A stretch of DNA of 64,000 nucleotides, taken from the NCBI GenBank assembly GCA_025612245.1, contig JAAXKQ010000014.1, positions 40,028-104,027 of the forward strand, written 5' to 3'. Positions 1 to 64,000 of this stretch are shown here, piece by piece. Numbering within the stretch: position 1 is the first letter of the stretch; the number at the start of each line of letters is the position of its first letter. Source of the stretch: Ignavibacteria bacterium. GTDB lineage: Bacteria > Bacteroidota > Ignavibacteria > Ignavibacteriales > SURF-24. Both the position numbers and the translations under genes were made by a program. Under the pieces are notes generated by a model, which saw only the letters and a list, made by a program, of their open reading frames with translations, was not told the DNA's origin and ran no database searches.

Positions 1-853
1 TCCTGATTAGCATCATCAGAACAATGCTGAATATCATTAAGGCAATTGCAATAAAGCGCACCATTCTGCTCCTGCCCCTGTCGGCATAGCGTCCAAGAAC
101 GGGTGCCATCAAGGCTCCTGCAATTGCAACGAGCCCGAAAAGCCCTATCGTATCGCTGTGAAAATAAAATGGCTCTCCGCTTAAATGAAAGGTCAGTGTT
201 GTCCAGAAAGAGCTGAAAACCCCGAACTGCAGCGCCCCGATTGCAGAGACCGAGCGCAGAAGAGAAAACCTTTTTACCTGCTCCAGAGCCGAGCCAAGTA
301 GTTTTATATAGCTTCCTTCGAAATGATTCTTAACTCTTGGAAGTGATATCTGCAGAAGTATAATCATCAGAAGTATTGCAGCGGCAGAAATGGCATAAAC
401 GTAGCGCCAGCCGAACCACTCGGCAACAGAACCGCTGAAGACCCGGGCAGCAAGAATACCAATTAAGATGCCCGTCATAATTGTTCCTACCGTCTGCCCC
501 CGGTTCTCCGGGTCAAGCCCTGCCGCCATTGGCATTATCACCTGTACCGAGACCGAAAAGACGGCAATTAAAAGGCTAAGCGCCCAGAGCTGATAAATGT
601 TGCCCGCAACTGTAATAAGCAGCAGACAGAAAAACAAAAATGCCTGAAGGACAATAATGAGCTTCTTCTTATTTATTTTATCTCCCAGTGGAGTTATAAA
701 GAAGAGTCCCAGCCCGTATCCCACCTGCGAGAGTATGGATATAAACCCGGCACTCGTTTCATTTATATTAAGAGAGGCACTGATCTCCTTGAGGATCGGC
801 TGATTAAAGTAAATATTTGCAACCGACACACCCGCCGAAACAGACATCAGCAT
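1..853 (-). CDS. MFS-type transporter, partial (C-terminus lies left of the window)
   Basis: Absent from the ORF track because its stop is outside the window. Manual reverse translation gives MLMSVSAGVSVANIYFNQPILKEIS...PLGDKINKKKL...MPMAAGLDPENRGQTVGTIMTGILIGILAARV..., with many hydrophobic helices and MFS-like loops. Start is ATG at 853 (alternative GTG at 925). Confidence 0.6.
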   Translation of the reverse strand, partial: MLMSVSAGVSVANIYFNQPILKEISASLNINETSAGFISILSQVGYGLGLFFITPLGDKINKKKLIIVLQAFLFFCLLLITVAGNIYQLWALSLLIAVFSVSVQVIMPMAAGLDPENRGQTVGTIMTGILIGILAARVFSGSVAEWFGWRYVYAISAAAILLMIILLQISLPRVKNHFEGSYIKLLGSALEQVKRFSLLRSVSAIGALQFGVFSSFWTTLTFHLSGEPFYFHSDTIGLFGLVAIAGALMAPVLGRYADRGRSRMVRFIAIALMIFSIVLMMLIR

Positions 854-1135
854 TACCTGAAAGCGTGAAAGCTTTTTTTGTGAAAGCTCTTTCCTAGATT
901 CTTTTTCTATCTTTTCCTTATACACACTCTTCCGTATTAAATTAACCTGTAAATTAAATATTTAAGAATTTTTCCTGTGACATTTCATGCATAATTATGT
1001 GCACAGATTGAGGACTGCAAATGTAAGAAGAATTACCTAATTCATGAAACAAAAAAGCCCGCAGGGAAGAGCCTAAAAAAGCTTTCCCTACGGGCTCTTA
1101 CACGTTAAAAAATTAAACTTCCTTTATATTTTCCT

Positions 1136-2821
1136 CTAGAACCTGTAGCCGAACTTTAGTGTAAAGGCAAGCTGGTTTTCACCACCGAGCCTTGGGGCCG
1201 ACGAGGCATCTGATAAGGGCACCAGCATTAACTGATAGTTAAGCTCCGGACTGACTACTATACTGCTGCCGGGTACATCCAGGTTGGCACCTGTCGCCAC
1301 GTTAAGAGAAGTCTGATAAAAGTATTTTGGGTTTGTCTCTAATACCGGGTTAATCCTTTCTATACCGGGGCCACCCTGAACATACAACATTGGCAGAACC
1401 TCAAGCGGGTGATACCTGTAAGCAGAATATATTCCAACTGTTTCTAGCTTTGTATCAATAAGGCGCCACGTTCTGTAGTTGACATTATAAGGAATTGATG
1501 TATAATAAAATGCAGCAACAAGGGCATTATTCCGGTTCATGTAGAAAGCGCTTTCCAGCGAAAAAGAAAAGCTATTCTCTGCATCCGCATTTAAGTCCGG
1601 ACTGTGTGTTGAAAGATGCCCGCCTCTTAAGTTGTAGCCGCTGCCCAATGAAACCAGTATATTCTGCAGGGCTGCTGGCGCCTTGTTTTCGGTGGAGCGG
1701 TTAAGGAATTTATGTAAGTCATATTCAAGCCTGAACTGAAAAGATTCATACGGGAATTCACGGAAATAACCCCAGTCCGAGTCAACATTATGCCATATCC
1801 CGGAATACCCTGCAAATAGTGAGATTTCTTTATATCCCAATCCTATTTCAGCACCGTGCGTAAAGACGCTGTTGCCGCCTTCTTTTGAGCCAAAGGAAAC
1901 GCTCCCCAGGTAATATTTCTGCAGGAATGAAAAACTGTTTCCAAGATCCAGCGGCTTCCATTCAAAGGACAGACCCATACTGAGTCTTGCATCGCGGGGA
2001 AAATCCTTCCAGTCCTTAAATAATGCCGAAAAGGAGGATTTAGAATCATCCCTGCCCTCATTCATGAGGTATTTCGAAAAACCAATCTGCATTGTTGTGG
2101 ACAGATAATCATTTTCAAACGGTGTTGCGCTTAGGGCAAGATGCATCATTGAAGAAACAGGAAAATCTTCATTACCCCACGTAATATAATTCCCGTTTGT
2201 AGGGTCTATGTACTCCACATTTTCTTCTATCGGACCGCCCATGTTCATGAGTGAAAATCCCAGGTTGACCCTTTTATTCAGTACTGCGGGCTGATAGTTT
2301 AATCCACCGCTAAAGAGAAAAGCATCCGTTGATACGGCTCCAACAACCTGGCTAGCATATTTTAACGACAGCCCCATTGTTAATTCATTAGTAACTTCTC
2401 CCGCATAACCAAGCGCCCATGCATAATTATATATTTCTTCAACCTCACCGATGCCGTCAGGATTATTCTGCGAAGTTAACCTGCCCTTTCCCAAATCATG
2501 TTTAAGGTACTGAAAACCGAACGTGCCAATTCCTTTTACCTTATAAGCAGCAGTAAAACTGTTAAGGGGGTAACTATATCCCATTATCTGAAACGGGTAG
2601 TGAAACATCGACAGGCTGACATTATTTGAAAAAGCCAGATTTGCCGGATTATAAGGAAAGGCATCCTGGCTATTCCTGAGGGCGACTCCCTCTTCCCCCA
2701 TTCCAAAGGTTGAAGTGCTGCCCGGATAGTTCGTAAAATCCATGTATCCCTGGGCCTTAAGCCCGGAAGCAGCAGTGAAAAGGAGTAATAAAGAAAGAAT
2801 AAAGGACCTGTTAAAACGCAT
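1136..2821 (-). CDS. outer-membrane beta-barrel protein (function unknown)
   Basis: 561 aa with signal peptide (LLLLFTAASGLKAQ), alternating amphipathic beta pattern and a C-terminal ...KFGYRF aromatic terminus. The N-terminal FGMGEEGVALRNSQDAFPYNPANLA signature resembles PorV/UPF0164-type barrels. Confidence 0.5.
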   Translation of the reverse strand: MRFNRSFILSLLLLFTAASGLKAQGYMDFTNYPGSTSTFGMGEEGVALRNSQDAFPYNPANLAFSNNVSLSMFHYPFQIMGYSYPLNSFTAAYKVKGIGTFGFQYLKHDLGKGRLTSQNNPDGIGEVEEIYNYAWALGYAGEVTNELTMGLSLKYASQVVGAVSTDAFLFSGGLNYQPAVLNKRVNLGFSLMNMGGPIEENVEYIDPTNGNYITWGNEDFPVSSMMHLALSATPFENDYLSTTMQIGFSKYLMNEGRDDSKSSFSALFKDWKDFPRDARLSMGLSFEWKPLDLGNSFSFLQKYYLGSVSFGSKEGGNSVFTHGAEIGLGYKEISLFAGYSGIWHNVDSDWGYFREFPYESFQFRLEYDLHKFLNRSTENKAPAALQNILVSLGSGYNLRGGHLSTHSPDLNADAENSFSFSLESAFYMNRNNALVAAFYYTSIPYNVNYRTWRLIDTKLETVGIYSAYRYHPLEVLPMLYVQGGPGIERINPVLETNPKYFYQTSLNVATGANLDVPGSSIVVSPELNYQLMLVPLSDASSAPRLGGENQLAFTLKFGYRF

Positions 2822-3031
2822 ATGATCTCCGTAAATAGTGAAATATGCAACAATAATTTTATTCGTAGCCCAAATTAGAATTTTTTTAATTAAAAGTGAA
2901 GAAATATTAGGGGACTTATACGCTGGAGATTTCAGCCATTAAAAATAAAACGGGATAAAAATAACCTGGAAGGCTCCTTCTTAGTCTCTCTGAGATCGGA
3001 ATTATGACGTTTTTTATGGGATTGCTGTCTA

Positions 3032-3061
3032 TTGGCAGCAGAATTTGAAATCTGCTGCCAA
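3032..3061 (-). terminator. 11-bp perfect hairpin downstream of nrfA (no clear U-tract)
   Basis: TTGGCAGCAGA-N8-TCTGCTGCCAA, 18 nt after the nrfA stop. Confidence 0.4.
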
Positions 3062-3078
3062 TAAATGCAGTCAAGAAT

Positions 3079-4548
3079 TTATTTCATTTTCGACTGGCGC
3101 TCTTCGGCTTTCTGATTCCAGCCGGGAACTACCGTCCTTAGGAACTTTTCCTTTTCTCCTGTCATTTCTTCAATCTTCAGGCCCACGTAGTTCTGCGCTT
3201 TAAGCTTGTTTGAAAGATCCGGCATCGGAACGGGATCCGTGTAGCCGTGCTTTGCAAGCACCTGTGCTATCTGAAGTCTTGCATCCTGGATCCTTTTCAT
3301 GCAGGTGTTCAATATTCTCTGCGATTCCACTGGAGAATGAAAGCTATAACCGTTGGAAGCTGACACATAATCCCATCTCCACTGCGCATGGCGCAGAGAC
3401 TGCATGACCGGCTTCATTTCCTGTTCCGTTGCCCCCTTATCCCAGGCAAACTTGGCTTCTATGTGCGCCCGTGCCAGATCCCTTAGCGTGGTCCTTTTGC
3501 CTTCCTCAAATTTATCCTGCCTTTCATAAACGTTATTCCTTAACTGCTCTTCGCTTTCCCTGTGGCAGACCTGGCAGGCATTGGCAATGTCGTTCAACGG
3601 GCTCTGTATCTTGTGGTTTGTAAACTTCACGCCGCCTTCGCTGCGGTAGGGCATGTGACAGTCGGCACAGGCAAGTCCCCTGTTGGCGTGGATTCCGGTC
3701 TTGAACATTTCATAATCCGGGTGTTGTGCTTTCAGCATTGGAGCCCGGCTCAGGCTGTGTGTCCAGTCGGAGAAGTTCGCCCTGTCGTAATACCCTTCTA
3801 TTGAATCCACTATCATTCCCCTGTCCCATGGAAAAGTAAGGTAGTGTTCTTCCTTGCCCTTAAAGTAATATTCAACGTGGCACTGAGCGCATACCAGTGA
3901 GCGCATTTCCTGGTGTGTAGCTTTGGTTATGTCTTTTCCCTGGCGGGCAAAGGCCTCAATGAGCGCCGGACGTGTAATCCTGAGATTCATGGTTTTGGGG
4001 TCGTGACAGTCCTGGCAGCCGATGGGGTTATAAATTTCTGGTCCCATATCGAGCCAGGTACCTTTATAAAAATTGGCCACTCCCAACTGGTTCATTACCC
4101 TGGGTACGTCCGTACTCTTACAAGTCCAGCAGGTTGCCGGCTGAGGGGCCGTAGTTCTGAGTATATTCCTGATATCCTGAATTGCGTGGTAATGCCCCCG
4201 CCCCTGGTTATAGCCCTTTGAGAAGGAATATCCGGCCCAGATGACCACCAATTCAGGATCCTGGTCCAGGTAGTCAATCATTACTGAACCGCAGTATTTG
4301 CTCCTGAAGGTGGTGTCCATTGTGCCCAGGTAGCTCTGGTACTCCCGGGGATAATTCTCCCCCCATTTTTCATTTCTAGGCTCCCAGTCGGCTATAGGCT
4401 TAACCATCTGAAGCGCCGCGGATTCCTGCCTGCGTTCAACGATTGAAGAGGCCAGCATGCCGATAAGAAATACAATAACAACAGTACCCAGGAAAATCAG
4501 CCATGCAAGCCATGGCCTTCCTTTTATAATTTCCTGAATTGGTCGCAT
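3079..4548 (-). CDS. nrfA: ammonia-forming cytochrome c nitrite reductase, pentahaem NrfA
   Basis: 489 aa with N-terminal TM helix. Five haem-c motifs occur in NrfA order: the diagnostic lysine-ligated CWTCK, then CQDCH, CAQCH, CADCH, CQVCH. Sits 74 nt downstream of nrfH. Confidence 0.95.
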   Translation of the reverse strand: MRPIQEIIKGRPWLAWLIFLGTVVIVFLIGMLASSIVERRQESAALQMVKPIADWEPRNEKWGENYPREYQSYLGTMDTTFRSKYCGSVMIDYLDQDPELVVIWAGYSFSKGYNQGRGHYHAIQDIRNILRTTAPQPATCWTCKSTDVPRVMNQLGVANFYKGTWLDMGPEIYNPIGCQDCHDPKTMNLRITRPALIEAFARQGKDITKATHQEMRSLVCAQCHVEYYFKGKEEHYLTFPWDRGMIVDSIEGYYDRANFSDWTHSLSRAPMLKAQHPDYEMFKTGIHANRGLACADCHMPYRSEGGVKFTNHKIQSPLNDIANACQVCHRESEEQLRNNVYERQDKFEEGKRTTLRDLARAHIEAKFAWDKGATEQEMKPVMQSLRHAQWRWDYVSASNGYSFHSPVESQRILNTCMKRIQDARLQIAQVLAKHGYTDPVPMPDLSNKLKAQNYVGLKIEEMTGEKEKFLRTVVPGWNQKAEERQSKMK

Positions 4549-4622
4549 AAGTTATTCCCTGAAATTTGTTAGGTATATTTATTTAGCTTGTTAGAATTGC
4601 TCCTTTCCTGCTTTCTTTGCTT

Positions 4623-5255
4623 TTATTTACCGGAAGCGTTTTCTCCCCGTACAATTTTCCGCAGCCATTCGGGTACAATGGGTGAAAGGTTTGGCACTCT
4701 TGCATAAGGCGCCGAAGCCAGCCCGCGCACGCGTCCGTGCGGGGTTTCCCTGTGGCAGCTCCAGCATACCGGGCCTTCGCCTTTCTGGTAGTCCTTGAAC
4801 GTGACATTTCTTGCATAAACATTCTGCACACGGAAATAATGGCAGCGGATGCAGTTTTCCTGAACTACTCCGGCTCCGGCTTCCTTGATCTCAATTACCT
4901 GGGGCTCGAGCCTTAAGGTAAAAATAGTTGCGTGCCTCAGGCCGTCGCTTGCCTTGAAGAAGTATTTTCGTAAAAAGTTATCATGCGGAACGTGACAGTC
5001 GTTGCATGTAGCAACACGTCCGTGACTGCTGGTCTGCCAGGTGGCATACTGAGGGTTCATTACGTGACAGTTGACGCAGGCCTGCGGGTCATCGGAAAGA
5101 TATGAAACCGCATTTGATATGAAAAGCACATAAACTCCGAGCCCGGCAAAGATGCCAAGCAGTACAATTACCGGCACTTTCCACGCCTCCGGGGGAACAA
5201 ATACATTAACTATCCATTTGAGAACCGGGACTTTTTTCTGGGAATTATCCTGCAT
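4623..5255 (-). CDS. nrfH: tetrahaem membrane quinol dehydrogenase NrfH (NapC/NirT family)
   Basis: 210 aa with N-terminal TM helix and four CXXCH motifs (CVNCH, CNDCH, CIRCH, CWSCH). Immediately upstream of nrfA. Confidence 0.9.
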   Translation of the reverse strand: MQDNSQKKVPVLKWIVNVFVPPEAWKVPVIVLLGIFAGLGVYVLFISNAVSYLSDDPQACVNCHVMNPQYATWQTSSHGRVATCNDCHVPHDNFLRKYFFKASDGLRHATIFTLRLEPQVIEIKEAGAGVVQENCIRCHYFRVQNVYARNVTFKDYQKGEGPVCWSCHRETPHGRVRGLASAPYARVPNLSPIVPEWLRKIVRGENASGK

Positions 5256-5342
5256 AAAGCCGCTCCATTAAGTTCTTTTACGTAGTTAAATCTTTGTGTA
5301 TGGGTATATTAAGATAAGACTTTTAATTGAAAAGTAAATGCC

Positions 5343-5366
5343 CTGCAGTTAATTATTTAACTACAG
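5343..5366. promoter_or_regulatory. 10-4-10 imperfect palindrome upstream of nrfH (operator or weak terminator)
   Basis: CTGCAGTTAA-TTAT-TTAACTaCAG (9/10 arm match), 88-111 nt upstream of the nrfH ATG. Confidence 0.35.
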
Positions 5367-5487
5367 CGATTGCTAGGGAAAAACATTTCCGAACGGTTAA
5401 GACGAAAGGCTTTATTGGGCATAAGGAGGTAAAAAGCCGGAAAGATTCCAAGCTCCCTCCGGCCTTAGAAACTACTTGTGCGGCAGG

Positions 5488-5922
5488 TTACTTGAACGGC
5501 GCAAAAGCATTTGTATTTTTTGTAGGAGCAAATCTATACTTATATTCTTCACTACGTTCCGGGTAGTAGGCCGTTTTCTCACCGGTGCCTTCATTATAAA
5601 CTACAGTATACCTGTTCTGCCTGCTGGAAGAATTTTCACGCCTTGAGGCAGGACTTGCCTGTGGCTGCTGAAATTCCTGGCTCTCCTGTCCACTGTAGTA
5701 GGGGCTGAAGGCGTTATAGGCACTTGCCATCTGGGAATACTCCTGTTCCTGTCTCATATCGGGAAAATAATCGTTATTCATCTGCCTGCCATATTCCTGA
5801 TTGGTCTGGGCTGCCTGAGAGTTCTTGTTTACCTTAAAGACAATATAAGAGATAAGCAACACAAGCAACAGGAGTCCCGAAAAAAGTGCTAAACTGATCT
5901 GGATAATTGGTACTAGTTCCAT
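5488..5922 (-). CDS. small single-pass membrane protein with Q/E/Y-rich tail (hypothetical)
   Basis: 144 aa with one N-terminal TM helix (ISLALFSGLLLLVLLISYIVF) followed by low-complexity sequence. AGGAGA RBS sits 4 nt before the ATG. Confidence 0.5.
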   Translation of the reverse strand: MELVPIIQISLALFSGLLLLVLLISYIVFKVNKNSQAAQTNQEYGRQMNNDYFPDMRQEQEYSQMASAYNAFSPYYSGQESQEFQQPQASPASRRENSSSRQNRYTVVYNEGTGEKTAYYPERSEEYKYRFAPTKNTNAFAPFK

Positions 5923-5955
5923 ACTTCTCCTGATAAATTACATTCATGTAAATTG

Positions 5956-5971
5956 CTCAATTATTGTGCCA
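5956..5971 (-). promoter_or_regulatory. candidate sigma54 (-24/-12) promoter
   Basis: The minus strand reads TGGCAC-AATAA-TTGAG. The -24 hexamer and spacing are perfect; the -12 element is TTGA instead of TTGC. It lies about 35 nt upstream of the ATG at 5922. Confidence 0.45.
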
Positions 5972-6016
5972 CCTGGTAAACCGCGTTAAATCCTGAGGGA
6001 TTAACCGTTCGGGAGT

Positions 6017-6061
6017 GTCTTAAAATGAGTCACAGGCAAGTAGCGTCTTAAAATGAATCAC
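6017..6061. promoter_or_regulatory. tandem 17-bp direct repeats, candidate enhancer (UAS) for the adjacent sigma54 activator
   Basis: GTCTTAAAATGAGTCAC (6017-6033) and GTCTTAAAATGAATCAC (6045-6061), 16/17 identical with 28-bp periodicity, 46-105 bp upstream of the -24 element. Confidence 0.4.
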
Positions 6062-6096
6062 TTCAGTCACCTGATCTATTGTACATAAAAACGCTT

Positions 6097-6699
6097 TCAG
6101 GTAATATGATCTGAATCAATAATTTTGGAAAGGCTGTCATTATCGGGAGTTAATTTCACAAATGTATCTTTATAGCCGTTATTTGAGAGAATTCCGGAAC
6201 ACTCCGGGCAGTAGAAATTCCCTTTTATGTCAATTTCTTCGACACCCTGCGATGAGTGCATTACACAATTCCAGTTCCGGCAGTGAATGAGTCCCATATT
6301 GTGCCCCAGCTCATGGAGAATTTCCTTTAGTGATCTTTCATGCAGAAGTTTATCATTTGTTTTTCCGGAATAAAACTCCTCATGAAGACGGCACAAGGAG
6401 ACAATGGAATGCTTGCCGTTGAGCTGCGCCTCACCGAAGACATAGGTAAATACAGGAACAAACAGGTCGAATTCCACCAGCATGAGCACTTTCCCGTCGT
6501 ACGCCGGGGTAAGCTTCATTGCATCGGCAATCAGCTGTGTCGAGAAATACTGCCCCCTGTCCCGTGAATATGCCGCCGCCGTATTGAGGGGCAGACTGAT
6601 GAGCGAAACGTTATCCTTAAAGATGACGGAAATATCTTTTGTTATGCTATTTAATACCGAGACATTTGAAAATTCAATGGGGGCAATAAAAAACTTCAT
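6097..6699 (-). CDS. archaemetzincin-like zinc metalloprotease
   Basis: 200 aa. HELGHNMGLIHCRNWNCVMH...(16 aa)...CPEC fits the archaemetzincin signature HEXXHXXGX3CX4CXM...CXXC. The start ATG overlaps the stop of the upstream regulator by 1 nt (TGATG). Confidence 0.8.
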   Translation of the reverse strand: MKFFIAPIEFSNVSVLNSITKDISVIFKDNVSLISLPLNTAAAYSRDRGQYFSTQLIADAMKLTPAYDGKVLMLVEFDLFVPVFTYVFGEAQLNGKHSIVSLCRLHEEFYSGKTNDKLLHERSLKEILHELGHNMGLIHCRNWNCVMHSSQGVEEIDIKGNFYCPECSGILSNNGYKDTFVKLTPDNDSLSKIIDSDHIT

Positions 6700-8048
6700 C
6701 AGGATTTACGAAATCCATATTTATTAATTTTATTATAAAGTGTAACTCTGTCTATCTGCAGAGCCTCGGCGCTCTTGGAAATGTTCCAGTTATTCAGTTC
6801 CAACACGTTCATTATGTGCCTTTTCTCCACGCTTTCCAGGCTCTTGTCACCCTCGTCATCAAGCCTGTTATTGGGAGTTACATGGAACGGGAGGTCCTCA
6901 ATTTTAATTGAGTCGCCCCTTCCGACTACAAGAGCGCGCTCTATGGCATTTTCCAGCTCACGCACGTTTCCGGGCCAGCTGTAGTTGACAAGAAAATCCA
7001 TCGCCTCGTTTGAAATGTTCTTTATGTTCCTGTTCATGGCTGCATTGAACTTGTTCATGAAGTAGTAAGCCAGGATCGGGATGTCATCCCTTCTTTCCCT
7101 TAAAGGCGGAATAAAGATTGTAAATACATTAAGGCGGTAGTACAGATCCTCCCTGAACTTACCCTCTTTAAGGAGGTTTTCCAAAGGTTCGTTTGTCGCC
7201 GCAATGACCCTGAAATCGCTTTTAATGTTTTCATTGCCGCCGACGCGCATAAACTGCTTCGATTCAATCACCCTTAAAAGCTCTATCTGCATTTTTGGTG
7301 ACACCGTGCCGATCTCATCCAGGAAAATTGTTCCGCCGTCTGCCATTTCAAACTTGCCCTTGCGTTTATAGTGAGCACCCGTAAAGGCGCCTTTCTCGTG
7401 TCCGAAGAGCTCGCTTTCAAGGAGCGATTCTGCCAGAGCGCCGCAGTTTACCGTTACAATCGGGAAATATTTCCTCTTGCTGTTGATGTGGATTGCCTTT
7501 GCAACCAGTTCCTTTCCTGTTCCGCTTTCCCCGCGGATCATAACGGTCGTGTCGGTCTGTGCCACGGTATTAATAAGGTCAAATATTTTCAGCATCTGGC
7601 GGCTCTCGCCTATGAGGTTATCGGGCTTGATAATCTCGTTTATATTATCCTTCAGCTGTTCGTTTTCCTGCCTGAGCTCCTTCTGGTGAATTGCTTTTTC
7701 CACTATGTGTGCCAGTTCATCGGGGTCAATTGGCTTTGTAATGTAATCGTAGGCCCCGTTCTTTAGTGCCTTAATGGCGGTAGGCACTGAGGCAAAAGCA
7801 GTAATTAGAATGAAGATAGTATCCTTGTCGATCTCTTTTACTTTATCCAGCAGCTCAAGCCCGCTCATGCCGGGCATTTTCATGTCAACCAGCATCAGCT
7901 CATACTTGCCCTTTTCAATTATCTTTAAGGCTGCCTCGGCATCCTCGGCCGTATCAACATTGTATCCTTCCTCAATGAACCAGTGATAAAGGGATTCCCT
8001 TACGATTTTTTCGTCATCTACAATTAAAATACTTTGTTTACTCTTCAT
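6699..8048 (-). CDS. sigma54-dependent response regulator (NtrC family)
   Basis: 449 aa. Receiver domain has VDDE and the [13 protein letters not shown] phospho-Asp. AAA+ domain has [14 protein letters not shown] and FLDEIG. C-terminal Fis-type HTH is [19 protein letters not shown]. Confidence 0.9.
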
Positions 8049-8063
8049 TCTTTTCTCAATTTT

Positions 8064-9680
8064 TTAATTTTTCTTTAACGGCAGTGTAATTTTGAAGGTC
8101 GTTCCTTTGGGTGAAGTTGACTCAACTTCAATTCTGCCCTTATGATGATCTATAATTCCGTAGGCCACGGCAAGCCCCAGACCCGTGCCTTTGGATTTCT
8201 GTTTTGTTGAATAGAAGGGTTCGAATATGTGCGGAAGATCCTTTTCGGAAATTCCGTAGCCTTCGTCAACAATTCTAATTACGGCATCCTTTTCGTTGCA
8301 ATCCAGCTTTACCTTAAGCGTTCCGCCGCTGGGCATGGCTTCAATTGCATTTATGAGAAGTGAGATCAAAGCCTGCTGTATCTTCTGCGAATCGCCTTCC
8401 ATGATCACAGGCTGATCCTTGCACTCTTTCTCCATTTTGATCTTGTTGATCTCAAGGTGATGATTTATAAGAAGTATGCACTTGTCAACGATGGCGTTAA
8501 GGTCCTCTGCCGCAAATTCATCTGTGCCCCTGTGCGAGAAAAGCAGCAGGTCCTTTACAATCCTTCCGCAGCGCGCGGATTCCTCGGATATCAGGCACAG
8601 GTACTCAAGTATATTTTTGTACTCGTTATCCTGCTGCATTTTACCGAGCTTTCTTGAGACCAGCTTGCTGTAGGTTAAAATGCCTTCCAGCGGATTATTA
8701 AGCTCGTGTGCAACTGTAGCCGAAAGCTTTCCTAGTGAGGCCAGTTTTTCAATCTGTATGATCTGGTCGTATATCTTCTTAAGCTCCTCGGTTTTCTCCT
8801 TTACCTTCTCATTGAGCGTTTCCGACCATTCCTTGATTTCCTTATACGCAAGGTCGAGCTTGCCGCCCATGTTGTTAAACTGCCCGGCCATTATGCCAAG
8901 TTCGTTTTTGGACTCTACGTCGATCTTGTATCGAAGGTTCCCCTTTCCCAGCTCCTCTATTCCGCGGTTGATCTTCTTTACTGGACGGTTAACTACAATC
9001 GAGATAAAGAGCCAGATAACCACCGCAATTACAAAAGTAACAAGAATTGAGGTGGTAACAACGCTTGAAATGTTGCCCGCTATGATCTCATCGGCATGTT
9101 TCATTGAAACCACAACGTCCAGAACGCCCAAAATCTTTACGTTTTTGTCGTGCGCGTGGCAGCCCGAACTGGAGCAGTCCTCCTCATTATAAATTGGATT
9201 AATGAGCCCCAGGACTCTTGAGCCGTCCTCCTTCTTAAAAAGCCTGATCTTATCCTTTACAGGCAGCGTTGCAACGAGCTTTCCCTGGCTGTGGCAGGCA
9301 ATGCAAGCCTCGGCCTTTTTATCCATATTTCTCCCGATTTCAGTGCTGTCGGTTGAAAATATAACGCGGCCCTGCTTGTTGTATATCCTGATCTTCTCCA
9401 CGCCGCTTTCTGTCCCGATGGTCTTAATGATCTGGTGCACGTCGTAACTGCGGTTGAGCATCATGCTGTAGCGCGTGGACTTTTTTATAATATCGCTGAT
9501 ATTATATGCGTTTTGAGAGTAGGAATTTGTAAGATCCCTTTCAAGTGTTGTAAGGGTATAGATTGTCTGAAAGCCAAGATTAACCAGGAGAATCAGCGCT
9601 ATGACTAATATCAGCTTAAAACTTAACTTATTATAAAATTTGATCTTCATGGAAATTAGGCTTTTTAAAAATCTCACCAA
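8064..9680 (-). CDS. sensor histidine kinase with periplasmic domain carrying c-type haem motifs
   Basis: 538 aa. Two TM helices flank a ~165-aa loop containing CIACH and CSSSGCH. This is followed by a HAMP-like linker, the H-box VAHELNNPL, N-box LLINAIEA, and G-boxes DEGYGI and GTGLGL. An alternative start is the ATG at 9650. Confidence 0.85.
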   Translation of the reverse strand: MVRFLKSLISMKIKFYNKLSFKLILVIALILLVNLGFQTIYTLTTLERDLTNSYSQNAYNISDIIKKSTRYSMMLNRSYDVHQIIKTIGTESGVEKIRIYNKQGRVIFSTDSTEIGRNMDKKAEACIACHSQGKLVATLPVKDKIRLFKKEDGSRVLGLINPIYNEEDCSSSGCHAHDKNVKILGVLDVVVSMKHADEIIAGNISSVVTTSILVTFVIAVVIWLFISIVVNRPVKKINRGIEELGKGNLRYKIDVESKNELGIMAGQFNNMGGKLDLAYKEIKEWSETLNEKVKEKTEELKKIYDQIIQIEKLASLGKLSATVAHELNNPLEGILTYSKLVSRKLGKMQQDNEYKNILEYLCLISEESARCGRIVKDLLLFSHRGTDEFAAEDLNAIVDKCILLINHHLEINKIKMEKECKDQPVIMEGDSQKIQQALISLLINAIEAMPSGGTLKVKLDCNEKDAVIRIVDEGYGISEKDLPHIFEPFYSTKQKSKGTGLGLAVAYGIIDHHKGRIEVESTSPKGTTFKITLPLKKN

Positions 9681-9784
9681 AAACTATCTAATTATGCCGT
9701 GAATTGCAAGGAATTTTATAGGACAAAAGGGTTCTTTTAACCCGGCGGCAATCCTGCATTACCATTTCCCTGCAATGACCTTTA

Positions 9785-9828
9785 AAAAGAGCAAAGCCGG
9801 ACCCTGCTCCAAAGGCACGGACCGGCTT
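9785..9828 (-). terminator. probable terminator after the cytochrome c operon
   Basis: AAGCCGG...CCGGCTT stem with partly paired interior, followed on the minus strand by GCTCTTTTT. Confidence 0.4.
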
Positions 9829-9888
9829 CAAAAAACTCTCTGGGAAATACTGAAGCCTTACGGCTTCAAAAAAAATCAGGCATTGGAA

Positions 9889-10389
9889 TTATGAATGTTT
9901 AACCATGTTCCATTTCTTGTTGTAATCGAACGGCTTGTACGTCGGGCTGTTCGGGTTATGGCACTTTTTGCACAGTGAAGCGTCACCCTTACCCATAATG
10001 AGGCCGTTCTTCTTGGCAAGATTGGGATCTTTCATTACGTTCATAGCCTTATAGTCCGAACCCGGTCCGTGGCAGCTTTCGCATGAAACGCCTTCGTCTT
10101 TCTTGGCTGAATTTGTAACGTGGCAGTTCAGGCACTTTTCGGAGGAGACAGGATCTGAAATCTTCAGTTTTGCAGCTACGTCTTTAGCCTTCTGGCTTTT
10201 GAGTGTCTCAAAGGCTTTTGCGTGGTCTGTTGACTGCCATTTTTCGTGAACGTTATTGCCTTTAGCACCTTTATGGCAAGCCGAGCACATCTTTTCACCC
10301 ACATATTTGTGCTGAGCCTGAACATTAGAGTTAAGTACCATCAGCGAAACAAACATAACCGGTAATATATAAAGAATAATTCTTTTCAT
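9889..10389 (-). CDS. periplasmic tetrahaem cytochrome c
   Basis: 166 aa with Sec signal (VSLMVLNSNVQAQ) and four CXXCH motifs (CSACH, CLNCH, CESCH, CKKCH). Confidence 0.85.
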   Translation of the reverse strand: MKRIILYILPVMFVSLMVLNSNVQAQHKYVGEKMCSACHKGAKGNNVHEKWQSTDHAKAFETLKSQKAKDVAAKLKISDPVSSEKCLNCHVTNSAKKDEGVSCESCHGPGSDYKAMNVMKDPNLAKKNGLIMGKGDASLCKKCHNPNSPTYKPFDYNKKWNMVKHS

Positions 10390-10401
10390 CGTTTTTAACC
10401 C

Positions 10402-11124
10402 TTACTTAAATAATGTTTTTAATATACTTAGATATTTTTCCCTGCCAATAACTTCATAAAGGTACTGAACGTCCGTACCGCCGTCCATCATTGTAAGTCC
10501 CACTTCCGGATAGTCGATTTCAAAGCGGGTCAGTTCCCTGGTCACAGAAATGATATCCCTGTGATAGTCGGAAACAGGAATTGTATTGGCACCGAGTTCC
10601 TCCCTGGAAGTCTCGATCAGGCTTACCCACCTCTCATGCGGAATCTGCGTCTCGGGATTTGTGATATTTCCCAGACAGGAAAAGTTGATCGGCGAAGAAA
10701 TTGTAACACTTCCCCAGGTCCCGTTCAGCTTAAGAAACGGATCCCCTTTCTGAACCTTATCCGATGCGTTGCAGTACTCTATGCCTGTAAGGCTGTTATC
10801 CAGCAGGTCTATTGCAACAGGACTGAAGCCCATATAATAGGTATTTGCAAAGAGGTTCTTTACGACCAGATGGTTCTTGAAATAGAGCATCTGATTCTTA
10901 AATTCCGCATGTTCGATTTCATTTATTATAGCCTGAATGATATTCTGGCCTTTCGACCTTTCTTTCAACTCCTCTTCCCTTTTCCCAAAGTGCTGTATAT
11001 TGCGCATCGACTTGTCAAAAAGGCAATTATCGCAGTCAAAATTCCTGTCGCAAAGCTTATAATCCACAATCTTCGAAGCCATCCAGATACATTGCAGATT
11101 GCTATAATTATTTTTTTTATTCAT
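10402..11124 (-). CDS. Cys-rich N-terminus + GcvH-like domain protein (paralogue of 13103-13777)
   Basis: N-terminal C-x12-C-x5-C-x2-C (LQC...YKLCDRNFDCDNC). The central region aligns with the glycine-cleavage H fold but lacks the lipoyl Lys. The C-terminal GLTMMDGG motif is shared with the paralogue. The ORF track extends to a GTG at 11151; I prefer the ATG at 11124. Confidence 0.5.
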   Translation of the reverse strand: MNKKNNYSNLQCIWMASKIVDYKLCDRNFDCDNCLFDKSMRNIQHFGKREEELKERSKGQNIIQAIINEIEHAEFKNQMLYFKNHLVVKNLFANTYYMGFSPVAIDLLDNSLTGIEYCNASDKVQKGDPFLKLNGTWGSVTISSPINFSCLGNITNPETQIPHERWVSLIETSREELGANTIPVSDYHRDIISVTRELTRFEIDYPEVGLTMMDGGTDVQYLYEVIGREKYLSILKTLFK

Positions 11125-11150
11125 GTTAATCACTAAAATGTAATTAAACA

Positions 11151-12326
11151 CTATTCACTTAAAATTGCTTCTCTGCCATGAACAGCTTCGCTTTCCTCAC
11201 TCTCACCTTCATGAAGCTCTTCGAAAACAGGGAAGTTCTGAGTTATTAGTTTAAAGGCAACCATACCAACTGTAACCAGCATCATGGTAATGCTGATTTC
11301 GTAAACTGACGGAAAGTAATTGTAGTTAGCCGACCCGGTAAGGGATGTAATGCTAACGTTGACTCTGTTCAGGAGGAACCCGCCAATTACAAATAAAGCA
11401 GAAATGTAGAGCCATTTTCTGCTTTCTCTGAACTTTTTCTGCGAGAGCAGATAAACCGGGATAACGGTACCGATGAAAAGTTCAAGATAAAACATGTATG
11501 TTTCGCTCGAGGAAATTAACAAATAATTTAGTTTATTCAAAATCGCCAGATCGATAAATCTTACCGCAGCCGTAAGAATAAGCATAACGAAAGTGATTTT
11601 TGCTATGCTCGAAAGCAAATTGAGCTTGATGCCGTGATTAAAGGCACGAGCGCTTGTATAGGATTCGAAAATGACCATTGCAAAACCCGTTGCTATGGCA
11701 CTCATGTAAAAGTAAACAGGTAGTATGGGCGAATACCATAACGGGTGCATCTTTGTAGGGACGATGAGGAAAAGCGAGCCCAAAGACGACTGGTGGAGCG
11801 TTGAAAGAAGAATGCCAAGCATCATAATTGGAATAGATACTTTTCTCATGATCATAAGAAGCTTGTTTAGTTTGAACCTTTCCAGAATGACCGGGGCAAA
11901 TTCCAGGAACAGTACGGTAGTATAGAGCATAACACACCATGCGACTTCAAACATTACCGAATGAGTATTCCACATGATTATTGCGTGCCAGATGTTCCAG
12001 GGTTTTCCAAGGTCGGCCAGAAGCCCGAAAATGACGAGCAGGTATCCCAGGAATGCAGTTAGTATTGAAGGCCTGGTTAAGGGCTCAAATTTCTTGATGT
12101 TGAATATATGTGTAACGGCACATATTGTAAAACCGCCTGCGGCAAGACCCACACCACAAAGTATATCGAAGCCTATCCACAGCCCCCATGGAAAGACGTC
12201 GTTCAGGTTTGTTGCTGCCCCTAATCCCCGGGAAAATCTGAAAACAACCGAATACAAACCTGCGGCAATAATGATAACAGCAACGGCTTTCCAAAACGTT
12301 AACTTAAAGATTGATCCTGTCTTCAT
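11151..12326 (-). CDS. NrfD/PsrC-family polytopic membrane (quinone-interacting) subunit
   Basis: 391 aa with roughly 10 hydrophobic helices. It follows the 4Fe-4S subunit by 2 nt, the typical NrfC-NrfD gene order. Confidence 0.8.
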   Translation of the reverse strand: MKTGSIFKLTFWKAVAVIIIAAGLYSVVFRFSRGLGAATNLNDVFPWGLWIGFDILCGVGLAAGGFTICAVTHIFNIKKFEPLTRPSILTAFLGYLLVIFGLLADLGKPWNIWHAIIMWNTHSVMFEVAWCVMLYTTVLFLEFAPVILERFKLNKLLMIMRKVSIPIMMLGILLSTLHQSSLGSLFLIVPTKMHPLWYSPILPVYFYMSAIATGFAMVIFESYTSARAFNHGIKLNLLSSIAKITFVMLILTAAVRFIDLAILNKLNYLLISSSETYMFYLELFIGTVIPVYLLSQKKFRESRKWLYISALFVIGGFLLNRVNVSITSLTGSANYNYFPSVYEISITMMLVTVGMVAFKLITQNFPVFEELHEGESEESEAVHGREAILSE

Positions 12327-12328
12327 GA

Positions 12329-13087
12329 TTATTTATTCCCTTCCTGTTGTTTTTCTTTTGCAATTTTGTTCTTTCTGTTCGTAAGCCAGTACATGCCTGT
12401 CAGAAAAGCGCCTCCAACTCCTACAACGCCCGGTATCTTTTCCAGTGCGCGGGCTGTGTAATTCGGCAATGCTTCCTTTGGCAGGTTAGCTGCAAAGCCG
12501 AGCTTTTCAAAGGGTACGGATGACAAAATAAGTACATTGCTTCCGCCTGCTTCTTCAAGTCCGTAAATGTGCTGATAGTAAGTATCGGGATTTTCTTTCA
12601 GCCTCTTTTTGGCCTCGGCCTTCAGATCCTCCAGGTCCCCGAACAGCGTTGCACCCGTAGGGCAGGCTTCCGAACAGGCAGTACCCTCGCCTTTTTTGAT
12701 CTTGTCGTAGCACATAATGCACTTTCTGACGCGCGGGTTGGTTTTGCTCCATTCGTAGCGCGGAACTCTGTGCGGGCAGGCCTGCATGCAGTAGCGGCAG
12801 CCAATGCACTTGTCGGCATCGTAAAGAACCGGTCCCAGTTCTGTTTTTGTGAATGCACCTACCGGACATACAGAAACGCAGGTGGGTTTCTGGCAGTGCA
12901 TGCACATTCTTCTCGTATATTTATCGTCGTGCTGTTCAACAACTGTATAGGTCTCTGCTGAAAGGTGATCTCTCAGGGGATCGGAATTCGTCTTGGCAAG
13001 TTTATTCTGAGCTTTGCATGCATTATAGCACTCACCGCATCCTACGCATAAAGTCGAATCATACAAAATGCCTTTTTGTTTTACCAT
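12329..13087 (-). CDS. 4x[4Fe-4S] ferredoxin-type subunit (NrfC/PsrB/HybA family) with C-terminal TM anchor, no Tat signal
   Basis: Four cluster motifs: CVGCGECYNAC, CMHCQKPTCVSVCP, CIGCRYCMQACP, CIMC...CSEACP. C-terminal helix is VVGVGGAFLTGMYWL. The ATG at 13087 is preceded by GAGGA. The N-terminus has no RR motif. Confidence 0.85.
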   Translation of the reverse strand: MVKQKGILYDSTLCVGCGECYNACKAQNKLAKTNSDPLRDHLSAETYTVVEQHDDKYTRRMCMHCQKPTCVSVCPVGAFTKTELGPVLYDADKCIGCRYCMQACPHRVPRYEWSKTNPRVRKCIMCYDKIKKGEGTACSEACPTGATLFGDLEDLKAEAKKRLKENPDTYYQHIYGLEEAGGSNVLILSSVPFEKLGFAANLPKEALPNYTARALEKIPGVVGVGGAFLTGMYWLTNRKNKIAKEKQQEGNK

Positions 13088-13102
13088 CGTGGTGATCCTC
13101 AA

Positions 13103-13777
13103 TTAAAAAGTTAAAAATTCATTCTCAAAGTTCTTCAGGCCTTCAGGACTTACATTGGAAACTGCGCCTTCAACGATGTTACCGCCATCGTGCATTGTAA
13201 CACCGGCAAGCTCGGGCTTGATGCTGCTGAGTTCAATAAAATCTCTTAGCCTTCTGAATTCCTCTTTCAGCCAGGCAGAAAGCGATTCACCGGTTTTAAG
13301 AACCTTGCTGTTCATCTCCCAGTTGGAAGGATCTATTACGAGAGCCCAGCCGTTTGTAAAAGGTTCGGTAAGTGGTTTGTTAAGAATTGCACTGTTAACA
13401 AGCTTTACAGTTCCGTCAACAGGACTTCTGAAGCTAAAGGGATTGTTGCTGCAGGCGCCTTCAATTATCACCTCACCCTGTTTAACCTTAGTCTCTCCGG
13501 AAGCGATTTTGGTTATGGATAACCTGCCTAAAGCCTTTAATGCAAAATCATCAACCCCTATCTTGAGCGTCCCGTCCTGCAGCTTTTCTGCCCAGGTATG
13601 GCCTTTTGAAACGTAGACCTCCTTTGGAATGGCTATGCTCCCCTTATTGAAAACAGCACCAGGAGTTTTTTCGAATGCGGGATGACTTTTCTTCTGAGCC
13701 TTCAGAACGAAAATGTCTATCACCACAAACAAAGCAAAAGTAAGTAATACAAATAATGCTACCATGATATTCCTCAT
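13103..13777 (-). CDS. membrane-anchored GcvH-like domain protein
   Basis: 224 aa with an N-terminal TM helix. SKGHTWAEKLQDGTLKIGVDDFALKALGRL...IIEGACSNNPFSFRSPVDGTVKLVN...NGWALVI aligns along the whole GcvH fold. The lipoyl-Lys position (ESVK) reads EGAC. Confidence 0.55.
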   Translation of the reverse strand: MRNIMVALFVLLTFALFVVIDIFVLKAQKKSHPAFEKTPGAVFNKGSIAIPKEVYVSKGHTWAEKLQDGTLKIGVDDFALKALGRLSITKIASGETKVKQGEVIIEGACSNNPFSFRSPVDGTVKLVNSAILNKPLTEPFTNGWALVIDPSNWEMNSKVLKTGESLSAWLKEEFRRLRDFIELSSIKPELAGVTMHDGGNIVEGAVSNVSPEGLKNFENEFLTF

Positions 13778-13918
13778 TATGTTTTATTGTATATCTATTG
13801 TACAACAAAATGCATACCACTTCACAACAAAGCCATAATTATCACCATAAATCTTTATTTTTTAAGCATTTACGGGACTTTTCATCTTTGTCCATTATTT
13901 CCTTTTTCCGGTCCTCTT

Positions 13919-14120
13919 TGTTGAAATATTCAACAGCATTTTTTAGAAATTCCGGCTAATTGCGAATTTGCACCATGCCGGGCATATTCGATGTGTTTAA
14001 TTTCTCCACAGTTGTTTGTTGAAATTAATTACACTTTTAATATCTGGTTGCCGATTTTTCAACACTATCTGCGCCCCGGTTCTATAATATTTTAACACAT
14101 CCTCTATTAAGGTGTTGAAA
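13919..14120. promoter_or_regulatory. cluster of five TGTTGAA(A) motifs in the divergent promoter region
   Basis: TGTTGAA-ATA-TTCAACA perfect 7-3-7 palindrome at 13919-13935. Further copies lie at 14017-14024 (+), 14057-14064 (-) and 14113-14120 (+). Confidence 0.3.
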
Positions 14121-14303
14121 AATATAATGCCAGGAGGAAATGTTTTTACTTTGGGGTATGTAGACCTAAGAATGTAGAAAGCATAAGAACGGGGTTTTCT
14201 GCGCAAACGGAACCTAGCGGAATAAATTGATTTGAAAGGGCTAATTTTTGTAATTTACAGGATAAGGATTTTCCAAGGCAATGAAATAAAGGTTTTACAG
14301 ATT

Positions 14304-14816
14304 ATGACAGAGAAAATAACCGTTGAAGAAGGCGATATTACCCGTCAAAATGTAGATGCAATTGTAAATGCCGCCAACACAACACTCCTTGGCGGCGGCG
14401 GTGTAGATGGGGCAATTCACCGCGCGGCCGGACCAATGCTTAAGGAGGAATGCCGTAAGCTGGGAGGATGTATTACGGGTGATGCCAAAATTACAAAAGG
14501 CTACAAGCTTCCGGCAAAATATGTTATACATACCGTAGGACCTGTCTGGCGCGGCGGGGATTTTAACGAAGACAACCTTCTTGCCTCGTGCTACTTTAAG
14601 TCGCTTAAGCTCGCCGTGGAAAACGGGATTAAAACTATAGCTTTTCCGTCCATCAGCACCGGCATTTACGGCTTTCCATTTGAACGTGCCGCAAAAATTG
14701 CAATTAAGACAGTAAGGGAGTTCCTGAAGAGTGCTCCTTTAATTGAGAAGGTAATTTTCGTCTGTTTCAGTAACGGTGATTACACTACCTACAGAAAGCT
14801 GCTCGATATGGAGTAA
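14304..14816 (+). CDS. ymdB: macro-domain protein (O-acetyl-ADP-ribose deacetylase type)
   Basis: [43 protein letters not shown] is the canonical macro-domain N-terminus. I prefer the ATG at 14304 over the longer ORF-track start. Confidence 0.85.
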
Positions 14817-14890
14817 AGCTCTTGGATGATAATTAAGGGAATTGTATTTTTTCATGTCAGTTTTTTATTCATTAATTACCAACTAAAACC

Positions 14891-16138
14891 ATGAAAAAAT
14901 ACTTTTCCCTTACTTTTGCATTCTTGTTTGTCTTACTTTTTTCAAATGCAGTGTTCCCGCAGAATAAAAGCACAAACCTTCTGGACAGTCTGATAAGGGC
15001 AAACAGCAGCCTCTTCCCCGAGGTTGCGGCCAATCCTTCGAAATATCAGGTACAGATACTTTACACGCAGATTAACCGCGATAAGCATAATAAGCCGCAC
15101 TTTACGACTTATAAATATAACGTGGACAAGAACAGCTACTTTTACCCGGCAAGCTCGGTTAAAATTGCCGGAGCCGTGCTTTCACTTCAGAAGCTAAACG
15201 AGCTCAAAGTTAAGGGCCTCGATAAATTTACTCCTCTTAAAATCGGCAGCACTCATTCCGGGCAAACAACCGTCGAGAAGGACAAAAGCTCCAAAGACAG
15301 CCTTCCTTCCATTGCCCATTATGTGAAGAAAATTTTTCTTGCAAGCGATAACGACGCTTTTAACAGGACTTATGAATTTGTAGGTCAAAAGTACCTGAAC
15401 GAAGAGCTCTGGAAAAGAGGACTTAAGGACCTGAAGCTAATGCACAGAGTTTCCGTTGCACTTTCACCTGAAGAGAACAGGTATACAAACCCCTTTACTT
15501 TCTACAATGACGGTAAAATTATCTACCGGCAGGATGAGCAGTTTAACCCCGTTCAGTACAAAAATGACCTGCCTACCGTCTATAGAGGTAACGGCTACAT
15601 GCTTGGCGACAGCCTTGTAAATGAACCTAAGGATTTTTCATTCAGCAATTATATCTCGGTTGAAAGCCTGCAGGGAATCTTAAGAAGAATAATTTTCCCG
15701 GAAAGCTTCCCTAAAGACGAGAGATTTAACCTTACAGAGGACGACTATAAGTTTTTATACAAATACATGTCGATGCTGGGCAGGGAAAGTGATTACCCCA
15801 AATACGACACGAAGGAATATCCCGATGCGAACGTGAAATTCCTCATGTTTGGCGGAACTAAGGACACAATTCCCTCGAATATACGCATATTTAATAAGAT
15901 AGGCCTTGCTTACGGATACTTAACCGACAACGCCTATATAGTGGATTTTGACAAGAAAACGGAATTCTTTTTAACGGCCATAATTTATGTAAATAAAGAC
16001 GAGATATTCAATGACGATAAATATGAGTATGACCAGACGGGGCTTCCGTTCTTAAAGAACCTGGGGAAGGTAATTTATAACTATGAACTTTCAAGACCGC
16101 GCAAATACAAACCCGATCTGAGTAAATTCAGGAATTAG
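14891..16138 (+). CDS. secreted serine hydrolase, class-A beta-lactamase/PBP-like fold
   Basis: 415 aa with signal peptide. Carries SxxK (SSVK), SDN (ASDND) and a KTG-like KIG motif in the expected order. Confidence 0.6.
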   Translation: MKKYFSLTFAFLFVLLFSNAVFPQNKSTNLLDSLIRANSSLFPEVAANPSKYQVQILYTQINRDKHNKPHFTTYKYNVDKNSYFYPASSVKIAGAVLSLQKLNELKVKGLDKFTPLKIGSTHSGQTTVEKDKSSKDSLPSIAHYVKKIFLASDNDAFNRTYEFVGQKYLNEELWKRGLKDLKLMHRVSVALSPEENRYTNPFTFYNDGKIIYRQDEQFNPVQYKNDLPTVYRGNGYMLGDSLVNEPKDFSFSNYISVESLQGILRRIIFPESFPKDERFNLTEDDYKFLYKYMSMLGRESDYPKYDTKEYPDANVKFLMFGGTKDTIPSNIRIFNKIGLAYGYLTDNAYIVDFDKKTEFFLTAIIYVNKDEIFNDDKYEYDQTGLPFLKNLGKVIYNYELSRPRKYKPDLSKFRN

Positions 16139-16155
16139 TTTTTGAGTTAAAAATA

Positions 16156-16203
16156 TTTTAACATGGTACCCCGGCTTCCGCCTGGAGGGGTACCATGTTA
16201 AAA
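16156..16203. terminator. bidirectional terminator hairpin between convergent genes
   Basis: 17-bp perfect arms TTTTAACATGGTACCCC / GGGGTACCATGTTAAAA with a 14-nt loop. Confidence 0.6.
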
Positions 16204-16299
16204 TTCACTCTCCTCGTTGGGTTTCTGCCCCAGAGTTATATGGAAACCAATCATAAATGCAAAGCCCGCAAAAGCGGTTTTCAGAACCTTGAACCTTCT

Positions 16300-17190
16300 T
16301 TAGCGCAGAAACAGGATAGCCACGCCTCCAACCGCAATAAATGCTCCGACTATGGATTTCCAGGAAAGCTTTTCCTTGTAAAAATACTTAATCATCGGAA
16401 GCATTATTATTGGTGAAGTAGACATTATGGTTGAAGCTATTCCGGCATTTGTCCTGGCAACGGCAATAAGGCTGAATGTAATGCCAAGGTAAGGGCCTAA
16501 TATAGACCCTGCTGTTGTATAGAGAAGTGCCTTCCTGTCGGCCGAAAATACCCTGAACGGGTTTTTATAGCGCTTAAAGACAATGCCTGCCGGGAGTATA
16601 ACCAGGACAGAGGCAAAAATTCTGATAAAAGTGGCAACAAACCCGTTTATATCGCCTTCCTGGAAGGCGAGCTTTGCAAAGATAATTCCTGCGGCCTGCC
16701 CCAAAGCTCCCATAATGCCGTAGAAAATTCCGACCTTGCTGATCTTGTATTTTGCCGAAGGCTGCTCATTTTTTTCCATTACAACCATTGCAATACCGCT
16801 CAGCGTAACGACAATACCTATTATTCCCCAGGCTGAGAAGCTTTCGCCTAAAAAGAAGTACGCCATAACTGCCGTCATTGCGGGAGAAGAGGCCATAAGA
16901 AGCTGGCTTAAGCGCGCGCCGATGTGCTGGTATGCCTTAAACAGGTATGTATCGCCGAATATAAGCCCAATGAGTCCGCTTATTGCAAGATAAAAAACCT
17001 GTGAGGCTGAAAGCATGAGCGAAAACCCTGAAAGTAAAATTGTAATAATCAGGAAGATGGCGGCCAGTACGAGCCGGGTTATATTAACCTGGAAAGATCC
17101 GGCGCGAATGGAAGCCTCGGAAAAAAATATTGAGGTAAACGACCAGAGTATGGCAGTTATAAGGGCACTTAGTTCGCCTGTATATGACAT
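16300..17190 (-). CDS. DMT-superfamily (EamA-like) transporter
   Basis: 296 aa with about 10 TM helices in two repeated halves typical of EamA. Confidence 0.8.
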   Translation of the reverse strand: MSYTGELSALITAILWSFTSIFFSEASIRAGSFQVNITRLVLAAIFLIITILLSGFSLMLSASQVFYLAISGLIGLIFGDTYLFKAYQHIGARLSQLLMASSPAMTAVMAYFFLGESFSAWGIIGIVVTLSGIAMVVMEKNEQPSAKYKISKVGIFYGIMGALGQAAGIIFAKLAFQEGDINGFVATFIRIFASVLVILPAGIVFKRYKNPFRVFSADRKALLYTTAGSILGPYLGITFSLIAVARTNAGIASTIMSTSPIIMLPMIKYFYKEKLSWKSIVGAFIAVGGVAILFLR

Positions 17191-17305
17191 CTAAAAAAAA
17201 TGTTTAATGTTGAATGCATAATGCTTATTGTTGAAAGACAAAGATACGAAATTCCGGAGCCGGAAAAAATTCCTTCCGGCCCCAAAGCTTTACCTCCTTT
17301 GCCGG

Positions 17306-18685
17306 CTAAAGATTGAAGTACATTTTATACTCGAAGGGATGCGGCATTGTGCCAATGGATTTAATTTCCTCCTGCTTCAGCTTTACCCACTGGTGAAGGA
17401 GCTCATCCGTAAAAATGTCTCCGCGCCTTAAGAAATCATTATCTGCATCGAGAGCGTCCAGGGCTTCCGAAAGGTTTCTCGGGAGGAAATGAATGCTGTC
17501 CCTGCTATTTTCATCTATATTCTTATCGAATGGGCCATAGCCTTCCTTAACGGGATCGATCTTATTTACAACGCCGTCCAGTCCGGCAAGCAGCATTGCC
17601 GTAATGCACAGGTAAGGATTTGCAGTTGCATCCGGGGGACGGTATTCAAAACGTGTTTCTTCCGGGTTGGTGACGTATTTGGGGATTCTGATTGCACCGG
17701 CGCGGTTTCCCTGCCCGTAGGTCAATGCTACAGGGGCCTCAAAGCCCGGCACAAGCCTTTTATAAGAGTTTGTGCTGGGATTTGTAAAGGCCGAAAGTGC
17801 GGGGCCGTGCTTCAGCATTCCGCCGATAAAGAAGCGGCCCAGTTCGTTAATGTTTCCATACTCCCCTTTTTTATAGAAAGCGTTCTTTCCGTTTTTGGTC
17901 AAAAACATGTGAAGGTGCATGCCATTCCCAGCCTGCTGGTACATCGGTTTTGGCATAAATGTAACAAACAGGTCCTTCTGGCGCGCAAAATTAAAAAGAA
18001 CATATTTGCTCGTAACGATATTGTCGGCAGTTGCAAGCAGATCGGTAAAGTAGGTTTCAATTTCCTGCTGGCCGCGTTCCCCGGCCTCATGGTGGTGGTA
18101 CTTTACCTTGATTCCGAACCTCTGCAGGAGCTTTGAAGCCTCGTCGCGGAAGTCGTCGTAAACGTCGAAAGGATTGGCTGCATGGTAAGCCTTCTTGTAA
18201 AACTCCTCTGCGTGTTCCACCCTGTAGTAGGAAGAAGCCGTACGGGTATCGTATTCGACCTTGGAGAATATGTAAAACTCAAATTCCGGCCCCCAGAGCG
18301 ACTTATCTGCTCCCGTAATTTCTTTAAGAAGGCTTTCTGTTTTCTTTGCCAGGTAGCGCCCGTCCTGTGAAAATGGAGTGCGCTTGCCGTCGGTTAAGAT
18401 TATATGAGAGTAGAAGCTTAAAGTTGGGGCCTCCCGGAAAGGATCTATCACAGCACTCTGAAGGTCGGGTACCATAATCATATCGCTGTTTTCCACCCTG
18501 CTGAAGCCGAAGCTGGAGCCGTCGAAGCCTACTCCTTCATTAATTAGTTTAGTTAAAAGTCCTGGATAAAAAGGAAGTGAGATGTGGTGAAGGCGTCCCG
18601 AGAGGTCAATACACTTAAGGTCGATGATCTCAATGTTGTTTTTTTTGATCAGATTATTGCAGCTTTGAAGAATGTTCTCTGGCAT
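17306..18685 (-). CDS. glnA: glutamine synthetase (type I-like)
   Basis: 459 aa. Motifs include KPMYQQAGNGMHLHMFL, NPSTNSYKRLVPGFEAP and RIPKY...RFEYRPPDATANPYL. Confidence 0.9.
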   Translation of the reverse strand: MPENILQSCNNLIKKNNIEIIDLKCIDLSGRLHHISLPFYPGLLTKLINEGVGFDGSSFGFSRVENSDMIMVPDLQSAVIDPFREAPTLSFYSHIILTDGKRTPFSQDGRYLAKKTESLLKEITGADKSLWGPEFEFYIFSKVEYDTRTASSYYRVEHAEEFYKKAYHAANPFDVYDDFRDEASKLLQRFGIKVKYHHHEAGERGQQEIETYFTDLLATADNIVTSKYVLFNFARQKDLFVTFMPKPMYQQAGNGMHLHMFLTKNGKNAFYKKGEYGNINELGRFFIGGMLKHGPALSAFTNPSTNSYKRLVPGFEAPVALTYGQGNRAGAIRIPKYVTNPEETRFEYRPPDATANPYLCITAMLLAGLDGVVNKIDPVKEGYGPFDKNIDENSRDSIHFLPRNLSEALDALDADNDFLRRGDIFTDELLHQWVKLKQEEIKSIGTMPHPFEYKMYFNL

Positions 18686-18769
18686 AACAACCCCTGATTA
18701 TTAAAAAATAATTTTGGTGGGACAAAGGAGTGTGTAAATGTTGCCGTATGGACTCTTTTGTCCAGAGAC

Positions 18770-18795
18770 AAAAAAGCGCCTGATTGCTCAGGCGC
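18770..18795 (-). terminator. rho-independent terminator of eno
   Basis: The minus strand reads GCGCCTGA-GCAA-TCAGGCGC followed by TTTTTT. Confidence 0.75.
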
Positions 18796-18821
18796 CCTAA
18801 AAGAACATATAATTGTGTCAA

Positions 18822-20237
<1,416 letters not shown>

Positions 20238-20452
20238 TCAAAATCCGGATTTTTGGGCTCCTTCGCGAGTCATAAATGCTGAAGTTATATCTTTTTATAT
20301 GGACTGGTTCATGCCCGCATTTTTGAGCCTGATTCCCGCGCCCCTCATGCTATGCGGCCATCCCGGTTGATTCTCAAAAGCTGTTTCGGTAATTTGGCTT
20401 TTACAAATTGTACCCTATGGGTGCTACACTTCTACAAACAAAGGGGATAATA

Positions 20453-21082
20453 ATGAAAGTCGTCACATTCAAAATTCTGTTGGTTTTCAGTACAGTTCTA
20501 TTTGTTTTTTCCGGATGTTCTAAAGATGAACCTACAAAGCCCAAAGAAGATCCTGTTATTGCCGGAGAGTACTTTCCAATTGACACCACCACAATCTGGT
20601 GTTATTCATCGAACGCCCTGAGCGAAGGCGGCGTAAACCCCGTTGCTTTTGAGACGAAATTCGGGACCTACACTTACGAAAACGGACGCTTTGATGCACT
20701 TTTAGGAAGGCTTACCGGCACGACTGACTGGCATCCGATAATATCCATAAAGGACAGCGCAGGAATCGTTTTCTCTCTGGGCGATAATCCGCCGGAAAGT
20801 CCTTTCCCGCTATTCAAGCACCAGTACACCGAAAGTGAAGTCACCTGGGAGGATATAACCATAAACGGGAAGAAATACGAGACACTGAAAAGAGTCATGG
20901 TAATGGAACACGATACGCTGACCCTATGGTTTGCCGACCAGATAGGTCTTGTAAAAGAATTCAGCCGTCAGGGTATGTCATTATTCAGTGATGCTAACAT
21001 AGGCAGGAAAGTTACAATTACGACAGAGCTTACAGATCGCGGCAGAATTATTCCGATACATACGTATCCGAAGCCCGAATAG
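20453..21082 (+). CDS. lipoprotein, hypothetical
   Basis: MKVVTFKILLVFSTVLFVFSGCSKD carries a lipobox. No recognisable catalytic motif. Confidence 0.5.
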   Translation: MKVVTFKILLVFSTVLFVFSGCSKDEPTKPKEDPVIAGEYFPIDTTTIWCYSSNALSEGGVNPVAFETKFGTYTYENGRFDALLGRLTGTTDWHPIISIKDSAGIVFSLGDNPPESPFPLFKHQYTESEVTWEDITINGKKYETLKRVMVMEHDTLTLWFADQIGLVKEFSRQGMSLFSDANIGRKVTITTELTDRGRIIPIHTYPKPE

Positions 21083-21310
21083 CAGAGGAGATCAGAAGCT
21101 ACCGGGAGTCATTTCCCGGTAGAATGCCATAGATTTCGCCGTATGGATCCATTTTTTATTTTATTAATGGCGAAAATTAGTTATATTAATAACCTGAAAT
21201 GCAGAAAATCTGCCAAATGCCCGCATTGCCAATAAAAGCGGTAGTTTATTGAATCCCGAAAGCCTTTGGGACCGATATTCGAAGGGTATAAAGCAAAGTT
21301 CACTATATCT

Positions 21311-21384
21311 GCCCCCGTAGCTCAGCAGGATAGAGCGTCGGTTTCCTAAACCGCAGGTCGGAGGTTCGAATCCTCTCGGGGGTA
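21311..21384 (+). tRNA. tRNA-Arg (anticodon CCT)
   Basis: Folded by hand: acceptor GCCCCCG/CGGGGGT, D arm GCTC..GAGC, anticodon stem TCGGT/ACCGC with loop TTCCTAA, T arm GGAGG-TTCGAAT-CCTCT. CCA is not encoded. Confidence 0.9.
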
Positions 21385-21512
21385 CAAATGAAAGTCGAAA
21401 ATTAAATGTTTTCGGCTTTTCTCGTTTCTTATAGTTGATGAATTTACTATCCGCCTCCTATAATCACCTACAAATGTAAAATATGGGAATTATGAATCAT
21501 TTTACCCCGTTT

Positions 21513-22310
21513 TCACTCTTCCAGTTTATACTCCCAGAGTAAACGATAATTAAACGGAGCATCATAAAACGGCTGAATATACTGCCCCTTTATTCTTACC
21601 AGGCCCTCATTCAATTTAAAGAAGCCTGAGGAAAACGCATCAATCTCTATCTCTTTATCTTTAGGAGCAGTAAATTTATAATATCTCGGCATCCTCTCCC
21701 AATTCAGATATTCAGAGAAACTAATGAAATGCAATTTATCCTCATAAATCTCAAAGGCCGTATGGACCGTATCGACATGCGATTTGATAATTCCATTAGA
21801 GGATTCAAAGGTAGTATCAATTCTGGTTTCATTTACTTTTAATACCAGAGTATCATTTCTTGTGACTAATTTATACATATCCCATATTAGTCTTCCATTC
21901 CTTTCTATTTTATCAATTGACCCACTGCTTTTATAATTGAATTTAAATATTTTCATCCCAGTCTTCATTGGAAAATAATCGCAATATTGTGGACGAAGTT
22001 CTATTTCCATCGTAGTATCGACTGAGACATAAATACTCTTTACCAGGGTATCATATTGCGGGCAGGTAAATTGAAAGGAATAATTTCCATCCGAAGGTAC
22101 AGAAAACTTAAAAGTCCCATCAGAGCTTGTAGTGTATTCCTTATTATCAATTTTAATTTTCACATTACCGAGTTTTACAGACGGATAAGTTTCATAATCG
22201 ACAACGGTCCCGTAAATGGTATAACATTTTTGCAGTGACTGCGCTTGGCTATTATTCGGGTAAAACAAAAGTACGAATATGAAACCAGTTATGTAGACTA
22301 AAAAATGCAT
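21513..22310 (-). CDS. secreted hypothetical protein with N-terminal CarboxypepD_reg-like beta-sandwich
   Basis: 265 aa with signal peptide (...NNSQAQS). YTIYGTVVDYETYPSVKLGNVKIKIDNKEYTTSSDGTFKFSVPSDGNYSF follows the pattern of carboxypeptidase-regulatory-like domains. Confidence 0.45.
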   Translation of the reverse strand: MHFLVYITGFIFVLLFYPNNSQAQSLQKCYTIYGTVVDYETYPSVKLGNVKIKIDNKEYTTSSDGTFKFSVPSDGNYSFQFTCPQYDTLVKSIYVSVDTTMEIELRPQYCDYFPMKTGMKIFKFNYKSSGSIDKIERNGRLIWDMYKLVTRNDTLVLKVNETRIDTTFESSNGIIKSHVDTVHTAFEIYEDKLHFISFSEYLNWERMPRYYKFTAPKDKEIEIDAFSSGFFKLNEGLVRIKGQYIQPFYDAPFNYRLLWEYKLEE

Positions 22311-22666
22311 TTATCTGTTTTCCTCCCAAACAGGATCAAAAAGCCGGAAATGAAGTTGTTATTCATAGAAAGATGCTGTTTTTTTGAGCAGCACAATTCA
22401 TTCAAATGCAAATTAAGCTGCATACTGTACATAGTCAAATTACCAATAAATAATAATATTATGCTCAGGAGAATATTTCCTGAAAGTTGTACACCCCCAT
22501 ACAGGATAAACTGTTTTAATATATCAATGATCATATCTTGGCTTCAGTCTACTGATGATGGATTGATTGAGTTAAATGTAGATTGGGATGCCTAGATTAT
22601 AAGGAAAACAAAGAGGGGGAAATGGTGAGATTCCCCTAAGAATTTGGCAAAAGAAGTTCTTTCTAG

Positions 22667-23467
22667 TCAGAATTTGAAGCAAAATGAAATGTTTGCAGTT
22701 TGACTGTCTGATTCAATTTGTACGTACAGGTTATCCTGTTTGACTATTATGGCATCCATCAGGCTTAAGGCATAGAAGACCCCTGCTGATATGAAACTTA
22801 TAGTACTGTAAGTGCTGAAGTTCTTAGATTCATTATTGTAAAAGTCTCTCCTGGCTTGTGTGTGTGAGCTGAATGCTTTATTTATTGCATCCATTTCCAG
22901 TTGCCTGAAGGCAAGTCCGCCTGCAACGCCTCCAAGAGCCAAAACCATAAAAGAAACTCCTTTGAAAGTCTCTTCCTTATAAAGCTGCCCCCAGCCGGGC
23001 AGAAGCAGTGACCGCCATATGGGAGAAATTGCCGACGGTGGCGTAACAGGACTCTTCTTTGGAAGGGATAACAGGACCCATGCTTCAGTGCGTGCCCCAT
23101 TTTCCTCATAATAACTTTCAACTTCTTTCAGGTTTTTAATTGTTCTGGATTCACCTTCCGATTTCAATTCCTGTGCTGATTTTCTGACTATTTCCAGCTG
23201 ACTCTTATCATCAAATACATTCTGGGTGGAAGTAATTTTATCCTCTTCAGCGTATTTTATTGTCAAAATGCCATATCGCATGATGGAAATAATGGCGTTT
23301 TCAAAAGCGACCTGCTTTGCATCGGCTTTGGATTTATTGCTTACTCCACTACCTACAAAGTAGTCATTAAGATAACCCGGAGGTACTTTTTTTATCCATT
23401 CAGGCTGGGAGAATATATCATGGCTACTAATAAATATAAGCACCCATAAGAAAACTAGTTTCTGCAA
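22667..23467 (-). CDS. LPP20-like N-terminal domain + C-terminal membrane segment protein
   Basis: 266 aa with signal peptide. QPEWIKKVP...YFVGSGVS is LPP20-like. The C-terminal WRSLLLPGWGQLY plus two hydrophobic helices resemble DUF5683-type segments. Confidence 0.45.
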   Translation of the reverse strand: MQKLVFLWVLIFISSHDIFSQPEWIKKVPPGYLNDYFVGSGVSNKSKADAKQVAFENAIISIMRYGILTIKYAEEDKITSTQNVFDDKSQLEIVRKSAQELKSEGESRTIKNLKEVESYYEENGARTEAWVLLSLPKKSPVTPPSAISPIWRSLLLPGWGQLYKEETFKGVSFMVLALGGVAGGLAFRQLEMDAINKAFSSHTQARRDFYNNESKNFSTYSTISFISAGVFYALSLMDAIIVKQDNLYVQIESDSQTANISFCFKF

Positions 23468-23478
23468 CTGGTAATTCC

Positions 23479-24075
23479 TTAATTATTGGCTTTGACGCTC
23501 TCAAGCAGTCTTGTAGCTGTTTCTTCTGCCTTTTTATTGTTTTCCTCTACAGCCTTTCTTTTCATCTCATTAAAAGCTCCTGCCAGTGCTTTTTTATAGT
23601 CTGTAGTGGAAATCCTCAGTTTGCTGTAGCAGTTATAGTAATATTTTACGCCTGTTTCCGTTTTGACCTCAACCTTCTCCCAGTACGATTCGGGATTCTG
23701 TACCCCGGCTATTCTGTCAGTAGTGGATATCCAGGAAACCGCAAACTCAGAGAACCTGCCCAAATCCTCTTCGCTCACATTGGAACCCCTTAATGCAGAT
23801 GTTGACTGTGACTTTATGGCATTCTGCATCATGTTCATTAGTTTTCTCATACCATCGGCATAAGCCTGGCTCATTCCAAAGGAGCGGTCTATTCCTTTGG
23901 TAAGTTCGCCTGTTACGTAAATATATTGGCCTTCCTCAATCGTTGGTTTTAATACCCAGTCAGGAGTCGATCCGCTTTTTTCGACCGTCTTTTCAGAGCC
24001 AATCTCAGCTGTAGTTGAACAGGCTGAAAATGTAACTACAGTAAGAAAAGATAATAACAGGACTAAGTTTTTCAT
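23479..24075 (-). CDS. LPP20-like lipoprotein
   Basis: 198 aa with lipobox TFSAC. TPDWVLKP...YIYVTGE is LPP20-like, followed by a coiled-coil tail. Confidence 0.5.
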   Translation of the reverse strand: MKNLVLLLSFLTVVTFSACSTTAEIGSEKTVEKSGSTPDWVLKPTIEEGQYIYVTGELTKGIDRSFGMSQAYADGMRKLMNMMQNAIKSQSTSALRGSNVSEEDLGRFSEFAVSWISTTDRIAGVQNPESYWEKVEVKTETGVKYYYNCYSKLRISTTDYKKALAGAFNEMKRKAVEENNKKAEETATRLLESVKANN

Positions 24076-24113
24076 AATAATCCCCTCTAAAGTTAGTTAA
24101 TTGTTGGAATTCT

Positions 24114-24440
24114 TCATCCCGCAGAGATCCCCAGAATGCAATGAATGTAACAGGCAAAATCACCAATGACAATTCTGTCGTTTCCCAGAAGATTTCTCCA
24201 TGCTCCATTCTCTCCGCTTTTTTGCATATTCCGGCTAAGAATGTTGCAACTATCAATAAATGCATCATGAGCAATTGTTCTTGTTCTGCTCATTTCTGCC
24301 CGTTCTTCGCGTGGAATTACTGCCCATTGCGCCCTTATATTTGCATATTTTATTGCAGCCTCAAGAAGATCCTGTTTTAATCTTTTATGCTGCGTCTCTT
24401 TCAGTAGTGCAAATATCTTTTCAGCCGTTTCCAGACTCAT
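24114..24440 (-). CDS. small cytoplasmic helical protein, hypothetical
   Basis: I prefer the ATG at 24440 (MSLETAEKIF...), 108 aa. The longer ORF-track start would overlap the upstream gene by 68 nt. Confidence 0.4.
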   Translation of the reverse strand: MSLETAEKIFALLKETQHKRLKQDLLEAAIKYANIRAQWAVIPREERAEMSRTRTIAHDAFIDSCNILSRNMQKSGENGAWRNLLGNDRIVIGDFACYIHCILGISAG

Positions 24441-24453
24441 TTTTCTTTCCCTT

Positions 24454-26337
24454 CTATTTGAAGAATGTAATTTCAATCCACCTGATATAGTCGCTGGGCT
24501 GCCCGTTATAATCCGCAGCACTTATTTCAATCCAGTCTGCCCGACTGATGTCAACATCTTTACATATAATAGGGTCCTTAAGCGGCATAGGTTCAACTTC
24601 AAGTATTGTATTACCCTTATCATCATGAATCCTGCATTTTTTATTTCCTTTCAAGCCGCCGGTATCATCTACGCCAACTTTTAAGTTTACATACCTGTAT
24701 TCTTTAAGCAACTTTACAGTGATAGATTCATCGTCAAAATATACCGCATCCGGGTACGCAATTGATTTAATGATTGTATTTGATTTTTTTGTATATTTTC
24801 CTTTGATGATCTCCATATCCCACAAAGGAATACCCGGCGGAGGCACAATATTCATTTTAACTTCCACAAGTTCATTGCCACCATTTGAATTTACCCTTAT
24901 TATCCCCGAACAGCTGCCATATGATAAATTTGTTCTGTCGACAGTTACATTTACTGTCCCGTTATTTGTTCCATTCATGGGCTCAGCTTTCAGCCAGTCC
25001 TGGTCTGTGCTTATGTTCCAGTTGAGATAGCCACTTCCGGCATTAGTTACATTAAATGACCTCTGAGTCTGGGCGCTGCCGAAATCAATTACCTTTGTAG
25101 AAATATTCAGCCGGGGTATGAATTCAACATGCATCTCCACAGGGACTTCTGTGTTCCCTCCGTTTGATGTAATCGTCAGAGTGCCATTATATTTTCCTTC
25201 CGGCAGACTGCTCCTGTCAACAGATACACTTGCAGCAGAAGTGCTAGAGCCGCTTTGAGGGTTTACCTTAAGCCAGCTTTTATCTGAAAAAATATTCCAT
25301 TGCAGTATTCCTGTTCCGAAATTGCCGATCTGAAGTGCCTTCATTTCATCTTCGGCTCCGAATATCATTGAGGTCGGATTAACCTTAATCAGCGGAGCAC
25401 CCGATATCTGCATTTTTACAGATGCTGTCTGGTTGCCTCCGTTTGAGGAAAATATTGCATTGCCGTTATAACTGCCGGGTGCAAGGCCGTTTCTGTTTAC
25501 TTTGATTTTTACCGCGGTTGAATTTGCAGTAATGCTTCCGGAAGAGGGTTCAATGTTGATCCACCCATCATTTGTAGCCGCGGTCCATTCTAATGTTCCT
25601 GTACCAGAATTTGTAAGTATAACGCCAAGTTCATTTTGTGATGATGCGAAATCAATAATATTGGGAGTAATCGTAATCTGTGGTGCATTCGGATTTCTTT
25701 TTACCATCTGCACATTTACTGATTTTTTCCCAACATTGGATGAAATTGAAACTACATCATTGAATGTCCCGAAACCGACCAGACTGCGGTCAGCAGTTAG
25801 AATTATTTTCTTAACGTTATCTGTAACAGAGCCGGACGTCTCGCTTAATGAAAGCCACCCGGAATTCTCTGAGATTGAATAATCTATTGTACCGATACCG
25901 GAACTATTGTTTATAGATATTTCTATCTCAGTCTTATCAGTCCCAAAATCAATAAATGAAGGTGTTACAGCAAGCTCTGCGGTCTGCTCATCCATCAGGA
26001 TATCGGCATTGGCAGTATTTCCTTCATTCACGTGAACATTTATCTGCGAATCCTTAAAGCCGCTTTTTGCAGCCATTACCACATAAGTGCCAGGCGATAA
26101 TTTCGGAATCTCGAATTTGCCGGTGGCATCGGTGGAAACACTGGATGTAATAGGTAAAGTCGATATCTGTACGCCGGAGAGTGCTGCGCCTGAAGCTTTA
26201 TTGATCACACTGCCTGTAATTTTGGTTACGATTTCCGGGGCATCATTTGGTGCCTGTTTGCAGGTAAACGAAATTATAGATAGAAATATTGAAATATAAA
26301 AGACATTATAGAAACGGGTTTCAACACGATCTTTCAT
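24454..26337 (-). CDS. cell-surface protein: CarboxypepD_reg-like domain + 4 tandem BACON-like Ig repeats + unknown C-terminal domain
   Basis: 627 aa. The N-terminal region ends in FTC (possible lipobox). Four ~95-aa repeats share the pattern IDFG...N.G.G.L.W......WL...P.SGS....V.V.V.R..L..G.Y.G...I.SNGG. Confidence 0.6.
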   Translation of the reverse strand: MKDRVETRFYNVFYISIFLSIISFTCKQAPNDAPEIVTKITGSVINKASGAALSGVQISTLPITSSVSTDATGKFEIPKLSPGTYVVMAAKSGFKDSQINVHVNEGNTANADILMDEQTAELAVTPSFIDFGTDKTEIEISINNSSGIGTIDYSISENSGWLSLSETSGSVTDNVKKIILTADRSLVGFGTFNDVVSISSNVGKKSVNVQMVKRNPNAPQITITPNIIDFASSQNELGVILTNSGTGTLEWTAATNDGWINIEPSSGSITANSTAVKIKVNRNGLAPGSYNGNAIFSSNGGNQTASVKMQISGAPLIKVNPTSMIFGAEDEMKALQIGNFGTGILQWNIFSDKSWLKVNPQSGSSTSAASVSVDRSSLPEGKYNGTLTITSNGGNTEVPVEMHVEFIPRLNISTKVIDFGSAQTQRSFNVTNAGSGYLNWNISTDQDWLKAEPMNGTNNGTVNVTVDRTNLSYGSCSGIIRVNSNGGNELVEVKMNIVPPPGIPLWDMEIIKGKYTKKSNTIIKSIAYPDAVYFDDESITVKLLKEYRYVNLKVGVDDTGGLKGNKKCRIHDDKGNTILEVEPMPLKDPIICKDVDISRADWIEISAADYNGQPSDYIRWIEITFFK

Positions 26338-26364
26338 AGTGTTTGTTCCATCAAAAAGATGATT

Positions 26365-28566
26365 TTATTTTATAAGCATTAACTTTTTCTCATCTTTGAA
26401 ACTGCCGGATTCAAGCCGATATATATATGTCCCGCTTGGCAAATGGCCGGCGTTGAATTTGGCAGTATAGTTGCCCGCGGGCCTGAATTCATCGATTAGC
26501 ACCGCTACCTTACTGCCAAGCATATTAAATACAATCAGCTTTACCCTTCCTCCTTTTGTAATGGAAAAATTGATTTCAGTCGTCGGATTGAAAGGATTTG
26601 GGTAATTCTGTTTGAGGCAATAACCGATGGGGATATTCTCATTATTATTATTATTTTCCAAACCTGAAGAAAGGCATTTCGGGTCGAATGAACCATTTAG
26701 TATATTTGCCAGTGTATCAATCAGCACCCTGTTACAAAAATAATCGTATCCGTTCAGGTGTTCGGATGTGACCCCGGTATTAATTCCGTTTATTATGCTG
26801 CAAACAGATGCAGTGGGTGTCTTATCCCTGCCCGAAAACAGACCGAAGCTGATTAAGTTAGGGCCGTAATTTTCATTATTTTCATGAGGTTCCCTGTAAG
26901 AGAAAAATGCCCAGCTAAAGCCGTATTTTTCTATATTATTCATAATATCCCTGAAGTATGTATATGCATGAGGTTCTTTCTCGGCAAGGGGAATTCCGAA
27001 TTCACCAAGAAAGACAGGGACATTATATTTGTCAGAAAACTCTTTCATTATATTGAATGCAGCATCAATACGGTCGGTGTGGGAAGAAAGTATCATCTCA
27101 ATTTTATTAGTATCAGTATCATCCCAGGTGAGGTTTTGTACACATCTTTTAATTGGTATAGTAGTCGGATTACCATCCTTTTTCATTTCAATAATGAATC
27201 CTCCATTATCATCTAACGAATCCCCGTCGATAACTGCCCTGAAAATATAGGACCGGGTCTCATCCAGTGAAAATGGTCTGTTCCATGATGCATTATCATA
27301 ACTTATGATCGCACAATTATTGCTTGAGGTCCTAACATCAGAATCGCTTTTTACTGAATTGCTTATTGAGATAAAATTATCTCCCAAATATGTATAACTA
27401 TTGACAGAACTGCCCCAGTTTCCGCCGACACCGATTCCGAATCTTCTGCCACTGTTATTATCAAGGATATATTTTCCATTGGTATCTTCCATGATTTGCT
27501 GATTCTGCAAATCAAGTTTAATAACAATTGAACCATTCGAATTATCGGTTATATCAAAATATTTGAGTTTATATCTTCCCCTTTGGTTAAATGAAGTAAA
27601 AACTAGGTCCGGACTTTTTTCGTAATTCAGATCTCCTGCTGTAAAGTTGAACCGGACAGTATCGAAGCCGGTATTGCTGGTGATATAGCCTTTATAACCC
27701 TTATATTTATCCCCCGTTTTCCAGTTGCAGCCCCTGAAGGCAAAATCATCCATGTAATAATGGAAACCATAAACAACATTTTTAAATTCTTTCAGTCCTT
27801 CATAAAGATAATTAAACCCTCGGTAATCGGGTTTTGCATAGTTTAAGCCATCGACAATAACTACCCTGCTGCCGTCCTTAAGTGAATCTTTTAAGGATAT
27901 TAACAGGTTATTCATTAACCCTCTGTAAATATCCCTGGTGCTGTATGACCTGGATTTATAAGGTTTGTTTTGATCATCGTAGTTTATCTGTGGTTCATTC
28001 AGAAATTCATATAAGACATGGGAAAAACCAGACTCGCTGCACAATTTCATTATACTTTTCCAGTGCTGTCTGAATTTTTCTTTATTGTTTTCATTATAAT
28101 AAAATTCCCATTCGCTGTAATAGCCTTCATAAGGAAAGCTGCCAGGGGGGGCGAAATAGGCAATTATGAGGTAAAGGCCATTATCTTTTGCCCATTTGAT
28201 GAGCTGTTTAATTCTCTGCAGATCCGGGATACTTTCAAAATGAGAAGGACAGATATTTACCCGGACGGCATTAAACCCCATTTTCCTAATTCGTGTATAA
28301 TCATCTTCCGTGTGCAGCCAGCTTAACACATCAGAAAAGCTCTGGTTGAAATATTTACTACCCCATGGGTCATAACTGTCTTCAATATAGTCGTTAAGAT
28401 TTATGGCTTTTATGATGAATGGATGATCATCTGAATCAAAGAGCTGATTACCTGAGACATGCAGAGGACTGCCTGGGATCTGCGGAAAAGCATAGGATGC
28501 CGGGATGATTACAATCAGAAATATTGTAAATACAAGTTTAATATGAAAGGAATCATTCAGATTCAT
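26365..28566 (-). CDS. GH5-family glycoside hydrolase with internal inserted domain and T9SS C-terminal sorting domain
   Basis: 733 aa. Carries the GH5 acid/base motif LYEFLNEPQ, the nucleophile motif VFLGEFG, and the C-terminal KQNYPNPFNPTTEINF...GTYIYRL sorting domain. Confidence 0.75.
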   Translation of the reverse strand: MNLNDSFHIKLVFTIFLIVIIPASYAFPQIPGSPLHVSGNQLFDSDDHPFIIKAINLNDYIEDSYDPWGSKYFNQSFSDVLSWLHTEDDYTRIRKMGFNAVRVNICPSHFESIPDLQRIKQLIKWAKDNGLYLIIAYFAPPGSFPYEGYYSEWEFYYNENNKEKFRQHWKSIMKLCSESGFSHVLYEFLNEPQINYDDQNKPYKSRSYSTRDIYRGLMNNLLISLKDSLKDGSRVVIVDGLNYAKPDYRGFNYLYEGLKEFKNVVYGFHYYMDDFAFRGCNWKTGDKYKGYKGYITSNTGFDTVRFNFTAGDLNYEKSPDLVFTSFNQRGRYKLKYFDITDNSNGSIVIKLDLQNQQIMEDTNGKYILDNNSGRRFGIGVGGNWGSSVNSYTYLGDNFISISNSVKSDSDVRTSSNNCAIISYDNASWNRPFSLDETRSYIFRAVIDGDSLDDNGGFIIEMKKDGNPTTIPIKRCVQNLTWDDTDTNKIEMILSSHTDRIDAAFNIMKEFSDKYNVPVFLGEFGIPLAEKEPHAYTYFRDIMNNIEKYGFSWAFFSYREPHENNENYGPNLISFGLFSGRDKTPTASVCSIINGINTGVTSEHLNGYDYFCNRVLIDTLANILNGSFDPKCLSSGLENNNNNENIPIGYCLKQNYPNPFNPTTEINFSITKGGRVKLIVFNMLGSKVAVLIDEFRPAGNYTAKFNAGHLPSGTYIYRLESGSFKDEKKLMLIK

Positions 28567-29526
28567 AATCCGGACTTCGCATTGTTAGTAATACTATTGC
28601 CAGATCTTTTTTATGAGGTAAGTTAAAATATTTTATTTAAAGTTTAAAGTATAATCTTTAAATGCAAGATGCTCATAAATAATGTAAGCCTGAGGGCATG
28701 AAAAATGATTCGTTGCCCCCAAAATAAATGTAGCCCAAAAATCAGCTCAAATATTCCGCTTTAAGGCCGATTTTTCAAGTAAAATTCTTGAGATTCTGAA
28801 CCTGGTTCGGAGATAAAATTTACTTGCAATAAAAGTGATTAAAGATTACTTTTCGCCACTGGGGAAAAGTCTTTTTATTGACCACCATAGTTATTTTTTA
28901 TTATGAGTCAACTATTTTTATCCAATGTTACATTTCATTATGAGTCAATGCGCATCTGAACATTCAACCGGCCCGCAACTATACTCCCGGCCCGGAATAA
29001 AACTTCCGAGCTATCCCGGGAAAGCCACGTCCTTCAAGGTAAGGCGGGCTTTCTCGTTGAACTTCAATGAGTGGTAATAAAAGATTTTTACGTGCTACTA
29101 AAATTTGAAATCCGTCGTGGCCAGACTGGTCAGTGTTGTGACTTCGGACACATAACACTACTTAAATTGGCAAAAGATACTGGTTGCATCAGATAATTTC
29201 ATTTATTAATTTTACTAAAATTTAATTACATACTAAATCAGTCTTTTTCAGTTTTGTTGTGTTCACAAGCTGGATAGTGTCATGGCCGCATTTAATTTCC
29301 TATGCTTCTATGATTTCAACCATGACATGAAAACCCTGGATGTTCAGATCCTTTGCTGATTTATGCCTTTACAATATACTCCAGCATTTCATGACCTTTT
29401 CCTTAAGTTGACAATAAAATTATTCTTATATACCCTGCACTTTCTGTTTACTTGGCCTACACGCCTCAATAAATGAAGGGTACAAGTTTTTCTTTATTTT
29501 ATTTAACTACTATTTAGGGAGGTCCT

Positions 29527-31020
29527 ATGAAACTCTGCTACATTAAAGCGGTATTGCTTATTGCATTATTTGCTGCTTTCAGCCAGCCTTATTATGCCCA
29601 GTTCAGTAATTTCCCGATAAAAATAGGATTTAGCTTCTCCGCCCTGGATCCAAATACGGAGTTTCACGGTGGCAGTGGACTCAAATGGTCCACATATTCA
29701 AGAGGCTTTTTAAGGATCGGGCTTTCAGAGAAAATTGAAGGTGAAATAGGAGGCGGTTATATGAAGTATGCGGGCCTGGACCGCCTGCATAAATATTACA
29801 CTACCAACATGTACCCTATAGATCTCAGGGTTGTATATAACCCATTTGATTTTGAATCATGGAATCCTTACCTCTCGGCAGGAATTGGACTGGTCTACTG
29901 GACAAACAAGCAGGCCGCATCCGAGCATTCACCACTGCGTGTGGATTATGACGGCTTTACACGCATAATTCCCCTGACAGCTGGAGCAGAGCTAAAACTC
30001 ACAAAAGAGCTGCGGCTCGACCTCAGCATCGGATATACTCACTCATTTACTAACGACCTGAATGGTTATAAAGCCGAAAAAAATTTCCTCAAGAATGATG
30101 GGGCCTTCAACCTCGGCGCCGGACTGTCTTTTGCCTTTAACGTGAGAGAAAAAGACAGCGATATGGATGGGATTACTAACAGCGATGAAAAAAGGATCGG
30201 AACAGATCCTGAGAATCCGGATACCGATGCCGATAACCTGAAGGACGGTGAGGAAGTTACAACCTACAAAACCAACCCGCTGAAAGCTGATACCGACGGC
30301 GACGGCTTAATGGATAACGAAGAAGTGATAATCCATAAAACGAATCCTAACCTGGCTGATACCGATAACGATAAACTTTCAGACGGCGAAGAACTGTTGA
30401 AATACAAAACCAATCCCTTGATGACTGATACCGACGGCGACAAGCTCTCCGACGGAGAAGAGGTGCTGACCTATAAAACCAACCCGCTTGAAGTTGACAC
30501 CGATAAAGATGGATTAACTGACTTTGATGAAGTTCAGAAGTATAAGACCAATCCCCTTTTAGCTGATACAGACGAAGGAGGGAAAAATGACGGCATTGAA
30601 GTAAATGCAGGCACTAACCCGCTCCTTAAGGATGATGACGTTGCAAAGGTAGAAATACCCCAGGAACCCGTTAAGGAAGAAGTTTTTGACCTGGAGGGGA
30701 TTTTATTCGCTTCAAACAGTTCAGCCATTTCTCCGCAGGCAGAGCTGATACTCCGGAAGGACCTTGAGTATCTCTTGAAACACACCGACCTTAAAATTCA
30801 GGTAAACGGGCATACGGACAGCATTGGCAAGCTTTCATATAACACCATGCTGTCTGAAAAAAGGGCTGCCTCGGTCAAAAACTGGCTCGTAAAGAATGGC
30901 ATCCAGCCTGAAAGAATTGCAACAAAAGGCTTTGGCCCGAAAGAGCCTTTGGCTCCCAATAATGTAGCCGACGGAAGAAAGAAAAACAGAAGAGCTGAAC
31001 TTAAGCAAGCCGACTTGTAA
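29527..31020 (+). CDS. OmpA-family protein with N-terminal beta-barrel and thrombospondin type-3 Ca-binding repeats
   Basis: 497 aa with signal peptide. Repeated DTDGDGLMDNEE / DTDNDKLSDGEE / DTDGDKLSDGEE / DTDKDGLTDFDE units. The C-terminal OmpA domain reads NGHTDSIG...NTMLSEKRA...NRRAEL. GGGAGG RBS. Confidence 0.85.
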   Translation: MKLCYIKAVLLIALFAAFSQPYYAQFSNFPIKIGFSFSALDPNTEFHGGSGLKWSTYSRGFLRIGLSEKIEGEIGGGYMKYAGLDRLHKYYTTNMYPIDLRVVYNPFDFESWNPYLSAGIGLVYWTNKQAASEHSPLRVDYDGFTRIIPLTAGAELKLTKELRLDLSIGYTHSFTNDLNGYKAEKNFLKNDGAFNLGAGLSFAFNVREKDSDMDGITNSDEKRIGTDPENPDTDADNLKDGEEVTTYKTNPLKADTDGDGLMDNEEVIIHKTNPNLADTDNDKLSDGEELLKYKTNPLMTDTDGDKLSDGEEVLTYKTNPLEVDTDKDGLTDFDEVQKYKTNPLLADTDEGGKNDGIEVNAGTNPLLKDDDVAKVEIPQEPVKEEVFDLEGILFASNSSAISPQAELILRKDLEYLLKHTDLKIQVNGHTDSIGKLSYNTMLSEKRAASVKNWLVKNGIQPERIATKGFGPKEPLAPNNVADGRKKNRRAELKQADL

Positions 31021-31042
31021 TTTCTGCTAACTGGGATATTTA

Positions 31043-31097
31043 TCCGGGAGAAAATGCTTTCAGGTTTCTGGGGCATTTTCTCCCGGAATTCCTTTTT
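31043..31097 (+). terminator. rho-independent terminator of the OmpA-family gene
   Basis: 15-bp perfect stem TCCGGGAGAAAATGC / GCATTTTCTCCCGGA followed by ATTCCTTTTT. Confidence 0.8.
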
Positions 31098-31317
31098 GTG
31101 CATCCATTCTCCTGGCAAATCCGGAGGAAACGCCTTGAACTTTCTCCTTCCATTAACACTTCTTTTAGACAAAAATATATTTGTCAAGAAAAATTATAGA
31201 AAATTATTTCCCTGTAAACTCGGCGTAGAAATCATTAGAATGCTAAAAACTATTTCTGAAAACCGGCAGCTGGCATGCTTCAACTTCCGGGAAATATTCA
31301 ATTTATTCAGGAGCCCT

Positions 31318-32493
31318 ATGAAAAACCAGTTATACAAGGTATTTTTCTGTGCAGTATTTCTATTAACTTTTGACTGTACAGTCTCTTTTGCTTTTGAACC
31401 CACGGATTCCACGTATAAAGTTGCCGGCTTCCGTGGCTCTCACATTCATAATTACAAGTCCGAATACTGGATGGCAGCAGGCAATGCAATGAGCAAAAAC
31501 TTCAGTGGTTATTCCACGGCTGCCGTCTGGATCGTAAGCTTCTTTCAGGATGATGGCTCTTCGCAAATGGTATTCCCCTCAGATGGTAAGCAGTACGCGG
31601 GAATTAGCTTTTCATCCGTAGATTATGCCGAAGCCTACCTTTCGAAATTCGACAATTCCGGAATCAAGGTCTGGCTTCAGGTTGAACCCGGCAATGCGGA
31701 CATGATTACACTTATCAACATGGTCCTAAACAGGTATAAACAGCATAAATGCGTCGTTGGGTTTGGGGTAGATGCCGAGTGGTACCGCAATAACGGGCAG
31801 TACCCCAATAACAATTACGGAATTCAGATATCTGATGCTGAGGCACAGGCATGGGAGGCTGCCGTAAAATCGGTTAATCCAAACTATTCCCTCTTCCTAA
31901 AGCATTTTACTGAAAGCCACATGCCTCCTAAATACAGGGGAAATATAATTTTTGTCGACGACAGCCAGCAGTTTTCAAATCTAAACGATATGCTCTACTA
32001 CTTCAAAAAGTGGGGCAGCACATTCGCTTCAAATAAAGTTGTCTATCAGTTCGGCTATCAGGCCGACAAAGTGTGGTGGAGCAAATACTCAAATCCTCCT
32101 AAAGCACTGGGCGACGCGATCAGAAATGCAATACCTAATACGGCCGGCTTGTTCTGGGTGGATTTTACAATTACAGACGTATTTCCACTTTCAATTACCG
32201 GTATAGAAAGTGACCCCGCCGGCGCCCCCGGAGCATATGAACTAAAGCAGAATTACCCCAATCCTTTTAATCCTTCGACAACGATAGAATTTACAATTAA
32301 AGAAAGCGGTTTCGTTACACTGAAGATATATGATTTACTGGGAAAAGAAGTTGCAACTCTGGTAAATGAATTTACTGCGGCCGGAAAACATTCAGCCATA
32401 TTTAACAGCGCGGCGCTGCCTTCGGGAATTTACATCTACAGAATTGAAGCAGGCGGATTTACAGCGGTCAAAAAGCTGGTATTGCTAAAATAA
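31318..32493 (+). CDS. secreted T9SS cargo protein, function unknown (possibly glycosidase-like barrel)
   Basis: I prefer the ATG at 31318 (AGGAG RBS; MKNQLYKVFFCAVFLLTF signal peptide), 391 aa. The C-terminal KQNYPNPFNPSTTIEF...GIYIYRI is a T9SS sorting domain. Confidence 0.55.
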   Translation: MKNQLYKVFFCAVFLLTFDCTVSFAFEPTDSTYKVAGFRGSHIHNYKSEYWMAAGNAMSKNFSGYSTAAVWIVSFFQDDGSSQMVFPSDGKQYAGISFSSVDYAEAYLSKFDNSGIKVWLQVEPGNADMITLINMVLNRYKQHKCVVGFGVDAEWYRNNGQYPNNNYGIQISDAEAQAWEAAVKSVNPNYSLFLKHFTESHMPPKYRGNIIFVDDSQQFSNLNDMLYYFKKWGSTFASNKVVYQFGYQADKVWWSKYSNPPKALGDAIRNAIPNTAGLFWVDFTITDVFPLSITGIESDPAGAPGAYELKQNYPNPFNPSTTIEFTIKESGFVTLKIYDLLGKEVATLVNEFTAAGKHSAIFNSAALPSGIYIYRIEAGGFTAVKKLVLLK

Positions 32494-32526
32494 GATGTTG
32501 AATCATAAGCAGGCCTGGGCGGTATA

Positions 32527-33270
32527 TTAAAAGACTATGTGGCATTCTATGCCCATACGCCTGGCATTATCCGCTATGGCCTGGCTTACTGCTTCGAAAT
32601 ATTCATCATCCAGATATTTCTCCAATTTATTATTCCTGTATACGCTTTTCGCATAGTCATAATTCATGCGGTCCACATAAATGTAATCAACTTTCCCTTC
32701 AAGCATTTCCATTAAGTTTTCCGCCCCGGGCAAGATCGGAGCTATCATGGCATAGGTCCTTATGCCGGAATCGTGCAATGCTTTTAACGAGTTAACCCGG
32801 TCCATAATAAAAGACGCCCGGGGTTCGAATATTTTCCTGATTCTGTCATCGGCCGTCGTAACAGACATTCCGGCATCACAATTTTTAATACCTTGTAATA
32901 TGTCTATATCCCTCACAACCAGTTTTGAACGTGTTTGTATTACAACAGGCCAATCGTTATCCGACAGTATTTTAAGGCATTCCCGGGTCAGTTTATACCT
33001 GGCTTCCAAAGGCTGATATGGGTCGCATACGCCGCTAATCCAAACCCGGTCCCTTTTCTTTTTCCTGATTTCTTTCCGCAGTAATTCGGCAGCATTAACC
33101 TTTACATCAACAAATTCGCCCCATGCTTCTCTGTGCCCCGTAAATTTTTTCATGTAACGCGCATAACAGTAACTGCACCCAAACTGACAGCCTACATAAG
33201 GATTTATTACATAAGTATAGATCTTCGAAGCAGAAAGTATCGATTTTGCACTGATTTCATTTACAACCAT
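32527..33270 (-). CDS. radical SAM protein (SplB/COG1533-like)
   Basis: 247 aa with the CQFGCSYC (CxxxCxxC) motif near the N-terminus. Confidence 0.7.
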   Translation of the reverse strand: MVVNEISAKSILSASKIYTYVINPYVGCQFGCSYCYARYMKKFTGHREAWGEFVDVKVNAAELLRKEIRKKKRDRVWISGVCDPYQPLEARYKLTRECLKILSDNDWPVVIQTRSKLVVRDIDILQGIKNCDAGMSVTTADDRIRKIFEPRASFIMDRVNSLKALHDSGIRTYAMIAPILPGAENLMEMLEGKVDYIYVDRMNYDYAKSVYRNNKLEKYLDDEYFEAVSQAIADNARRMGIECHIVF

Positions 33271-33609
33271 TTAGTCCTCACATATTCCCAACTTCCTTTG
33301 CTGAACCGGTCCTTATTTAATCCCGGTTCAGGAAGAAAGGCAGCATGTTTTTTTACAGCCTATTGCAAGATAAAAATCCATTGTAATATTTACAAATTAC
33401 TCCTGCCTTATTATCATTCCTGCTTACGGCCGGGCGGGTCGTTAAAATCCGTCAGATACGAATTTCGGCTGACATTTTTTCCACGAAATTGTTATTTTTA
33501 AGGTGCTGTTTAATTTATTCCGCATCAACTTCCGGAAATTCCGGACTTTAGTTCTACGGGATCTTGTTAAGAATGATATTCCCATTTTAAGATAAAAGTC
33601 GGAGTTTTT

Positions 33610-35418
33610 ATGAATTCTGTCGTACTCATTATAATTGGCGCCCTTGTTCTCATTTTGGGCTACAGGTTTTACGGTGCCTTCATAGCCGCAAAAGTGCTTG
33701 TAACAGACCCGTCAAGAAAAGTCCCGTCTGTTATACACAACGACGGGAGGGATTATGTCCCTACCAACCGCCTGGTTTTACTCGGGCATCATTTTGCAGC
33801 CATTGCAGGTGCAGGACCTCTGATCGGGCCTGTTCTTGCCGCGCAGTTCGGTTATCTTCCAGGTACACTTTGGATCCTTATTGGGGCTGTCTTTGCCGGA
33901 GCCGTGCACGACATGGTAATACTGTTCGCTTCTGTAAGGCACGACGGGCAGTCAATTGCAGAAATTGCCAAGTCATTACTGAACGGAAGGATCGGCCTGC
34001 TTACTTCATTTGCGGTTATTTTTATTCTCATCATTTCAATGGCAGGACTTGGGATTCCGGTAGTAAACGCTTTAAAGAATTCCCCATGGGGCACATTTAC
34101 CGTTGGCTTTACTATTCCGGTTGCACTATTGATCGGAATCTATTTAAAGTACCTGAGGCCAGGAAAGATTGCCGAGGCAACAGTAATTGGCATGGCGTTA
34201 GTACTCTTTGGAGTTTTTGCCGGCCCGTTTGTTCAGCAAATGGAATGGGCAAAGATCATTACTTTCAACGATAAAGAGCTTTCAGTTATTCTTGCCATTT
34301 ATGGCTTTAGCGCGGCTGCACTTCCTGTATGGCTGCTGCTTCTGCCAAGGGACTATCTGAGCACATACATGAAACTTGGCGTAATTTTCATTCTAGCCGT
34401 TGGTTTAATCATAATTCATCCGAACCTCCGGATGCCGGCTATAACACAGTTTGTCAATGGCGGAGGTCCTGTAATTCCGGGTAAGGTATTCCCGTTCTTG
34501 TTTATTACCATTGCCTGCGGCGCATTGTCCGGCTTCCACTCTCTGGTCAGCTCGGGCACCACACCAAAGCTTATCAGCAGCGAGAAAGATATTCTTCCGA
34601 TTGGATTTGGAGCCATGTTAATTGAAGGTTTCATCGGCCTGGTAGCTTTAATTGCCGCAACTGTCCTTCCCACTTCCGATTACTTTGCAATAAATTCATT
34701 GCCCGCAGTCTTCGATAAACTGCATATGAACCCGGTGGAACTACCTATGCTATCTTCACTGGTAGGGGAGAACCTTGCCGGCAGACCTGGCGGGTCGGTT
34801 TCGCTTGCCGTCGGAATGACCTATGTATTTTATAAGATCCCCGGCCTTAGCTTCGTTATGAAATACTGGTACCACTTCTGTATAATGTTTGAGGCCCTTT
34901 TTATACTTACAACTATTGATGCCGGAACGAGAATCGGAAGATATCTGCTTCAGGATCTCTTCGGTCATGCTTGGGGCCCCCTTGCCAAAAGAAATAAATG
35001 GAGCAACATTCTTTTCTTTTCGGCCGCTATTTCAGCCTCATGGGGCTATTTGCTTTATACCGGAAACGTATCTACAATCTGGCCGTTGTTCGGAACCGCA
35101 AATCAGATGCTTGCAATTATCGCCTTTGCAATTGGAACAACATTTTTAATCAGGACGGAAAAGCAGAAGTACATTCTTATTACGTTGATCCCGATGATAA
35201 TGGTAACAATAGTAACCTTGTCCGCCGCTTTTATTAATATTTTTTCAAACTATCTGCCCAAACAGCTATATCTGCTTGTAGCTCTTTCTGCACTATTGAT
35301 TTTAATGGTTGTATGGCTGCTTATAGAAAGCATTATTCAGTGGCGTAAAATGCTGTCAAAAAAGCCTCTTGTTGAAGAGGAAGAGGAAGTTAAGCAAATG
35401 GCTGAAACCGGGAAATAG
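33610..35418 (+). CDS. cstA: carbon starvation protein A (peptide/pyruvate transporter family)
   Basis: 602 aa and polytopic. The N-terminus YRFYGAFIAAKVL...DYVPTN..VLLGHHFAAIAGAGPLIGPVLAAQFGYLPG is canonical CstA. Confidence 0.9.
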   Translation: MNSVVLIIIGALVLILGYRFYGAFIAAKVLVTDPSRKVPSVIHNDGRDYVPTNRLVLLGHHFAAIAGAGPLIGPVLAAQFGYLPGTLWILIGAVFAGAVHDMVILFASVRHDGQSIAEIAKSLLNGRIGLLTSFAVIFILIISMAGLGIPVVNALKNSPWGTFTVGFTIPVALLIGIYLKYLRPGKIAEATVIGMALVLFGVFAGPFVQQMEWAKIITFNDKELSVILAIYGFSAAALPVWLLLLPRDYLSTYMKLGVIFILAVGLIIIHPNLRMPAITQFVNGGGPVIPGKVFPFLFITIACGALSGFHSLVSSGTTPKLISSEKDILPIGFGAMLIEGFIGLVALIAATVLPTSDYFAINSLPAVFDKLHMNPVELPMLSSLVGENLAGRPGGSVSLAVGMTYVFYKIPGLSFVMKYWYHFCIMFEALFILTTIDAGTRIGRYLLQDLFGHAWGPLAKRNKWSNILFFSAAISASWGYLLYTGNVSTIWPLFGTANQMLAIIAFAIGTTFLIRTEKQKYILITLIPMIMVTIVTLSAAFINIFSNYLPKQLYLLVALSALLILMVVWLLIESIIQWRKMLSKKPLVEEEEEVKQMAETGK

Positions 35419-35445
35419 TTTTCCGGCATCTATGTTATTCATTCA

Positions 35446-35494
35446 GAACCGGGCATCCCGTGGAATTCTTAAGGTATTCCGGGATGCCCGGTTC
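35446..35494. terminator. hairpin between convergent cstA and methyltransferase genes
   Basis: 15-bp perfect arms GAACCGGGCATCCCG / CGGGATGCCCGGTTC. Confidence 0.6.
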
Positions 35495-35548
35495 ATATCC
35501 GATCCTTTTTAATCCGAAATTCTAATGACACCCCCGACCTGCATTTTT

Positions 35549-36304
35549 CTAGCTTTTCGTGCAGTAATAAATAAATTCATCTTTAAGCAGTCCCATCTTC
35601 AGTATCTCTTCTTCCGGGCAGAGGCTTTCGGCGGAAACCTCTGAGACTCTAAACCCCGCATCCTTTAATCTGAAGATAAAATCCTTGCCATAGCACCTCA
35701 CGTGATCCTCCTGCCCAAAGAGCCTTAAACGTTCTGCCGGATCGGTTACAGCGGGATCTTCAAATGTCTCTTCCATATCATTAACCGGAACCATGAAGAT
35801 TGCCCAGCCGTCATTCTTTAAAATGCGGTGGATTTCAGACAATGCCTTTCTATCGTCCTGCACGTGCTCTAAAACATGACTGCAATAAACCGCATCAATG
35901 CTTCCTTCTTCAAACTGAATATTGGTTATATCCATGTTGAACTTTACATGCTTATCGTATAAATCTGCCGTAAGGTAATTCTCAGCTCCAAGAAGCCGTT
36001 CCAGGCGCGGCAAAAAACATCTCTCCGGGGCAAAGTGCAGAAATAATTTTTTCTTACCGTCAAAAAGGTTCGTCTTCCTCTTTAGAAAAAGCCATATAAG
36101 CCTGTGCCGCTCCAGAGAATTGCAGTGGACACAAACAGATCCTTCTCGCCCGGTTTCACCATAGGTTCTGAACTTACGGGAATACTTCCCGCAGACCGGG
36201 CAGTATTTATTCTTACCCGTGTAGAGTAGCAAGTAAATAAAATCCCTTGCTACTCTTAAGAATTCCTTTAGCCAGTCCGGCATTATTTTAATCAATAGGT
36301 GCAT
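35549..36304 (-). CDS. class I SAM-dependent methyltransferase with N-terminal zinc ribbon
   Basis: 251 aa. Zinc ribbon CPVCG...CVHCNSLERHR is followed by a Methyltransf_11-like core (DAVYCSHVLEHVQDDRKALSEIHRILKNDGWAIFMVP). Confidence 0.65.
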   Translation of the reverse strand: MHLLIKIMPDWLKEFLRVARDFIYLLLYTGKNKYCPVCGKYSRKFRTYGETGREGSVCVHCNSLERHRLIWLFLKRKTNLFDGKKKLFLHFAPERCFLPRLERLLGAENYLTADLYDKHVKFNMDITNIQFEEGSIDAVYCSHVLEHVQDDRKALSEIHRILKNDGWAIFMVPVNDMEETFEDPAVTDPAERLRLFGQEDHVRCYGKDFIFRLKDAGFRVSEVSAESLCPEEEILKMGLLKDEFIYYCTKS

Positions 36305-36417
36305 TTTAATAATAAATTTATGGCAAGATTCGTCAAAAATAATGAATTTTGATCAAATAAAATAGAAGCTATGGGATTTGTAGGTAAGGCTCATAATCAA
36401 AACAGCAGGTCATAAAA

Positions 36418-38049
36418 ATGTTCAATATTATCGGCTCAATATCATCTTTAATGGATTTTACCCGTTTTTCAAGAAAAAAGAGGTTGGAACGCCTAAGACA
36501 AGCCTGGGGGTTGCCACTTGACAGGATCCCTAATTTTGACCTCATAAAAAATTACCACGACCTGGTATCCAAAAATTCCAATGAAGAATTCGTTGACGAA
36601 AAGACATGGGCTGACCTGGATATGAATAATCTGTATTCATTGCTTGACCGAAATATAAGCGGTCCTGGAAGACAGTATCTCTATCACCTGCTTCATAAGT
36701 ACGAATCAAATGACGAATTGTTACATAAAAGAATTAAACAGGCCGAGTTCTTTAAGGCTAACCCGGAGATAAGAGAAAAAATACAACTGGCCCTGCAGAG
36801 GATGAGCAGCGACGATACCTATTTCATTATCAGCATCCTCTTAGGTGAAAAGCCGGTTATACCTAAATACCCCTGGCTAATCTACTCGTCTTCCGCTCTT
36901 TCCCTAATTTCAATACTAGCAGCATTTTACAACAGCGCTTTCTTCTTTGCAGTCTTGTTCATGTCTTTACTTAACCTTGTCATAACAAAAGTTTATTCAT
37001 CCAGGATTTATGAGTCTTTCATCGGGTTTTTCAACCTGAATAAATTGATTGCTGCGGCCTATAAGCTTTCACGTTTTGAAGCCCAAGTATCTGTAGAGCA
37101 GTTTTCAGTGCTTAAAAGGCATTGGAAAATTCTCAGTGGCCTCAACAATAAAATTCACCATCTGGTAATTGATAAAACACGGCTGGATCCCGTTGCTCAA
37201 ATGGTCATAGAATATCTGAATATGTTCTGCCTATTCGACCTGGTGGCATATACCAAATCCGTCATTGAAATTTTCAGGTATAAAGCAGAGCTTAAGGAGG
37301 TTTTTGATGCAGTAGCAAGCCTAGACGCATCTATTTCCATTTCTTCATACCTTAGCAGCATTCCTTTCTATTCTAAAGCTGAATTCAGGCCGGAAATTCA
37401 ATTATCCTTTGATGAGCTTTATCACCCGCTGCTTGATAACCCGGTGCCGAATTCTCTTGATAAGCTAAGCCGCTCGGCTCTGATTACAGGATCAAACATG
37501 GCAGGCAAAACTACATTTATTAAGTGCATCGGAATGAACGTTATTCTTTCGCAGGCGCTTGGCTTTACACTTTCTAGAAGAGCCATATTTCCCAAACTTA
37601 TTGTTAAATCTTCCATAAAAATTGAAGACAGCATTGAAGGCTCACGGAGCTACTATTTTACTGAAGTCGAGGAGATCCGAAAGCTTCTTGAGCTTGGACA
37701 AACGGGGAAGCGCTACGTTTTTATTATCGATGAAATATTCAGAGGGACCAATACAGTTGAAAGGCTTGGCATTTCTGCATCTGTGCTCCGTCGGCTAAAC
37801 CATAATAATCTTGTCCTTGTGACAACGCATGACATTGAACTCCAGGAACTGCTGGATAACAGCTTTTCAATGTACCACTTTAACGAGCAGGTTGAAGATG
37901 ACAGGTATTATTTTGATTTCAAAATAAAAGAAGGTCCCTGCTCTTCCGGCAATGCAATTAGGCTCCTGGAACTTACAGGTTATCCCTCTATTGTTACCGA
38001 AGAAGCAAGAAAGATCAGCAGCCGGATAATGAATAAAAAACGTATATAG
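36418..38049 (+). CDS. membrane-associated MutS-related ATPase (domain V only; no mismatch-binding or Smr domain)
   Basis: 543 aa. The central segment has hydrophobic helices (YPWLIYSSSALSLISILAAFY..FFFAVLFMSLLNLVI). The C-terminus carries MutS ABC-ATPase motifs ITGSNMAGKTTFIK, FIIDEIFRGTN and LVTTHD. Confidence 0.75.
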   Translation: MFNIIGSISSLMDFTRFSRKKRLERLRQAWGLPLDRIPNFDLIKNYHDLVSKNSNEEFVDEKTWADLDMNNLYSLLDRNISGPGRQYLYHLLHKYESNDELLHKRIKQAEFFKANPEIREKIQLALQRMSSDDTYFIISILLGEKPVIPKYPWLIYSSSALSLISILAAFYNSAFFFAVLFMSLLNLVITKVYSSRIYESFIGFFNLNKLIAAAYKLSRFEAQVSVEQFSVLKRHWKILSGLNNKIHHLVIDKTRLDPVAQMVIEYLNMFCLFDLVAYTKSVIEIFRYKAELKEVFDAVASLDASISISSYLSSIPFYSKAEFRPEIQLSFDELYHPLLDNPVPNSLDKLSRSALITGSNMAGKTTFIKCIGMNVILSQALGFTLSRRAIFPKLIVKSSIKIEDSIEGSRSYYFTEVEEIRKLLELGQTGKRYVFIIDEIFRGTNTVERLGISASVLRRLNHNNLVLVTTHDIELQELLDNSFSMYHFNEQVEDDRYYFDFKIKEGPCSSGNAIRLLELTGYPSIVTEEARKISSRIMNKKRI

Positions 38050-38132
38050 CGAATAAAGTCAGTAATATATTCGCTTTAACAAGAGCTTAAAAGATGTTTC
38101 ATTTTTTAGCCCGGAATTCAGCCTAAAATAAA

Positions 38133-38150
38133 TCCCGGCAAATGCCGGGA
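38133..38150. terminator. short hairpin between convergent genes
   Basis: TCCCGGC-AAAT-GCCGGGA. Confidence 0.4.
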
Positions 38151-38207
38151 TTACCTTAACATTATGCTGCAGTATTGCAGTTGTTCGTCATTTATATGAA
38201 ACGGTTA

Positions 38208-38567
38208 CTAAACCGGCCTTTTCACTACTACATAAGACATTTCGCGCGGGAAGTACATATAGTATGTGCCGCCATAAATATAATAGGTTTCTTTTCTTAT
38301 CTTTACCATTTCATATCCATGAGGAAGGTAAGTCACTCTGGCGCCAACAGGAGCGTCTATCCTTATGTATCCCTTGGGACTCTTGCTGAAAAAAAGTCCT
38401 TCCCTGTAAAAATAATGCCTGTCCCTTATTATAATCTCCCTGTAGCCGTGGTGATTTTGCTTTATTACTACTCTCCGGTGCTGAGCGTTGATGTCCTGGT
38501 TCAAGGCAAACATAATTATAACCGTAAAGAAAACCAGTGCACTTAGCTTAAAGAATTTAGCTTTCAT
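38208..38567 (-). CDS. small secreted protein, hypothetical
   Basis: 119 aa with a signal peptide. Tyr/Arg-rich repeats (YFYREG, YYIYGGTYYMY). Confidence 0.45.
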   Translation of the reverse strand: MKAKFFKLSALVFFTVIIMFALNQDINAQHRRVVIKQNHHGYREIIIRDRHYFYREGLFFSKSPKGYIRIDAPVGARVTYLPHGYEMVKIRKETYYIYGGTYYMYFPREMSYVVVKRPV

Positions 38568-38879
38568 AGTTTTACCTCATATTTAATAGTACGCCTGAAT
38601 TTTTGCGTCGGCCATCGGCCTGCATATCTGATGAAGAATCCTCATGTTTTAATAGAACTTTGTGTCATTGTTCTCACCTATTGGACAACCCGGTGGCAGA
38701 AAAAAGTTTAATTGTATGTATGAATAAAATTACTTCCGGTCCTGCGCCCGGAATGCCTCTCCGGTTTTCACACCTTTGATTTCTTTTTACAGTTTCCAGC
38801 TCCGGACTAATAGGACTTTAATCGGAAATTATCTATTTTTCGCAACAGGAATGTCTTAATAGCTTTAGAACCCGGCAAC

Positions 38880-39677
38880 ATGAATAATTACAGTATACAT
38901 GAGTTCCCCAAATCCAGAATTGCTACAATTGATGTTGGGGCAGTCGGAAAACAAAAGCACCACATGTGCGCCTTACTGGAATGTGACGTTACTGAGAGCC
39001 GGCTTAAAATTAAAGCTCTGAAGTCTCGCGGCAATGTCATTTCTTTTACCGGCTGGCTGCTTAAAACCATTTGCTCCACGCTTAAAGATCACAGTCAGGC
39101 CGCGGCATTTTTGTCGGGCCGGAAAAGAATCATCATTTTCAACGACGTCAACGTATCGATACTGGTTGAAAAAAGCCTGGAGGGATCCAGGGTACCCATT
39201 CCACTGGTAATTGAGCAGGCCGATAAGAAAAGCATGCAGGAAATCACAAAAGAAATTGAAAGCGCAAAGGATGAAGAGCTCAACAGCCGGTCAATTGTGC
39301 TCAAAAAGAAAACCAGCCTTTCGGAAAGCCTTTATTATTATCTCCCGGGATTCATCAGGAGGTATGTTTGGCGATTCATGCTACGGCATCCCCGGATTGT
39401 GTACAAGAAAATGGGAAACGTCGCCTTTACTTCTGTTGGAATGTTCGGACAGGTAAGGGGCTGGTTTATTCATACTTCCGTACATCCTCTTTCTTTCGGG
39501 GTTGGATCTGTAGTCAAGAAGCCCGAAGTAATAAATAATGAAATAAAGATCCGCGAAATGCTTCAGCTGACGGTTTTAATTGACCACGACGTAATTGATG
39601 GCGCCCCAATGTTCAGGTTCATTGGCGAGCTCGTAAAGTCAATTGAAAACGGACGCGAACTGCAGATGGATTCATGA
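38880..39677 (+). CDS. stand-alone 2-oxoacid dehydrogenase acyltransferase (E2) catalytic-domain protein
   Basis: 265 aa. The active-site motif LIDHDVIDGAPMFRF (DHRxxDG type) lies near the C-terminus. No lipoyl or E3-binding domains. Confidence 0.7.
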   Translation: MNNYSIHEFPKSRIATIDVGAVGKQKHHMCALLECDVTESRLKIKALKSRGNVISFTGWLLKTICSTLKDHSQAAAFLSGRKRIIIFNDVNVSILVEKSLEGSRVPIPLVIEQADKKSMQEITKEIESAKDEELNSRSIVLKKKTSLSESLYYYLPGFIRRYVWRFMLRHPRIVYKKMGNVAFTSVGMFGQVRGWFIHTSVHPLSFGVGSVVKKPEVINNEIKIREMLQLTVLIDHDVIDGAPMFRFIGELVKSIENGRELQMDS

Positions 39678-39837
39678 AAAAAGAATTCTGGTTTTTCCGG
39701 CTTTCCTCTTTACTTTTGTACCCGGAAATAGTTTTCTTTCCTTCTTCCCTCTCATGGTATGGATACTGCCTTTACTTTTTTATTATATTAGCACACCAAA
39801 TCTTAACTCATTTGTGCAATTCCGGAGGCAGTATTTT

Positions 39838-40278
39838 ATGGAAAGGCCGTTGTACCCGGCAGCAATTCATCTTTTCTTCAGGAAAAACGGAGAGATTCTT
39901 TTACTCAGGCGCTTTAACACCGGCTATGAGGATGGGAACTACAGTGTAGTTGCAGGACATATAGAGCCCGGTGAATCCGCAACACAGGCAGGGATTCGTG
40001 AGGCGAAAGAGGAAGTAGGAGTAAGGATTGACCCCAGGAACCTAAAAATTCACGGAATCATGCATAGATACTCCAACGGCGAAAGAATTGATTTCTTTGC
40101 CTTTGTAGACACTTGGGAAGGAGAGGTTTCGAACATGGAGCCAAATAAATGCGACCGGCTTCTGTGGGCTCATAAAGAATGCCTGCCCCAAAATACCATT
40201 CCTTATATCAGAAGAGCCCTCCGGCTTTCAGATGGCCAAATCTGGTATGATGAATCCGGATGGGAAGAAATTTCTTAA
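39838..40278 (+). CDS. NUDIX hydrolase
   Basis: The ATG at 39838 is preceded by GGAGG. The Nudix box is GHIEPGESATQAGIREAKEEVGV. The long N-terminal ORF extension is rejected. Confidence 0.8.
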   Translation: MERPLYPAAIHLFFRKNGEILLLRRFNTGYEDGNYSVVAGHIEPGESATQAGIREAKEEVGVRIDPRNLKIHGIMHRYSNGERIDFFAFVDTWEGEVSNMEPNKCDRLLWAHKECLPQNTIPYIRRALRLSDGQIWYDESGWEEIS

Positions 40279-40281
40279 CTA

Positions 40282-40872
40282 CTAAAGCGAGGGATCTCCA
40301 AACCTTTCATAATGCATACCCCGGTATTTTAGCAATACTACGCCCGAGGTGAATGTATGAGTCTCTTGGAGACGCAATTTAATTTTGTTTTTCAACTCGC
40401 CAAACATAGGCTTTCCTGAACCAACTATTATGGGATGGACATAAAGCCAGTACTCATCTATTAAATTATGGTTCATTAACGCCCGGGCTAATGCGGCGCC
40501 TGAGACACTCATGGTTCCTTCCTTCTGCTCTTTAAGCTTCTTCACCTCTTTTTCAATTTCGCCGCTGCAAAGCCTTGAATTCCAGCTCACCTCTTTAAGA
40601 GTCTTCGAAAACACTATCTTCGGTTTCTCTTTCCATATCCTGGCATATTCAATTTCCACCATTGGCGCCTTTGGGTTCTTATCGGCCACGGGCCAGTAAG
40701 CCGCCATGTTCTCGTACATGTTGCGGCCATAAAGATATACATCTATTCTGGCTTCCTGGCTGTTAAAGAACCTGTGCAATTCCTCGTCGGGATAAAGCCA
40801 GCTGAAATCCCCGTCTGCGGCTTCAATAAAGCCGTCGAGCGATACAGACATTGCATAAATTATTTTTCGCAT
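40282..40872 (-). CDS. dihydrofolate-reductase-like (RibD C-terminal domain) family protein
   Basis: 196 aa. MRKIIYAMSVSLDGFIE...YLYGRNMYE...WLYVHPIIVGSGKPMF is typical of this family. Confidence 0.7.
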   Translation of the reverse strand: MRKIIYAMSVSLDGFIEAADGDFSWLYPDEELHRFFNSQEARIDVYLYGRNMYENMAAYWPVADKNPKAPMVEIEYARIWKEKPKIVFSKTLKEVSWNSRLCSGEIEKEVKKLKEQKEGTMSVSGAALARALMNHNLIDEYWLYVHPIIVGSGKPMFGELKNKIKLRLQETHTFTSGVVLLKYRGMHYERFGDPSL

Positions 40873-41161
40873 TCTTTTACTATTGAAATCTTTTTAGATG
40901 CTACTGCTTGAAAATTGCCATCCACAGTTTTCTTTTGGCGACTTAATTATAAATTGAAAATTCCCGGAATAAATTACAAGCAACTTCCATGAATACAAAA
41001 AGTAAGACGGGCCTATCCCACATTCAGGACCATTACCTTTTCTCCTTGTTTGATAGTTCTTAAATTAGTATTCTTTCTGTAAATGCAATAAAAGGCATTA
41101 CGCGCAAAATCTGATTCCGGAGATCCGGGAGTAAGATCCGGAAAAAGCAGGAGGATGGAGT

Positions 41162-41998
41162 ATGGAAGGCAGCCTAAAGGGAAAAACAATTATTATTACC
41201 GGGGGCAGTTCCGGCATCGGCGCTGCCGCGGCAAAGGCACTGAGCGGCAAAGGTGCTGAGGTTATAATTACAGGGCGTTCCCAACAGACAAAAGTAATAG
41301 CAGAAGAGATTGGCAGCAGCTATTTCATTGTAGATTATTCAAGGTTTTCCGAAATCAGGAATTTTGCACAAAGCCTTCTGGATAAGTATCCGCACATTGA
41401 CGTCCTTGTAAACAACGTTGGCGGAATTATTCCCGAAAGACGCATCACTCCCGACGGGCACGAAATGACTTTCCAGGTAAATCACCTTTCGGGCTTCCTC
41501 CTTACCAGCCTTTTGCGCAAAAGACTCGAAGAATCTAAAGCCGTTGTTATTAATACTTCAAGCGGCGCACATCTGTATGGCCGCATGGATTTTGACGACC
41601 TGGAATCGGAGAAAGACTATAACGCCATGCGTGTCTATGCGAATTCCAAGATGATGAATATTCTTCATGCGATGGAAATAACAAAGCGTTTCAGAAATGT
41701 AAGTGCCGTGTCGTTTCACCCTGGGGGTGTTGCGACCTCGTTTGCACGCGAGTTCAGCGGCTTCATGAAGTTTATTTATAGTTCACCTTTTAAGGGTGCC
41801 TATCTTATCTCCCCGTTAAAAGGAGCCAATACACTCCTTTGGCTAATTGACGGAAGACCCGTGCAGGACTGGATGCCGGGCGGATATTATTACAAAAGAA
41901 AGCCCGGGCGCAAAAACCGTCAGGTTACACCGGCTGCAGCACTGAGGCTCTGGGAAGTTTCCGCAAAGCTTACCGGTAGCGAAACTCAGCAATTGTAA
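41162..41998 (+). CDS. short-chain dehydrogenase/reductase
   Basis: 278 aa with TGGSSGIGAAAA, NNVG and catalytic YANSK. Confidence 0.85.
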   Translation: MEGSLKGKTIIITGGSSGIGAAAAKALSGKGAEVIITGRSQQTKVIAEEIGSSYFIVDYSRFSEIRNFAQSLLDKYPHIDVLVNNVGGIIPERRITPDGHEMTFQVNHLSGFLLTSLLRKRLEESKAVVINTSSGAHLYGRMDFDDLESEKDYNAMRVYANSKMMNILHAMEITKRFRNVSAVSFHPGGVATSFAREFSGFMKFIYSSPFKGAYLISPLKGANTLLWLIDGRPVQDWMPGGYYYKRKPGRKNRQVTPAAALRLWEVSAKLTGSETQQL

Positions 41999-42183
41999 TA
42001 AACATAAAATGTGCTTATATTTTGCACTGTCTTTTCATCATTAATTTTATAAAATAGAATTCATATGTATTCAGTTCGGTTAAAATAACAACGAATAACA
42101 AAGCTTGTTTACTGCACCCTTTCTGCATTGGAAGCTGGAAAGGTGTGTTATTTTGTTTTATTTAAATCGAATTAAGGAGATAT

Positions 42184-43479
42184 ATGAATTTTAATACATC
42201 CAAAGAATCCCACGAAACTCACTGGAAAAGAATCTTTTATCCCATTTGGACCGGACAGGCATTCTCACTCATCAGCAGTGCGGCGGTACAGTTTGCACTC
42301 ATCTGGTGGCTTACTACAGAAACCAAATCTGCAATGGTACTTTCAGTTGCTTCAATTGCAGCGCTTTTTCCGCAGGCAATTCTGGGTCCCATAATCGGCA
42401 CACTGGTCGACCGTCATAACCGCAAAATGATAATGATTAGCTCCGACCTCTCGATTGCCTTTGCCACTCTTATACTTGGCGCCGTGTTCGCATTTGGTTC
42501 TGTTCAGGTATGGATGATCTTTACACTGCTTGTGGTGCGCTCAATCGGCTCTGCATTTCATACCACGTCCTTCCAGTCATCTGTGCCCCTGTTTGTTCCC
42601 GAAGATCAGCTCATGCGCGTCTCGGGGCTGAATAATACAATTTATTCGGCATCTAACATTGCAGGGCCCGCACTTGCAGGAATTATGATAGCCGCCATGC
42701 CCATGCAATATATTGTTCTGGTGGATGTTGCCGGTGCATGCATAGCAACTTCAACACTTGCATTCGTAAAGCTCCCGCAGCCGGTAAGAAATGAAAGCGA
42801 AAAGAAAGGGATGATTTACGAAATGAAATTCGGCTTCAGCGAACTTGCAAAATCCAGGGGACTCATGATGGTTTCCCTGGTAATTGGAGTAGTTACCCTG
42901 GTAATTGTTCCGGTCGGAGCCCTTTTCCCCCTTATGGTAAATGGCTATTTCAAGGGGAGTGCAACCCAGGCCAGTATCGTTGAAGTGGCATTCGGTTCCG
43001 GAATGCTTTTAGGTTCTCTGCTTTTGAGCCTCTGGGGAGGTTTTAGAAAGAAAGTAAATACAATTAATACTGCAATAATACTACTCGGGGCAACACTAAT
43101 TGGATCTGGGTTATTGCCCTCAAGCGGATACATTGGATTTGTGGCAATCACATTACTGATGGGGCTATCGGGCCCGCTCTTCGGAGGGCCTTATACCGTG
43201 TTGTTTCAGACATTAATCGCTCCTTCGGTAATGGGACGCGTGCTTTCTATAGTCAACAGCATGATGCTTATCCTAACCCCTATCGGTCTCTTTATTGCAG
43301 GACCAATATCGGATTTATTGGGACTTCCATTCTGGTTCCTGATGTCCGGTATTCTCATTACGCTTACAGGAATAGCGGGCTTTTTTATAAAATCAATTAA
43401 GGATCTTGAAAATACCGGTAAGCATAGTCACCAAGAAACATCACTGGAAGCACAAGCTGACCGGGATCAGATCATCTAG
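42184..43479 (+). CDS. MFS transporter (MFS_3/efflux-type)
   Basis: 431 aa with about 12 TM helices and an LVDRHNRKMIM loop motif. Confidence 0.8.
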   Translation: MNFNTSKESHETHWKRIFYPIWTGQAFSLISSAAVQFALIWWLTTETKSAMVLSVASIAALFPQAILGPIIGTLVDRHNRKMIMISSDLSIAFATLILGAVFAFGSVQVWMIFTLLVVRSIGSAFHTTSFQSSVPLFVPEDQLMRVSGLNNTIYSASNIAGPALAGIMIAAMPMQYIVLVDVAGACIATSTLAFVKLPQPVRNESEKKGMIYEMKFGFSELAKSRGLMMVSLVIGVVTLVIVPVGALFPLMVNGYFKGSATQASIVEVAFGSGMLLGSLLLSLWGGFRKKVNTINTAIILLGATLIGSGLLPSSGYIGFVAITLLMGLSGPLFGGPYTVLFQTLIAPSVMGRVLSIVNSMMLILTPIGLFIAGPISDLLGLPFWFLMSGILITLTGIAGFFIKSIKDLENTGKHSHQETSLEAQADRDQII

Positions 43480-43538
43480 CTTTCTTTTGTTGAAGGAGAG
43501 AGGCTACTTTCCTCTCTCCATTTATAATTTGCAAGTGT

Positions 43539-44396
43539 CTAGTCTTTTCCATCCACATACTTGCCATGCTCGGGAATGGCAATTTTGTCGAATTCACGAG
43601 CAAGCCTTCCTAAGCCTTCCGAGAGCTCTTCACCCTGCATTGCCTGTCCATGGCCTGTAACGGCAACACGCGGCTGCAGACTTTCAAGCTTCCTCACGGA
43701 ATCCCACGCCGCCTGCCAGTCGGTTGTAAGATAATTCGGTGGCCCATTTATTTCCGCCTTCTGCATTAGAACTTTATAAAGGGAATCCTGCCTTACGGTT
43801 ACAAAAGCATCTCCTGCAATCATCGTCCGGTCGCTTTTTCGGAAGAAAGATACGTGTCCCGGGGAATGCCCGGGCGTATGAACCCACTCCCAGCCCGGCA
43901 TGTAAGGAACCGTGTGATCTTCAGGAAGCGGAAGCAGCACTTCCTTAATGTTGACCGGTTCAATTGGATAGACGGAGGATAATTTTGCCAGTATGCCTCC
44001 GCCCTGCACTTTAGGATCCGGCTCCGGATAAGCCATTTGCCCGGTTAAATAAGGGAACTCCAGAGGATGCGCATAAACCGGCACCTGGTAGTCCTTTATT
44101 AGGTTGACTATGCTGCCAACGTGGTCAAAGTGCCCGTGTGTAAGAACAATTGCCGAGGGCCGGCTGTTTCTTCCAAACCTTTCTGCTGCAGAGGAAAGTA
44201 TTTCTTTTGCCGATTTAGGCATTCCGGCATCAATCAGAACCCAGTTATTCTGACCGGGAAAGCCCACCATCTCAATATTTACTATCTGGTTTGTATAATA
44301 ATAAACATCAGGCCTCACTTCCCTTCCCTTGCCGCTTGAAACCGATGTCATGGGTATAGCTTTATTGTCTTCGCTCTGATGCATTTCTTCATTCAT
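43539..44396 (-). CDS. MBL-fold metallo-hydrolase
   Basis: 285 aa. Carries VLTHGHFDHVG (HxHxDH) plus downstream HTPGHSPGH. Confidence 0.8.
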   Translation of the reverse strand: MNEEMHQSEDNKAIPMTSVSSGKGREVRPDVYYYTNQIVNIEMVGFPGQNNWVLIDAGMPKSAKEILSSAAERFGRNSRPSAIVLTHGHFDHVGSIVNLIKDYQVPVYAHPLEFPYLTGQMAYPEPDPKVQGGGILAKLSSVYPIEPVNIKEVLLPLPEDHTVPYMPGWEWVHTPGHSPGHVSFFRKSDRTMIAGDAFVTVRQDSLYKVLMQKAEINGPPNYLTTDWQAAWDSVRKLESLQPRVAVTGHGQAMQGEELSEGLGRLAREFDKIAIPEHGKYVDGKD

Positions 44397-44681
44397 AAAT
44401 CAAACACTCCTATCTCCAGGTCTAAATTCAAAAGTATAACCAGCATAATAATATCAATTAGCCTCCCGGTTCACCAAGTCATATCGCGCATAGCCGTGGG
44501 CTTTTCGCTACTATTAGCGTATCTTTTTATTCTAAGTATTGGGTTCTATATATTCAAGGCTTTTGTTTATGGGGGCAGAGCAGGCACAGCTTATAGCACC
44601 ACCATGTAAAGCATTAGTTTACTTAATGCGGCAATTGCCATCAGGCAGATGGCATTTAGATCTGAGTTATTTAATGACACA

Positions 44682-45443
44682 TCACTTTTTTGTTACGACC
44701 GGTGCAAACCAGTCCAGTATGTCATAGCTGCGTTCAACTTTTTTTTCTATCCTGTTGGGCAGACCGGGGAAGAAGTCAACTCCGGTTATTTTTTCAACCG
44801 AATCAACCGCCACCGCAAAATGCGCCAAAGAATCGTTGCTGCCGGCATTGGGAAGAATAAAACCAATAGCCTTTGGCTTCTGCCCTTTTCTGTAATCGAG
44901 TATCACTTTATAAAATCCCCACGGAACGGCAACATGGTTTTTCTTTCCGATATACTTCATGCTGTCCTTAAATACCGGTCCGGTTACTACGTATATCAGG
45001 CTGTCTTGCCCGGCCCAGGTTCTTACGGACTCTTCCAGCTTCGACCACACTCCCCGGTTAAACGACGGCTCCTGAGGAGACATGTTGGACATAAGAAAGC
45101 ATTCCTTCATCAGTACCGGAGATGACTTCATATCGGCTGCGGGGCAAAGGTGGCCCTTGTCGTAGCCCGATTTTTCATAATCCTTTGCCGTAGCTGAACC
45201 GGTTGGAACAAGTGTATCGGCAACAAACTTATTTGTACGTTTCATCGGACCTGTGAGCATATCGCGTGAAAGCTTATATGCAACCCATTCGGGCTGCTCA
45301 TAATTTTCTATATAAGAGAGCGTATAAGCCGTGTGTCTTATGATTTCAGTATTGCATGAATGCGGGAGGTAATCAAATTCCTGCGCAAGTGATATGGCTG
45401 AAAATAAAAATAAAAGCATTAAAGAGGTGAACAGATTCCTCAT
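44682..45443 (-). CDS. secreted DNA/RNA non-specific endonuclease (NUC/EndoG-Serratia family)
   Basis: 253 aa with a signal peptide. Active-site motifs are GYDKGHLCPAAD and SNMSPQEPSFNRGVW. Confidence 0.8.
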   Translation of the reverse strand: MRNLFTSLMLLFLFSAISLAQEFDYLPHSCNTEIIRHTAYTLSYIENYEQPEWVAYKLSRDMLTGPMKRTNKFVADTLVPTGSATAKDYEKSGYDKGHLCPAADMKSSPVLMKECFLMSNMSPQEPSFNRGVWSKLEESVRTWAGQDSLIYVVTGPVFKDSMKYIGKKNHVAVPWGFYKVILDYRKGQKPKAIGFILPNAGSNDSLAHFAVAVDSVEKITGVDFFPGLPNRIEKKVERSYDILDWFAPVVTKK

Positions 45444-45727
45444 ATGACTCTCCGGTTTTACAAGTAACTTTTCAAATAACGTAAAAACAACTTAAAATCT
45501 GAATGGTTAATTGTCAAGAAATAACCAGGCCTTTTTACCCATGCTCCTTAAAATTCTCGGATGAACTCCTGCTGCCTAAATTTGCAAAATAAATCGTCTC
45601 TAGTCACTATTTTAATTCATATGCTCCTAAAGAATTACCAAATTCAGGATTGCACATGTTTGATCCCGGGTGTATATTCAGGTGCAAAGTTTATTTCTCA
45701 TTTCGTATTATTTTGGGAGAATTTAAT

Positions 45728-46903
45728 GTGAAAAAAAGTTTATTCATCTTAATTCCTTGCCTCATTGCACTTTTCATTACAGGGTGCACATCCACCTATA
45801 TGAAAAAAGATTATGCTTCAAAATCAATATTCTATAACGAGATTAATGAAAAATCCGCCCCAGCCGATCTTATTATGAAGGATGGTTCCGTCATTTCCGC
45901 AGATAATGTGAAAATTGCGGGAGACTCTCTGAAATTGGATGCTTCTGATGTTGCCGGAAAGGCAGCTCTCCCGCTTAAGGAGGTAAAGGCAATTTCTTAT
46001 TCGCATCACTGGGGAAGCAACGTCTTAATGGGCGCATTAGGCGGAATGTTTGTAGGTGCGGCAGTCTCAAGCGTGCTTTTAGATGACGAGGTTAATAACA
46101 CAAGACATAGCGAGTATATGTCTGGCAATTGGGATGAGCCAGTATCTCCGGTCGTCCCGGGCGCTCTTGCAGGAATTTTGGCCGGCGGCATTGTTGGATT
46201 TGTTGCCGGTAACCTCGATTATTTTGTCCTTGACGATTCCTTTTCCGGGAATGACCTGAGAAGCCTAAATGCACCGCACAATTTTGGTATTAAAATTGGC
46301 GGGCATGCAAATCTTACTAAACGGTCTGATGATTATTATTACAAGACAAGACTCACCATAAAGGGTACCCCGTCCATGGCGGTTTCTTTCTTTTATAATT
46401 ATCCTTTTAACCCACTCTTCTCCGTTACCAGTGAGCTTTCGTATCTTTATTCAAGCTCAAAGACAGATTTTACGGTGATTATCCCGGGTGAAATCGAGAG
46501 TTTCGTGGCAAGCGGAAAAACTAAAGAGACCTTAAGCATACTTGAAATTGCCCCAACAGCAAGAATTAACCTGATGAAGTCGCCTCTGACTCCCTACCTG
46601 CTGCTAGGCCCCAAAATTGATTTTCTATTTCCCGGGAATAAAGGCTTGAGCAATTCCCTGGATGATATAAAATCCCGGTATTATGCTTCCAGCACCACTC
46701 TTTCAGCCGAATACAGTAATGTTGTCTGGGGGGCAGTGTTAGCTGCAGGCTTCTCTACAGGAAATATTTTCCCGGTGGAACTTCTCATTGAAGGTAGGTT
46801 TAATCTGGATTTTAACAAGCGTATTACGGTGCACAATGGTCTGGATAATGTCGAACTAAAATATAGTGAGTTTCAGCTGAATCTAGGTGCTGCAATTTTC
46901 TAG
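45728..46903 (+). CDS. lipoprotein with C-terminal beta-barrel-like region, hypothetical
   Basis: GTG at 45728 with a GGGAGA RBS. Lipobox LFITGC. The C-terminal half shows alternating beta pattern ending ...LNLGAAIF. Confidence 0.45.
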   Translation: MKKSLFILIPCLIALFITGCTSTYMKKDYASKSIFYNEINEKSAPADLIMKDGSVISADNVKIAGDSLKLDASDVAGKAALPLKEVKAISYSHHWGSNVLMGALGGMFVGAAVSSVLLDDEVNNTRHSEYMSGNWDEPVSPVVPGALAGILAGGIVGFVAGNLDYFVLDDSFSGNDLRSLNAPHNFGIKIGGHANLTKRSDDYYYKTRLTIKGTPSMAVSFFYNYPFNPLFSVTSELSYLYSSSKTDFTVIIPGEIESFVASGKTKETLSILEIAPTARINLMKSPLTPYLLLGPKIDFLFPGNKGLSNSLDDIKSRYYASSTTLSAEYSNVVWGAVLAAGFSTGNIFPVELLIEGRFNLDFNKRITVHNGLDNVELKYSEFQLNLGAAIF

Positions 46904-47037
46904 AAGACTTTGCAAAAGCATTAAGCTATTTTCTGCTGTCTTCAGTGCATTAGTCACACACACTTTTACTGAAAATTATATGCTGCATGCGGGCCGGCTC
47001 CTCTGCCCAGGCCCGCATGGAAAATTTATAGTCTTTT

Positions 47038-48384
47038 TTACTTTAACAACAATGCCTTCAGGGTCCTACTTTTACTTCCATTTATTACGTGTATAAAATA
47101 ATTACCCGTAGGCAATGAACCGGCGTTCCACCTGAAGGTGTGGCTCCCCCGTTGAATTATACCATCATATAGCTTTTCAACTTCACGACCCACAATGTCA
47201 TAAACTGCAATTCTGGTATAGGCCGCCTCTGAAGTCTCAAAAGTAAGGGTTGTCTGCCCGTTAAAGGGATTCGGGTAATTCCTGACTATCATTTCCCCGG
47301 GCACTGACTTGATATTAGACAAGTCTTTCTCAACTGAATTCGTCATGCTGCCGGGATAAAAGGTGTAGCCGACGCCCCCTTTTTCGAACCACGACCTCGA
47401 AAGATCCGTCTTATCAAATTTATACGCATAACCGTCGCTTCTTGCCGGATCATGAACAATAGGGTTTCCGCTCTCGTCAAATCCGGCCAGCATGATCAGG
47501 TGCCCGGAATATAAAGGCTTTCCTACAGACATTACCACGCGTCCTCCTGCCTCAAGAACCTTCTCTGCCTGGCTCCACGTGCGGTAGCGGGTTACTGCGC
47601 CATCAAGGCCGTATCCTGCCGCATTCTGAACTGTTCTTGGCCAGACTCCGAACATTTCCCAGTACGGGTCGTAATTATCCCTTGCAAACTGCAGGGGATC
47701 AACTTTTATATTGTAGCTCCTGAGAACCATTGAGGTGGAAGTTGGCGAACAGATGCTGCCGCCAATATCCGGATCGAGAGCAAACTGATAAAAATGCTGT
47801 GTATCGATAAAAATTGCCGGTGGCTTGTCCTTTACGATTGCAGCAATGTTTACCTTTGACGTAGTGAGCTGATCGCTTAAAAAGAAACTCAGCTTGTGCA
47901 GGCTTGCCGAAGGCTGACTGGTGGAAGTTCTTCTCATTTGAACCTGGAACTGCCACTTTTTACAGTATGAATTTAATTTTACTTCATCAACCTCCACGCT
48001 TCCATTTGCGAATTCTACTTCACCATAGGAAGGGAATATATTGGCTTTCCAGTAGCCGACCGTCACCCACTGAGTCCAGCCGCCATAAAAAAATCGCATG
48101 AGCACCTTAAAGCTGCTGTTGTCATTTGGGACTTTTCCATTCCAGGAAGGGAGCCCGTCGTTGAAAGGATATTCCGAGGAATCAGGGTAAAAGACCGTCG
48201 AACCAGTTAAACTGCCTTCCTTGAGTACGATGCTCTTTCCATCGCCGCCGACTTGCATTCCATCCATGCTGTATATTTTTTTTACAAGGCTGTCTTTTTC
48301 ATAAAAGTAATGCTGGTCGGCATAAGGCTGGCAAAAAGCTATGCCGGAGATCAGGAAGAGAAACAGTGTTAGTCTGCAGGCCAT
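47038..48384 (-). CDS. secreted peptidase C39-like (papain-fold) protein, T9SS cargo
   Basis: 448 aa with a signal peptide. GGSICSPTSTSMVLRSY and GHLIMLAGFDESGNPIVHDP are candidate Cys/His catalytic motifs. The C-terminal RNYPNPFNGQTTLTF...GNYFIHV is the sorting domain. Confidence 0.45.
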   Translation of the reverse strand: MACRLTLFLFLISGIAFCQPYADQHYFYEKDSLVKKIYSMDGMQVGGDGKSIVLKEGSLTGSTVFYPDSSEYPFNDGLPSWNGKVPNDNSSFKVLMRFFYGGWTQWVTVGYWKANIFPSYGEVEFANGSVEVDEVKLNSYCKKWQFQVQMRRTSTSQPSASLHKLSFFLSDQLTTSKVNIAAIVKDKPPAIFIDTQHFYQFALDPDIGGSICSPTSTSMVLRSYNIKVDPLQFARDNYDPYWEMFGVWPRTVQNAAGYGLDGAVTRYRTWSQAEKVLEAGGRVVMSVGKPLYSGHLIMLAGFDESGNPIVHDPARSDGYAYKFDKTDLSRSWFEKGGVGYTFYPGSMTNSVEKDLSNIKSVPGEMIVRNYPNPFNGQTTLTFETSEAAYTRIAVYDIVGREVEKLYDGIIQRGSHTFRWNAGSLPTGNYFIHVINGSKSRTLKALLLK

Positions 48385-48498
48385 TTGGAATTCCTTATTT
48401 TATTGTCAAATGAATAAAATGAAAGAACCTCTTTAGCAGACGGCAATATAATCAAAATTTTCAATGTTAAAAACTTTTATTTCCTGCCTTTTAAGCCC

Positions 48499-49323
48499 TC
48501 AGAGTCTTTCGAAATAAGAAACCATTTCATACCTCGCCTTTGCATCGGGAAGATTTCCTGTGCCGGCTGCCATATTGTCAATTAAATGTTCCGGATCAGA
48601 AGTACCCGGGATAACACACGTAACTGCCGGGTGTGAAATAATAAATTTAAGGAAAAACTGGCCCCAGCTTTTTATCTCATAATCACCTGCCCAATCCGGC
48701 AGCTTCTTACCCTTTACTTTCCTGAAAAGACCGTCCTGGTCAAATGGCACGTTTACAATTACTGCTACCCCTTTCTCCCTTGCCGTATTTAGAAGGCTGC
48801 CCTCGGCATTACGGTCACCTATGGAATAGTTTAGCTGCACAAAGTCAATCTTTTCGGATTTTATTATGCTTTCAAGCTTTTCATGCGCCGATGAGGTATA
48901 GTGGGTAAGACCGATGTAGCGGACTCTTCCCTCTTTTTTCCATTTGTTTAGCGTGCGCATGTGCGTCTTCCAGTCGAGGAGGTTATGCACCTCTATTAGG
49001 TCCATCGTGCTTCTTCTCATTTTGCGAAGTGAGCTTTCCATCTGTTCAATGCCCGGTTTCTCGCCGCTGGTCCAGACTTTTGTAGCATAAAAAAAACTGT
49101 CGGCAATTCCGAGCTCATTTGTCAGGTCGCCTATTACCTTTTCCGATTTCCCATACATCGGGGAGGAATCTATCATTTTGCCCCCCAGCTCTGCCATTTT
49201 TCTTAGGACTTCTCTTAAAGGCTCCCGTTCAGCCGGGGAAGAGCCGACGTCAAACTGCAGCCATGATCCAAGCCCGATTACAGGCATCATTTCACCCGTT
49301 GAGGGTATTTTACGTTCGATCAT
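48499..49323 (-). CDS. aldo/keto reductase
   Basis: 274 aa with an AKR-like layout (GLGSW..., IDSSPMYGKSE, RYIGLTHY). Confidence 0.8.
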   Translation of the reverse strand: MIERKIPSTGEMMPVIGLGSWLQFDVGSSPAEREPLREVLRKMAELGGKMIDSSPMYGKSEKVIGDLTNELGIADSFFYATKVWTSGEKPGIEQMESSLRKMRRSTMDLIEVHNLLDWKTHMRTLNKWKKEGRVRYIGLTHYTSSAHEKLESIIKSEKIDFVQLNYSIGDRNAEGSLLNTAREKGVAVIVNVPFDQDGLFRKVKGKKLPDWAGDYEIKSWGQFFLKFIISHPAVTCVIPGTSDPEHLIDNMAAGTGNLPDAKARYEMVSYFERL

Positions 49324-49609
49324 AAAAATGCTCTAAAATTTACAAATATCTTCCAAAAGTACTTTAGCCATGCCTAAATATAATCTTAGCGAATTGATAA
49401 ATAAAAAGATATGTAAATAAAGTCTGGTGCCTCCGGCCCTAAAGCCCTCATTATGCTGCTTCAGAAGGGCTCTTTAGTTTGAAATTTTGAACTTATTGAA
49501 ATTGAACTTATTCGTTTCAGACTAATGTTAGTTAAGCAGAGGATACTTGCTGGATTGGTTATTTATTTGATTTCTCAGTATTTTTGTCCAGGAACTTTTA
49601 ACAAGGATT

Positions 49610-50158
49610 ATGAAAAAAAGAATTAAAAGTAAGTATAAAATTGTACAGTTCGGGCAACCCGTACTGCGCGAAATTGCAAAGCCAGTAACCGTATTCCATC
49701 ACAAGCTCCACGAGCTGGTAGATTCACTTGCCGAAACACTTTACAGGAGTGAGGACGGGGCGGCCATTGCGGCACCACAGATTGGTGTTTCAAAAAGAAT
49801 TGTCGTAATCGATTATGAAGATGAATATTTGGAATTGCTGAACCCTGAAATCATCTCGTCATCAGGAACACAGACAGGCTATGAAGGCTGCCTTTCGCTT
49901 CCCGGATTCATCGGAAACGTCACGCGCGCCCAGACGGTTAAGGTCAAATACCAGGACCGGGATGGGAATGAAATTACAATCGAGAAAAACGGCAACCTTG
50001 CCCGCTGCCTTCAGCACGAAATCGACCATCTGGACGGAATCCTTTTTATTGACAAGGTAATTGACAAGTTCCTGGTGCACCAGGATACTGATGAAAAACT
50101 AAAACTGCAGGACGTGCTGGACCTTTCAAACGGGAAAAACTTCGAGGCCACGACCTGA
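49610..50158 (+). CDS. def: peptide deformylase
   Basis: All three Def motifs are present: GAAIAAPQIG, EGCLSLPG, QHEIDHLDG. Confidence 0.9.
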   Translation: MKKRIKSKYKIVQFGQPVLREIAKPVTVFHHKLHELVDSLAETLYRSEDGAAIAAPQIGVSKRIVVIDYEDEYLELLNPEIISSSGTQTGYEGCLSLPGFIGNVTRAQTVKVKYQDRDGNEITIEKNGNLARCLQHEIDHLDGILFIDKVIDKFLVHQDTDEKLKLQDVLDLSNGKNFEATT

Positions 50159-50185
50159 AAAGAAGAGTCGTAAAAAATAATTTCT

Positions 50186-50220
50186 GAGGCTGTAAGCACT
50201 TACAGCCTCATATTTTATTT
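50186..50220. terminator. terminator hairpin after def
   Basis: GAGGCTGTAA-GCAC-TTACAGCCTC followed by ATATTTTATTT. Confidence 0.7.
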
Positions 50221-50538
50221 CTTCTGCGCATTCATCACATTCTGAAGCCCTTTCTGCAGTTCCTCCTGGTTCATGACAGGGGTAAAAGTTACCTCCGCAT
50301 TCAGTTCCAGAAACAGTGGCTCCGTTATCTGCGGCATTAAAGAGGAGTCCTGCATGTCAAAGAAAAAGTATGCCGTGCGCTTTCCATCCTCTGGGGCAAA
50401 ATAAACAGCTTCGGGCTTTATCAGACTGGCAACAGACATTATGGTCTTCTGCAGTGTGCCGTCTCTCATTGCCCTGTTTCCTGCATCTATATTCAGATGA
50501 ACCTTCATTAAAGTTCTCATAAAATATTCCTCCTTCAT
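50215..50538 (-). CDS. small hypothetical protein
   Basis: 107-aa ORF with no recognisable motif. The true start may be an internal Met (MRTLMKV). Confidence 0.4.
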   Translation of the reverse strand: MKEEYFMRTLMKVHLNIDAGNRAMRDGTLQKTIMSVASLIKPEAVYFAPEDGKRTAYFFFDMQDSSLMPQITEPLFLELNAEVTFTPVMNQEELQKGLQNVMNAQKK

Positions 50539-50742
50539 ATTATGTTTGTTTAATGCCTTTGCCGCTTAAACCAGCATTATTAACGAAACATGCCCGGCCG
50601 TACAGAGGATAATTTTTCTAAAATATCGGATTAGTAAAGATGAATTCAGCAAAGGATTTTATTAATGAAAGCTGAATTGCAATTAAAGTCAATGCCTAAT
50701 AAAGCGTCCGGTTCATTTTATTCCGGCTCAATTTCATATTAT

Positions 50743-51156
50743 TTACTTCCCCACTTTATCTGCCGGTCTTCCCCTCAGGGCGCTCCAGGTCTCATCAATG
50801 GCTATCTGTGAGACCGGCCTGAGCCCAATTAGCCCCAGAGCATTCCAGAGAGTTTCCCTCTTGATGTCGCTTTTAATTTTCCCTGTTCCTTTTGGGTAAC
50901 ATGCCCAGAATATGCAGTCGTTAACGCCTGCTTTTTCCACTTCCTTCAGGAGCTTTTCCATTTCAGTCTGTGAGGTGGCAAAGACTTGCACAAAACCGTA
51001 GCGGCCTACCTTTGGGGTTGCAGGTTTACTGTCGTAATTTATGTCTTCCAGAATCTGCGTATACCCATCAGGTGCATTTACAATCAATAAATTTTCAGCC
51101 TTATCCAGGCGCAGCTTTTTAAATACTTCAGCAGCCTTCATCCTTTTTACCCACAA
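50743..51156 (-). CDS. DUF3052-like hypothetical protein
   Basis: 137 aa. FWACYPKGTGKIKSDIKRETLW...DETWSALRGRP resembles that family, from memory only. Confidence 0.4.
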   Translation of the reverse strand: MWVKRMKAAEVFKKLRLDKAENLLIVNAPDGYTQILEDINYDSKPATPKVGRYGFVQVFATSQTEMEKLLKEVEKAGVNDCIFWACYPKGTGKIKSDIKRETLWNALGLIGLRPVSQIAIDETWSALRGRPADKVGK

Positions 51157-51365
51157 TTGTTTTCTATTGACGGATAAATATACAAAGCTGCCGCATGGAA
51201 AAGCAACTATCGCTTGCCCTTAAAAATACATGGTCAGGTTTCAGAAAAAAATTTAAGATTTTATTGGCTTAATATCCATTTTTATTTATATTTGGTCTAA
51301 ATAAAAATAACGCTTTGCAACCCTATTCCTGAAACGATACCTGCAAATTACGATTTGATAACAAA

Positions 51366-52667
51366 GTGGAAGAAACGATGAAAATAATTTTCCGGATTAA
51401 CTATATTTTTTTCCTTTTATTGGTTACCATTTTGAAGACCGAAGCCTCACCGGAAAGAACTGGCATTTCCGATTCCTCCAGCCTCAGCTTCCGGTCGGCA
51501 GCTTTTAACTCCAATGGCATGAAATTTCCCTTTTCCGCTTCTAAAATGGATGTTGACAGCCTTGAGATGCTTCATACTGGCACGCCTGAAATAAAAAATG
51601 AACCAATGGATGTGAAAAAGGAATTTCTGCCTCCCCACGAGCTGAAGCTTGGCCTTACGGGCATATATCAGGTTAGTCCGGCAGGAAAGGAGCAGATAAA
51701 TCACGGGGGAAAAATCTCTGCCGCCTCAGGGTCGGTGGATATTGAAATGTCTTTCTTCCCTTTGAAAACCTCCAGGACTTTTCTCCACCTGGAGTCGGGA
51801 AAAGGAAGCGGCCTGGATGCAATTGCAGAGTCTTTCTCGGGCTTTAATTTTGATGCCGATGACAACCCGGAGCTAAGAGTAACCGAGCTCTGGTATGAGC
51901 AGGATCTGCTCGAAGGCAGACTACGCTCCCAGTTGGGTAAAATTGACCTTAGCACCACATTTGACCGGAACATTGCGGCCAATAGCGAAACCCTGCAGTT
52001 CCTTTCTCCGGGATTCAGAAATAACCCCGCGCTTGAATTCCCCGTCAGGAACAGCCCCGGACTTAGTCTCTGGCTTTCAACCGGGGAATTATTCGATCTT
52101 GGTTTTGCAATAGCAGAGGCCGACGCGGATTGGAACAGGATATTTGACGATCTGTTCTCAATCCTTGAAATCGACTTAAAACCGCAGTTTAACCAAATGC
52201 AGGGAAACTACAGGCTCTACTTCTGGAAGAACAATCTGCAACATCAACTGCTTCTGAAAGAAGGGAATTCACAAAAAGGCAACTACGGATTTGGGATTTC
52301 AGCCGACCAGGAGCTTTCCAGGAGTCTCATAGTTTTCAGCCGAATCGGCATTCAGAGGGGCGACCTCTCTCGCATGCATTATGCATTTAGTGCAGGCCTG
52401 CAGTTTTCGTCAGATAACACGGAGACAGAAGAAAATGTATTTGGAGCGGCATACGGGATCAATTTTATCGGCAGATATGGCAGAATGCTGGACAGTATGA
52501 GTTTCATTACTTCAGCTCATGAGCACCACATTGAGCTTTACTACAATTTCAGGCTAAACAGTTTTATCCGCATTTCACCGGATATTCAATGGATTAAAAA
52601 CCTTGAGGCCAATGCCCGGGCCGGCAGCCTCTGGGCGTTCGGCCTGAGAACTCAGTTTTCAATTTGA
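51366..52667 (+). CDS. putative outer-membrane porin (OprB/carbohydrate-porin-like)
   Basis: 433 aa with a signal peptide and beta-rich alternating pattern. The assignment is tentative. Confidence 0.35.
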   Translation: MEETMKIIFRINYIFFLLLVTILKTEASPERTGISDSSSLSFRSAAFNSNGMKFPFSASKMDVDSLEMLHTGTPEIKNEPMDVKKEFLPPHELKLGLTGIYQVSPAGKEQINHGGKISAASGSVDIEMSFFPLKTSRTFLHLESGKGSGLDAIAESFSGFNFDADDNPELRVTELWYEQDLLEGRLRSQLGKIDLSTTFDRNIAANSETLQFLSPGFRNNPALEFPVRNSPGLSLWLSTGELFDLGFAIAEADADWNRIFDDLFSILEIDLKPQFNQMQGNYRLYFWKNNLQHQLLLKEGNSQKGNYGFGISADQELSRSLIVFSRIGIQRGDLSRMHYAFSAGLQFSSDNTETEENVFGAAYGINFIGRYGRMLDSMSFITSAHEHHIELYYNFRLNSFIRISPDIQWIKNLEANARAGSLWAFGLRTQFSI

Positions 52668-52770
52668 TATATTTTAACTGCCCCTTGCTGTTACATGTAT
52701 CTGCATTGTTAATCACGCCAAATCTGCTATTTTATTTTATATCCAAAATAAAATACCGGAGGCAGTTAAA

Positions 52771-53415
52771 ATGAAAGTAGCACTCATTGGAGCAAGCGGT
52801 TTCGTGGGTTCGGCTGTTCTAAAAGAAGCACTCATGCGCGGGCATAACGTAACAGCAATTCTAAGGCATCCTGAAGAAATTAAAATCCAGGATCCAAAGC
52901 TCACAGTAAAAGAAGGGGACGTATTTAATGAAAATGAGTTCGCTGAATTACTCCGCGGACAGGATGCCGTGATCAGCACATATAACCCGGGATGGACTAA
53001 CCCCGAAATTGCTGAGCTCACCAGAAAAGGTCATCAGGCAATTATCAATGGGGTAAAAAGAGCACACGTAAAACGCCTTATTACTGCCGGCGGAGCCGGA
53101 AGCCTTGAAATTGCTCCCGGCAAACAGCTCGTCGACCAGCCGGAATTCCCTGCCGAATGGAAAACAGGGGCAATGGCATTGCGTGACGCACTTAATACAT
53201 ACAGGAATGAAAAGGATATCGATTGGACATTCTTCAGCCCTGCCATTAATATCTTCCCAGGCGAAAGAACAGGCAAATTTCGTCTTGGAAGTGAGCAGCC
53301 AATTCTGGATGAAAAAGGACAGGGCAGAATTTCTGTGCAGGACTATGCTGTTGCCATGATAGATGAGCTCGAAAACCCAAAGCACCTAAAACAGCGTTTT
53401 ACAATTGGCTACTAG
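52771..53415 (+). CDS. NAD(P)H-binding (NmrA/atypical SDR) oxidoreductase
   Basis: 214 aa. The N-terminus MKVALIGASGFVGSAV is a Rossmann motif. Confidence 0.8.
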   Translation: MKVALIGASGFVGSAVLKEALMRGHNVTAILRHPEEIKIQDPKLTVKEGDVFNENEFAELLRGQDAVISTYNPGWTNPEIAELTRKGHQAIINGVKRAHVKRLITAGGAGSLEIAPGKQLVDQPEFPAEWKTGAMALRDALNTYRNEKDIDWTFFSPAINIFPGERTGKFRLGSEQPILDEKGQGRISVQDYAVAMIDELENPKHLKQRFTIGY

Positions 53416-53563
53416 AAAAAATGGATTATGCACATTTATACAATTGGCAGCCCGGTTTAATTTGAGGCAGTTTAACTCTGGCAAGTAAAATATGTAAAAT
53501 AAAATCTATAAAAATGCGGCAGATCTTTTACAGGTCTGCCGCAGGTATCACAATTCCGTTGGA

Positions 53564-53953
53564 CTAGAATTTTGGCTCAACAAGATCGAACCTGTTTCCA
53601 TATAGATCCTCAAAAACTACCTCCGTACCCCATGGGCTTTCGGACGGGAAGCCGTGAAAGTTAACTCCCCTGGCTTTCATCCTCTCATAATCTCTCATGC
53701 AGTTATCGGTTATAAAAGTCATAAAGACGTGATCCGAGGCCTGTATGCCTATTTTGCTGCGCTTGTCCTCTGTATCGGCCTCTACAAACACGATTGCCGT
53801 TTCACTCTGCTTCTGAGGGGCAACCGTAACCCATCTGAACCCTTCACCTGTTTTGTCATCTGATATCAGCTGGAACCCGATTATATCTGTATAAAACTGG
53901 ATAGCTTCATCATAGTTCCTTACAAAAATTGTGATGTGACCTATTTTCTTCAT
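53564..53953 (-). CDS. VOC/glyoxalase-family protein
   Basis: ATG at 53953 with a GGAGG RBS. MKKIGHITIFVRNYDEAIQFYTDIIGF is a typical VOC beta-alpha-beta start. Confidence 0.75.
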   Translation of the reverse strand: MKKIGHITIFVRNYDEAIQFYTDIIGFQLISDDKTGEGFRWVTVAPQKQSETAIVFVEADTEDKRSKIGIQASDHVFMTFITDNCMRDYERMKARGVNFHGFPSESPWGTEVVFEDLYGNRFDLVEPKF

Positions 53954-54078
53954 AGTCAGAGATAACCTCCTTTCGCAATATTTATGCGCTGCAAATTCTG
54001 CTGGCGAATTACCCAAGTCATTACTTGAACTATATAAACTATCGTAAATATTTGCAAATAATTTATCCGGAAGCTTCT

Positions 54079-54648
54079 TCAAATGAGGGGTTTAATTCCT
54101 TTAATTCCGTAGTGGTAAGGGGGCAGGTCCAGAACACTTCCTGAAATCTTAAAACCCGCCTCAAGCATCCACTTCTGAATGTCCTGAGGCTTCGGCCTTA
54201 TGAATAAAGAAGGGCCTCTTGGAGTAAGAGGATCGTAATTCCAGTGGATTGCGGCAACTTTAGCTCCCGGGGACATTATCCTGAATGCCTCCTTAAGAAG
54301 CCTTAAAGGATCCTGCCCGTGGAGAATGTTAAAAAGTGCAACTGCCTCAACAAAGGCACCAGGAAGCCCGGTGCCTTCACGTTCAAGGTCCCTCCTCAAG
54401 ACCTCCAAATTTTTCAGCTCTTTTAGCCTTTTATTGGTTCTTTCAACCATGCTTTCTTCAATGTCAAATGCATAGATAAGTCCTTTAGTCCTGCGTGCAA
54501 TGGCGCCGGTAAAAGTGCCATAGCCGCAGCCGAATTCAGCGGCATTGCCAAGTATCACTTTGCCGAAAAGCTTTTCAACTATCAGTTCAGGATTAAAAAA
54601 ACTTTCCCACTGGGTTTCATCCGGCATCCCACTATCTCGTACTTTCAT
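54079..54648 (-). CDS. class I SAM-dependent methyltransferase
   Basis: 189 aa with motif I AAEFGCGYGTFTG. Confidence 0.7.
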   Translation of the reverse strand: MKVRDSGMPDETQWESFFNPELIVEKLFGKVILGNAAEFGCGYGTFTGAIARRTKGLIYAFDIEESMVERTNKRLKELKNLEVLRRDLEREGTGLPGAFVEAVALFNILHGQDPLRLLKEAFRIMSPGAKVAAIHWNYDPLTPRGPSLFIRPKPQDIQKWMLEAGFKISGSVLDLPPYHYGIKGIKPLI

Positions 54649-54661
54649 TTAGTGCTCTCTG

Positions 54662-56713
54662 CTACTTTAGTCTCTTAACATCCTCTTCTGTAGCAGGACG
54701 GAAGCGTATAGCCTCTCCGCCTCCTGCAGCAAGCCTCAGGCTTAAGGTCATAGAATTATCTACAAGCATTTCTGTGATCTCAATGTCGTAGGGATTGGTC
54801 CTCCAGTCGGCATTCTGCCCGTCGCAGTATATCTCGGCAACGTATTTTTCTCCCGCCTCAAGAAATCCAAGCGGAGCCTCCAGAATCCGCCCCTGCTCGT
54901 CTGTAATGCTTCCCAGGTACCAGTCGCGGCTGTTCCTGTCCTGACGGACAATTGTAAGGTAATTACCAATGCTTGCATTAAGAACCCTTGTATCCTGCCA
55001 GTCTGTCGGCACGTCCTGTATGAACTTGAACGGCTTAGGATTGGCCTCATAATTTTCAATCATATCGGCAGCCATATGAAGCGGGCTATATATGGTTACA
55101 TAGTGTGCAAGCTGTCTGGCCAGAGTGGTATTTACCCTGTTTGCCGGACGGTCCTTAAAGGTAAGAGCAAAAATGCCGGGAGTAAAATCCATGGGTCCCG
55201 AAAGTAGCCTTGTAAAAGGCAGTATTGTAGTATGTTCCGGCGGGTTGCCTCCCTCAGAACCCCAGGCGTCGTATTCCTCGCCCCGGGCACCTTCCCTGGA
55301 CATCATGTTTGGGAATGTACGCCTTAGTCCGGTATCCTTGATAGGTTCGTGAACGTCTACCATTATGTGGTGCTTTGCTGCCTCTTCCACTACTTTCTGG
55401 TAATGCCTGACTGTATACTGTCCGTGGTGCCACTCAAGCTGAGCGTTACCTTCTTCGTCGATTCTCTTGATGCTGCGCCCCCAGTTGACGTACCCCGTCT
55501 TAATTGCCTTAATGCCGAGTTTTTCATAGAGACTGAAGGCATCGGTCAATTGGCGCTCATAATTCATAATTGCGCCTCCTGTTTCATTGTGTCCTATTAA
55601 ATACACCCCCTTTTGCTTTGCATAGTCCGCCAGCCCCTTGAAGTCATAATCGGGATAAGGAGTGCTGAAGTTAAACTGGTCACCATTTTTCACCCAGTCG
55701 CCATCCCATCCAAGATTCCAGCCTTCAACAAGCACTCCCCTGAAGCCGTACTTAGAAGCGAAGTCAATGTAGCGCCTGGTGTTTTCAGTTGTAGCGCCAT
55801 GTTTTGGCCCCGGGTTCCAGGTATAATAGCCCAGGTGCATTGCCCACCAGATGCCAACGTACTTGCCCGGTTGTACCCACGAAACGTCCCCCAGCTTATT
55901 CGGTTCATTCAGGTTAAGAATGAGGTAGGAAGTAATAAGCCCTCCTGCATCGTCCGAGAGCTGCATTGTCCTCCACGGAGTTTTAAGTGACACTTCTGCC
56001 TTTACCCTCGTGCCGTCGGACCAGGGGTAAAGTTCGGCCTTATAGGTAAAGCTCTCAGTGCGCTTCAGGGCCATACTGGGATAGTCCATCAGAGCAGCCT
56101 CATGCATACTGATAAAAAGCCCATCGGAAGTTTCCATGGTAAAAGGGGTCTGCACTGTATCCGCCTTTGAAAGAGGAGTATGCCTGTAGAGGTACTCATA
56201 GCGGTTTGGCCAGAAGGCACCTATCCACCAGGCCATGTGATCATCAGTAAAGGCAAACTCCGTGAGCTCATCCATTACCTCGAACTTCTTCAGACCCTCC
56301 TGCTCTGGGATCTCATAGCGGAATCCCAGGCCGTCATCGTAAAGACGGAAGGTAATGTTCATTTTCGAAGGGGTTCCGGAGGGCCTTTCAAGTTTTACAG
56401 TAAGCTCGTTATAATTATTGCGTATATCCTTTTTCTCCCCCCAGGGCTGAGTCCAGGTTTCATCAAAATGATTTCTGGCGCTCGAGGTTATCCTGAAATC
56501 CTTATCCAGCGATTGCATATCTTTGAGTATAAATCCCATTCTTGAGGGTTTAATTACCTCGCGTCCAAATCGCTTTATGCTGTAGTAAGGCACGCCATCA
56601 CGTATGTAGAAGGATAGCTGCACAATGTTCCCGGGTGAGGCCACTTCCAGGGTCTGTGCTGAAAGGCTAAAAGAAAAGCTAACAAACATCAGCAGTAATA
56701 TTGTTTTTCGCAC
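54662..56713 (-). CDS. glycoside hydrolase family 97 (alpha-glucosidase/SusB-like)
   Basis: GTG at 56713 preceded by AGGAG, then a signal peptide. LEVASPGNIVQLSF...YYSIKRFGREVIKPSRMGF...DETWTQPWGEKKDIRNNYNEL matches the GH97 N-terminal pattern, from memory. Confidence 0.75.
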   Translation of the reverse strand: MRKTILLLMFVSFSFSLSAQTLEVASPGNIVQLSFYIRDGVPYYSIKRFGREVIKPSRMGFILKDMQSLDKDFRITSSARNHFDETWTQPWGEKKDIRNNYNELTVKLERPSGTPSKMNITFRLYDDGLGFRYEIPEQEGLKKFEVMDELTEFAFTDDHMAWWIGAFWPNRYEYLYRHTPLSKADTVQTPFTMETSDGLFISMHEAALMDYPSMALKRTESFTYKAELYPWSDGTRVKAEVSLKTPWRTMQLSDDAGGLITSYLILNLNEPNKLGDVSWVQPGKYVGIWWAMHLGYYTWNPGPKHGATTENTRRYIDFASKYGFRGVLVEGWNLGWDGDWVKNGDQFNFSTPYPDYDFKGLADYAKQKGVYLIGHNETGGAIMNYERQLTDAFSLYEKLGIKAIKTGYVNWGRSIKRIDEEGNAQLEWHHGQYTVRHYQKVVEEAAKHHIMVDVHEPIKDTGLRRTFPNMMSREGARGEEYDAWGSEGGNPPEHTTILPFTRLLSGPMDFTPGIFALTFKDRPANRVNTTLARQLAHYVTIYSPLHMAADMIENYEANPKPFKFIQDVPTDWQDTRVLNASIGNYLTIVRQDRNSRDWYLGSITDEQGRILEAPLGFLEAGEKYVAEIYCDGQNADWRTNPYDIEITEMLVDNSMTLSLRLAAGGGEAIRFRPATEEDVKRLK

Positions 56714-56959
56714 GGGATTGGGTCTCCTCTTAATTCTTAAATTTTCTAAAGCCGCAGTAGTTGTTATTTTTTCAAAAGAATGGCTGCAAGACAAAATAAA
56801 TATCCTCAGGACAGGTAAATATCCAACGAAATAAAGAGAAATTCAATCGGATTTTTCACCTGGCTAGCGGCCCCGGGACATGAATGTTGGAATATCTGGC
56901 CAATTATAATTAAATTAAATGCGCTCATTGATAATATTTCATTTAACGGCAAAGGTAGC

Positions 56960-57412
56960 ATGAAATCAAAACTTATCCGTGCAGAACTCAAGGACCTGGA
57001 AACTATTCTTGGACTGATGCAGGAATTCTATGAAATTGAGCACCTCAATTTCGATCCTCATTTTGCACGCAAGTCCCTTAAAGAATTGCTTTCTTTTGAA
57101 AGCTTTGGAATGACGCATATTATTTATGCCTGCAACGAGATTTCCGGCTACGTCGTAACTACAAACTGCTATAGCCTGGAGTTCCACGGGCGCTTTGCCT
57201 TAATTGATGAGCTTTACCTGAGGCAGGACTACCGCGGACGCGGAATTGCGAGAAGTGCCCTGGAGGAGCTTGAAGAAATTTGCCGTAAAAATGGAATTCA
57301 TGCAGTTAGACTGGAAGTTGCCAGAACTAACATACACGCGCGCAATGTATACCTTAAGGCAGGCTTCAAAGCCGAGGAGCGCGACCTGATGACTAAGTGG
57401 ATAAAGGAGTAA
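56960..57412 (+). CDS. GNAT N-acetyltransferase
   Basis: 150 aa with the acetyl-CoA motif RGRGIARSALEELEE. Confidence 0.8.
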   Translation: MKSKLIRAELKDLETILGLMQEFYEIEHLNFDPHFARKSLKELLSFESFGMTHIIYACNEISGYVVTTNCYSLEFHGRFALIDELYLRQDYRGRGIARSALEELEEICRKNGIHAVRLEVARTNIHARNVYLKAGFKAEERDLMTKWIKE

Positions 57413-57415
57413 CTA

Positions 57416-57883
57416 ATGGTTTTTGATTCCTTAATAAATTTTAAGAACTACATAAATCTGCATCCCCAGTTCAGGGATGTTTATAATTTCCTCTTGAACA
57501 ATAACACTAAAGACATACCTTTTGGAAAACACAAGGTTAACACACTTGGATGTTTTGCCGGAGTGGATGAATACATAACAAAAGTCCCTTCCGAAGGATT
57601 TATTGAGTTTCACAGAAAATATATAGACGTGCAGATTATTCTGCAGGGAGCCGAGAAAATTGGTATCTGCCACAAAGATAGCACATCAGAGCTTGAGTTT
57701 GATGAGGAAAAAGACTTCGGGAAACTTAAAGGCAAAACCGATTTTATTACGCTAAGGGAAAATTACTTTGTCATATTTTTCCCTCACGACGGCCATATGC
57801 CGCAGTTAAACGAGGGCTCCATTCCCGCCCGTGTAAAGAAAATGGTAATAAAGGTACCCGTCGAAGAGAAATATTCGGATTGA
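57416..57883 (+). CDS. YhcH/YjgK/YiaL (DUF386) family protein
   Basis: 155 aa. EFHRKYIDVQIILQGAE...FFPHDGHMP is characteristic of this family. Confidence 0.7.
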   Translation: MVFDSLINFKNYINLHPQFRDVYNFLLNNNTKDIPFGKHKVNTLGCFAGVDEYITKVPSEGFIEFHRKYIDVQIILQGAEKIGICHKDSTSELEFDEEKDFGKLKGKTDFITLRENYFVIFFPHDGHMPQLNEGSIPARVKKMVIKVPVEEKYSD

Positions 57884-57943
57884 TTAGGTCTTGGCTTCTT
57901 CTTAAAATAATGCTGGAGAATTACTATCTTTTAAGGAGAACAA

Positions 57944-58372
57944 ATGAATCCGTCCATGACCAGGAAAGTCGGTGTATGGGTTGACCGCAGCAGGTCTTTT
58001 ATCGTCACCTTAAGCAGCAGCCATATTGAAACAACAGTTATAGCTTCCGACATGCAGAAGAATGTCCGCTTTATGGGCGGGGCATTCAAGGAAACCGAAG
58101 AGGATATCAGGGATAGAAAAATAAGGAATCAGTTTAATATTTATCTCGACAAAGTCACACTCAAACTTCAGGATGTAACTCACCTTTTTATTATGGGTCC
58201 AGGTAATGCAAAACTTGAACTTCAGAAGCATCTTCTAAAAGCCCGTTACCGCGGCAGGATAATTGCCATTGAGACCGCAGGGAAAATGACAGAGCGCCAG
58301 ATTATAGCCAAAGTATCGGGGCGCTTTTCTTTACTGGAAAGGCCTTTGAGAGCAAAGCCTGCTGCCGTCTGA
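57944..58372 (+). CDS. hypothetical protein
   Basis: 142-aa ORF with a GGAGAA RBS. No confident family assignment. Confidence 0.4.
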   Translation: MNPSMTRKVGVWVDRSRSFIVTLSSSHIETTVIASDMQKNVRFMGGAFKETEEDIRDRKIRNQFNIYLDKVTLKLQDVTHLFIMGPGNAKLELQKHLLKARYRGRIIAIETAGKMTERQIIAKVSGRFSLLERPLRAKPAAV

Positions 58373-58379
58373 ATGAAGG

Positions 58380-59150
58380 TTATACCTGTGTAAAACGGGC
58401 CTTTACTTTAACTGAAAACCTCTGGCTTGTAATAAAGCTTTCATTGCTGTGCTGCATTACGATCCTTAAAGATCGCGAGCTGCACTTTTCAAGATCCTTT
58501 ATGTAGTTTATGTTAATAATGGCAGAGCGCCGTATCTTCATGAATTCCTCATACGGCAGTATGCTCTCCCATTCCTTCAAAAGTTTCCTTACCAGAATCC
58601 GCCCCTTGTCGAGCAGATAGACTGTCGAATAAGGCCCCAGAGCCTTTATATATTCTATGTCGCTTTTTTTTACCAGTTTCTTTTTCCTGTTTATGTTAAG
58701 AAGGATCGTTTCCCCTGCCTTATTCTGATCCGGTGAAGAGGGATTACCAACATATTCAGTTACTGCACGCCTTTCAGCCAGGCGGAGCTTATTGATTTTA
58801 ATCCTTACCACGTTCAACAGCTCTTCGACGCTGAAAGGCTTGAATATGATTGAATCCACTCCCAGCTCCATTCCCCTTTTAAGTGCTTCAATATTATAAT
58901 CGGCTGTAAAGAAAACGAATGGAATTGCACCTGTTGAAGCGTCTGCCGTTACTTTTTCGAGGACTTCAAATCCGGTCATCCCATATAAAACCATGTTGCA
59001 AAGGATCAAACATGGCAGCTCCGAGGCTGCAAGCCTCAGTCCGTCGTTGCCGTTATCTGCAGTAAATACTTCATATCCCGCATCTTCCAAAACTTTTGAG
59101 ACAACATTCAGGAACTTTAAATTAGACTCAATAACCAAGATACTTTCCAA
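58380..59150 (-). CDS. LytTR-family regulator with atypical (Asp-less) receiver domain
   Basis: 256 aa. The N-terminal CheY-like fold has the conserved T (FFTAD) and K (FKPF). The phospho-acceptor position reads LILCN and the acidic pair reads IES. The C-terminus is a LytTR domain (...IEYIKALGPYSTVYL...). Confidence 0.8.
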   Translation of the reverse strand: MESILVIESNLKFLNVVSKVLEDAGYEVFTADNGNDGLRLAASELPCLILCNMVLYGMTGFEVLEKVTADASTGAIPFVFFTADYNIEALKRGMELGVDSIIFKPFSVEELLNVVRIKINKLRLAERRAVTEYVGNPSSPDQNKAGETILLNINRKKKLVKKSDIEYIKALGPYSTVYLLDKGRILVRKLLKEWESILPYEEFMKIRRSAIININYIKDLEKCSSRSLRIVMQHSNESFITSQRFSVKVKARFTQV

Positions 59151-59461
59151 GAACCCTCCCTGAACTGAAACAACAAAAAAGAACCAATCTTTAAGTATTT
59201 TATCAGATTTTTTCCTTTTAAGCCAGTCAATTCCTTAGAGCCTTTGTTCATTCATTGCCCAAAATGCTGCGCTCATTTGTTTCTATTTTCTTTTCTCAGC
59301 CGGGCTTCCCCGCCTCAAAAATTTAAATGATACGTACGCAGCCAAAGGCAGAATGAATGCACAGGCTGACTTGATTGAAAGCATTAAAGGGTATAGTATA
59401 TTGATGAACTCTAAACATTAAGAAGGAAATAACATCGTAAAAATAATACAAGGAGTAATAT

Positions 59462-62104
59462 ATGAGGAAAATTTCAGGACTTATTGCAGCAGTTTTACTT
59501 CTGCTCATTTCGGCAGCAAATGCCTACTCACAGACATATTTTGCAGCAAAGCTCTCCCAGGCACAGCAATACCAGAGCGGAAGCAAAGCCGACAGCATCG
59601 ACAGGGGCTACACCGGCTCCGCCGTTCTTATTCTTTCATCTGACAGTTCCAACAATGCCACACTTAATTTTATGATCACCGTAGGCAGGGGAACTCCCGG
59701 GAATGACACTTCACAAATTATCACACCAGGCGGCATAACACAGGGTGATTCATCAAAGCTCAGGGCCATCTATTTCCGAATGGGCTCTATCGGCGACACA
59801 GGCACAACAGTCATATCAATTACGAGCGGCTTTACTGGAAACTCATATACCGGCACGTGGAACTCAGGAGGCAACCAGGGGCTGACAACAGCATTGGTGG
59901 ATGCACTCCTTTCGGGCAAAGTCTTTATCGTTGCTGTGCTCGATTCAGGACAGATCAGAGGACACATTCATCCTGTCAACGGTGCCGGATTTGTTGCGCA
60001 TCTTACAGGTCCACAGGAAGCCGACAGCGTTGTTACTAAAGCCAGCGGCGTCGGGTCTTTCCTGCTGACCGATTTCGGACTCATATACCAGATTTCAGTT
60101 CAGGGCATTGATATCCAGGCTTCTCATTTCCACATGGGTATGCCCGGCATTAGCGGCAATATCGTAAAGCCGATTACTTTCAACGGACATACTGCAATCG
60201 GCCTGTGGAAAATGAACGACCAGTCGAATCCCCTTACCCGGGATCTGATGACCATGCTGTTGACCGAAGGTTTGTACGTAAACGTGCATTCACCTTCACA
60301 CCCCGGTGGTGAAATAAGAGGACAGGTACTGCATGCAGCAGGCTTTGGATTCTCATCGCAACTCAATAGCAGCAAAGCTTCACAGGGCGGAAACACAGGC
60401 AATATGAGTGACTCCACAAGGATCGTTGGAAGCGGGACCTATACATTGACCGATTTCGGCCTCGTTTACCACATCAACTTAAGAGGCAAGAAGTCTGCAA
60501 CTAACATCCATTTTGCAAATAACTCTACAAATCAGAAACTTAAAGATATACCGGTTTTCAGCGACACCACGGTCTCCGGCGTATGGTACTCAAAGACCGG
60601 CTACGAAACAAGTGCTCTTTCCGGCGCAAATGTTGCAGACCTGCTGCAGGGAAGAATTTCACTTGTTGTTGAAACTGCTAATGATACAATGAAGGGAGTG
60701 GTAATGCTGCACAAGCAGACAAACTTCTCGGCACTGCTCTCCGGCCCGCAGGAACGACCGCGTCACATGATTCACCCAACCGGCGGCGGACATTTTATTC
60801 TTACTCCTACAGGGCTTCAGTATTATATTACACTGGCAGGAATTGATTCCATTACCGGCGCTCATTTCCATATGGCCCCCGTGGGTGTAAATGGACCGAT
60901 TGTTCATTCAATTACGTTTGATTCCACATTTACGGCACAGGGCACATGGAATATGACACCGGATTCAACTGGCATGGGCTCCATGGACAATATGATTGAC
61001 GCTCTGCTTAAGGGCGAAATCTACGTTAACGTCCACACACGTACTTACCCCGAAGGTGCCATCAGGGGCCAGCTTGTTCCGGCCTCGGGCACGGACTTTA
61101 CTCTCAATCTTACAGGCAGCCAGGTTATGCCGGCTACAATGGAAAAAGCCGTGGGTACGGGTAACTTCATTCTTACAAACGAAGGCCTCACTTACAAAAT
61201 TACCTTGGACAGCCTGAACGTTACAGGGATCCGCATCGAACAGGGACCCTTTGGCGTAAACGGCAAAGTTGTCAATGATTTGAATACGGCAGGATTTGAT
61301 ACCAGCAAAACCATTGTAGGCGTATGGCGCAGAACCGGGGGGACTTCACCCCTTAGCGACCAGCTTATTACTGCCTTGCTCAGGGGCAACCTTTATGTAA
61401 ACATTCTAACCTCGGCAAATCCCAATGGCGCTTTGCGCGGACAGATACTGCCCAACGGCGGATCTGGATTCGTTGCAATGTTTGATTCTGCTACAGCCGG
61501 ACAGGGCCAGATGGCTGGTAGCGGTAAAGGTACTGCAATATTCGTCCTCACCGATGCCGGACTGCTCTACGACATAGCTGTTGCAGGGTACACGGGAAAT
61601 GCCGGATCCATTACGATGGGCCAGGGAGGCACCTCCGTCTTCCAGCTTGAGCCTACTTTCAACGGAGGAGCTACAAACGGAGTATGGTTAATGCTGAATG
61701 ATACGACTAACGCCGCAAACAACCTTGCCGCACTTTTCAATAACCAGCTCTTTGTAAATCTTACCGGAGGTCCAAGTGCACCAATCGGGAGAACCTTCAC
61801 TCCCAATCCTACTTCGGTTTCTCTCATTAAGGCATCCCCGGAAAGCTTCGACTTGGGGCAGAACTATCCTAACCCGTTCAACCCAACTACGACCATCCGC
61901 TTCAGCATACCGTCAGCCGGCAACGTAAGCCTGCACATATACAATGTTATCGGTCAGAAGGTAGCAACATTAGTTGACGGGCAGTTAAGGGCAGGACAAT
62001 ATGAAGTAAGCTTTGATGGATCCAGGATAGCAAGCGGTGTTTACTTCTACAGGATCAGCTTCCAGAACAACATTGTAACAAAAAAGATGATGCTCGTTAA
62101 ATAA
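59462..62104 (+). CDS. secreted protein with six tandem CHRD domains and T9SS sorting domain
   Basis: 880 aa with a signal peptide. Repeats carry L.Y.I...GI....AHFH.G..G..G.IV and ...L..G.LYVNVH(T/S)...P.G(E/A)IRGQ(V/L/I). The C-terminal GQNYPNPFNPTTTIRF...GVYFYRI is the sorting domain. Confidence 0.75.
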   Translation: MRKISGLIAAVLLLLISAANAYSQTYFAAKLSQAQQYQSGSKADSIDRGYTGSAVLILSSDSSNNATLNFMITVGRGTPGNDTSQIITPGGITQGDSSKLRAIYFRMGSIGDTGTTVISITSGFTGNSYTGTWNSGGNQGLTTALVDALLSGKVFIVAVLDSGQIRGHIHPVNGAGFVAHLTGPQEADSVVTKASGVGSFLLTDFGLIYQISVQGIDIQASHFHMGMPGISGNIVKPITFNGHTAIGLWKMNDQSNPLTRDLMTMLLTEGLYVNVHSPSHPGGEIRGQVLHAAGFGFSSQLNSSKASQGGNTGNMSDSTRIVGSGTYTLTDFGLVYHINLRGKKSATNIHFANNSTNQKLKDIPVFSDTTVSGVWYSKTGYETSALSGANVADLLQGRISLVVETANDTMKGVVMLHKQTNFSALLSGPQERPRHMIHPTGGGHFILTPTGLQYYITLAGIDSITGAHFHMAPVGVNGPIVHSITFDSTFTAQGTWNMTPDSTGMGSMDNMIDALLKGEIYVNVHTRTYPEGAIRGQLVPASGTDFTLNLTGSQVMPATMEKAVGTGNFILTNEGLTYKITLDSLNVTGIRIEQGPFGVNGKVVNDLNTAGFDTSKTIVGVWRRTGGTSPLSDQLITALLRGNLYVNILTSANPNGALRGQILPNGGSGFVAMFDSATAGQGQMAGSGKGTAIFVLTDAGLLYDIAVAGYTGNAGSITMGQGGTSVFQLEPTFNGGATNGVWLMLNDTTNAANNLAALFNNQLFVNLTGGPSAPIGRTFTPNPTSVSLIKASPESFDLGQNYPNPFNPTTTIRFSIPSAGNVSLHIYNVIGQKVATLVDGQLRAGQYEVSFDGSRIASGVYFYRISFQNNIVTKKMMLVK

Positions 62105-62130
62105 ATCTAATTTTCTGCCGCATAAAAAAA

Positions 62131-62162
62131 GCCCTGAAATCTTTATGGTTTCAGGGCTTTTT
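62131..62162. terminator. bidirectional rho-independent terminator
   Basis: AAAAAAA-GCCCTGAAA-N9-TTTCAGGGC-TTTTT. Confidence 0.75.
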
Positions 62163-62164
62163 AG

Positions 62165-62200
62165 TGTGGGCGCTATAGGATTTGAACCTATGACCTTTCG
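62165..62200. repeat. 36-bp exact copy of the 3' half of tRNA-Val (att-like direct repeat; partner at 63350-63385)
   Basis: TGTGGGCGCTATAGGATTTGAACCTATGACCTTTCG is identical at both positions by direct comparison. Confidence 0.9.
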
Positions 62201-62266
62201 GATGGAAATATTATTGCTTCAACGGGGTTCAGCATATCCGGACAGGGTGAATCTATAAAGATAACC

Positions 62267-62574
62267 TTGAAATATTCAGTAAAGGGACAGGCTGTAAATG
62301 AAGCAATTAACATTTGTTCAACTGTTCATAATGGAAACGGTTTAAGATTTTGGTTCTTGTGTCCTCTGGTTGCTCATAAAGGAATCTGCAATAAAAGAGT
62401 AAGCAAGCTTTATTTACCAAATGGCGCAAAATATTTCGGATGCCGGGTATGTTATAATTTACTTACACCAGTTGTCAGGAAAGCAATAAACTTGACGGGC
62501 TGTATAAACTACTTGCCAAACAAATCGGATGTAGTTCAAGTGATATAAAAGAAGTACTACAAAGGATAATTTAG
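62267..62574 (+). pseudogene. frameshifted/5'-truncated zinc-ribbon gene
   Basis: The ORF reads ...GLRFWFLCP...CNKRVSKLYLPNGAKYFGCRVCYNL. The -1 frame then continues open as TYTSCQESNKLDGLYKLLAKQIGCSSSDIKEVLQRII* to 62574. A single missing base near 62459-62463 would join the two frames. Confidence 0.4.
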
Positions 62575-62639
62575 ATTTTATATAAATGGAATAATTCCTT
62601 ATTATTGCAGAAGCCAAAAATATTATAGGGAATATAGCA

Positions 62640-63053
62640 ATGATTCAATTTACCAGTAACTTGTACAAGACATTACTCATAGTTCTCATTTCATTTTTAT
62701 GTGCGTTAAATCTTTATCAGCTTATCTTTGTACAAAATATTATCAGTATCATTCCCCTTTTACTTCAAATACCAATACTTTTCTTTTTGTACAAAAAACA
62801 AAAGCATCTTATTCTATTTATCAAGATATGGGCAATATTACTTCTTATTAGTGGTATCACAGGTTGGCTAGCAATTTTGAGCGGGAAACTTGTTACTAAT
62901 TTAGGCGGCAGTGTTGATCCGGCAGAATCGGGTATTTTCAACCTTTTAGATAAAACTATAGCTCTTATGGCTGGGTTATACTTTTTAATGTTCTTAAAAG
63001 ACAGTATAGAGGTTAAGAAAGCAGAACCTGAATTAATAGAAAATAATAATTAG
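62640..63053 (+). CDS. small four-helix membrane protein, hypothetical
   Basis: 137 aa with four hydrophobic segments, in the AT-rich insert. Confidence 0.4.
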   Translation: MIQFTSNLYKTLLIVLISFLCALNLYQLIFVQNIISIIPLLLQIPILFFLYKKQKHLILFIKIWAILLLISGITGWLAILSGKLVTNLGGSVDPAESGIFNLLDKTIALMAGLYFLMFLKDSIEVKKAEPELIENNN

Positions 63054-63238
63054 CCTTTCAAAATTGACAGTAAGGTTTAATAGTCTTAAATTACTCTTGA
63101 AACAAAAAAGCCATAAACAAATAAGATTTTGATACTGAATAAACCCGATTGAGTTTATAGGGAAATGGCTTTCCTTGTTTCGCTCGATTGGGTTTTTCAG
63201 TTTTAAAATGTTCTTGCGGTATTGTATGAAGCTAAAAA

Positions 63239-63284
63239 GTGCATACAAAAGTGCATACAAAACTGTATGTAAATATGTATGTAA
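63239..63284. repeat. repeat cluster next to the att-like site
   Basis: GTGCATACAAAA occurs twice in tandem (63239-63262). It is followed by two copies of TGTATGTAA (63264-63272, 63276-63284), which contain the inverse core CATACA/TGTATG. Confidence 0.6.
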
Positions 63285-63351
63285 TGGCTGAACCGGGCAA
63301 CCCTTTTAAAAAGAAAAACCCCAAAATTAACTAAATTTTGAGGTTTTTTTG

Positions 63352-63425
63352 TGGGCGCTATAGGATTTGAACCTATGACCTTTCGCGTGTGAGGCGAACG
63401 CTCTAAACCGCTGAGCTAAGCACCC
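63352..63425 (-). tRNA. tRNA-Val (anticodon CAC)
   Basis: The minus strand reads GGGTGCT-TA-GCTC-AGCGGTTTA-GAGC-G-TTCGC-CTCACAC-GCGAA-AGGTC-ATAGG-TTCAAAT-CCTAT-AGCGCCC-A. The cloverleaf folds cleanly. A hairpin plus T-run follows. Confidence 0.9.
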
Positions 63426-63469
63426 TTTTTCCTAAAGAAGCTTAAATGCTAAACTTCCGTGCTGCTAAT

Positions 63470-64000
63470 TTACAAATTATTTTTGAAAAAGTCAGTCATT
63501 AAGTTATATAATTGTATTCTTGTCATTCCACCATATATACTGTGATCCCGCCCTGGATAATACATCACTCTGAACTGCTTGTTGGCATCAATAAGACGGT
63601 TTACGAGTTCAACCGAATTCTGGAAGTGAACGTTGTCGTCTGCCATGCCATGAATTAACAAAAACTTCCCTTTCAGGTTTTCTGCATAATTTAACACTGC
63701 ACTTTCCTCGTAGCCTTTCTCATTAAGCTCCGGAAGCGACATGTAACGCTCTGTGTAAATGTCGTCATAAAACCTCCAGCTTGTTACAGGAGCAACTGCA
63801 ATTGCCGCCTTGTAGTATTCCGGAGCCCTTAAGATGGCTGAGGCCGATGAATAGCCTCCGTAGCTCCAGCCCCAGATTCCTATTCTTTCGCCATCCACGT
63901 AAGGGAGGCTTCTTAAATACTTTGCCGTTTCCTTCAGGTCGTTTACTTCCCAGTAGCCAAGATTTTTATATGCAAGTTTTTTGTACTCTGAGTTTCTGCC
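63470..64000 (-). CDS. S9-family serine peptidase (dipeptidyl-peptidase IV-like), C-terminal part; N-terminus beyond window
   Basis: ERIGIWGWSYGGY holds the nucleophile Ser, followed by LIHGMADDNVHF (Asp) and PGRDHSI (His). The frame stays open to position 64000. Confidence 0.8.
   Translation of the reverse strand, partial: GRNSEYKKLAYKNLGYWEVNDLKETAKYLRSLPYVDGERIGIWGWSYGGYSSASAILRAPEYYKAAIAVAPVTSWRFYDDIYTERYMSLPELNEKGYEESAVLNYAENLKGKFLLIHGMADDNVHFQNSVELVNRLIDANKQFRVMYYPGRDHSIYGGMTRIQLYNLMTDFFKNNL

Follow-up and report, generated by a model that had tools for sequence, protein, structure and literature searches.

A sigma-54-linked sensor histidine kinase of Ignavibacteria with two conserved haem-binding motifs in a predicted periplasmic Cache domain

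Our analysis of a 64-kb stretch of an Ignavibacteria genome (hereafter the window) revealed a sensor histidine kinase gene on the minus strand (8064..9650), identified by its open reading frame and translation and by Pfam matches to HAMP, HisKA and HATPase_c. All neighbouring genes described here lie on the same strand. Upstream of the kinase gene is an operon (9889..13777; Pfam and NCBIfam assignments), a candidate target of the system, that encodes a GcvH-like protein (13103-13777), a HybA/HmcB-like Fe-S protein (12329-13102), a HybB/HmcC/NrfD-like membrane subunit (11151-12326), orf249 (10402-11151) and a tetrahaem cytochrome c (9889-10389). The kinase gene is followed by a gene for an NtrC-type response regulator (6699..8048) and by a peptidase M54 (archaemetzincin-like) gene (6097..6699; PF07998, E 1e-22). 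The regulator consists of a receiver domain (E 1.5e-31), a sigma-54 AAA+ domain (E 5.6e-70) and a Fis-type helix-turn-helix (E 4e-13), and its translation holds both GAFTGA and GESGTGKE, in agreement with the first-pass annotation, which had described a sigma-54 activator behind the kinase. The genome also encodes rpoN (Sigma54_DBD match, E 2.8e-60, on contig C5). Located 0.8 kb past the M54 gene and orf144 are nrfH (4623-5255; over the cut-off of NCBIfam TIGR03153) and nrfA (3079-4548; over the cut-off of NF008339), the latter with CWTCK and four CXXCH motifs.

The kinase gene encodes 528 amino acids when read from the ATG at 9650, and an in-frame TTG at 9680 extends the frame to 538 residues. 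Since the consensus of 30 homologues begins with MKxKxxNRLS, the ATG is the probable true start. Residue numbers nevertheless follow the 538-residue frame here unless the 528-residue protein is named. Two membrane helices were located by Kyte-Doolittle hydropathy scanning, helix 1 at 9555..9617 (about residues 22-42) and helix 2 at 8991..9059 (about residues 208-230), and they enclose a loop of 165 residues (9065-9560) that forms the sensor domain (9060..9554, about residues 43-207). Helix 1 is preceded by a Lys-rich, cytoplasmic N-terminus (MKIKFYNKLSFK). Helix 2 is followed by NRPVKKINR and by the cytoplasmic transmitter (8073..8993), which comprises HAMP (E 4e-10), HisKA with the H-box AHELNNP (E 2e-11) and HATPase_c (E 5e-27). 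Because of the Lys-rich N-terminus on one side and NRPVKKINR with the HAMP domain on the other, the sensor loop is predicted to lie on the outside, and the periplasmic placement proposed earlier is retained on the basis of hydropathy and flanking charges.

Two Cys-His motifs, which the first-pass annotation had interpreted as haem attachment sites, were found between the membrane helices exactly as described. CIACH (C126-H130; 9291..9305) is an extra CXXCH site in the long beta2-beta3 connection, and CSSSGCH (C169-H175; 9156-9176) is a CX4CH motif at the position that is canonical for the sensor family described below. The latter is extended to CSSSGCHAH (9150..9176) by a conserved His177. Counted from the ATG at 9650, the first cysteines of the motifs are C116 and C159. 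No further C-x(2-4)-CH motif occurs anywhere in the kinase sequence. The strict forms C-x2-CH and C-x4-CH, with histidine directly after the second cysteine, are the signature of c-type haem attachment.

Both motifs are strongly conserved among orthologues. With a spacing of 43 residues, the pair recurs in 119 of 120 close homologues and in 136 of the 150 best representatives (36-60% identity), these being the best of 1153 matches with E up to 0.001 among representatives of 50%-identity clusters. A branch within the Acidobacteriota keeps both motifs in 117 of its 118 members, and CH[A]H likewise in 117 of 118. By the names given in the sources, homologues with two motifs occur in Ignavibacteria, Acidobacteriota (Holophagaceae, Geothrix, Vicinamibacteria) and Eisenbacteria, so that judged from these sequences the branch with two haem motifs is large and extends across several phyla. 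Residue conservation was counted over an alignment of 256 rows (the query and 255 homologues). C126, C129, H130 and C174 are each present in 255 rows, C169 and H175 in 253 each, H177 in 244 and Met73 (codon 9462..9464) in all 256, and Arg98 and Arg146 are likewise invariant. Residues separating the motif cysteines vary freely in the same alignment, and the motifs are therefore far above chance, their cysteines and histidines being near-invariant while the intervening residues change. In principle, a set of four cysteines and three histidines would also suit the chelation of zinc or iron, and one might consider an ordinary ligand-binding Cache domain in which the motifs carry a metal ion or stabilising disulfides and no haem. 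We regard this as highly improbable, given that C-x2-CH or C-x4-CH with the adjacent histidine is present in more than 250 of the 256 sequences, that the domain is predicted to be periplasmic in an organism that encodes CcmE, and that the haem site of GSU0935, as defined by crystallography, coincides in the alignment with the second motif and with Met73.

The relationship to GSU0935 was seen in several searches. Over residues 60-183 of the 528-residue protein, the loop scores 32.5 bits with PF21563, whose cut-off is 27, and the same family was recovered with 31.9 bits in a six-frame search of the genome, while the 14 named control genomes gave no PF21563 match. Among protein clusters in which 15-37% of the members carry PF21563, the commonest phylum was Thermodesulfobacteriota, an observation that is to be taken as a lead only. 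The structure 3b42 (GSU0935) was retrieved by the single sequence (E 5e-4) and by a family profile (E 8.6e-7), and 3b47 was matched at E 1e-4 with a profile of the kinase sensor family. An AlphaFold2 model of the sensor domain reached a mean pLDDT of 88.8, with the CIACH loop as its region of lowest confidence (pLDDT 67-68). Foldseek hits of the model included WalK (E 2e-7) and 3b42 (E 1e-6). VIA-align superposed it on WalK with Z 15.9 and an rmsd of 2.1 over 137 residues, and on the Cache domains of CitA and DcuS with Z 11. By this model, the kinase loop has a single-Cache fold. CSSSGCH lines up with CQSCH of 3b42 (Cys140, Cys143 and His144 of GSU0935) with a two-residue insertion between the cysteines, and Met73 aligns with chain position 26, which corresponds to Met60 of GSU0935 because Cys140 is chain position 106 and the offset is 34. 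GSU0935 has neither Cys nor His at the position of CIACH, where its loop is shorter. Since the loop belongs to the Cache/PAS-like haem-c family of the Geobacter proteins GSU0935 and GSU0582, a sensor with covalently bound haem, as suggested in the first-pass annotation, is the best reading of the conserved motifs in this periplasmic loop, haem loading being a prediction.

The kinase shares with GSU0935 and GSU0582 (3B42, 3B47; PF21563) sequence homology, the Cache/PAS-like fold class and a predicted periplasmic domain between two membrane helices, and with GSU0935 also a haem motif after the same beta strand and a putative axial methionine at the same helix position. At about 24%, sequence identity is low, and the differences are considerable. 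The canonical motif is CX4CH here and CXXCH there; the kinase carries a further CXXCH, strictly conserved, in a loop that exceeds its counterpart by about 12 residues, as well as a conserved histidine two residues past the proximal one; and the domain is coupled to a histidine kinase and a sigma-54 regulator, whereas GSU0935 and GSU0582 are chemoreceptors. By their printed descriptions, the kinase may also be likened to GSU0591 and GSU0599 of G. sulfurreducens and to Adeh_2011 and Adeh_3383 of Anaeromyxobacter dehalogenans, which are mentioned as homologues of the GSU0935/GSU0582 type with an "additional heme-binding motif" (PMC3831638) and are listed among signal transducers with two CX2-4CH motifs (PMC8396549). 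In our literature searches, sensors with two motifs received passing mention, and no biochemistry of them was found. A full-text search likewise returned no paper on a periplasmic two-haem CXXCH sensor histidine kinase and none on a haem histidine kinase with sigma-54 in Ignavibacteria.

Two further kinds of haem-bearing sensor invite comparison. The sCache_heme domain (DUF3365/Tll0287-like, PF11845) is, as defined in a 2026 preprint (PMC12889525), a Cache domain whose covalent c-type haem sits on a short helix that enters the fold at a late point; it occurs in fusion with kinases, chemoreceptors and cyclic-di-GMP enzymes, and it has been proposed to sense NO. The preprint describes a single CXXCH, unlike the arrangement reported here, and no mention of two-haem or multiple-haem Cache domains was found in its text. 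PF11845 is absent from the nine Pfam families that match the kinase at E up to 0.01. The preprint does state that GSU0582 and GSU0935 were drawn into its haem Cache data set by PSI-BLAST, and a distant kinship of the kinase domain to sCache_heme is therefore likely. DcrA of Desulfovibrio vulgaris is similar by description in that c-type haem is bound in the periplasmic domain of a signal transducer, which has been proposed to sense redox potential and oxygen (PMC8396549). DcrA differs in being a single-haem chemoreceptor.

We propose that the single-Cache domain of the kinase carries two covalent c-type haems. Haem 2 would occupy the site known from GSU0935 and GSU0582, attached through C169 and C174 of the stretched CX4CH, with His175 as proximal ligand and Met73 as candidate distal axial ligand, the latter on an N-terminal helix that would continue membrane helix 1. 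Haem 1 would be an addition in the beta2-beta3 loop, attached through C126 and C129 with His130 as proximal ligand. His177 is the sole other conserved candidate ligand for haem 1, and its assignment is a guess because it is missing in four representatives that have CXXCH as second motif. In GSU0935 and GSU0582 the axial Met60 is described to be released on oxidation (PMC8396549). By analogy with these Geobacter domains, either a change of oxidation state or the binding of NO or CO would displace Met73 in the kinase; the helix would shift in consequence and relay the signal to the kinase part by way of helix 2 and the HAMP domain. The likeliest role for haem 1 is that of an entry point or relay for electrons, by which the switch haem would be connected with the cytochrome pool of the periplasm. 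Besides CcmE, the genome encodes further c-type cytochromes; for ResB (System II) only a weak, sub-threshold match was obtained in the genome.

The nature of the signal allows for a possible, if less probable, explanation that differs from the proposed one in this respect alone, namely that the domain is chiefly a sensor of a small ligand (NO, perhaps CO, nitrite or sulfite) and not of redox potential. The ligand would displace the distal ligand of one haem, and the second haem would tune the affinity or be structural. GSU0582 and GSU0935 are reported to bind CO in the reduced form and NO whether reduced or oxidised, in each case in place of Met60 (PMC8396549), and signalling-type haem Cache domains are reported to act as NO and not as oxygen sensors (PMC12889525). 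Haem 1 has no invariant second ligand besides His177 and could be five-coordinate, and the invariant Arg98 and Arg146 could hold an anion, although they could equally bind haem propionates. Against a ligand sensor speaks the conserved target operon, a quinone-linked Fe-S/membrane module in which no NO-, nitrite- or sulfite-converting enzyme was recognisable, and nrfHA adjoins in only one to two of about 60 loci.

The last point leads to the genomic neighbourhood, which we compared across 80 related loci, all of Ignavibacteria type, counting in each case those with enough flanking sequence. The regulator adjoins the kinase in all 70 loci, and the M54 peptidase gene is in place in 59 of 69. Upstream, the GcvH-like and HybA-like genes occur in the same strand and order in 47 of 64 loci each, the HybB-like gene in 46 of 64 and orf249 in 65 of 73, and the tetrahaem cytochrome gene is present in only 3 of 70. 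The conserved set accordingly consists of the GcvH-like/HybA-like/HybB-like operon followed by kinase, sigma-54 regulator and M54 peptidase. Genes on the 3' side of the M54 peptidase differ between related loci, and a conserved target downstream was rejected for this reason. In the window, the tetrahaem cytochrome gene is separated from the kinase gene by two strong hairpins, which may keep the kinase out of the operon transcript.

The position of the kinase next to nrfHA had suggested a counterpart of NrfS/NrfR, which is a real system. In Desulfovibrio vulgaris and D. desulfuricans, a membrane kinase and a sigma-54-dependent regulator beside nrfHA form a two-component system that activates nrfHA in response to a signal described as still unknown (PMC5701242, PMC12285233). 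An analogous pair that senses nitrite, or NO derived from it, and activates the adjacent nrfHA appears quite unlikely here, even though the genes lie close by on the same strand and the closest relative (L002) shares the arrangement, with nrfH also present in L005. Across the related loci, the downstream flank holds nrfA in 1 of 57 (up to 6.6 kb) and nrfH in 2 of 63 (up to 5 kb), and the 42 loci whose 9-kb flanks are complete contain neither gene. In L003, whose sensor is 90% identical, orf144 is directly followed by a PorV-like gene without nrfHA, and nrfHA in the window therefore looks like a recent insertion. The 232 nt upstream of nrfH (5256-5487) contain no TGGYAY-N5-TTG and, with up to three mismatches allowed, no copy of the TGTTGAA-N3-TTCAACA palindrome described below, and orf144 ends in a 13-bp hairpin with a U run that separates it from nrfH. 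Judged by gene order, nrfH and nrfA are neighbours at this locus and not a conserved part of the system, and the kinase-regulator pair should not be named NrfS/NrfR on the proximity of nrfHA alone. The first-pass annotation is thus supported as to the haem motifs, which are conserved, the predicted periplasmic loop, the haem-loaded sensor as best reading and the sigma-54 activator, and is not supported as to the implied link to nrfHA.

Promoter elements point to the upstream operon instead. A sigma-54-type -24/-12 promoter, TGGTAT-N5-TTGT (13804..13819, minus strand), is located about 42 nt before the start codon of the GcvH-like gene, and an equivalent element was found 41-55 nt upstream in 28 of 47 loci and 307-353 nt upstream in 18 of 47. 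A second one, TGGCAC-N5-TTGA (5956-5971, minus strand), precedes orf144 together with two direct repeats GTGAYTCATTTTAAGACRCT (6014-6033 and 6042-6061, minus strand; the whole element spans 5956..6061). The form TGGYAY-N5-TTG has three matches in the window against 2.4 expected, which is no enrichment, so the argument rests on the location of two of the three; the third, at 46285, falls inside an ORF. The canonical TGGCAC-N5-TTGCW, with two mismatches allowed, showed no enrichment either (33 in the window against 31 expected), and the lineage-specific sigma-54 form at fixed positions is the sole informative promoter signal. Its -12 element reads TTGT or TTGA here, compared with the canonical TTGC. 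About 100 nt upstream of the promoter before the GcvH-like gene we identified a perfect palindrome, TGTTGAA-N3-TTCAACA (13919..13935), as a candidate enhancer site for the regulator. It has two copies in the 4.84-Mb genome, the other one inside a gene, and is therefore unique in intergenic DNA. Apart from the site at 13919..13935, the four best matches to the palindrome in the genome all lie within ORFs and have no promoter-like element within 500 nt. A TGTTGAA half-site is present in 42 of 47 related upstream regions, and this co-occurrence makes the palindrome a candidate binding site of the regulator. The orf144 promoter is conserved in all five loci that hold an orf144 homologue, and it could be the real target of the regulator or an additional one.

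Taken as a whole, our preferred reading, to which we assign a probability of roughly 0.6, is that of a two-haem redox or gas sensor kinase that acts through the NtrC-type regulator and sigma-54 on the GcvH-like/HybA-like/HybB-like operon. The kinase would phosphorylate the adjoining regulator, which together with sigma-54 would switch on the quinone-module operon from the palindromic upstream site; what the kinase probably monitors is the extracellular redox or gas state, and its probable target is this neighbouring operon and not nrfHA. A more specific version, which we consider doubtful, is that the two haems form a short electron wire and that the kinase is a terminal branch of the periplasmic electron-transfer network. 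Haem 1 would then be bis-His coordinated (His130/His177), would receive electrons directly from either the cytochrome pool or the HybA/HybB-like module under the control of the system, and would hand them on to the His/Met switch haem. If so, the cell would measure the electron flux through the HybA/HybB-like module and adjust the synthesis of the module. A possible origin of the haem 1 segment is an NrfA-type cytochrome, given that the segment weakly matches the fifth CXXCH in the NrfA chain of Wolinella; if true, this would be a second, independent recruitment of a fragment into a Cache scaffold.

As to the means by which anaerobes perceive redox conditions beyond the cytoplasm, periplasm-facing sensors with c-type haem are the best candidates, and to our knowledge only single-haem forms of them have been studied. 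For annotation, the comparison of loci corrects an easy error, the naming of such a pair as NrfS/NrfR merely from nearby nrfHA. The kinase system described here offers a clear output with one regulator, one palindrome and one operon. If two haems of distinct potentials and a methionine switch are indeed present, it would provide a worked example of redox-to-transcription signalling and would help to assign a function to the so far undescribed GcvH-like/HybAB-like membrane module.

The kinase ORF (8064-9680, minus strand) gives a stop-free translation of 538 residues counted from a TTG at 9680. Since the consensus of 30 homologues starts with MKxKxxNRLS, the start codon is likely the ATG at 9650 (528 aa), and residue numbers here follow the 538-residue frame. 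By translation, CIACH spans C126-H130 (nt 9291-9305, minus strand) and CSSSGCH spans C169-H175 (nt 9156-9176, minus strand), and no other C-x(2-4)-CH was found elsewhere in the kinase protein. A hydropathy scan placed membrane helices at residues ~22-42 and ~208-230; the N-terminus is Lys-rich, and the second helix is followed by NRPVKKINR and then by HAMP, HisKA and HATPase_c domains. From the two helices and their flanking residues we infer that the 165-residue loop between them faces the periplasm, which is the site of haem c attachment. The first-pass annotation, which had described two Cys-His motifs between two TM helices and made haem attachment dependent on loop topology, thus agrees with translation, motif positions and hydropathy.

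On the sequence comparisons made here, the two-motif feature is real and strongly conserved. In a word-indexed protein search with the loop, 394 of 797 candidates reached E<=0.001. Among the 120 homologues listed (54-90% identical), with source names mostly from Ignavibacteriales or Ignavibacteria, 119 carried CXXCH followed 43 residues on by CX4CH, the sole exception being P0108, where the first motif is missing. A HMMER search of 1.84 billion cluster representatives gave 1153 matches at E<=0.001 (603 at 1e-10 and 105 at 1e-30), and motif patterns were tallied on 150 listed representatives of these with 36-60% identity: CXXCH plus CX4CH occurred in 136, CXXCH plus CXXCH in four, CXXCH plus CX3CH in two, the first motif alone in six and the second alone in two. 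Four of the eight single-motif representatives fall outside the full-coverage alignment, namely the short P0140, P0173 and P0264 (172-188 aa) and P0218, and P0140, P0218 and P0264 have terminal sequence without resemblance to the sensor family. In P0165 the first Cys is replaced by Ser, P0246 has a CX5CH, and the remaining two are divergent in the motif segment. A third search with the distant member P0222 as query yielded 1022 proteins (E<=0.001), with named members from Holophagaceae, Holophaga, Geothrix sp., Vicinamibacteria and Candidatus Eisenbacteria; both motifs were present in 117 of 118 newly fetched members, 113 of them with the 43-residue spacing, and a CH-A-H continuation was likewise found in 117/118. 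In an alignment of the query with 255 homologues (256 rows; 15 of 270 fetched sequences were dropped for incomplete coverage) M73, G104 and G185 were each kept in all 256 rows, C126, C129, H130, C174, R146, L184 and D188 in 255, C169 and H175 in 253, N165 in 249, R98 in 248 and H177 in 244, while residues between the motif cysteines vary freely. The host genome holds one copy of the sensor.

The loop matched Pfam PF21563 (Mcp40H-20_sensor; 32.5 bits, cut-off 27), the sensor of a Geobacter class-40H chemoreceptor, and weakly also sCache_3_2. Against PDB sequences it matched 3b42, the sensor domain of the Geobacter haem-c sensor GSU0935, at E 5e-4; a profile of 33 sensor-family members found 3b42 at E 8.6e-7 and 3b47 (GSU0582) at E 1e-4. 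The haem of GSU0935 is attached via Cys140/Cys143, with His144 and Met60 as axial ligands (PMC8396549). CSSSGCH aligns on its CQSCH with two additional residues between the cysteines and, since position 106 of the 3b42 chain is Cys140 (offset 34), chain position 26, which aligns to Met73, is Met60. At the position of CIACH, GSU0935 has a shorter loop with neither Cys nor His. An AlphaFold2 model of the sensor domain from 149 sequences (mean pLDDT 88.8, pTM 0.83) starts with a long N-terminal helix (residues 41-74) with Met73 at its end and a second helix, followed by two strands, a long connection (110-144) with CIACH in it, where model confidence is lowest (67-68), two further strands, a short helix with C169, the last strand and a C-terminal helix. 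By Foldseek and VIA-align this model falls among single-Cache sensor domains, with WalK at Z 15.9 (rmsd 2.1 over 137 residues), CitA and DcuS at Z about 11, and 3b42 at a Foldseek E of 1e-6 with 24% identity and a high rmsd, consistent with its domain-swapped crystal form. Judged from these family, structure and profile matches, the predicted fold and the motif alignment, the sensor domain belongs to the known haem-c Cache sensors, which settles in favour of a Cache/PAS-like family the choice between Cache/PAS-like and cytochrome-like domains posed by the first-pass annotation. It differs from the known members by a lengthened canonical motif and by an additional, predicted haem site in the beta2-beta3 loop. 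A role of the motifs other than haem binding is unlikely, because the second motif aligns to the solved haem site of GSU0935. A two-haem sensor is the best-supported reading of the sequence. The host genome encodes CcmE and several c-type cytochromes, and Ccm systems mature CX4CH sites in cytochromes c3. Apart from His177, the 256-row alignment offers the extra haem no conserved His or Met that could serve as its sixth ligand, and since His177 is absent from the four representatives with CXXCH as second motif, its role as such is uncertain. The sensor-family profile also hit residues 280-313 of Wolinella NrfA (PDB 1fs7), though weakly (E 0.003 for the full sequence and 0.17 per stretch). The hit covers the strand-loop-CXXCH of the extra haem site (about 9290-9420) and could hint at a cytochrome origin of the added motif or be due to chance.

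The gene after the kinase encodes a receiver, a sigma-54 AAA+ domain with GAFTGA and a Fis-type HTH (Pfam, translation), and rpoN is encoded in the host genome. Gene context was compared in the best 80 of 499 confirmed related loci (up to 10 kb per side), whose titles are Ignavibacteria-type save a few Bacteroidetes or 'bacterium' and one Syntrophomonadaceae. Window genes were placed by tblastn, and counts were restricted to loci with enough flank. The regulator was in place in 70/70 loci, the M54 peptidase in 59/69, orf249 in 65/73, the GcvH-like and HybA/HmcB-like genes in 47/64 each and the HybB/HmcC-like gene in 46/64; counted at any position within the up to 10 kb fetched per side, HmcB-like and HmcC-like genes occurred together in 56/64. 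The tetrahaem cytochrome was found in 3/70, and genes beyond the M54 peptidase vary from locus to locus. The first-pass annotation had implied a link of the kinase-regulator pair to nrfHA, pointing to the NrfS/NrfR system of Desulfovibrio, which is real and whose sensed signal, as PMC5701242 states, is still to be revealed. Gene context makes this nitrite/nrfHA reading less likely, with nrfA within 6.6 kb in 1/57 related loci, nrfH within 5 kb in 2/63, and neither gene in any of the 42 loci with 9-kb flanks on both sides. In L003, a related locus with a 90% identical sensor, orf144 is followed directly by the PorV-like gene without nrfHA between them, so that nrfHA (3079-5255) looks like a lineage-specific insertion between these two genes in the window's lineage. 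The probable regulatory target of the sensor is the membrane redox operon upstream of the kinase rather than nrfHA.

This operon (9889-13777, minus strand) encodes a HybA/HmcB-like Fe-S protein, a HybB/HmcC/NrfD-like membrane protein and two GcvH-like proteins (13103-13777 and orf249, 10402-11151). In the former GcvH-like protein the lipoyl-lysine position reads EGAC by eye, going by what we take to be the H-protein motif. The Fe-S protein begins at model position 35-38 of HmcB/HybA, and no twin-arginine signal was seen in it by eye. The archaemetzincin-like M54 peptidase gene (6097-6699, minus strand) overlaps the regulator stop codon. L002 (JBLNAZ010000227.1), a Syntrophomonadaceae MAG by label, has the same gene set as the window, nrfHA included, with proteins 58-97% identical to the window's (response regulator 97%, HmcB-like 96%, NrfA 92%, sensor 91%); the contig is probably mis-binned.

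A sigma-54-type element, [TC]GG[CT]A[CT]-N5-TTG, was found upstream of the GcvH-like gene in 47 loci, window included, at a distance of 41-55 nt in 28 loci, 307-353 nt in 18 and 156 nt in one. In the window it reads TGGTATGCATTTTG (13806-13819, pattern match) and is one of only three matches in the 64 kb, the others lying before orf144 and inside a gene. Of the 47 regions reaching up to 260 nt upstream of the element, 42 contain the 7-mer TGTTGAA/TTCAACA, which is much commoner there than other non-AT-only words, and in the window it builds the perfect palindrome TGTTGAATATTTCAACA (13919-13935). The 4.84-Mb genome contains two perfect copies; when as many as 2 mismatches were allowed, each strand gave 57 matches, compared with 8 in the reversed control. 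The second perfect copy and the three one-mismatch sites all lie within ORFs, and nothing promoter-like lies within 500 nt of any of them. Promoters of the -24/-12 type that respond to NtrC-type activators usually have a palindrome ~100 nt further upstream, which makes 13919-13935 a candidate activator site. The nrfH upstream region contains neither the sigma-54-type element nor the palindrome, and a 13-bp hairpin with a U run behind it lies at the end of orf144. orf144 has its own sigma-54-type promoter, conserved in 5/5 loci holding the gene, and direct repeats upstream of it differ from the TGTTGAA palindrome. These are two 20-nt repeats, GTGAYTCATTTTAAGACRCT (promoter and repeats at 5956-6061, minus strand), clear in three of the five loci (window, L002 and L003); the 144-aa product has a single membrane helix at its N-terminus and a tail rich in Gln, Ser and Tyr. 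Between the tetrahaem cytochrome gene and the kinase, two strong hairpins at 9770-9888 (minus strand; -46.9 kcal/mol, z -4.9, none of 200 shuffles equally stable), the second with a U run after it, are likely a terminator or attenuator, and the kinase may thus have its own promoter in the host genome.

Single-haem members of this sensor kind have been characterised by structure and spectroscopy (PMC8396549; PMC3460858), and GSU0591 and GSU0599 are listed with two CX2-4CH motifs (PMC8396549). No published study of a two-haem member was found in the literature searched, and two-haem terms are absent from the main text of PMC12889525. As far as its motifs indicate, the feature described here belongs to a known kind of sensor, as a two-haem variant that is mentioned in print without characterisation there. 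The natural signal could be either redox potential or NO; signalling-type haem Cache domains have been argued to be NO sensors (2026 preprint PMC12889525). The His175/Met73 haem would be the switch, as in GSU0935, where the methionine is bound to the reduced haem, released upon oxidation and displaced by NO and CO (PMC8396549). The added haem would link this switch haem to periplasmic electron carriers, and the output would be sigma-54-dependent activation of the adjacent quinone-module operon.

Follow-up and report, generated by a model that had tools for sequence, protein, structure and literature searches.

The 1149-bp interval at 62201-63349, which adjoins the tRNA-Val(CAC) gene, is very probably the decayed remnant of a tyrosine-integrase element specific for this tRNA gene, that is, the scar of a site-specific integration. 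The analysed stretch of DNA (the window, 64 kb over its whole length) is part of a 107-kb contig from a JGI soil metagenome. The original prediction had recognized an attL/attR geometry at this place, and this reading was borne out both by empty sites in relatives and by homologous intact elements that carry an integrase and use the same tRNA-Val; the two outcomes named beforehand as refuting it were thus both contradicted. The features of the region, in the order of the window, are as follows (coordinates, strand, description):

62126-62162, no strand assigned: chromosomal bidirectional hairpin terminator, a 14-nt perfect inverted repeat between an A run and a T run
62165-62200, minus strand: displaced tRNA-Val 3' fragment, the probable remnant of an attR core (exact 36-nt copy)
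62201-62574, plus strand: zinc-ribbon pseudogene, recognized by three-frame translation and 15 homologs
62640-63053, plus strand: ORF137, an intact 137-aa ORF for a predicted small multi-pass membrane protein
63054-63189, no strand assigned: spacer between ORF137 and the arm, without a match to the intact element L018 or to any compared locus
63190-63313, minus strand: integrase-proximal arm, the probable remnant of the region upstream of the integrase gene (int), with homology to the L018 arm
63314-63348, minus strand: element-borne hairpin terminator, a 15-pair stem followed by a T run
63351-63425, minus strand: intact tRNA-Val(CAC) (ARAGORN; Rfam, 71.6 bits), with the same sequence as the tRNA-Val of the relatives L004 and L005

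The 36-mer TGTGGGCGCTATAGGATTTGAACCTATGACCTTTCG was present in exactly two copies in the window, at 62165-62200 and 63350-63385, compared with an expectation of 0 copies in dinucleotide-preserving shuffles. The exactness of the predicted repeat was thereby confirmed. The tRNA-Val gene on the minus strand was placed at 63351-63425 by ARAGORN and at 63352-63425 by the Rfam tRNA model; both agreed with the earlier view that the second copy forms the 3' half of an intact tRNA-Val(CAC). In tRNA numbering, the repeat extends from position 41 to the 3' end and includes one or two downstream bases, and its start lies one base 3' of the anticodon loop. The copy at 63350-63385, now the 3' part of the intact tRNA-Val, would be the one supplied by the element (attL).

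The GC content of the insert was 32.0%, compared with 43.1% for the whole window, and was the lowest of all 1149-bp stretches in the 64 kb, in agreement with the marked AT-richness predicted earlier. A hairpin had been predicted behind each copy on the minus strand, and both hairpins proved to be real as judged by their stems and folding energies. The one at 62126-62162 had folding energies of -31.8 kcal/mol on the plus strand and -21.5 kcal/mol on the minus strand (z = -7.9 and -5.9, respectively), and since it folds on both strands it can act as a bidirectional terminator. On the plus strand it would end the CHRD gene, and on the minus strand it would be the original terminator of the tRNA, which today stands only behind the displaced fragment. 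The hairpin at 63314-63348 had a folding energy of -14.9 kcal/mol (z = -3.9), and a homologous terminator also follows the tRNA in the metagenome contig L024. Transcription of tRNA-Val today appears to end at this element-borne hairpin. As for the contents of the insert, the broken zinc-ribbon gene, the intact 137-aa membrane ORF and the repeat cluster (63235-63285) of the original prediction were all recovered, and the integrase was missing as stated. An IS element or a MITE was considered and rejected, because inverted repeats are lacking at the insert ends and the insert is flanked by 36 bp of tRNA sequence instead of a short target-site duplication. Elsewhere in the window, a low-GC stretch beside tRNA-Arg (21.4-22.8 kb) was rejected as a second island, because mobile-element genes were absent there.

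Relatives of the locus were found by scanning the GTDB species genomes with the CHRD protein. Two of them, L004 and L005, were full-length syntenic relatives, with identities to the window of 75-77% (amino acid) for the CHRD protein, 81% (amino acid) for the S9 peptidase and 75-87% (nucleotide) for the flanking DNA. Both showed the order CHRD gene, terminator, tRNA-Val (minus strand) and S9 peptidase gene, with one copy of the 36-mer each. The distance from the CHRD stop codon to tRNA-Val was 88 nt in L004 and 188 nt in L005. A third empty site was present in a 392-nt contig from soil run X9 (depth 38), in which the end of the CHRD gene (about 86% identity) was connected with the tRNA over 83 nt. 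The comparison proposed with the original prediction therefore gave the expected arrangement, with tRNA-Val next to the end of the CHRD gene in both relatives and in the X9 contig. The two genomes belong to species other than the host of the window. The insert itself had no match in any of the 14 genome loci compared.

The CHRD protein bears a T9SS sorting tail, and matches to this tail were found in Ignavibacteriaceae and Melioribacteraceae. The labels Syntrophomonadaceae and Acidobacteriota on the MAGs behind L004 and L005 appear to be wrong. The sorting tail, its matches and an integrase relative labelled Ignavibacteria suggest that the host may be Ignavibacteria-like.

The insert was also recovered outside the assembled contig. 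In the soil runs X1-X4, a unitig covering 62171-63378 (62206-63378 in X2) was present at 100% identity, and both flanks were present as well. The unitigs break inside the core because the core, with 36 nt, is longer than the k-1 of Logan (k = 31). The depths of the insert and chromosomal unitigs were 19 versus 12-16, 52 versus 38-48, 18 versus 13-16, and 27 versus 19-24 in the four runs. The insert unitigs were accordingly 1.1-1.45 times deeper than the chromosomal ones, with the depths being averages over long contigs. This excess could come from GC bias or from extra copies.

A search for intact homologous elements, which had also been proposed, was successful: L018 (9.1 kb) and L116 (5.2 kb) each carried a tyrosine integrase and had pieces of the same tRNA-Val at both ends. 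L018 is a 9145-bp Logan contig (run SRR24682781) with 33% GC. It begins with 30 nt from the 3' end of this tRNA-Val and closes with 30 nt that run from the anticodon arm onward, which indicates that the contig is one complete element, either integrated or circular, with a 51-nt att identity block (positions 25-75). The genes of L018 were a tyrosine integrase (PF00589, phrog_1), a DnaD-like helicase loader (phrog_2514), a DnaB-like helicase (PF03796), a tandem-HTH protein, a zinc-ribbon protein and several small membrane proteins; no recognisable capsid, conjugation, mobilisation or relaxase gene was found in it with Pfam and PHROGs. The PF00589 integrase of L116 was 69% identical to that of L018, and the att identity block of L116 covered tRNA positions 16-75. 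The att block had opposite orientations relative to int in the two elements on the same tRNA-Val, and elements of both polarities therefore exist. No element nearer to the insert than about 73% nucleotide or 58% amino acid identity was found, and an exact search of IMG/VR for the tRNA-Val 3' end returned 0 viral contigs.

Further relatives of the L018 integrase were found beside other tRNA genes. The integrase of L112/L113 (62% identical to that of L018) adjoins a partial tRNA-Asp, and the cargo there is a type I restriction-modification system. The integrase of L114/L115 (51% identical), from an Ignavibacteria MAG, adjoins a partial tRNA-Met(CAT). Since these relatives lie beside tRNA pieces, the integrase clade targets tRNA genes, and its identity blocks start 5' of the anticodon loop. 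Williams (2002, Nucleic Acids Res 30:866, a reference given in PMC9897764) reportedly distinguished sublocation classes of such sites, including one with crossover in the anticodon loop, and the identity blocks of the L018 clade fit that class.

The part of the insert next to the tRNA was found to be related to the integrase-proximal arm of L018. With the tRNA block excluded, window positions 63190-63347 aligned with L018 positions 31-203 at a score of 81, compared with 26 ± 4 for shuffles (z = 13). The homology of the arm reaches about 17 nt into the int ORF of L018 and then ends, and the window is without the 6 nt (TGTATC) that span the int start codon of L018. The arm contains a motif cluster at 63240-63283, with two copies of TGCATACAA and two of TGTATGT that are inverted relative to each other. 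Both arms share the same motif order, two ACATACA followed by two inverted TTTTGTATGCA-like units, which in L018 lies just upstream of int. The distal arm of L018 has one more TTGTATGCA, and both this arm and its site are absent from the window. Judged by their sequence, the arm motifs could be arm-type integrase sites or an operator of int. A profile made from ten family members found no integrase in the whole 64-kb window, the insert included, or in a further 10 kb of its contig (L001; about 74 kb in total). Since the insert is without an integrase and has kept only the arm upstream of int, it represents a remnant, not a complete tRNA-integrated element. The junction of the deletion that took the integrase and other genes must lie in the spacer at 63054-63189.

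At the other end of the insert, the zinc-ribbon gene was broken in two ways. Its first ~63 codons are gone, including the conserved MGGxGSG start, and the break is exactly at the repeat boundary (62200/62201). Furthermore, a 1-nt deletion near 62459-62461 caused a -1 frameshift, after which the sequence ...CRVCYN continues in another frame as TYTSCQES...LQRII*, with the original stop codon at 62572-62574. When the gene was read through the frameshift, 15 homologs of 92-201 aa were found, the full-length ones being 154-201 aa. The best of them, P0001 (58% amino acid identity), is carried by L018, and the DNA at 62237-62455 was 73% identical to L018 positions 6281-6499. The gene reads towards the tRNA, and its orientation relative to the arm is opposite to that in L018. 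A zinc-ribbon ORF reading through the att core in a circular form was considered and rejected, because the core has in-frame stop codons.

The zinc-ribbon protein had no match in Pfam, NCBIfam, PHROGs, PADLOC or the PDB sequences, and none of its 15 homologs had a Pfam domain. The AlphaFold model of P0001 was confident (pLDDT 79.8) and combined a zinc ribbon with a long antiparallel sheet and with helices at the C terminus; Foldseek gave no match for it in the PDB (best E = 0.35). The family was found at no fewer than 307 metagenome loci, with 35-58% identity. Gene neighbourhoods were counted on the loci of at least 3 kb. A tRNA was located within 10 kb of the zinc-ribbon gene in 12 of 43 loci, and a tyrosine integrase was encoded on the same strand 0.3-8 kb downstream in ten loci. 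Other loci had large serine recombinases adjoining tRNA, and the zinc-ribbon gene was usually downstream of primase- or helicase-like genes. These recombinase and tRNA neighbours indicate that the zinc-ribbon family marks integrating elements. A homolog was present in only 2 of the 2.9 million IMG/VR contigs, and the family is therefore not typically phage-borne.

In contrast to its decaying surroundings, ORF137 has stayed intact. Its hydrophobic segments are spread across residues 5-85. It had no match above the cut-off in Pfam, none in NCBIfam or PADLOC, and no homolog in L018. ORF137 was an orphan: a single other cluster, P0017, was found among 5.8 billion proteins, with 87% amino acid identity. 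P0017 comes from three 1.1-kb Logan contigs (L024-L026), in which the homolog likewise adjoins the 3' end of tRNA-Val and a homologous terminator. Between ORF137 and P0017, dN/dS was about 0.20 at a dS of 0.34, which indicates that ORF137 appears to be under purifying selection while its surroundings decay. In the Logan contigs with P0017, a 16-nt sequence takes the place of the arm segment at window positions 63067-63291 (225 nt, compared with L024), and upstream of window position 62556 their DNA is unrelated to the window. The gene was also found with the same neighbours in several independent long-contig assemblies. We guess that ORF137 might serve as cargo, for instance in exclusion or immunity.

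The two ends of the insert were preserved to different degrees. At attL, the core, the terminator and the arm are kept. The displaced copy at attR retains 36 nt of the att block, compared with 51 nt in L018 and 60 nt in L116. It lacks the anticodon stem-loop, which is included in the blocks of both intact relatives, and the DNA beside it is coding and contains no arm motif. The original prediction had left two possibilities, a decayed remnant or an integrase-less element mobilisable in trans. The first was upheld by the deleted integrase, the broken zinc-ribbon gene, the shortened att copy and the loss of the distal arm, while the second was disfavoured.

The insert probably formed in the following way. 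A small element with a tyrosine integrase and an attP that copied the tRNA from the anticodon arm to the 3' end would have recombined with the chromosomal tRNA gene, probably by crossover in the anticodon loop. The element would have brought a new 3' half with its own terminator, by which the tRNA was kept intact. The original 3' half and the chromosomal terminator would have been displaced to the far end, beside the CHRD gene. The replication genes and the integrase gene, the latter from its start codon on, would then have been lost in one deletion. Another event, a deletion or else an inversion, would have had its breakpoints by the anticodon loop of the displaced copy and at about codon 63 of the zinc-ribbon gene, and would have cost the element its distal arm, the att sequence around the anticodon and the 5' end of the zinc-ribbon gene. 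Later, a 1-nt deletion would have frameshifted what remained of this gene. The end state would be the one seen now, in which the 36-bp repeat encloses one arm, a pseudogene and a single intact ORF for a membrane protein. At least two rearrangements are required because the distal arm is missing. One of the breakpoints lies within 1-2 bases of the presumed integrase cleavage region, which may, speculatively, hint at an illegitimate event mediated by the integrase.

The order and nature of these rearrangements may have differed from this scheme. One deletion alone does not turn an L018-like element into the present structure, in which the zinc-ribbon gene has the orientation opposite to that in L018. 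One possible route begins with an inversion between the anticodon loop of attR and codon ~63 of the zinc-ribbon gene, after which a stretch reaching from beyond ORF137 to the start of int would have been deleted. In another, two deletions would have struck a parent whose genes stood in a different order. A third possible route is the accretion of two elements of opposite polarity at tRNA-Val, with subsequent deletions. One element would have given the zinc-ribbon gene and ORF137, both read towards the tRNA, an L018-like one would have given the arm next to the tRNA, and deletions would have fused the two. This would be a variant of the main explanation and does not contradict it. It would explain why the zinc-ribbon gene is reversed with respect to the arm; both polarities are known from L018 and L116 on the same tRNA-Val, and the accretion of elements in tandem at tRNA sites has been well documented (PMC5704250). 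However, the DNA between ORF137 and the arm showed neither a third copy of the att core nor any vestige of one, and the number of events is the same as for a single parent with an inversion and a deletion. We consider such an accretion somewhat unlikely.

Whether the insert was produced by integration at all, and whether it can still move, was also weighed. A local duplication or an assembly artefact might leave a similar repeat, and the Logan unitigs (k = 31), which break within the 36-bp core, do not by themselves prove the linkage of insert and flanks. This reading is scarcely credible in view of the foreign composition of the insert, the homology of its genes and arm to integrase-bearing elements bounded by the same tRNA, the precise empty sites in relatives, and the constant gene neighbourhood of ORF137 in the independent long-contig assemblies. 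Alternatively, the insert could be a small element of the kind known as CIMEs. These are cis-mobilizable elements, namely ICEs or IMEs that have decayed but still possess attL and attR (PMC5704250), and they are catalogued in ICEberg 2.0 (PMC6323972). The insert would then have lost its own integrase but kept a usable attL and attR, and would be excised and moved in trans by an integrase of the L018 or L116 type, whether already resident or newly arriving. The complete identity of the two repeat copies and the retention of one arm with its motif cluster are in line with this view, as are the occurrence of parts of the insert at about 90% identity in other metagenomes such as X8 and X13 and the established concept of CIMEs. 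The higher depth of the insert unitigs in the four runs could point the same way, but it is within the range of GC bias. On the other hand, attR is without the anticodon stem-loop, the presumed crossover region, which is covered by the blocks of L018 (25-75) and L116 (16-75). The distal arm with its TTGTATGCA site is missing and the core abuts a truncated coding sequence. Moreover, the ~74 kb searched contain no integrase, and L024 has different ends, the 1.15-kb unit not being seen to move as a unit. An excisable element of this kind is thus very unlikely, and the decayed remnant is the preferred reading.

The pair of one complete and one partial tRNA copy is the classic geometry of tRNA-integrated islands, as shown for PYG1, and partial copies around islands are a known source of tRNA mis-annotation (PMC9897764). 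Like such islands and prophages, the region has a direct repeat of the 3' part of a tRNA, an intact and a partial copy, and a foreign interior. In addition, the relatives of the insert carry an integrase beside the att site, and their att block runs from the anticodon arm to the 3' end. It differs from them in that it has no integrase and measures only 1.15 kb, and in that one att site is damaged, the partial copy having been cut to 36 bp beside a truncated gene. With CIMEs, the insert shares the lack of an integrase or any other recognisable mobility gene. However, its attR appears incomplete, and the parent type represented by L018 has a phage-like DnaD/DnaB replication module and no conjugation or mobilisation genes. 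Because attR looks damaged and the parent type shows no conjugative ancestry, the insert was classed as a decayed remnant; its mobilisation in trans is unlikely as judged from its sequence, and it is probably immobile at present. Compared with L018-type elements, the insert has the same tRNA-Val target sequence, an int-proximal arm with the same motif order, a similarly low GC content, and a zinc-ribbon gene followed by a small membrane-protein gene. The differences are an identity of only 58% (amino acid) and 73% (nucleotide), the reversed zinc-ribbon orientation and the lack of an ORF137 homolog in L018.

As a single instance, the insert is of little weight, since partial tRNA copies around decayed islands are textbook features. 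A bolder proposal is that the L018- and L116-type elements (5-9 kb) make up a so far undescribed family of small replicons or satellites that integrate in Ignavibacteria-like soil bacteria and carry a tyrosine integrase, a DnaD/DnaB replication module, the zinc-ribbon protein and small membrane proteins but no recognisable capsid or conjugation genes, that ORF137 was domesticated, e.g., for exclusion or immunity, and so keeps the remnant, and that the 1.15-kb unit may still excise in trans; taken as a whole, this is quite unlikely. The region nevertheless provides a clean, fully documented case, in which the occupied site can be set beside empty ones and beside an intact cousin. It identifies tRNA-Val(CAC) as an active hotspot for integration in an uncultured soil lineage, and it points to an unnamed, widespread zinc-ribbon gene family as a marker of integrating elements. 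Furthermore, one orphan membrane gene, ORF137, has outlived the decay of the element and is apparently maintained by purifying selection.

The insert (62201-63349) of the decayed integrated element at tRNA-Val(CAC) contains a pseudogene and an intact ORF. The zinc-ribbon pseudogene at 62201-62574 belonged to a widespread, nameless family, which was found at no fewer than 307 metagenome loci (homologs P0001-P0015; loci L032-L111). No relatives of this family were found in Pfam, NCBIfam, PHROG, PADLOC or PDB. Its AlphaFold model was confident (pLDDT 80), and a Foldseek search with this model returned no match. For the 137-aa membrane ORF, the sole homolog (87% amino acid identity) was carried by the contigs L024-L026, which were obtained from Logan (SRR21890356, SRR21890358 and SRR21890360), and it likewise adjoined a tRNA-Val 3' end. 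These contigs possessed neither the arm repeats nor the zinc-ribbon gene, and the DNA upstream of the homolog was unrelated.

In four soil runs, the insert unitig (62171-63378) had 1.1-1.45 times the depth of unitigs from the chromosome of this genome, a surplus for which GC bias, a second strain or extra copies could account. In addition, the soil metatranscriptome run X5 held a 339-nt contig exactly matching 63125-63463, which spanned the integrase-proximal arm, the element-borne terminator, and the tRNA with 38 nt upstream. This contig could represent read-through past the tRNA terminator, an antisense transcript starting at the promoter-like site at 63064-63092, or DNA contamination.

Two other stretches of the window stood out. 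The second-lowest GC stretch (21311-22800, 33-36%) started directly after tRNA-Arg(CCT), and its ORFs encoded CarboxypepD_reg-like and DUF5683 proteins. Neither an integrase nor a tRNA repeat was found there, and therefore this stretch is probably not an island. Furthermore, 18600-19500 was not covered by contigs of at least 97% identity in the soil runs X1, X3 and X4, with full depth on both sides. It looks like a strain-variable segment that falls within, or close to, the 469-aa ORF at 18822-20231.

The two syntenic relatives with an empty site carried the following MAG labels: Syntrophomonadaceae for L004 (JBLNAZ010000015.1) and Acidobacteriota for L005 (JBLMYS010000318.1). Both contigs encoded the T9SS-tailed CHRD protein, and their neighbourhood match was Ignavibacteria-like; therefore, they were probably mis-binned.

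The integrases of the intact relative elements L018 and L116 were 69% identical to each other and shared the same tRNA-Val target. The orientation of the tRNA-derived att block relative to int was opposite in the two (L018, 1-200 and 9026-9145; L116, 1-110 and 5194-5221): its 3' end adjoined int in L018, whereas its internal boundary did so in L116. A further integrase, on L112/L113 (contig k141_172427, SRR7003767_25220), was 62% identical to that of L018 and adjoined a partial tRNA-Asp. The island headed by this integrase encoded all components of a type I restriction-modification system (HsdM, HsdS and HsdR). As for the zinc-ribbon family, its genes were neighboured by prim-pol or helicase genes and lay upstream of tyrosine or serine recombinases, which in turn adjoined tRNAs.
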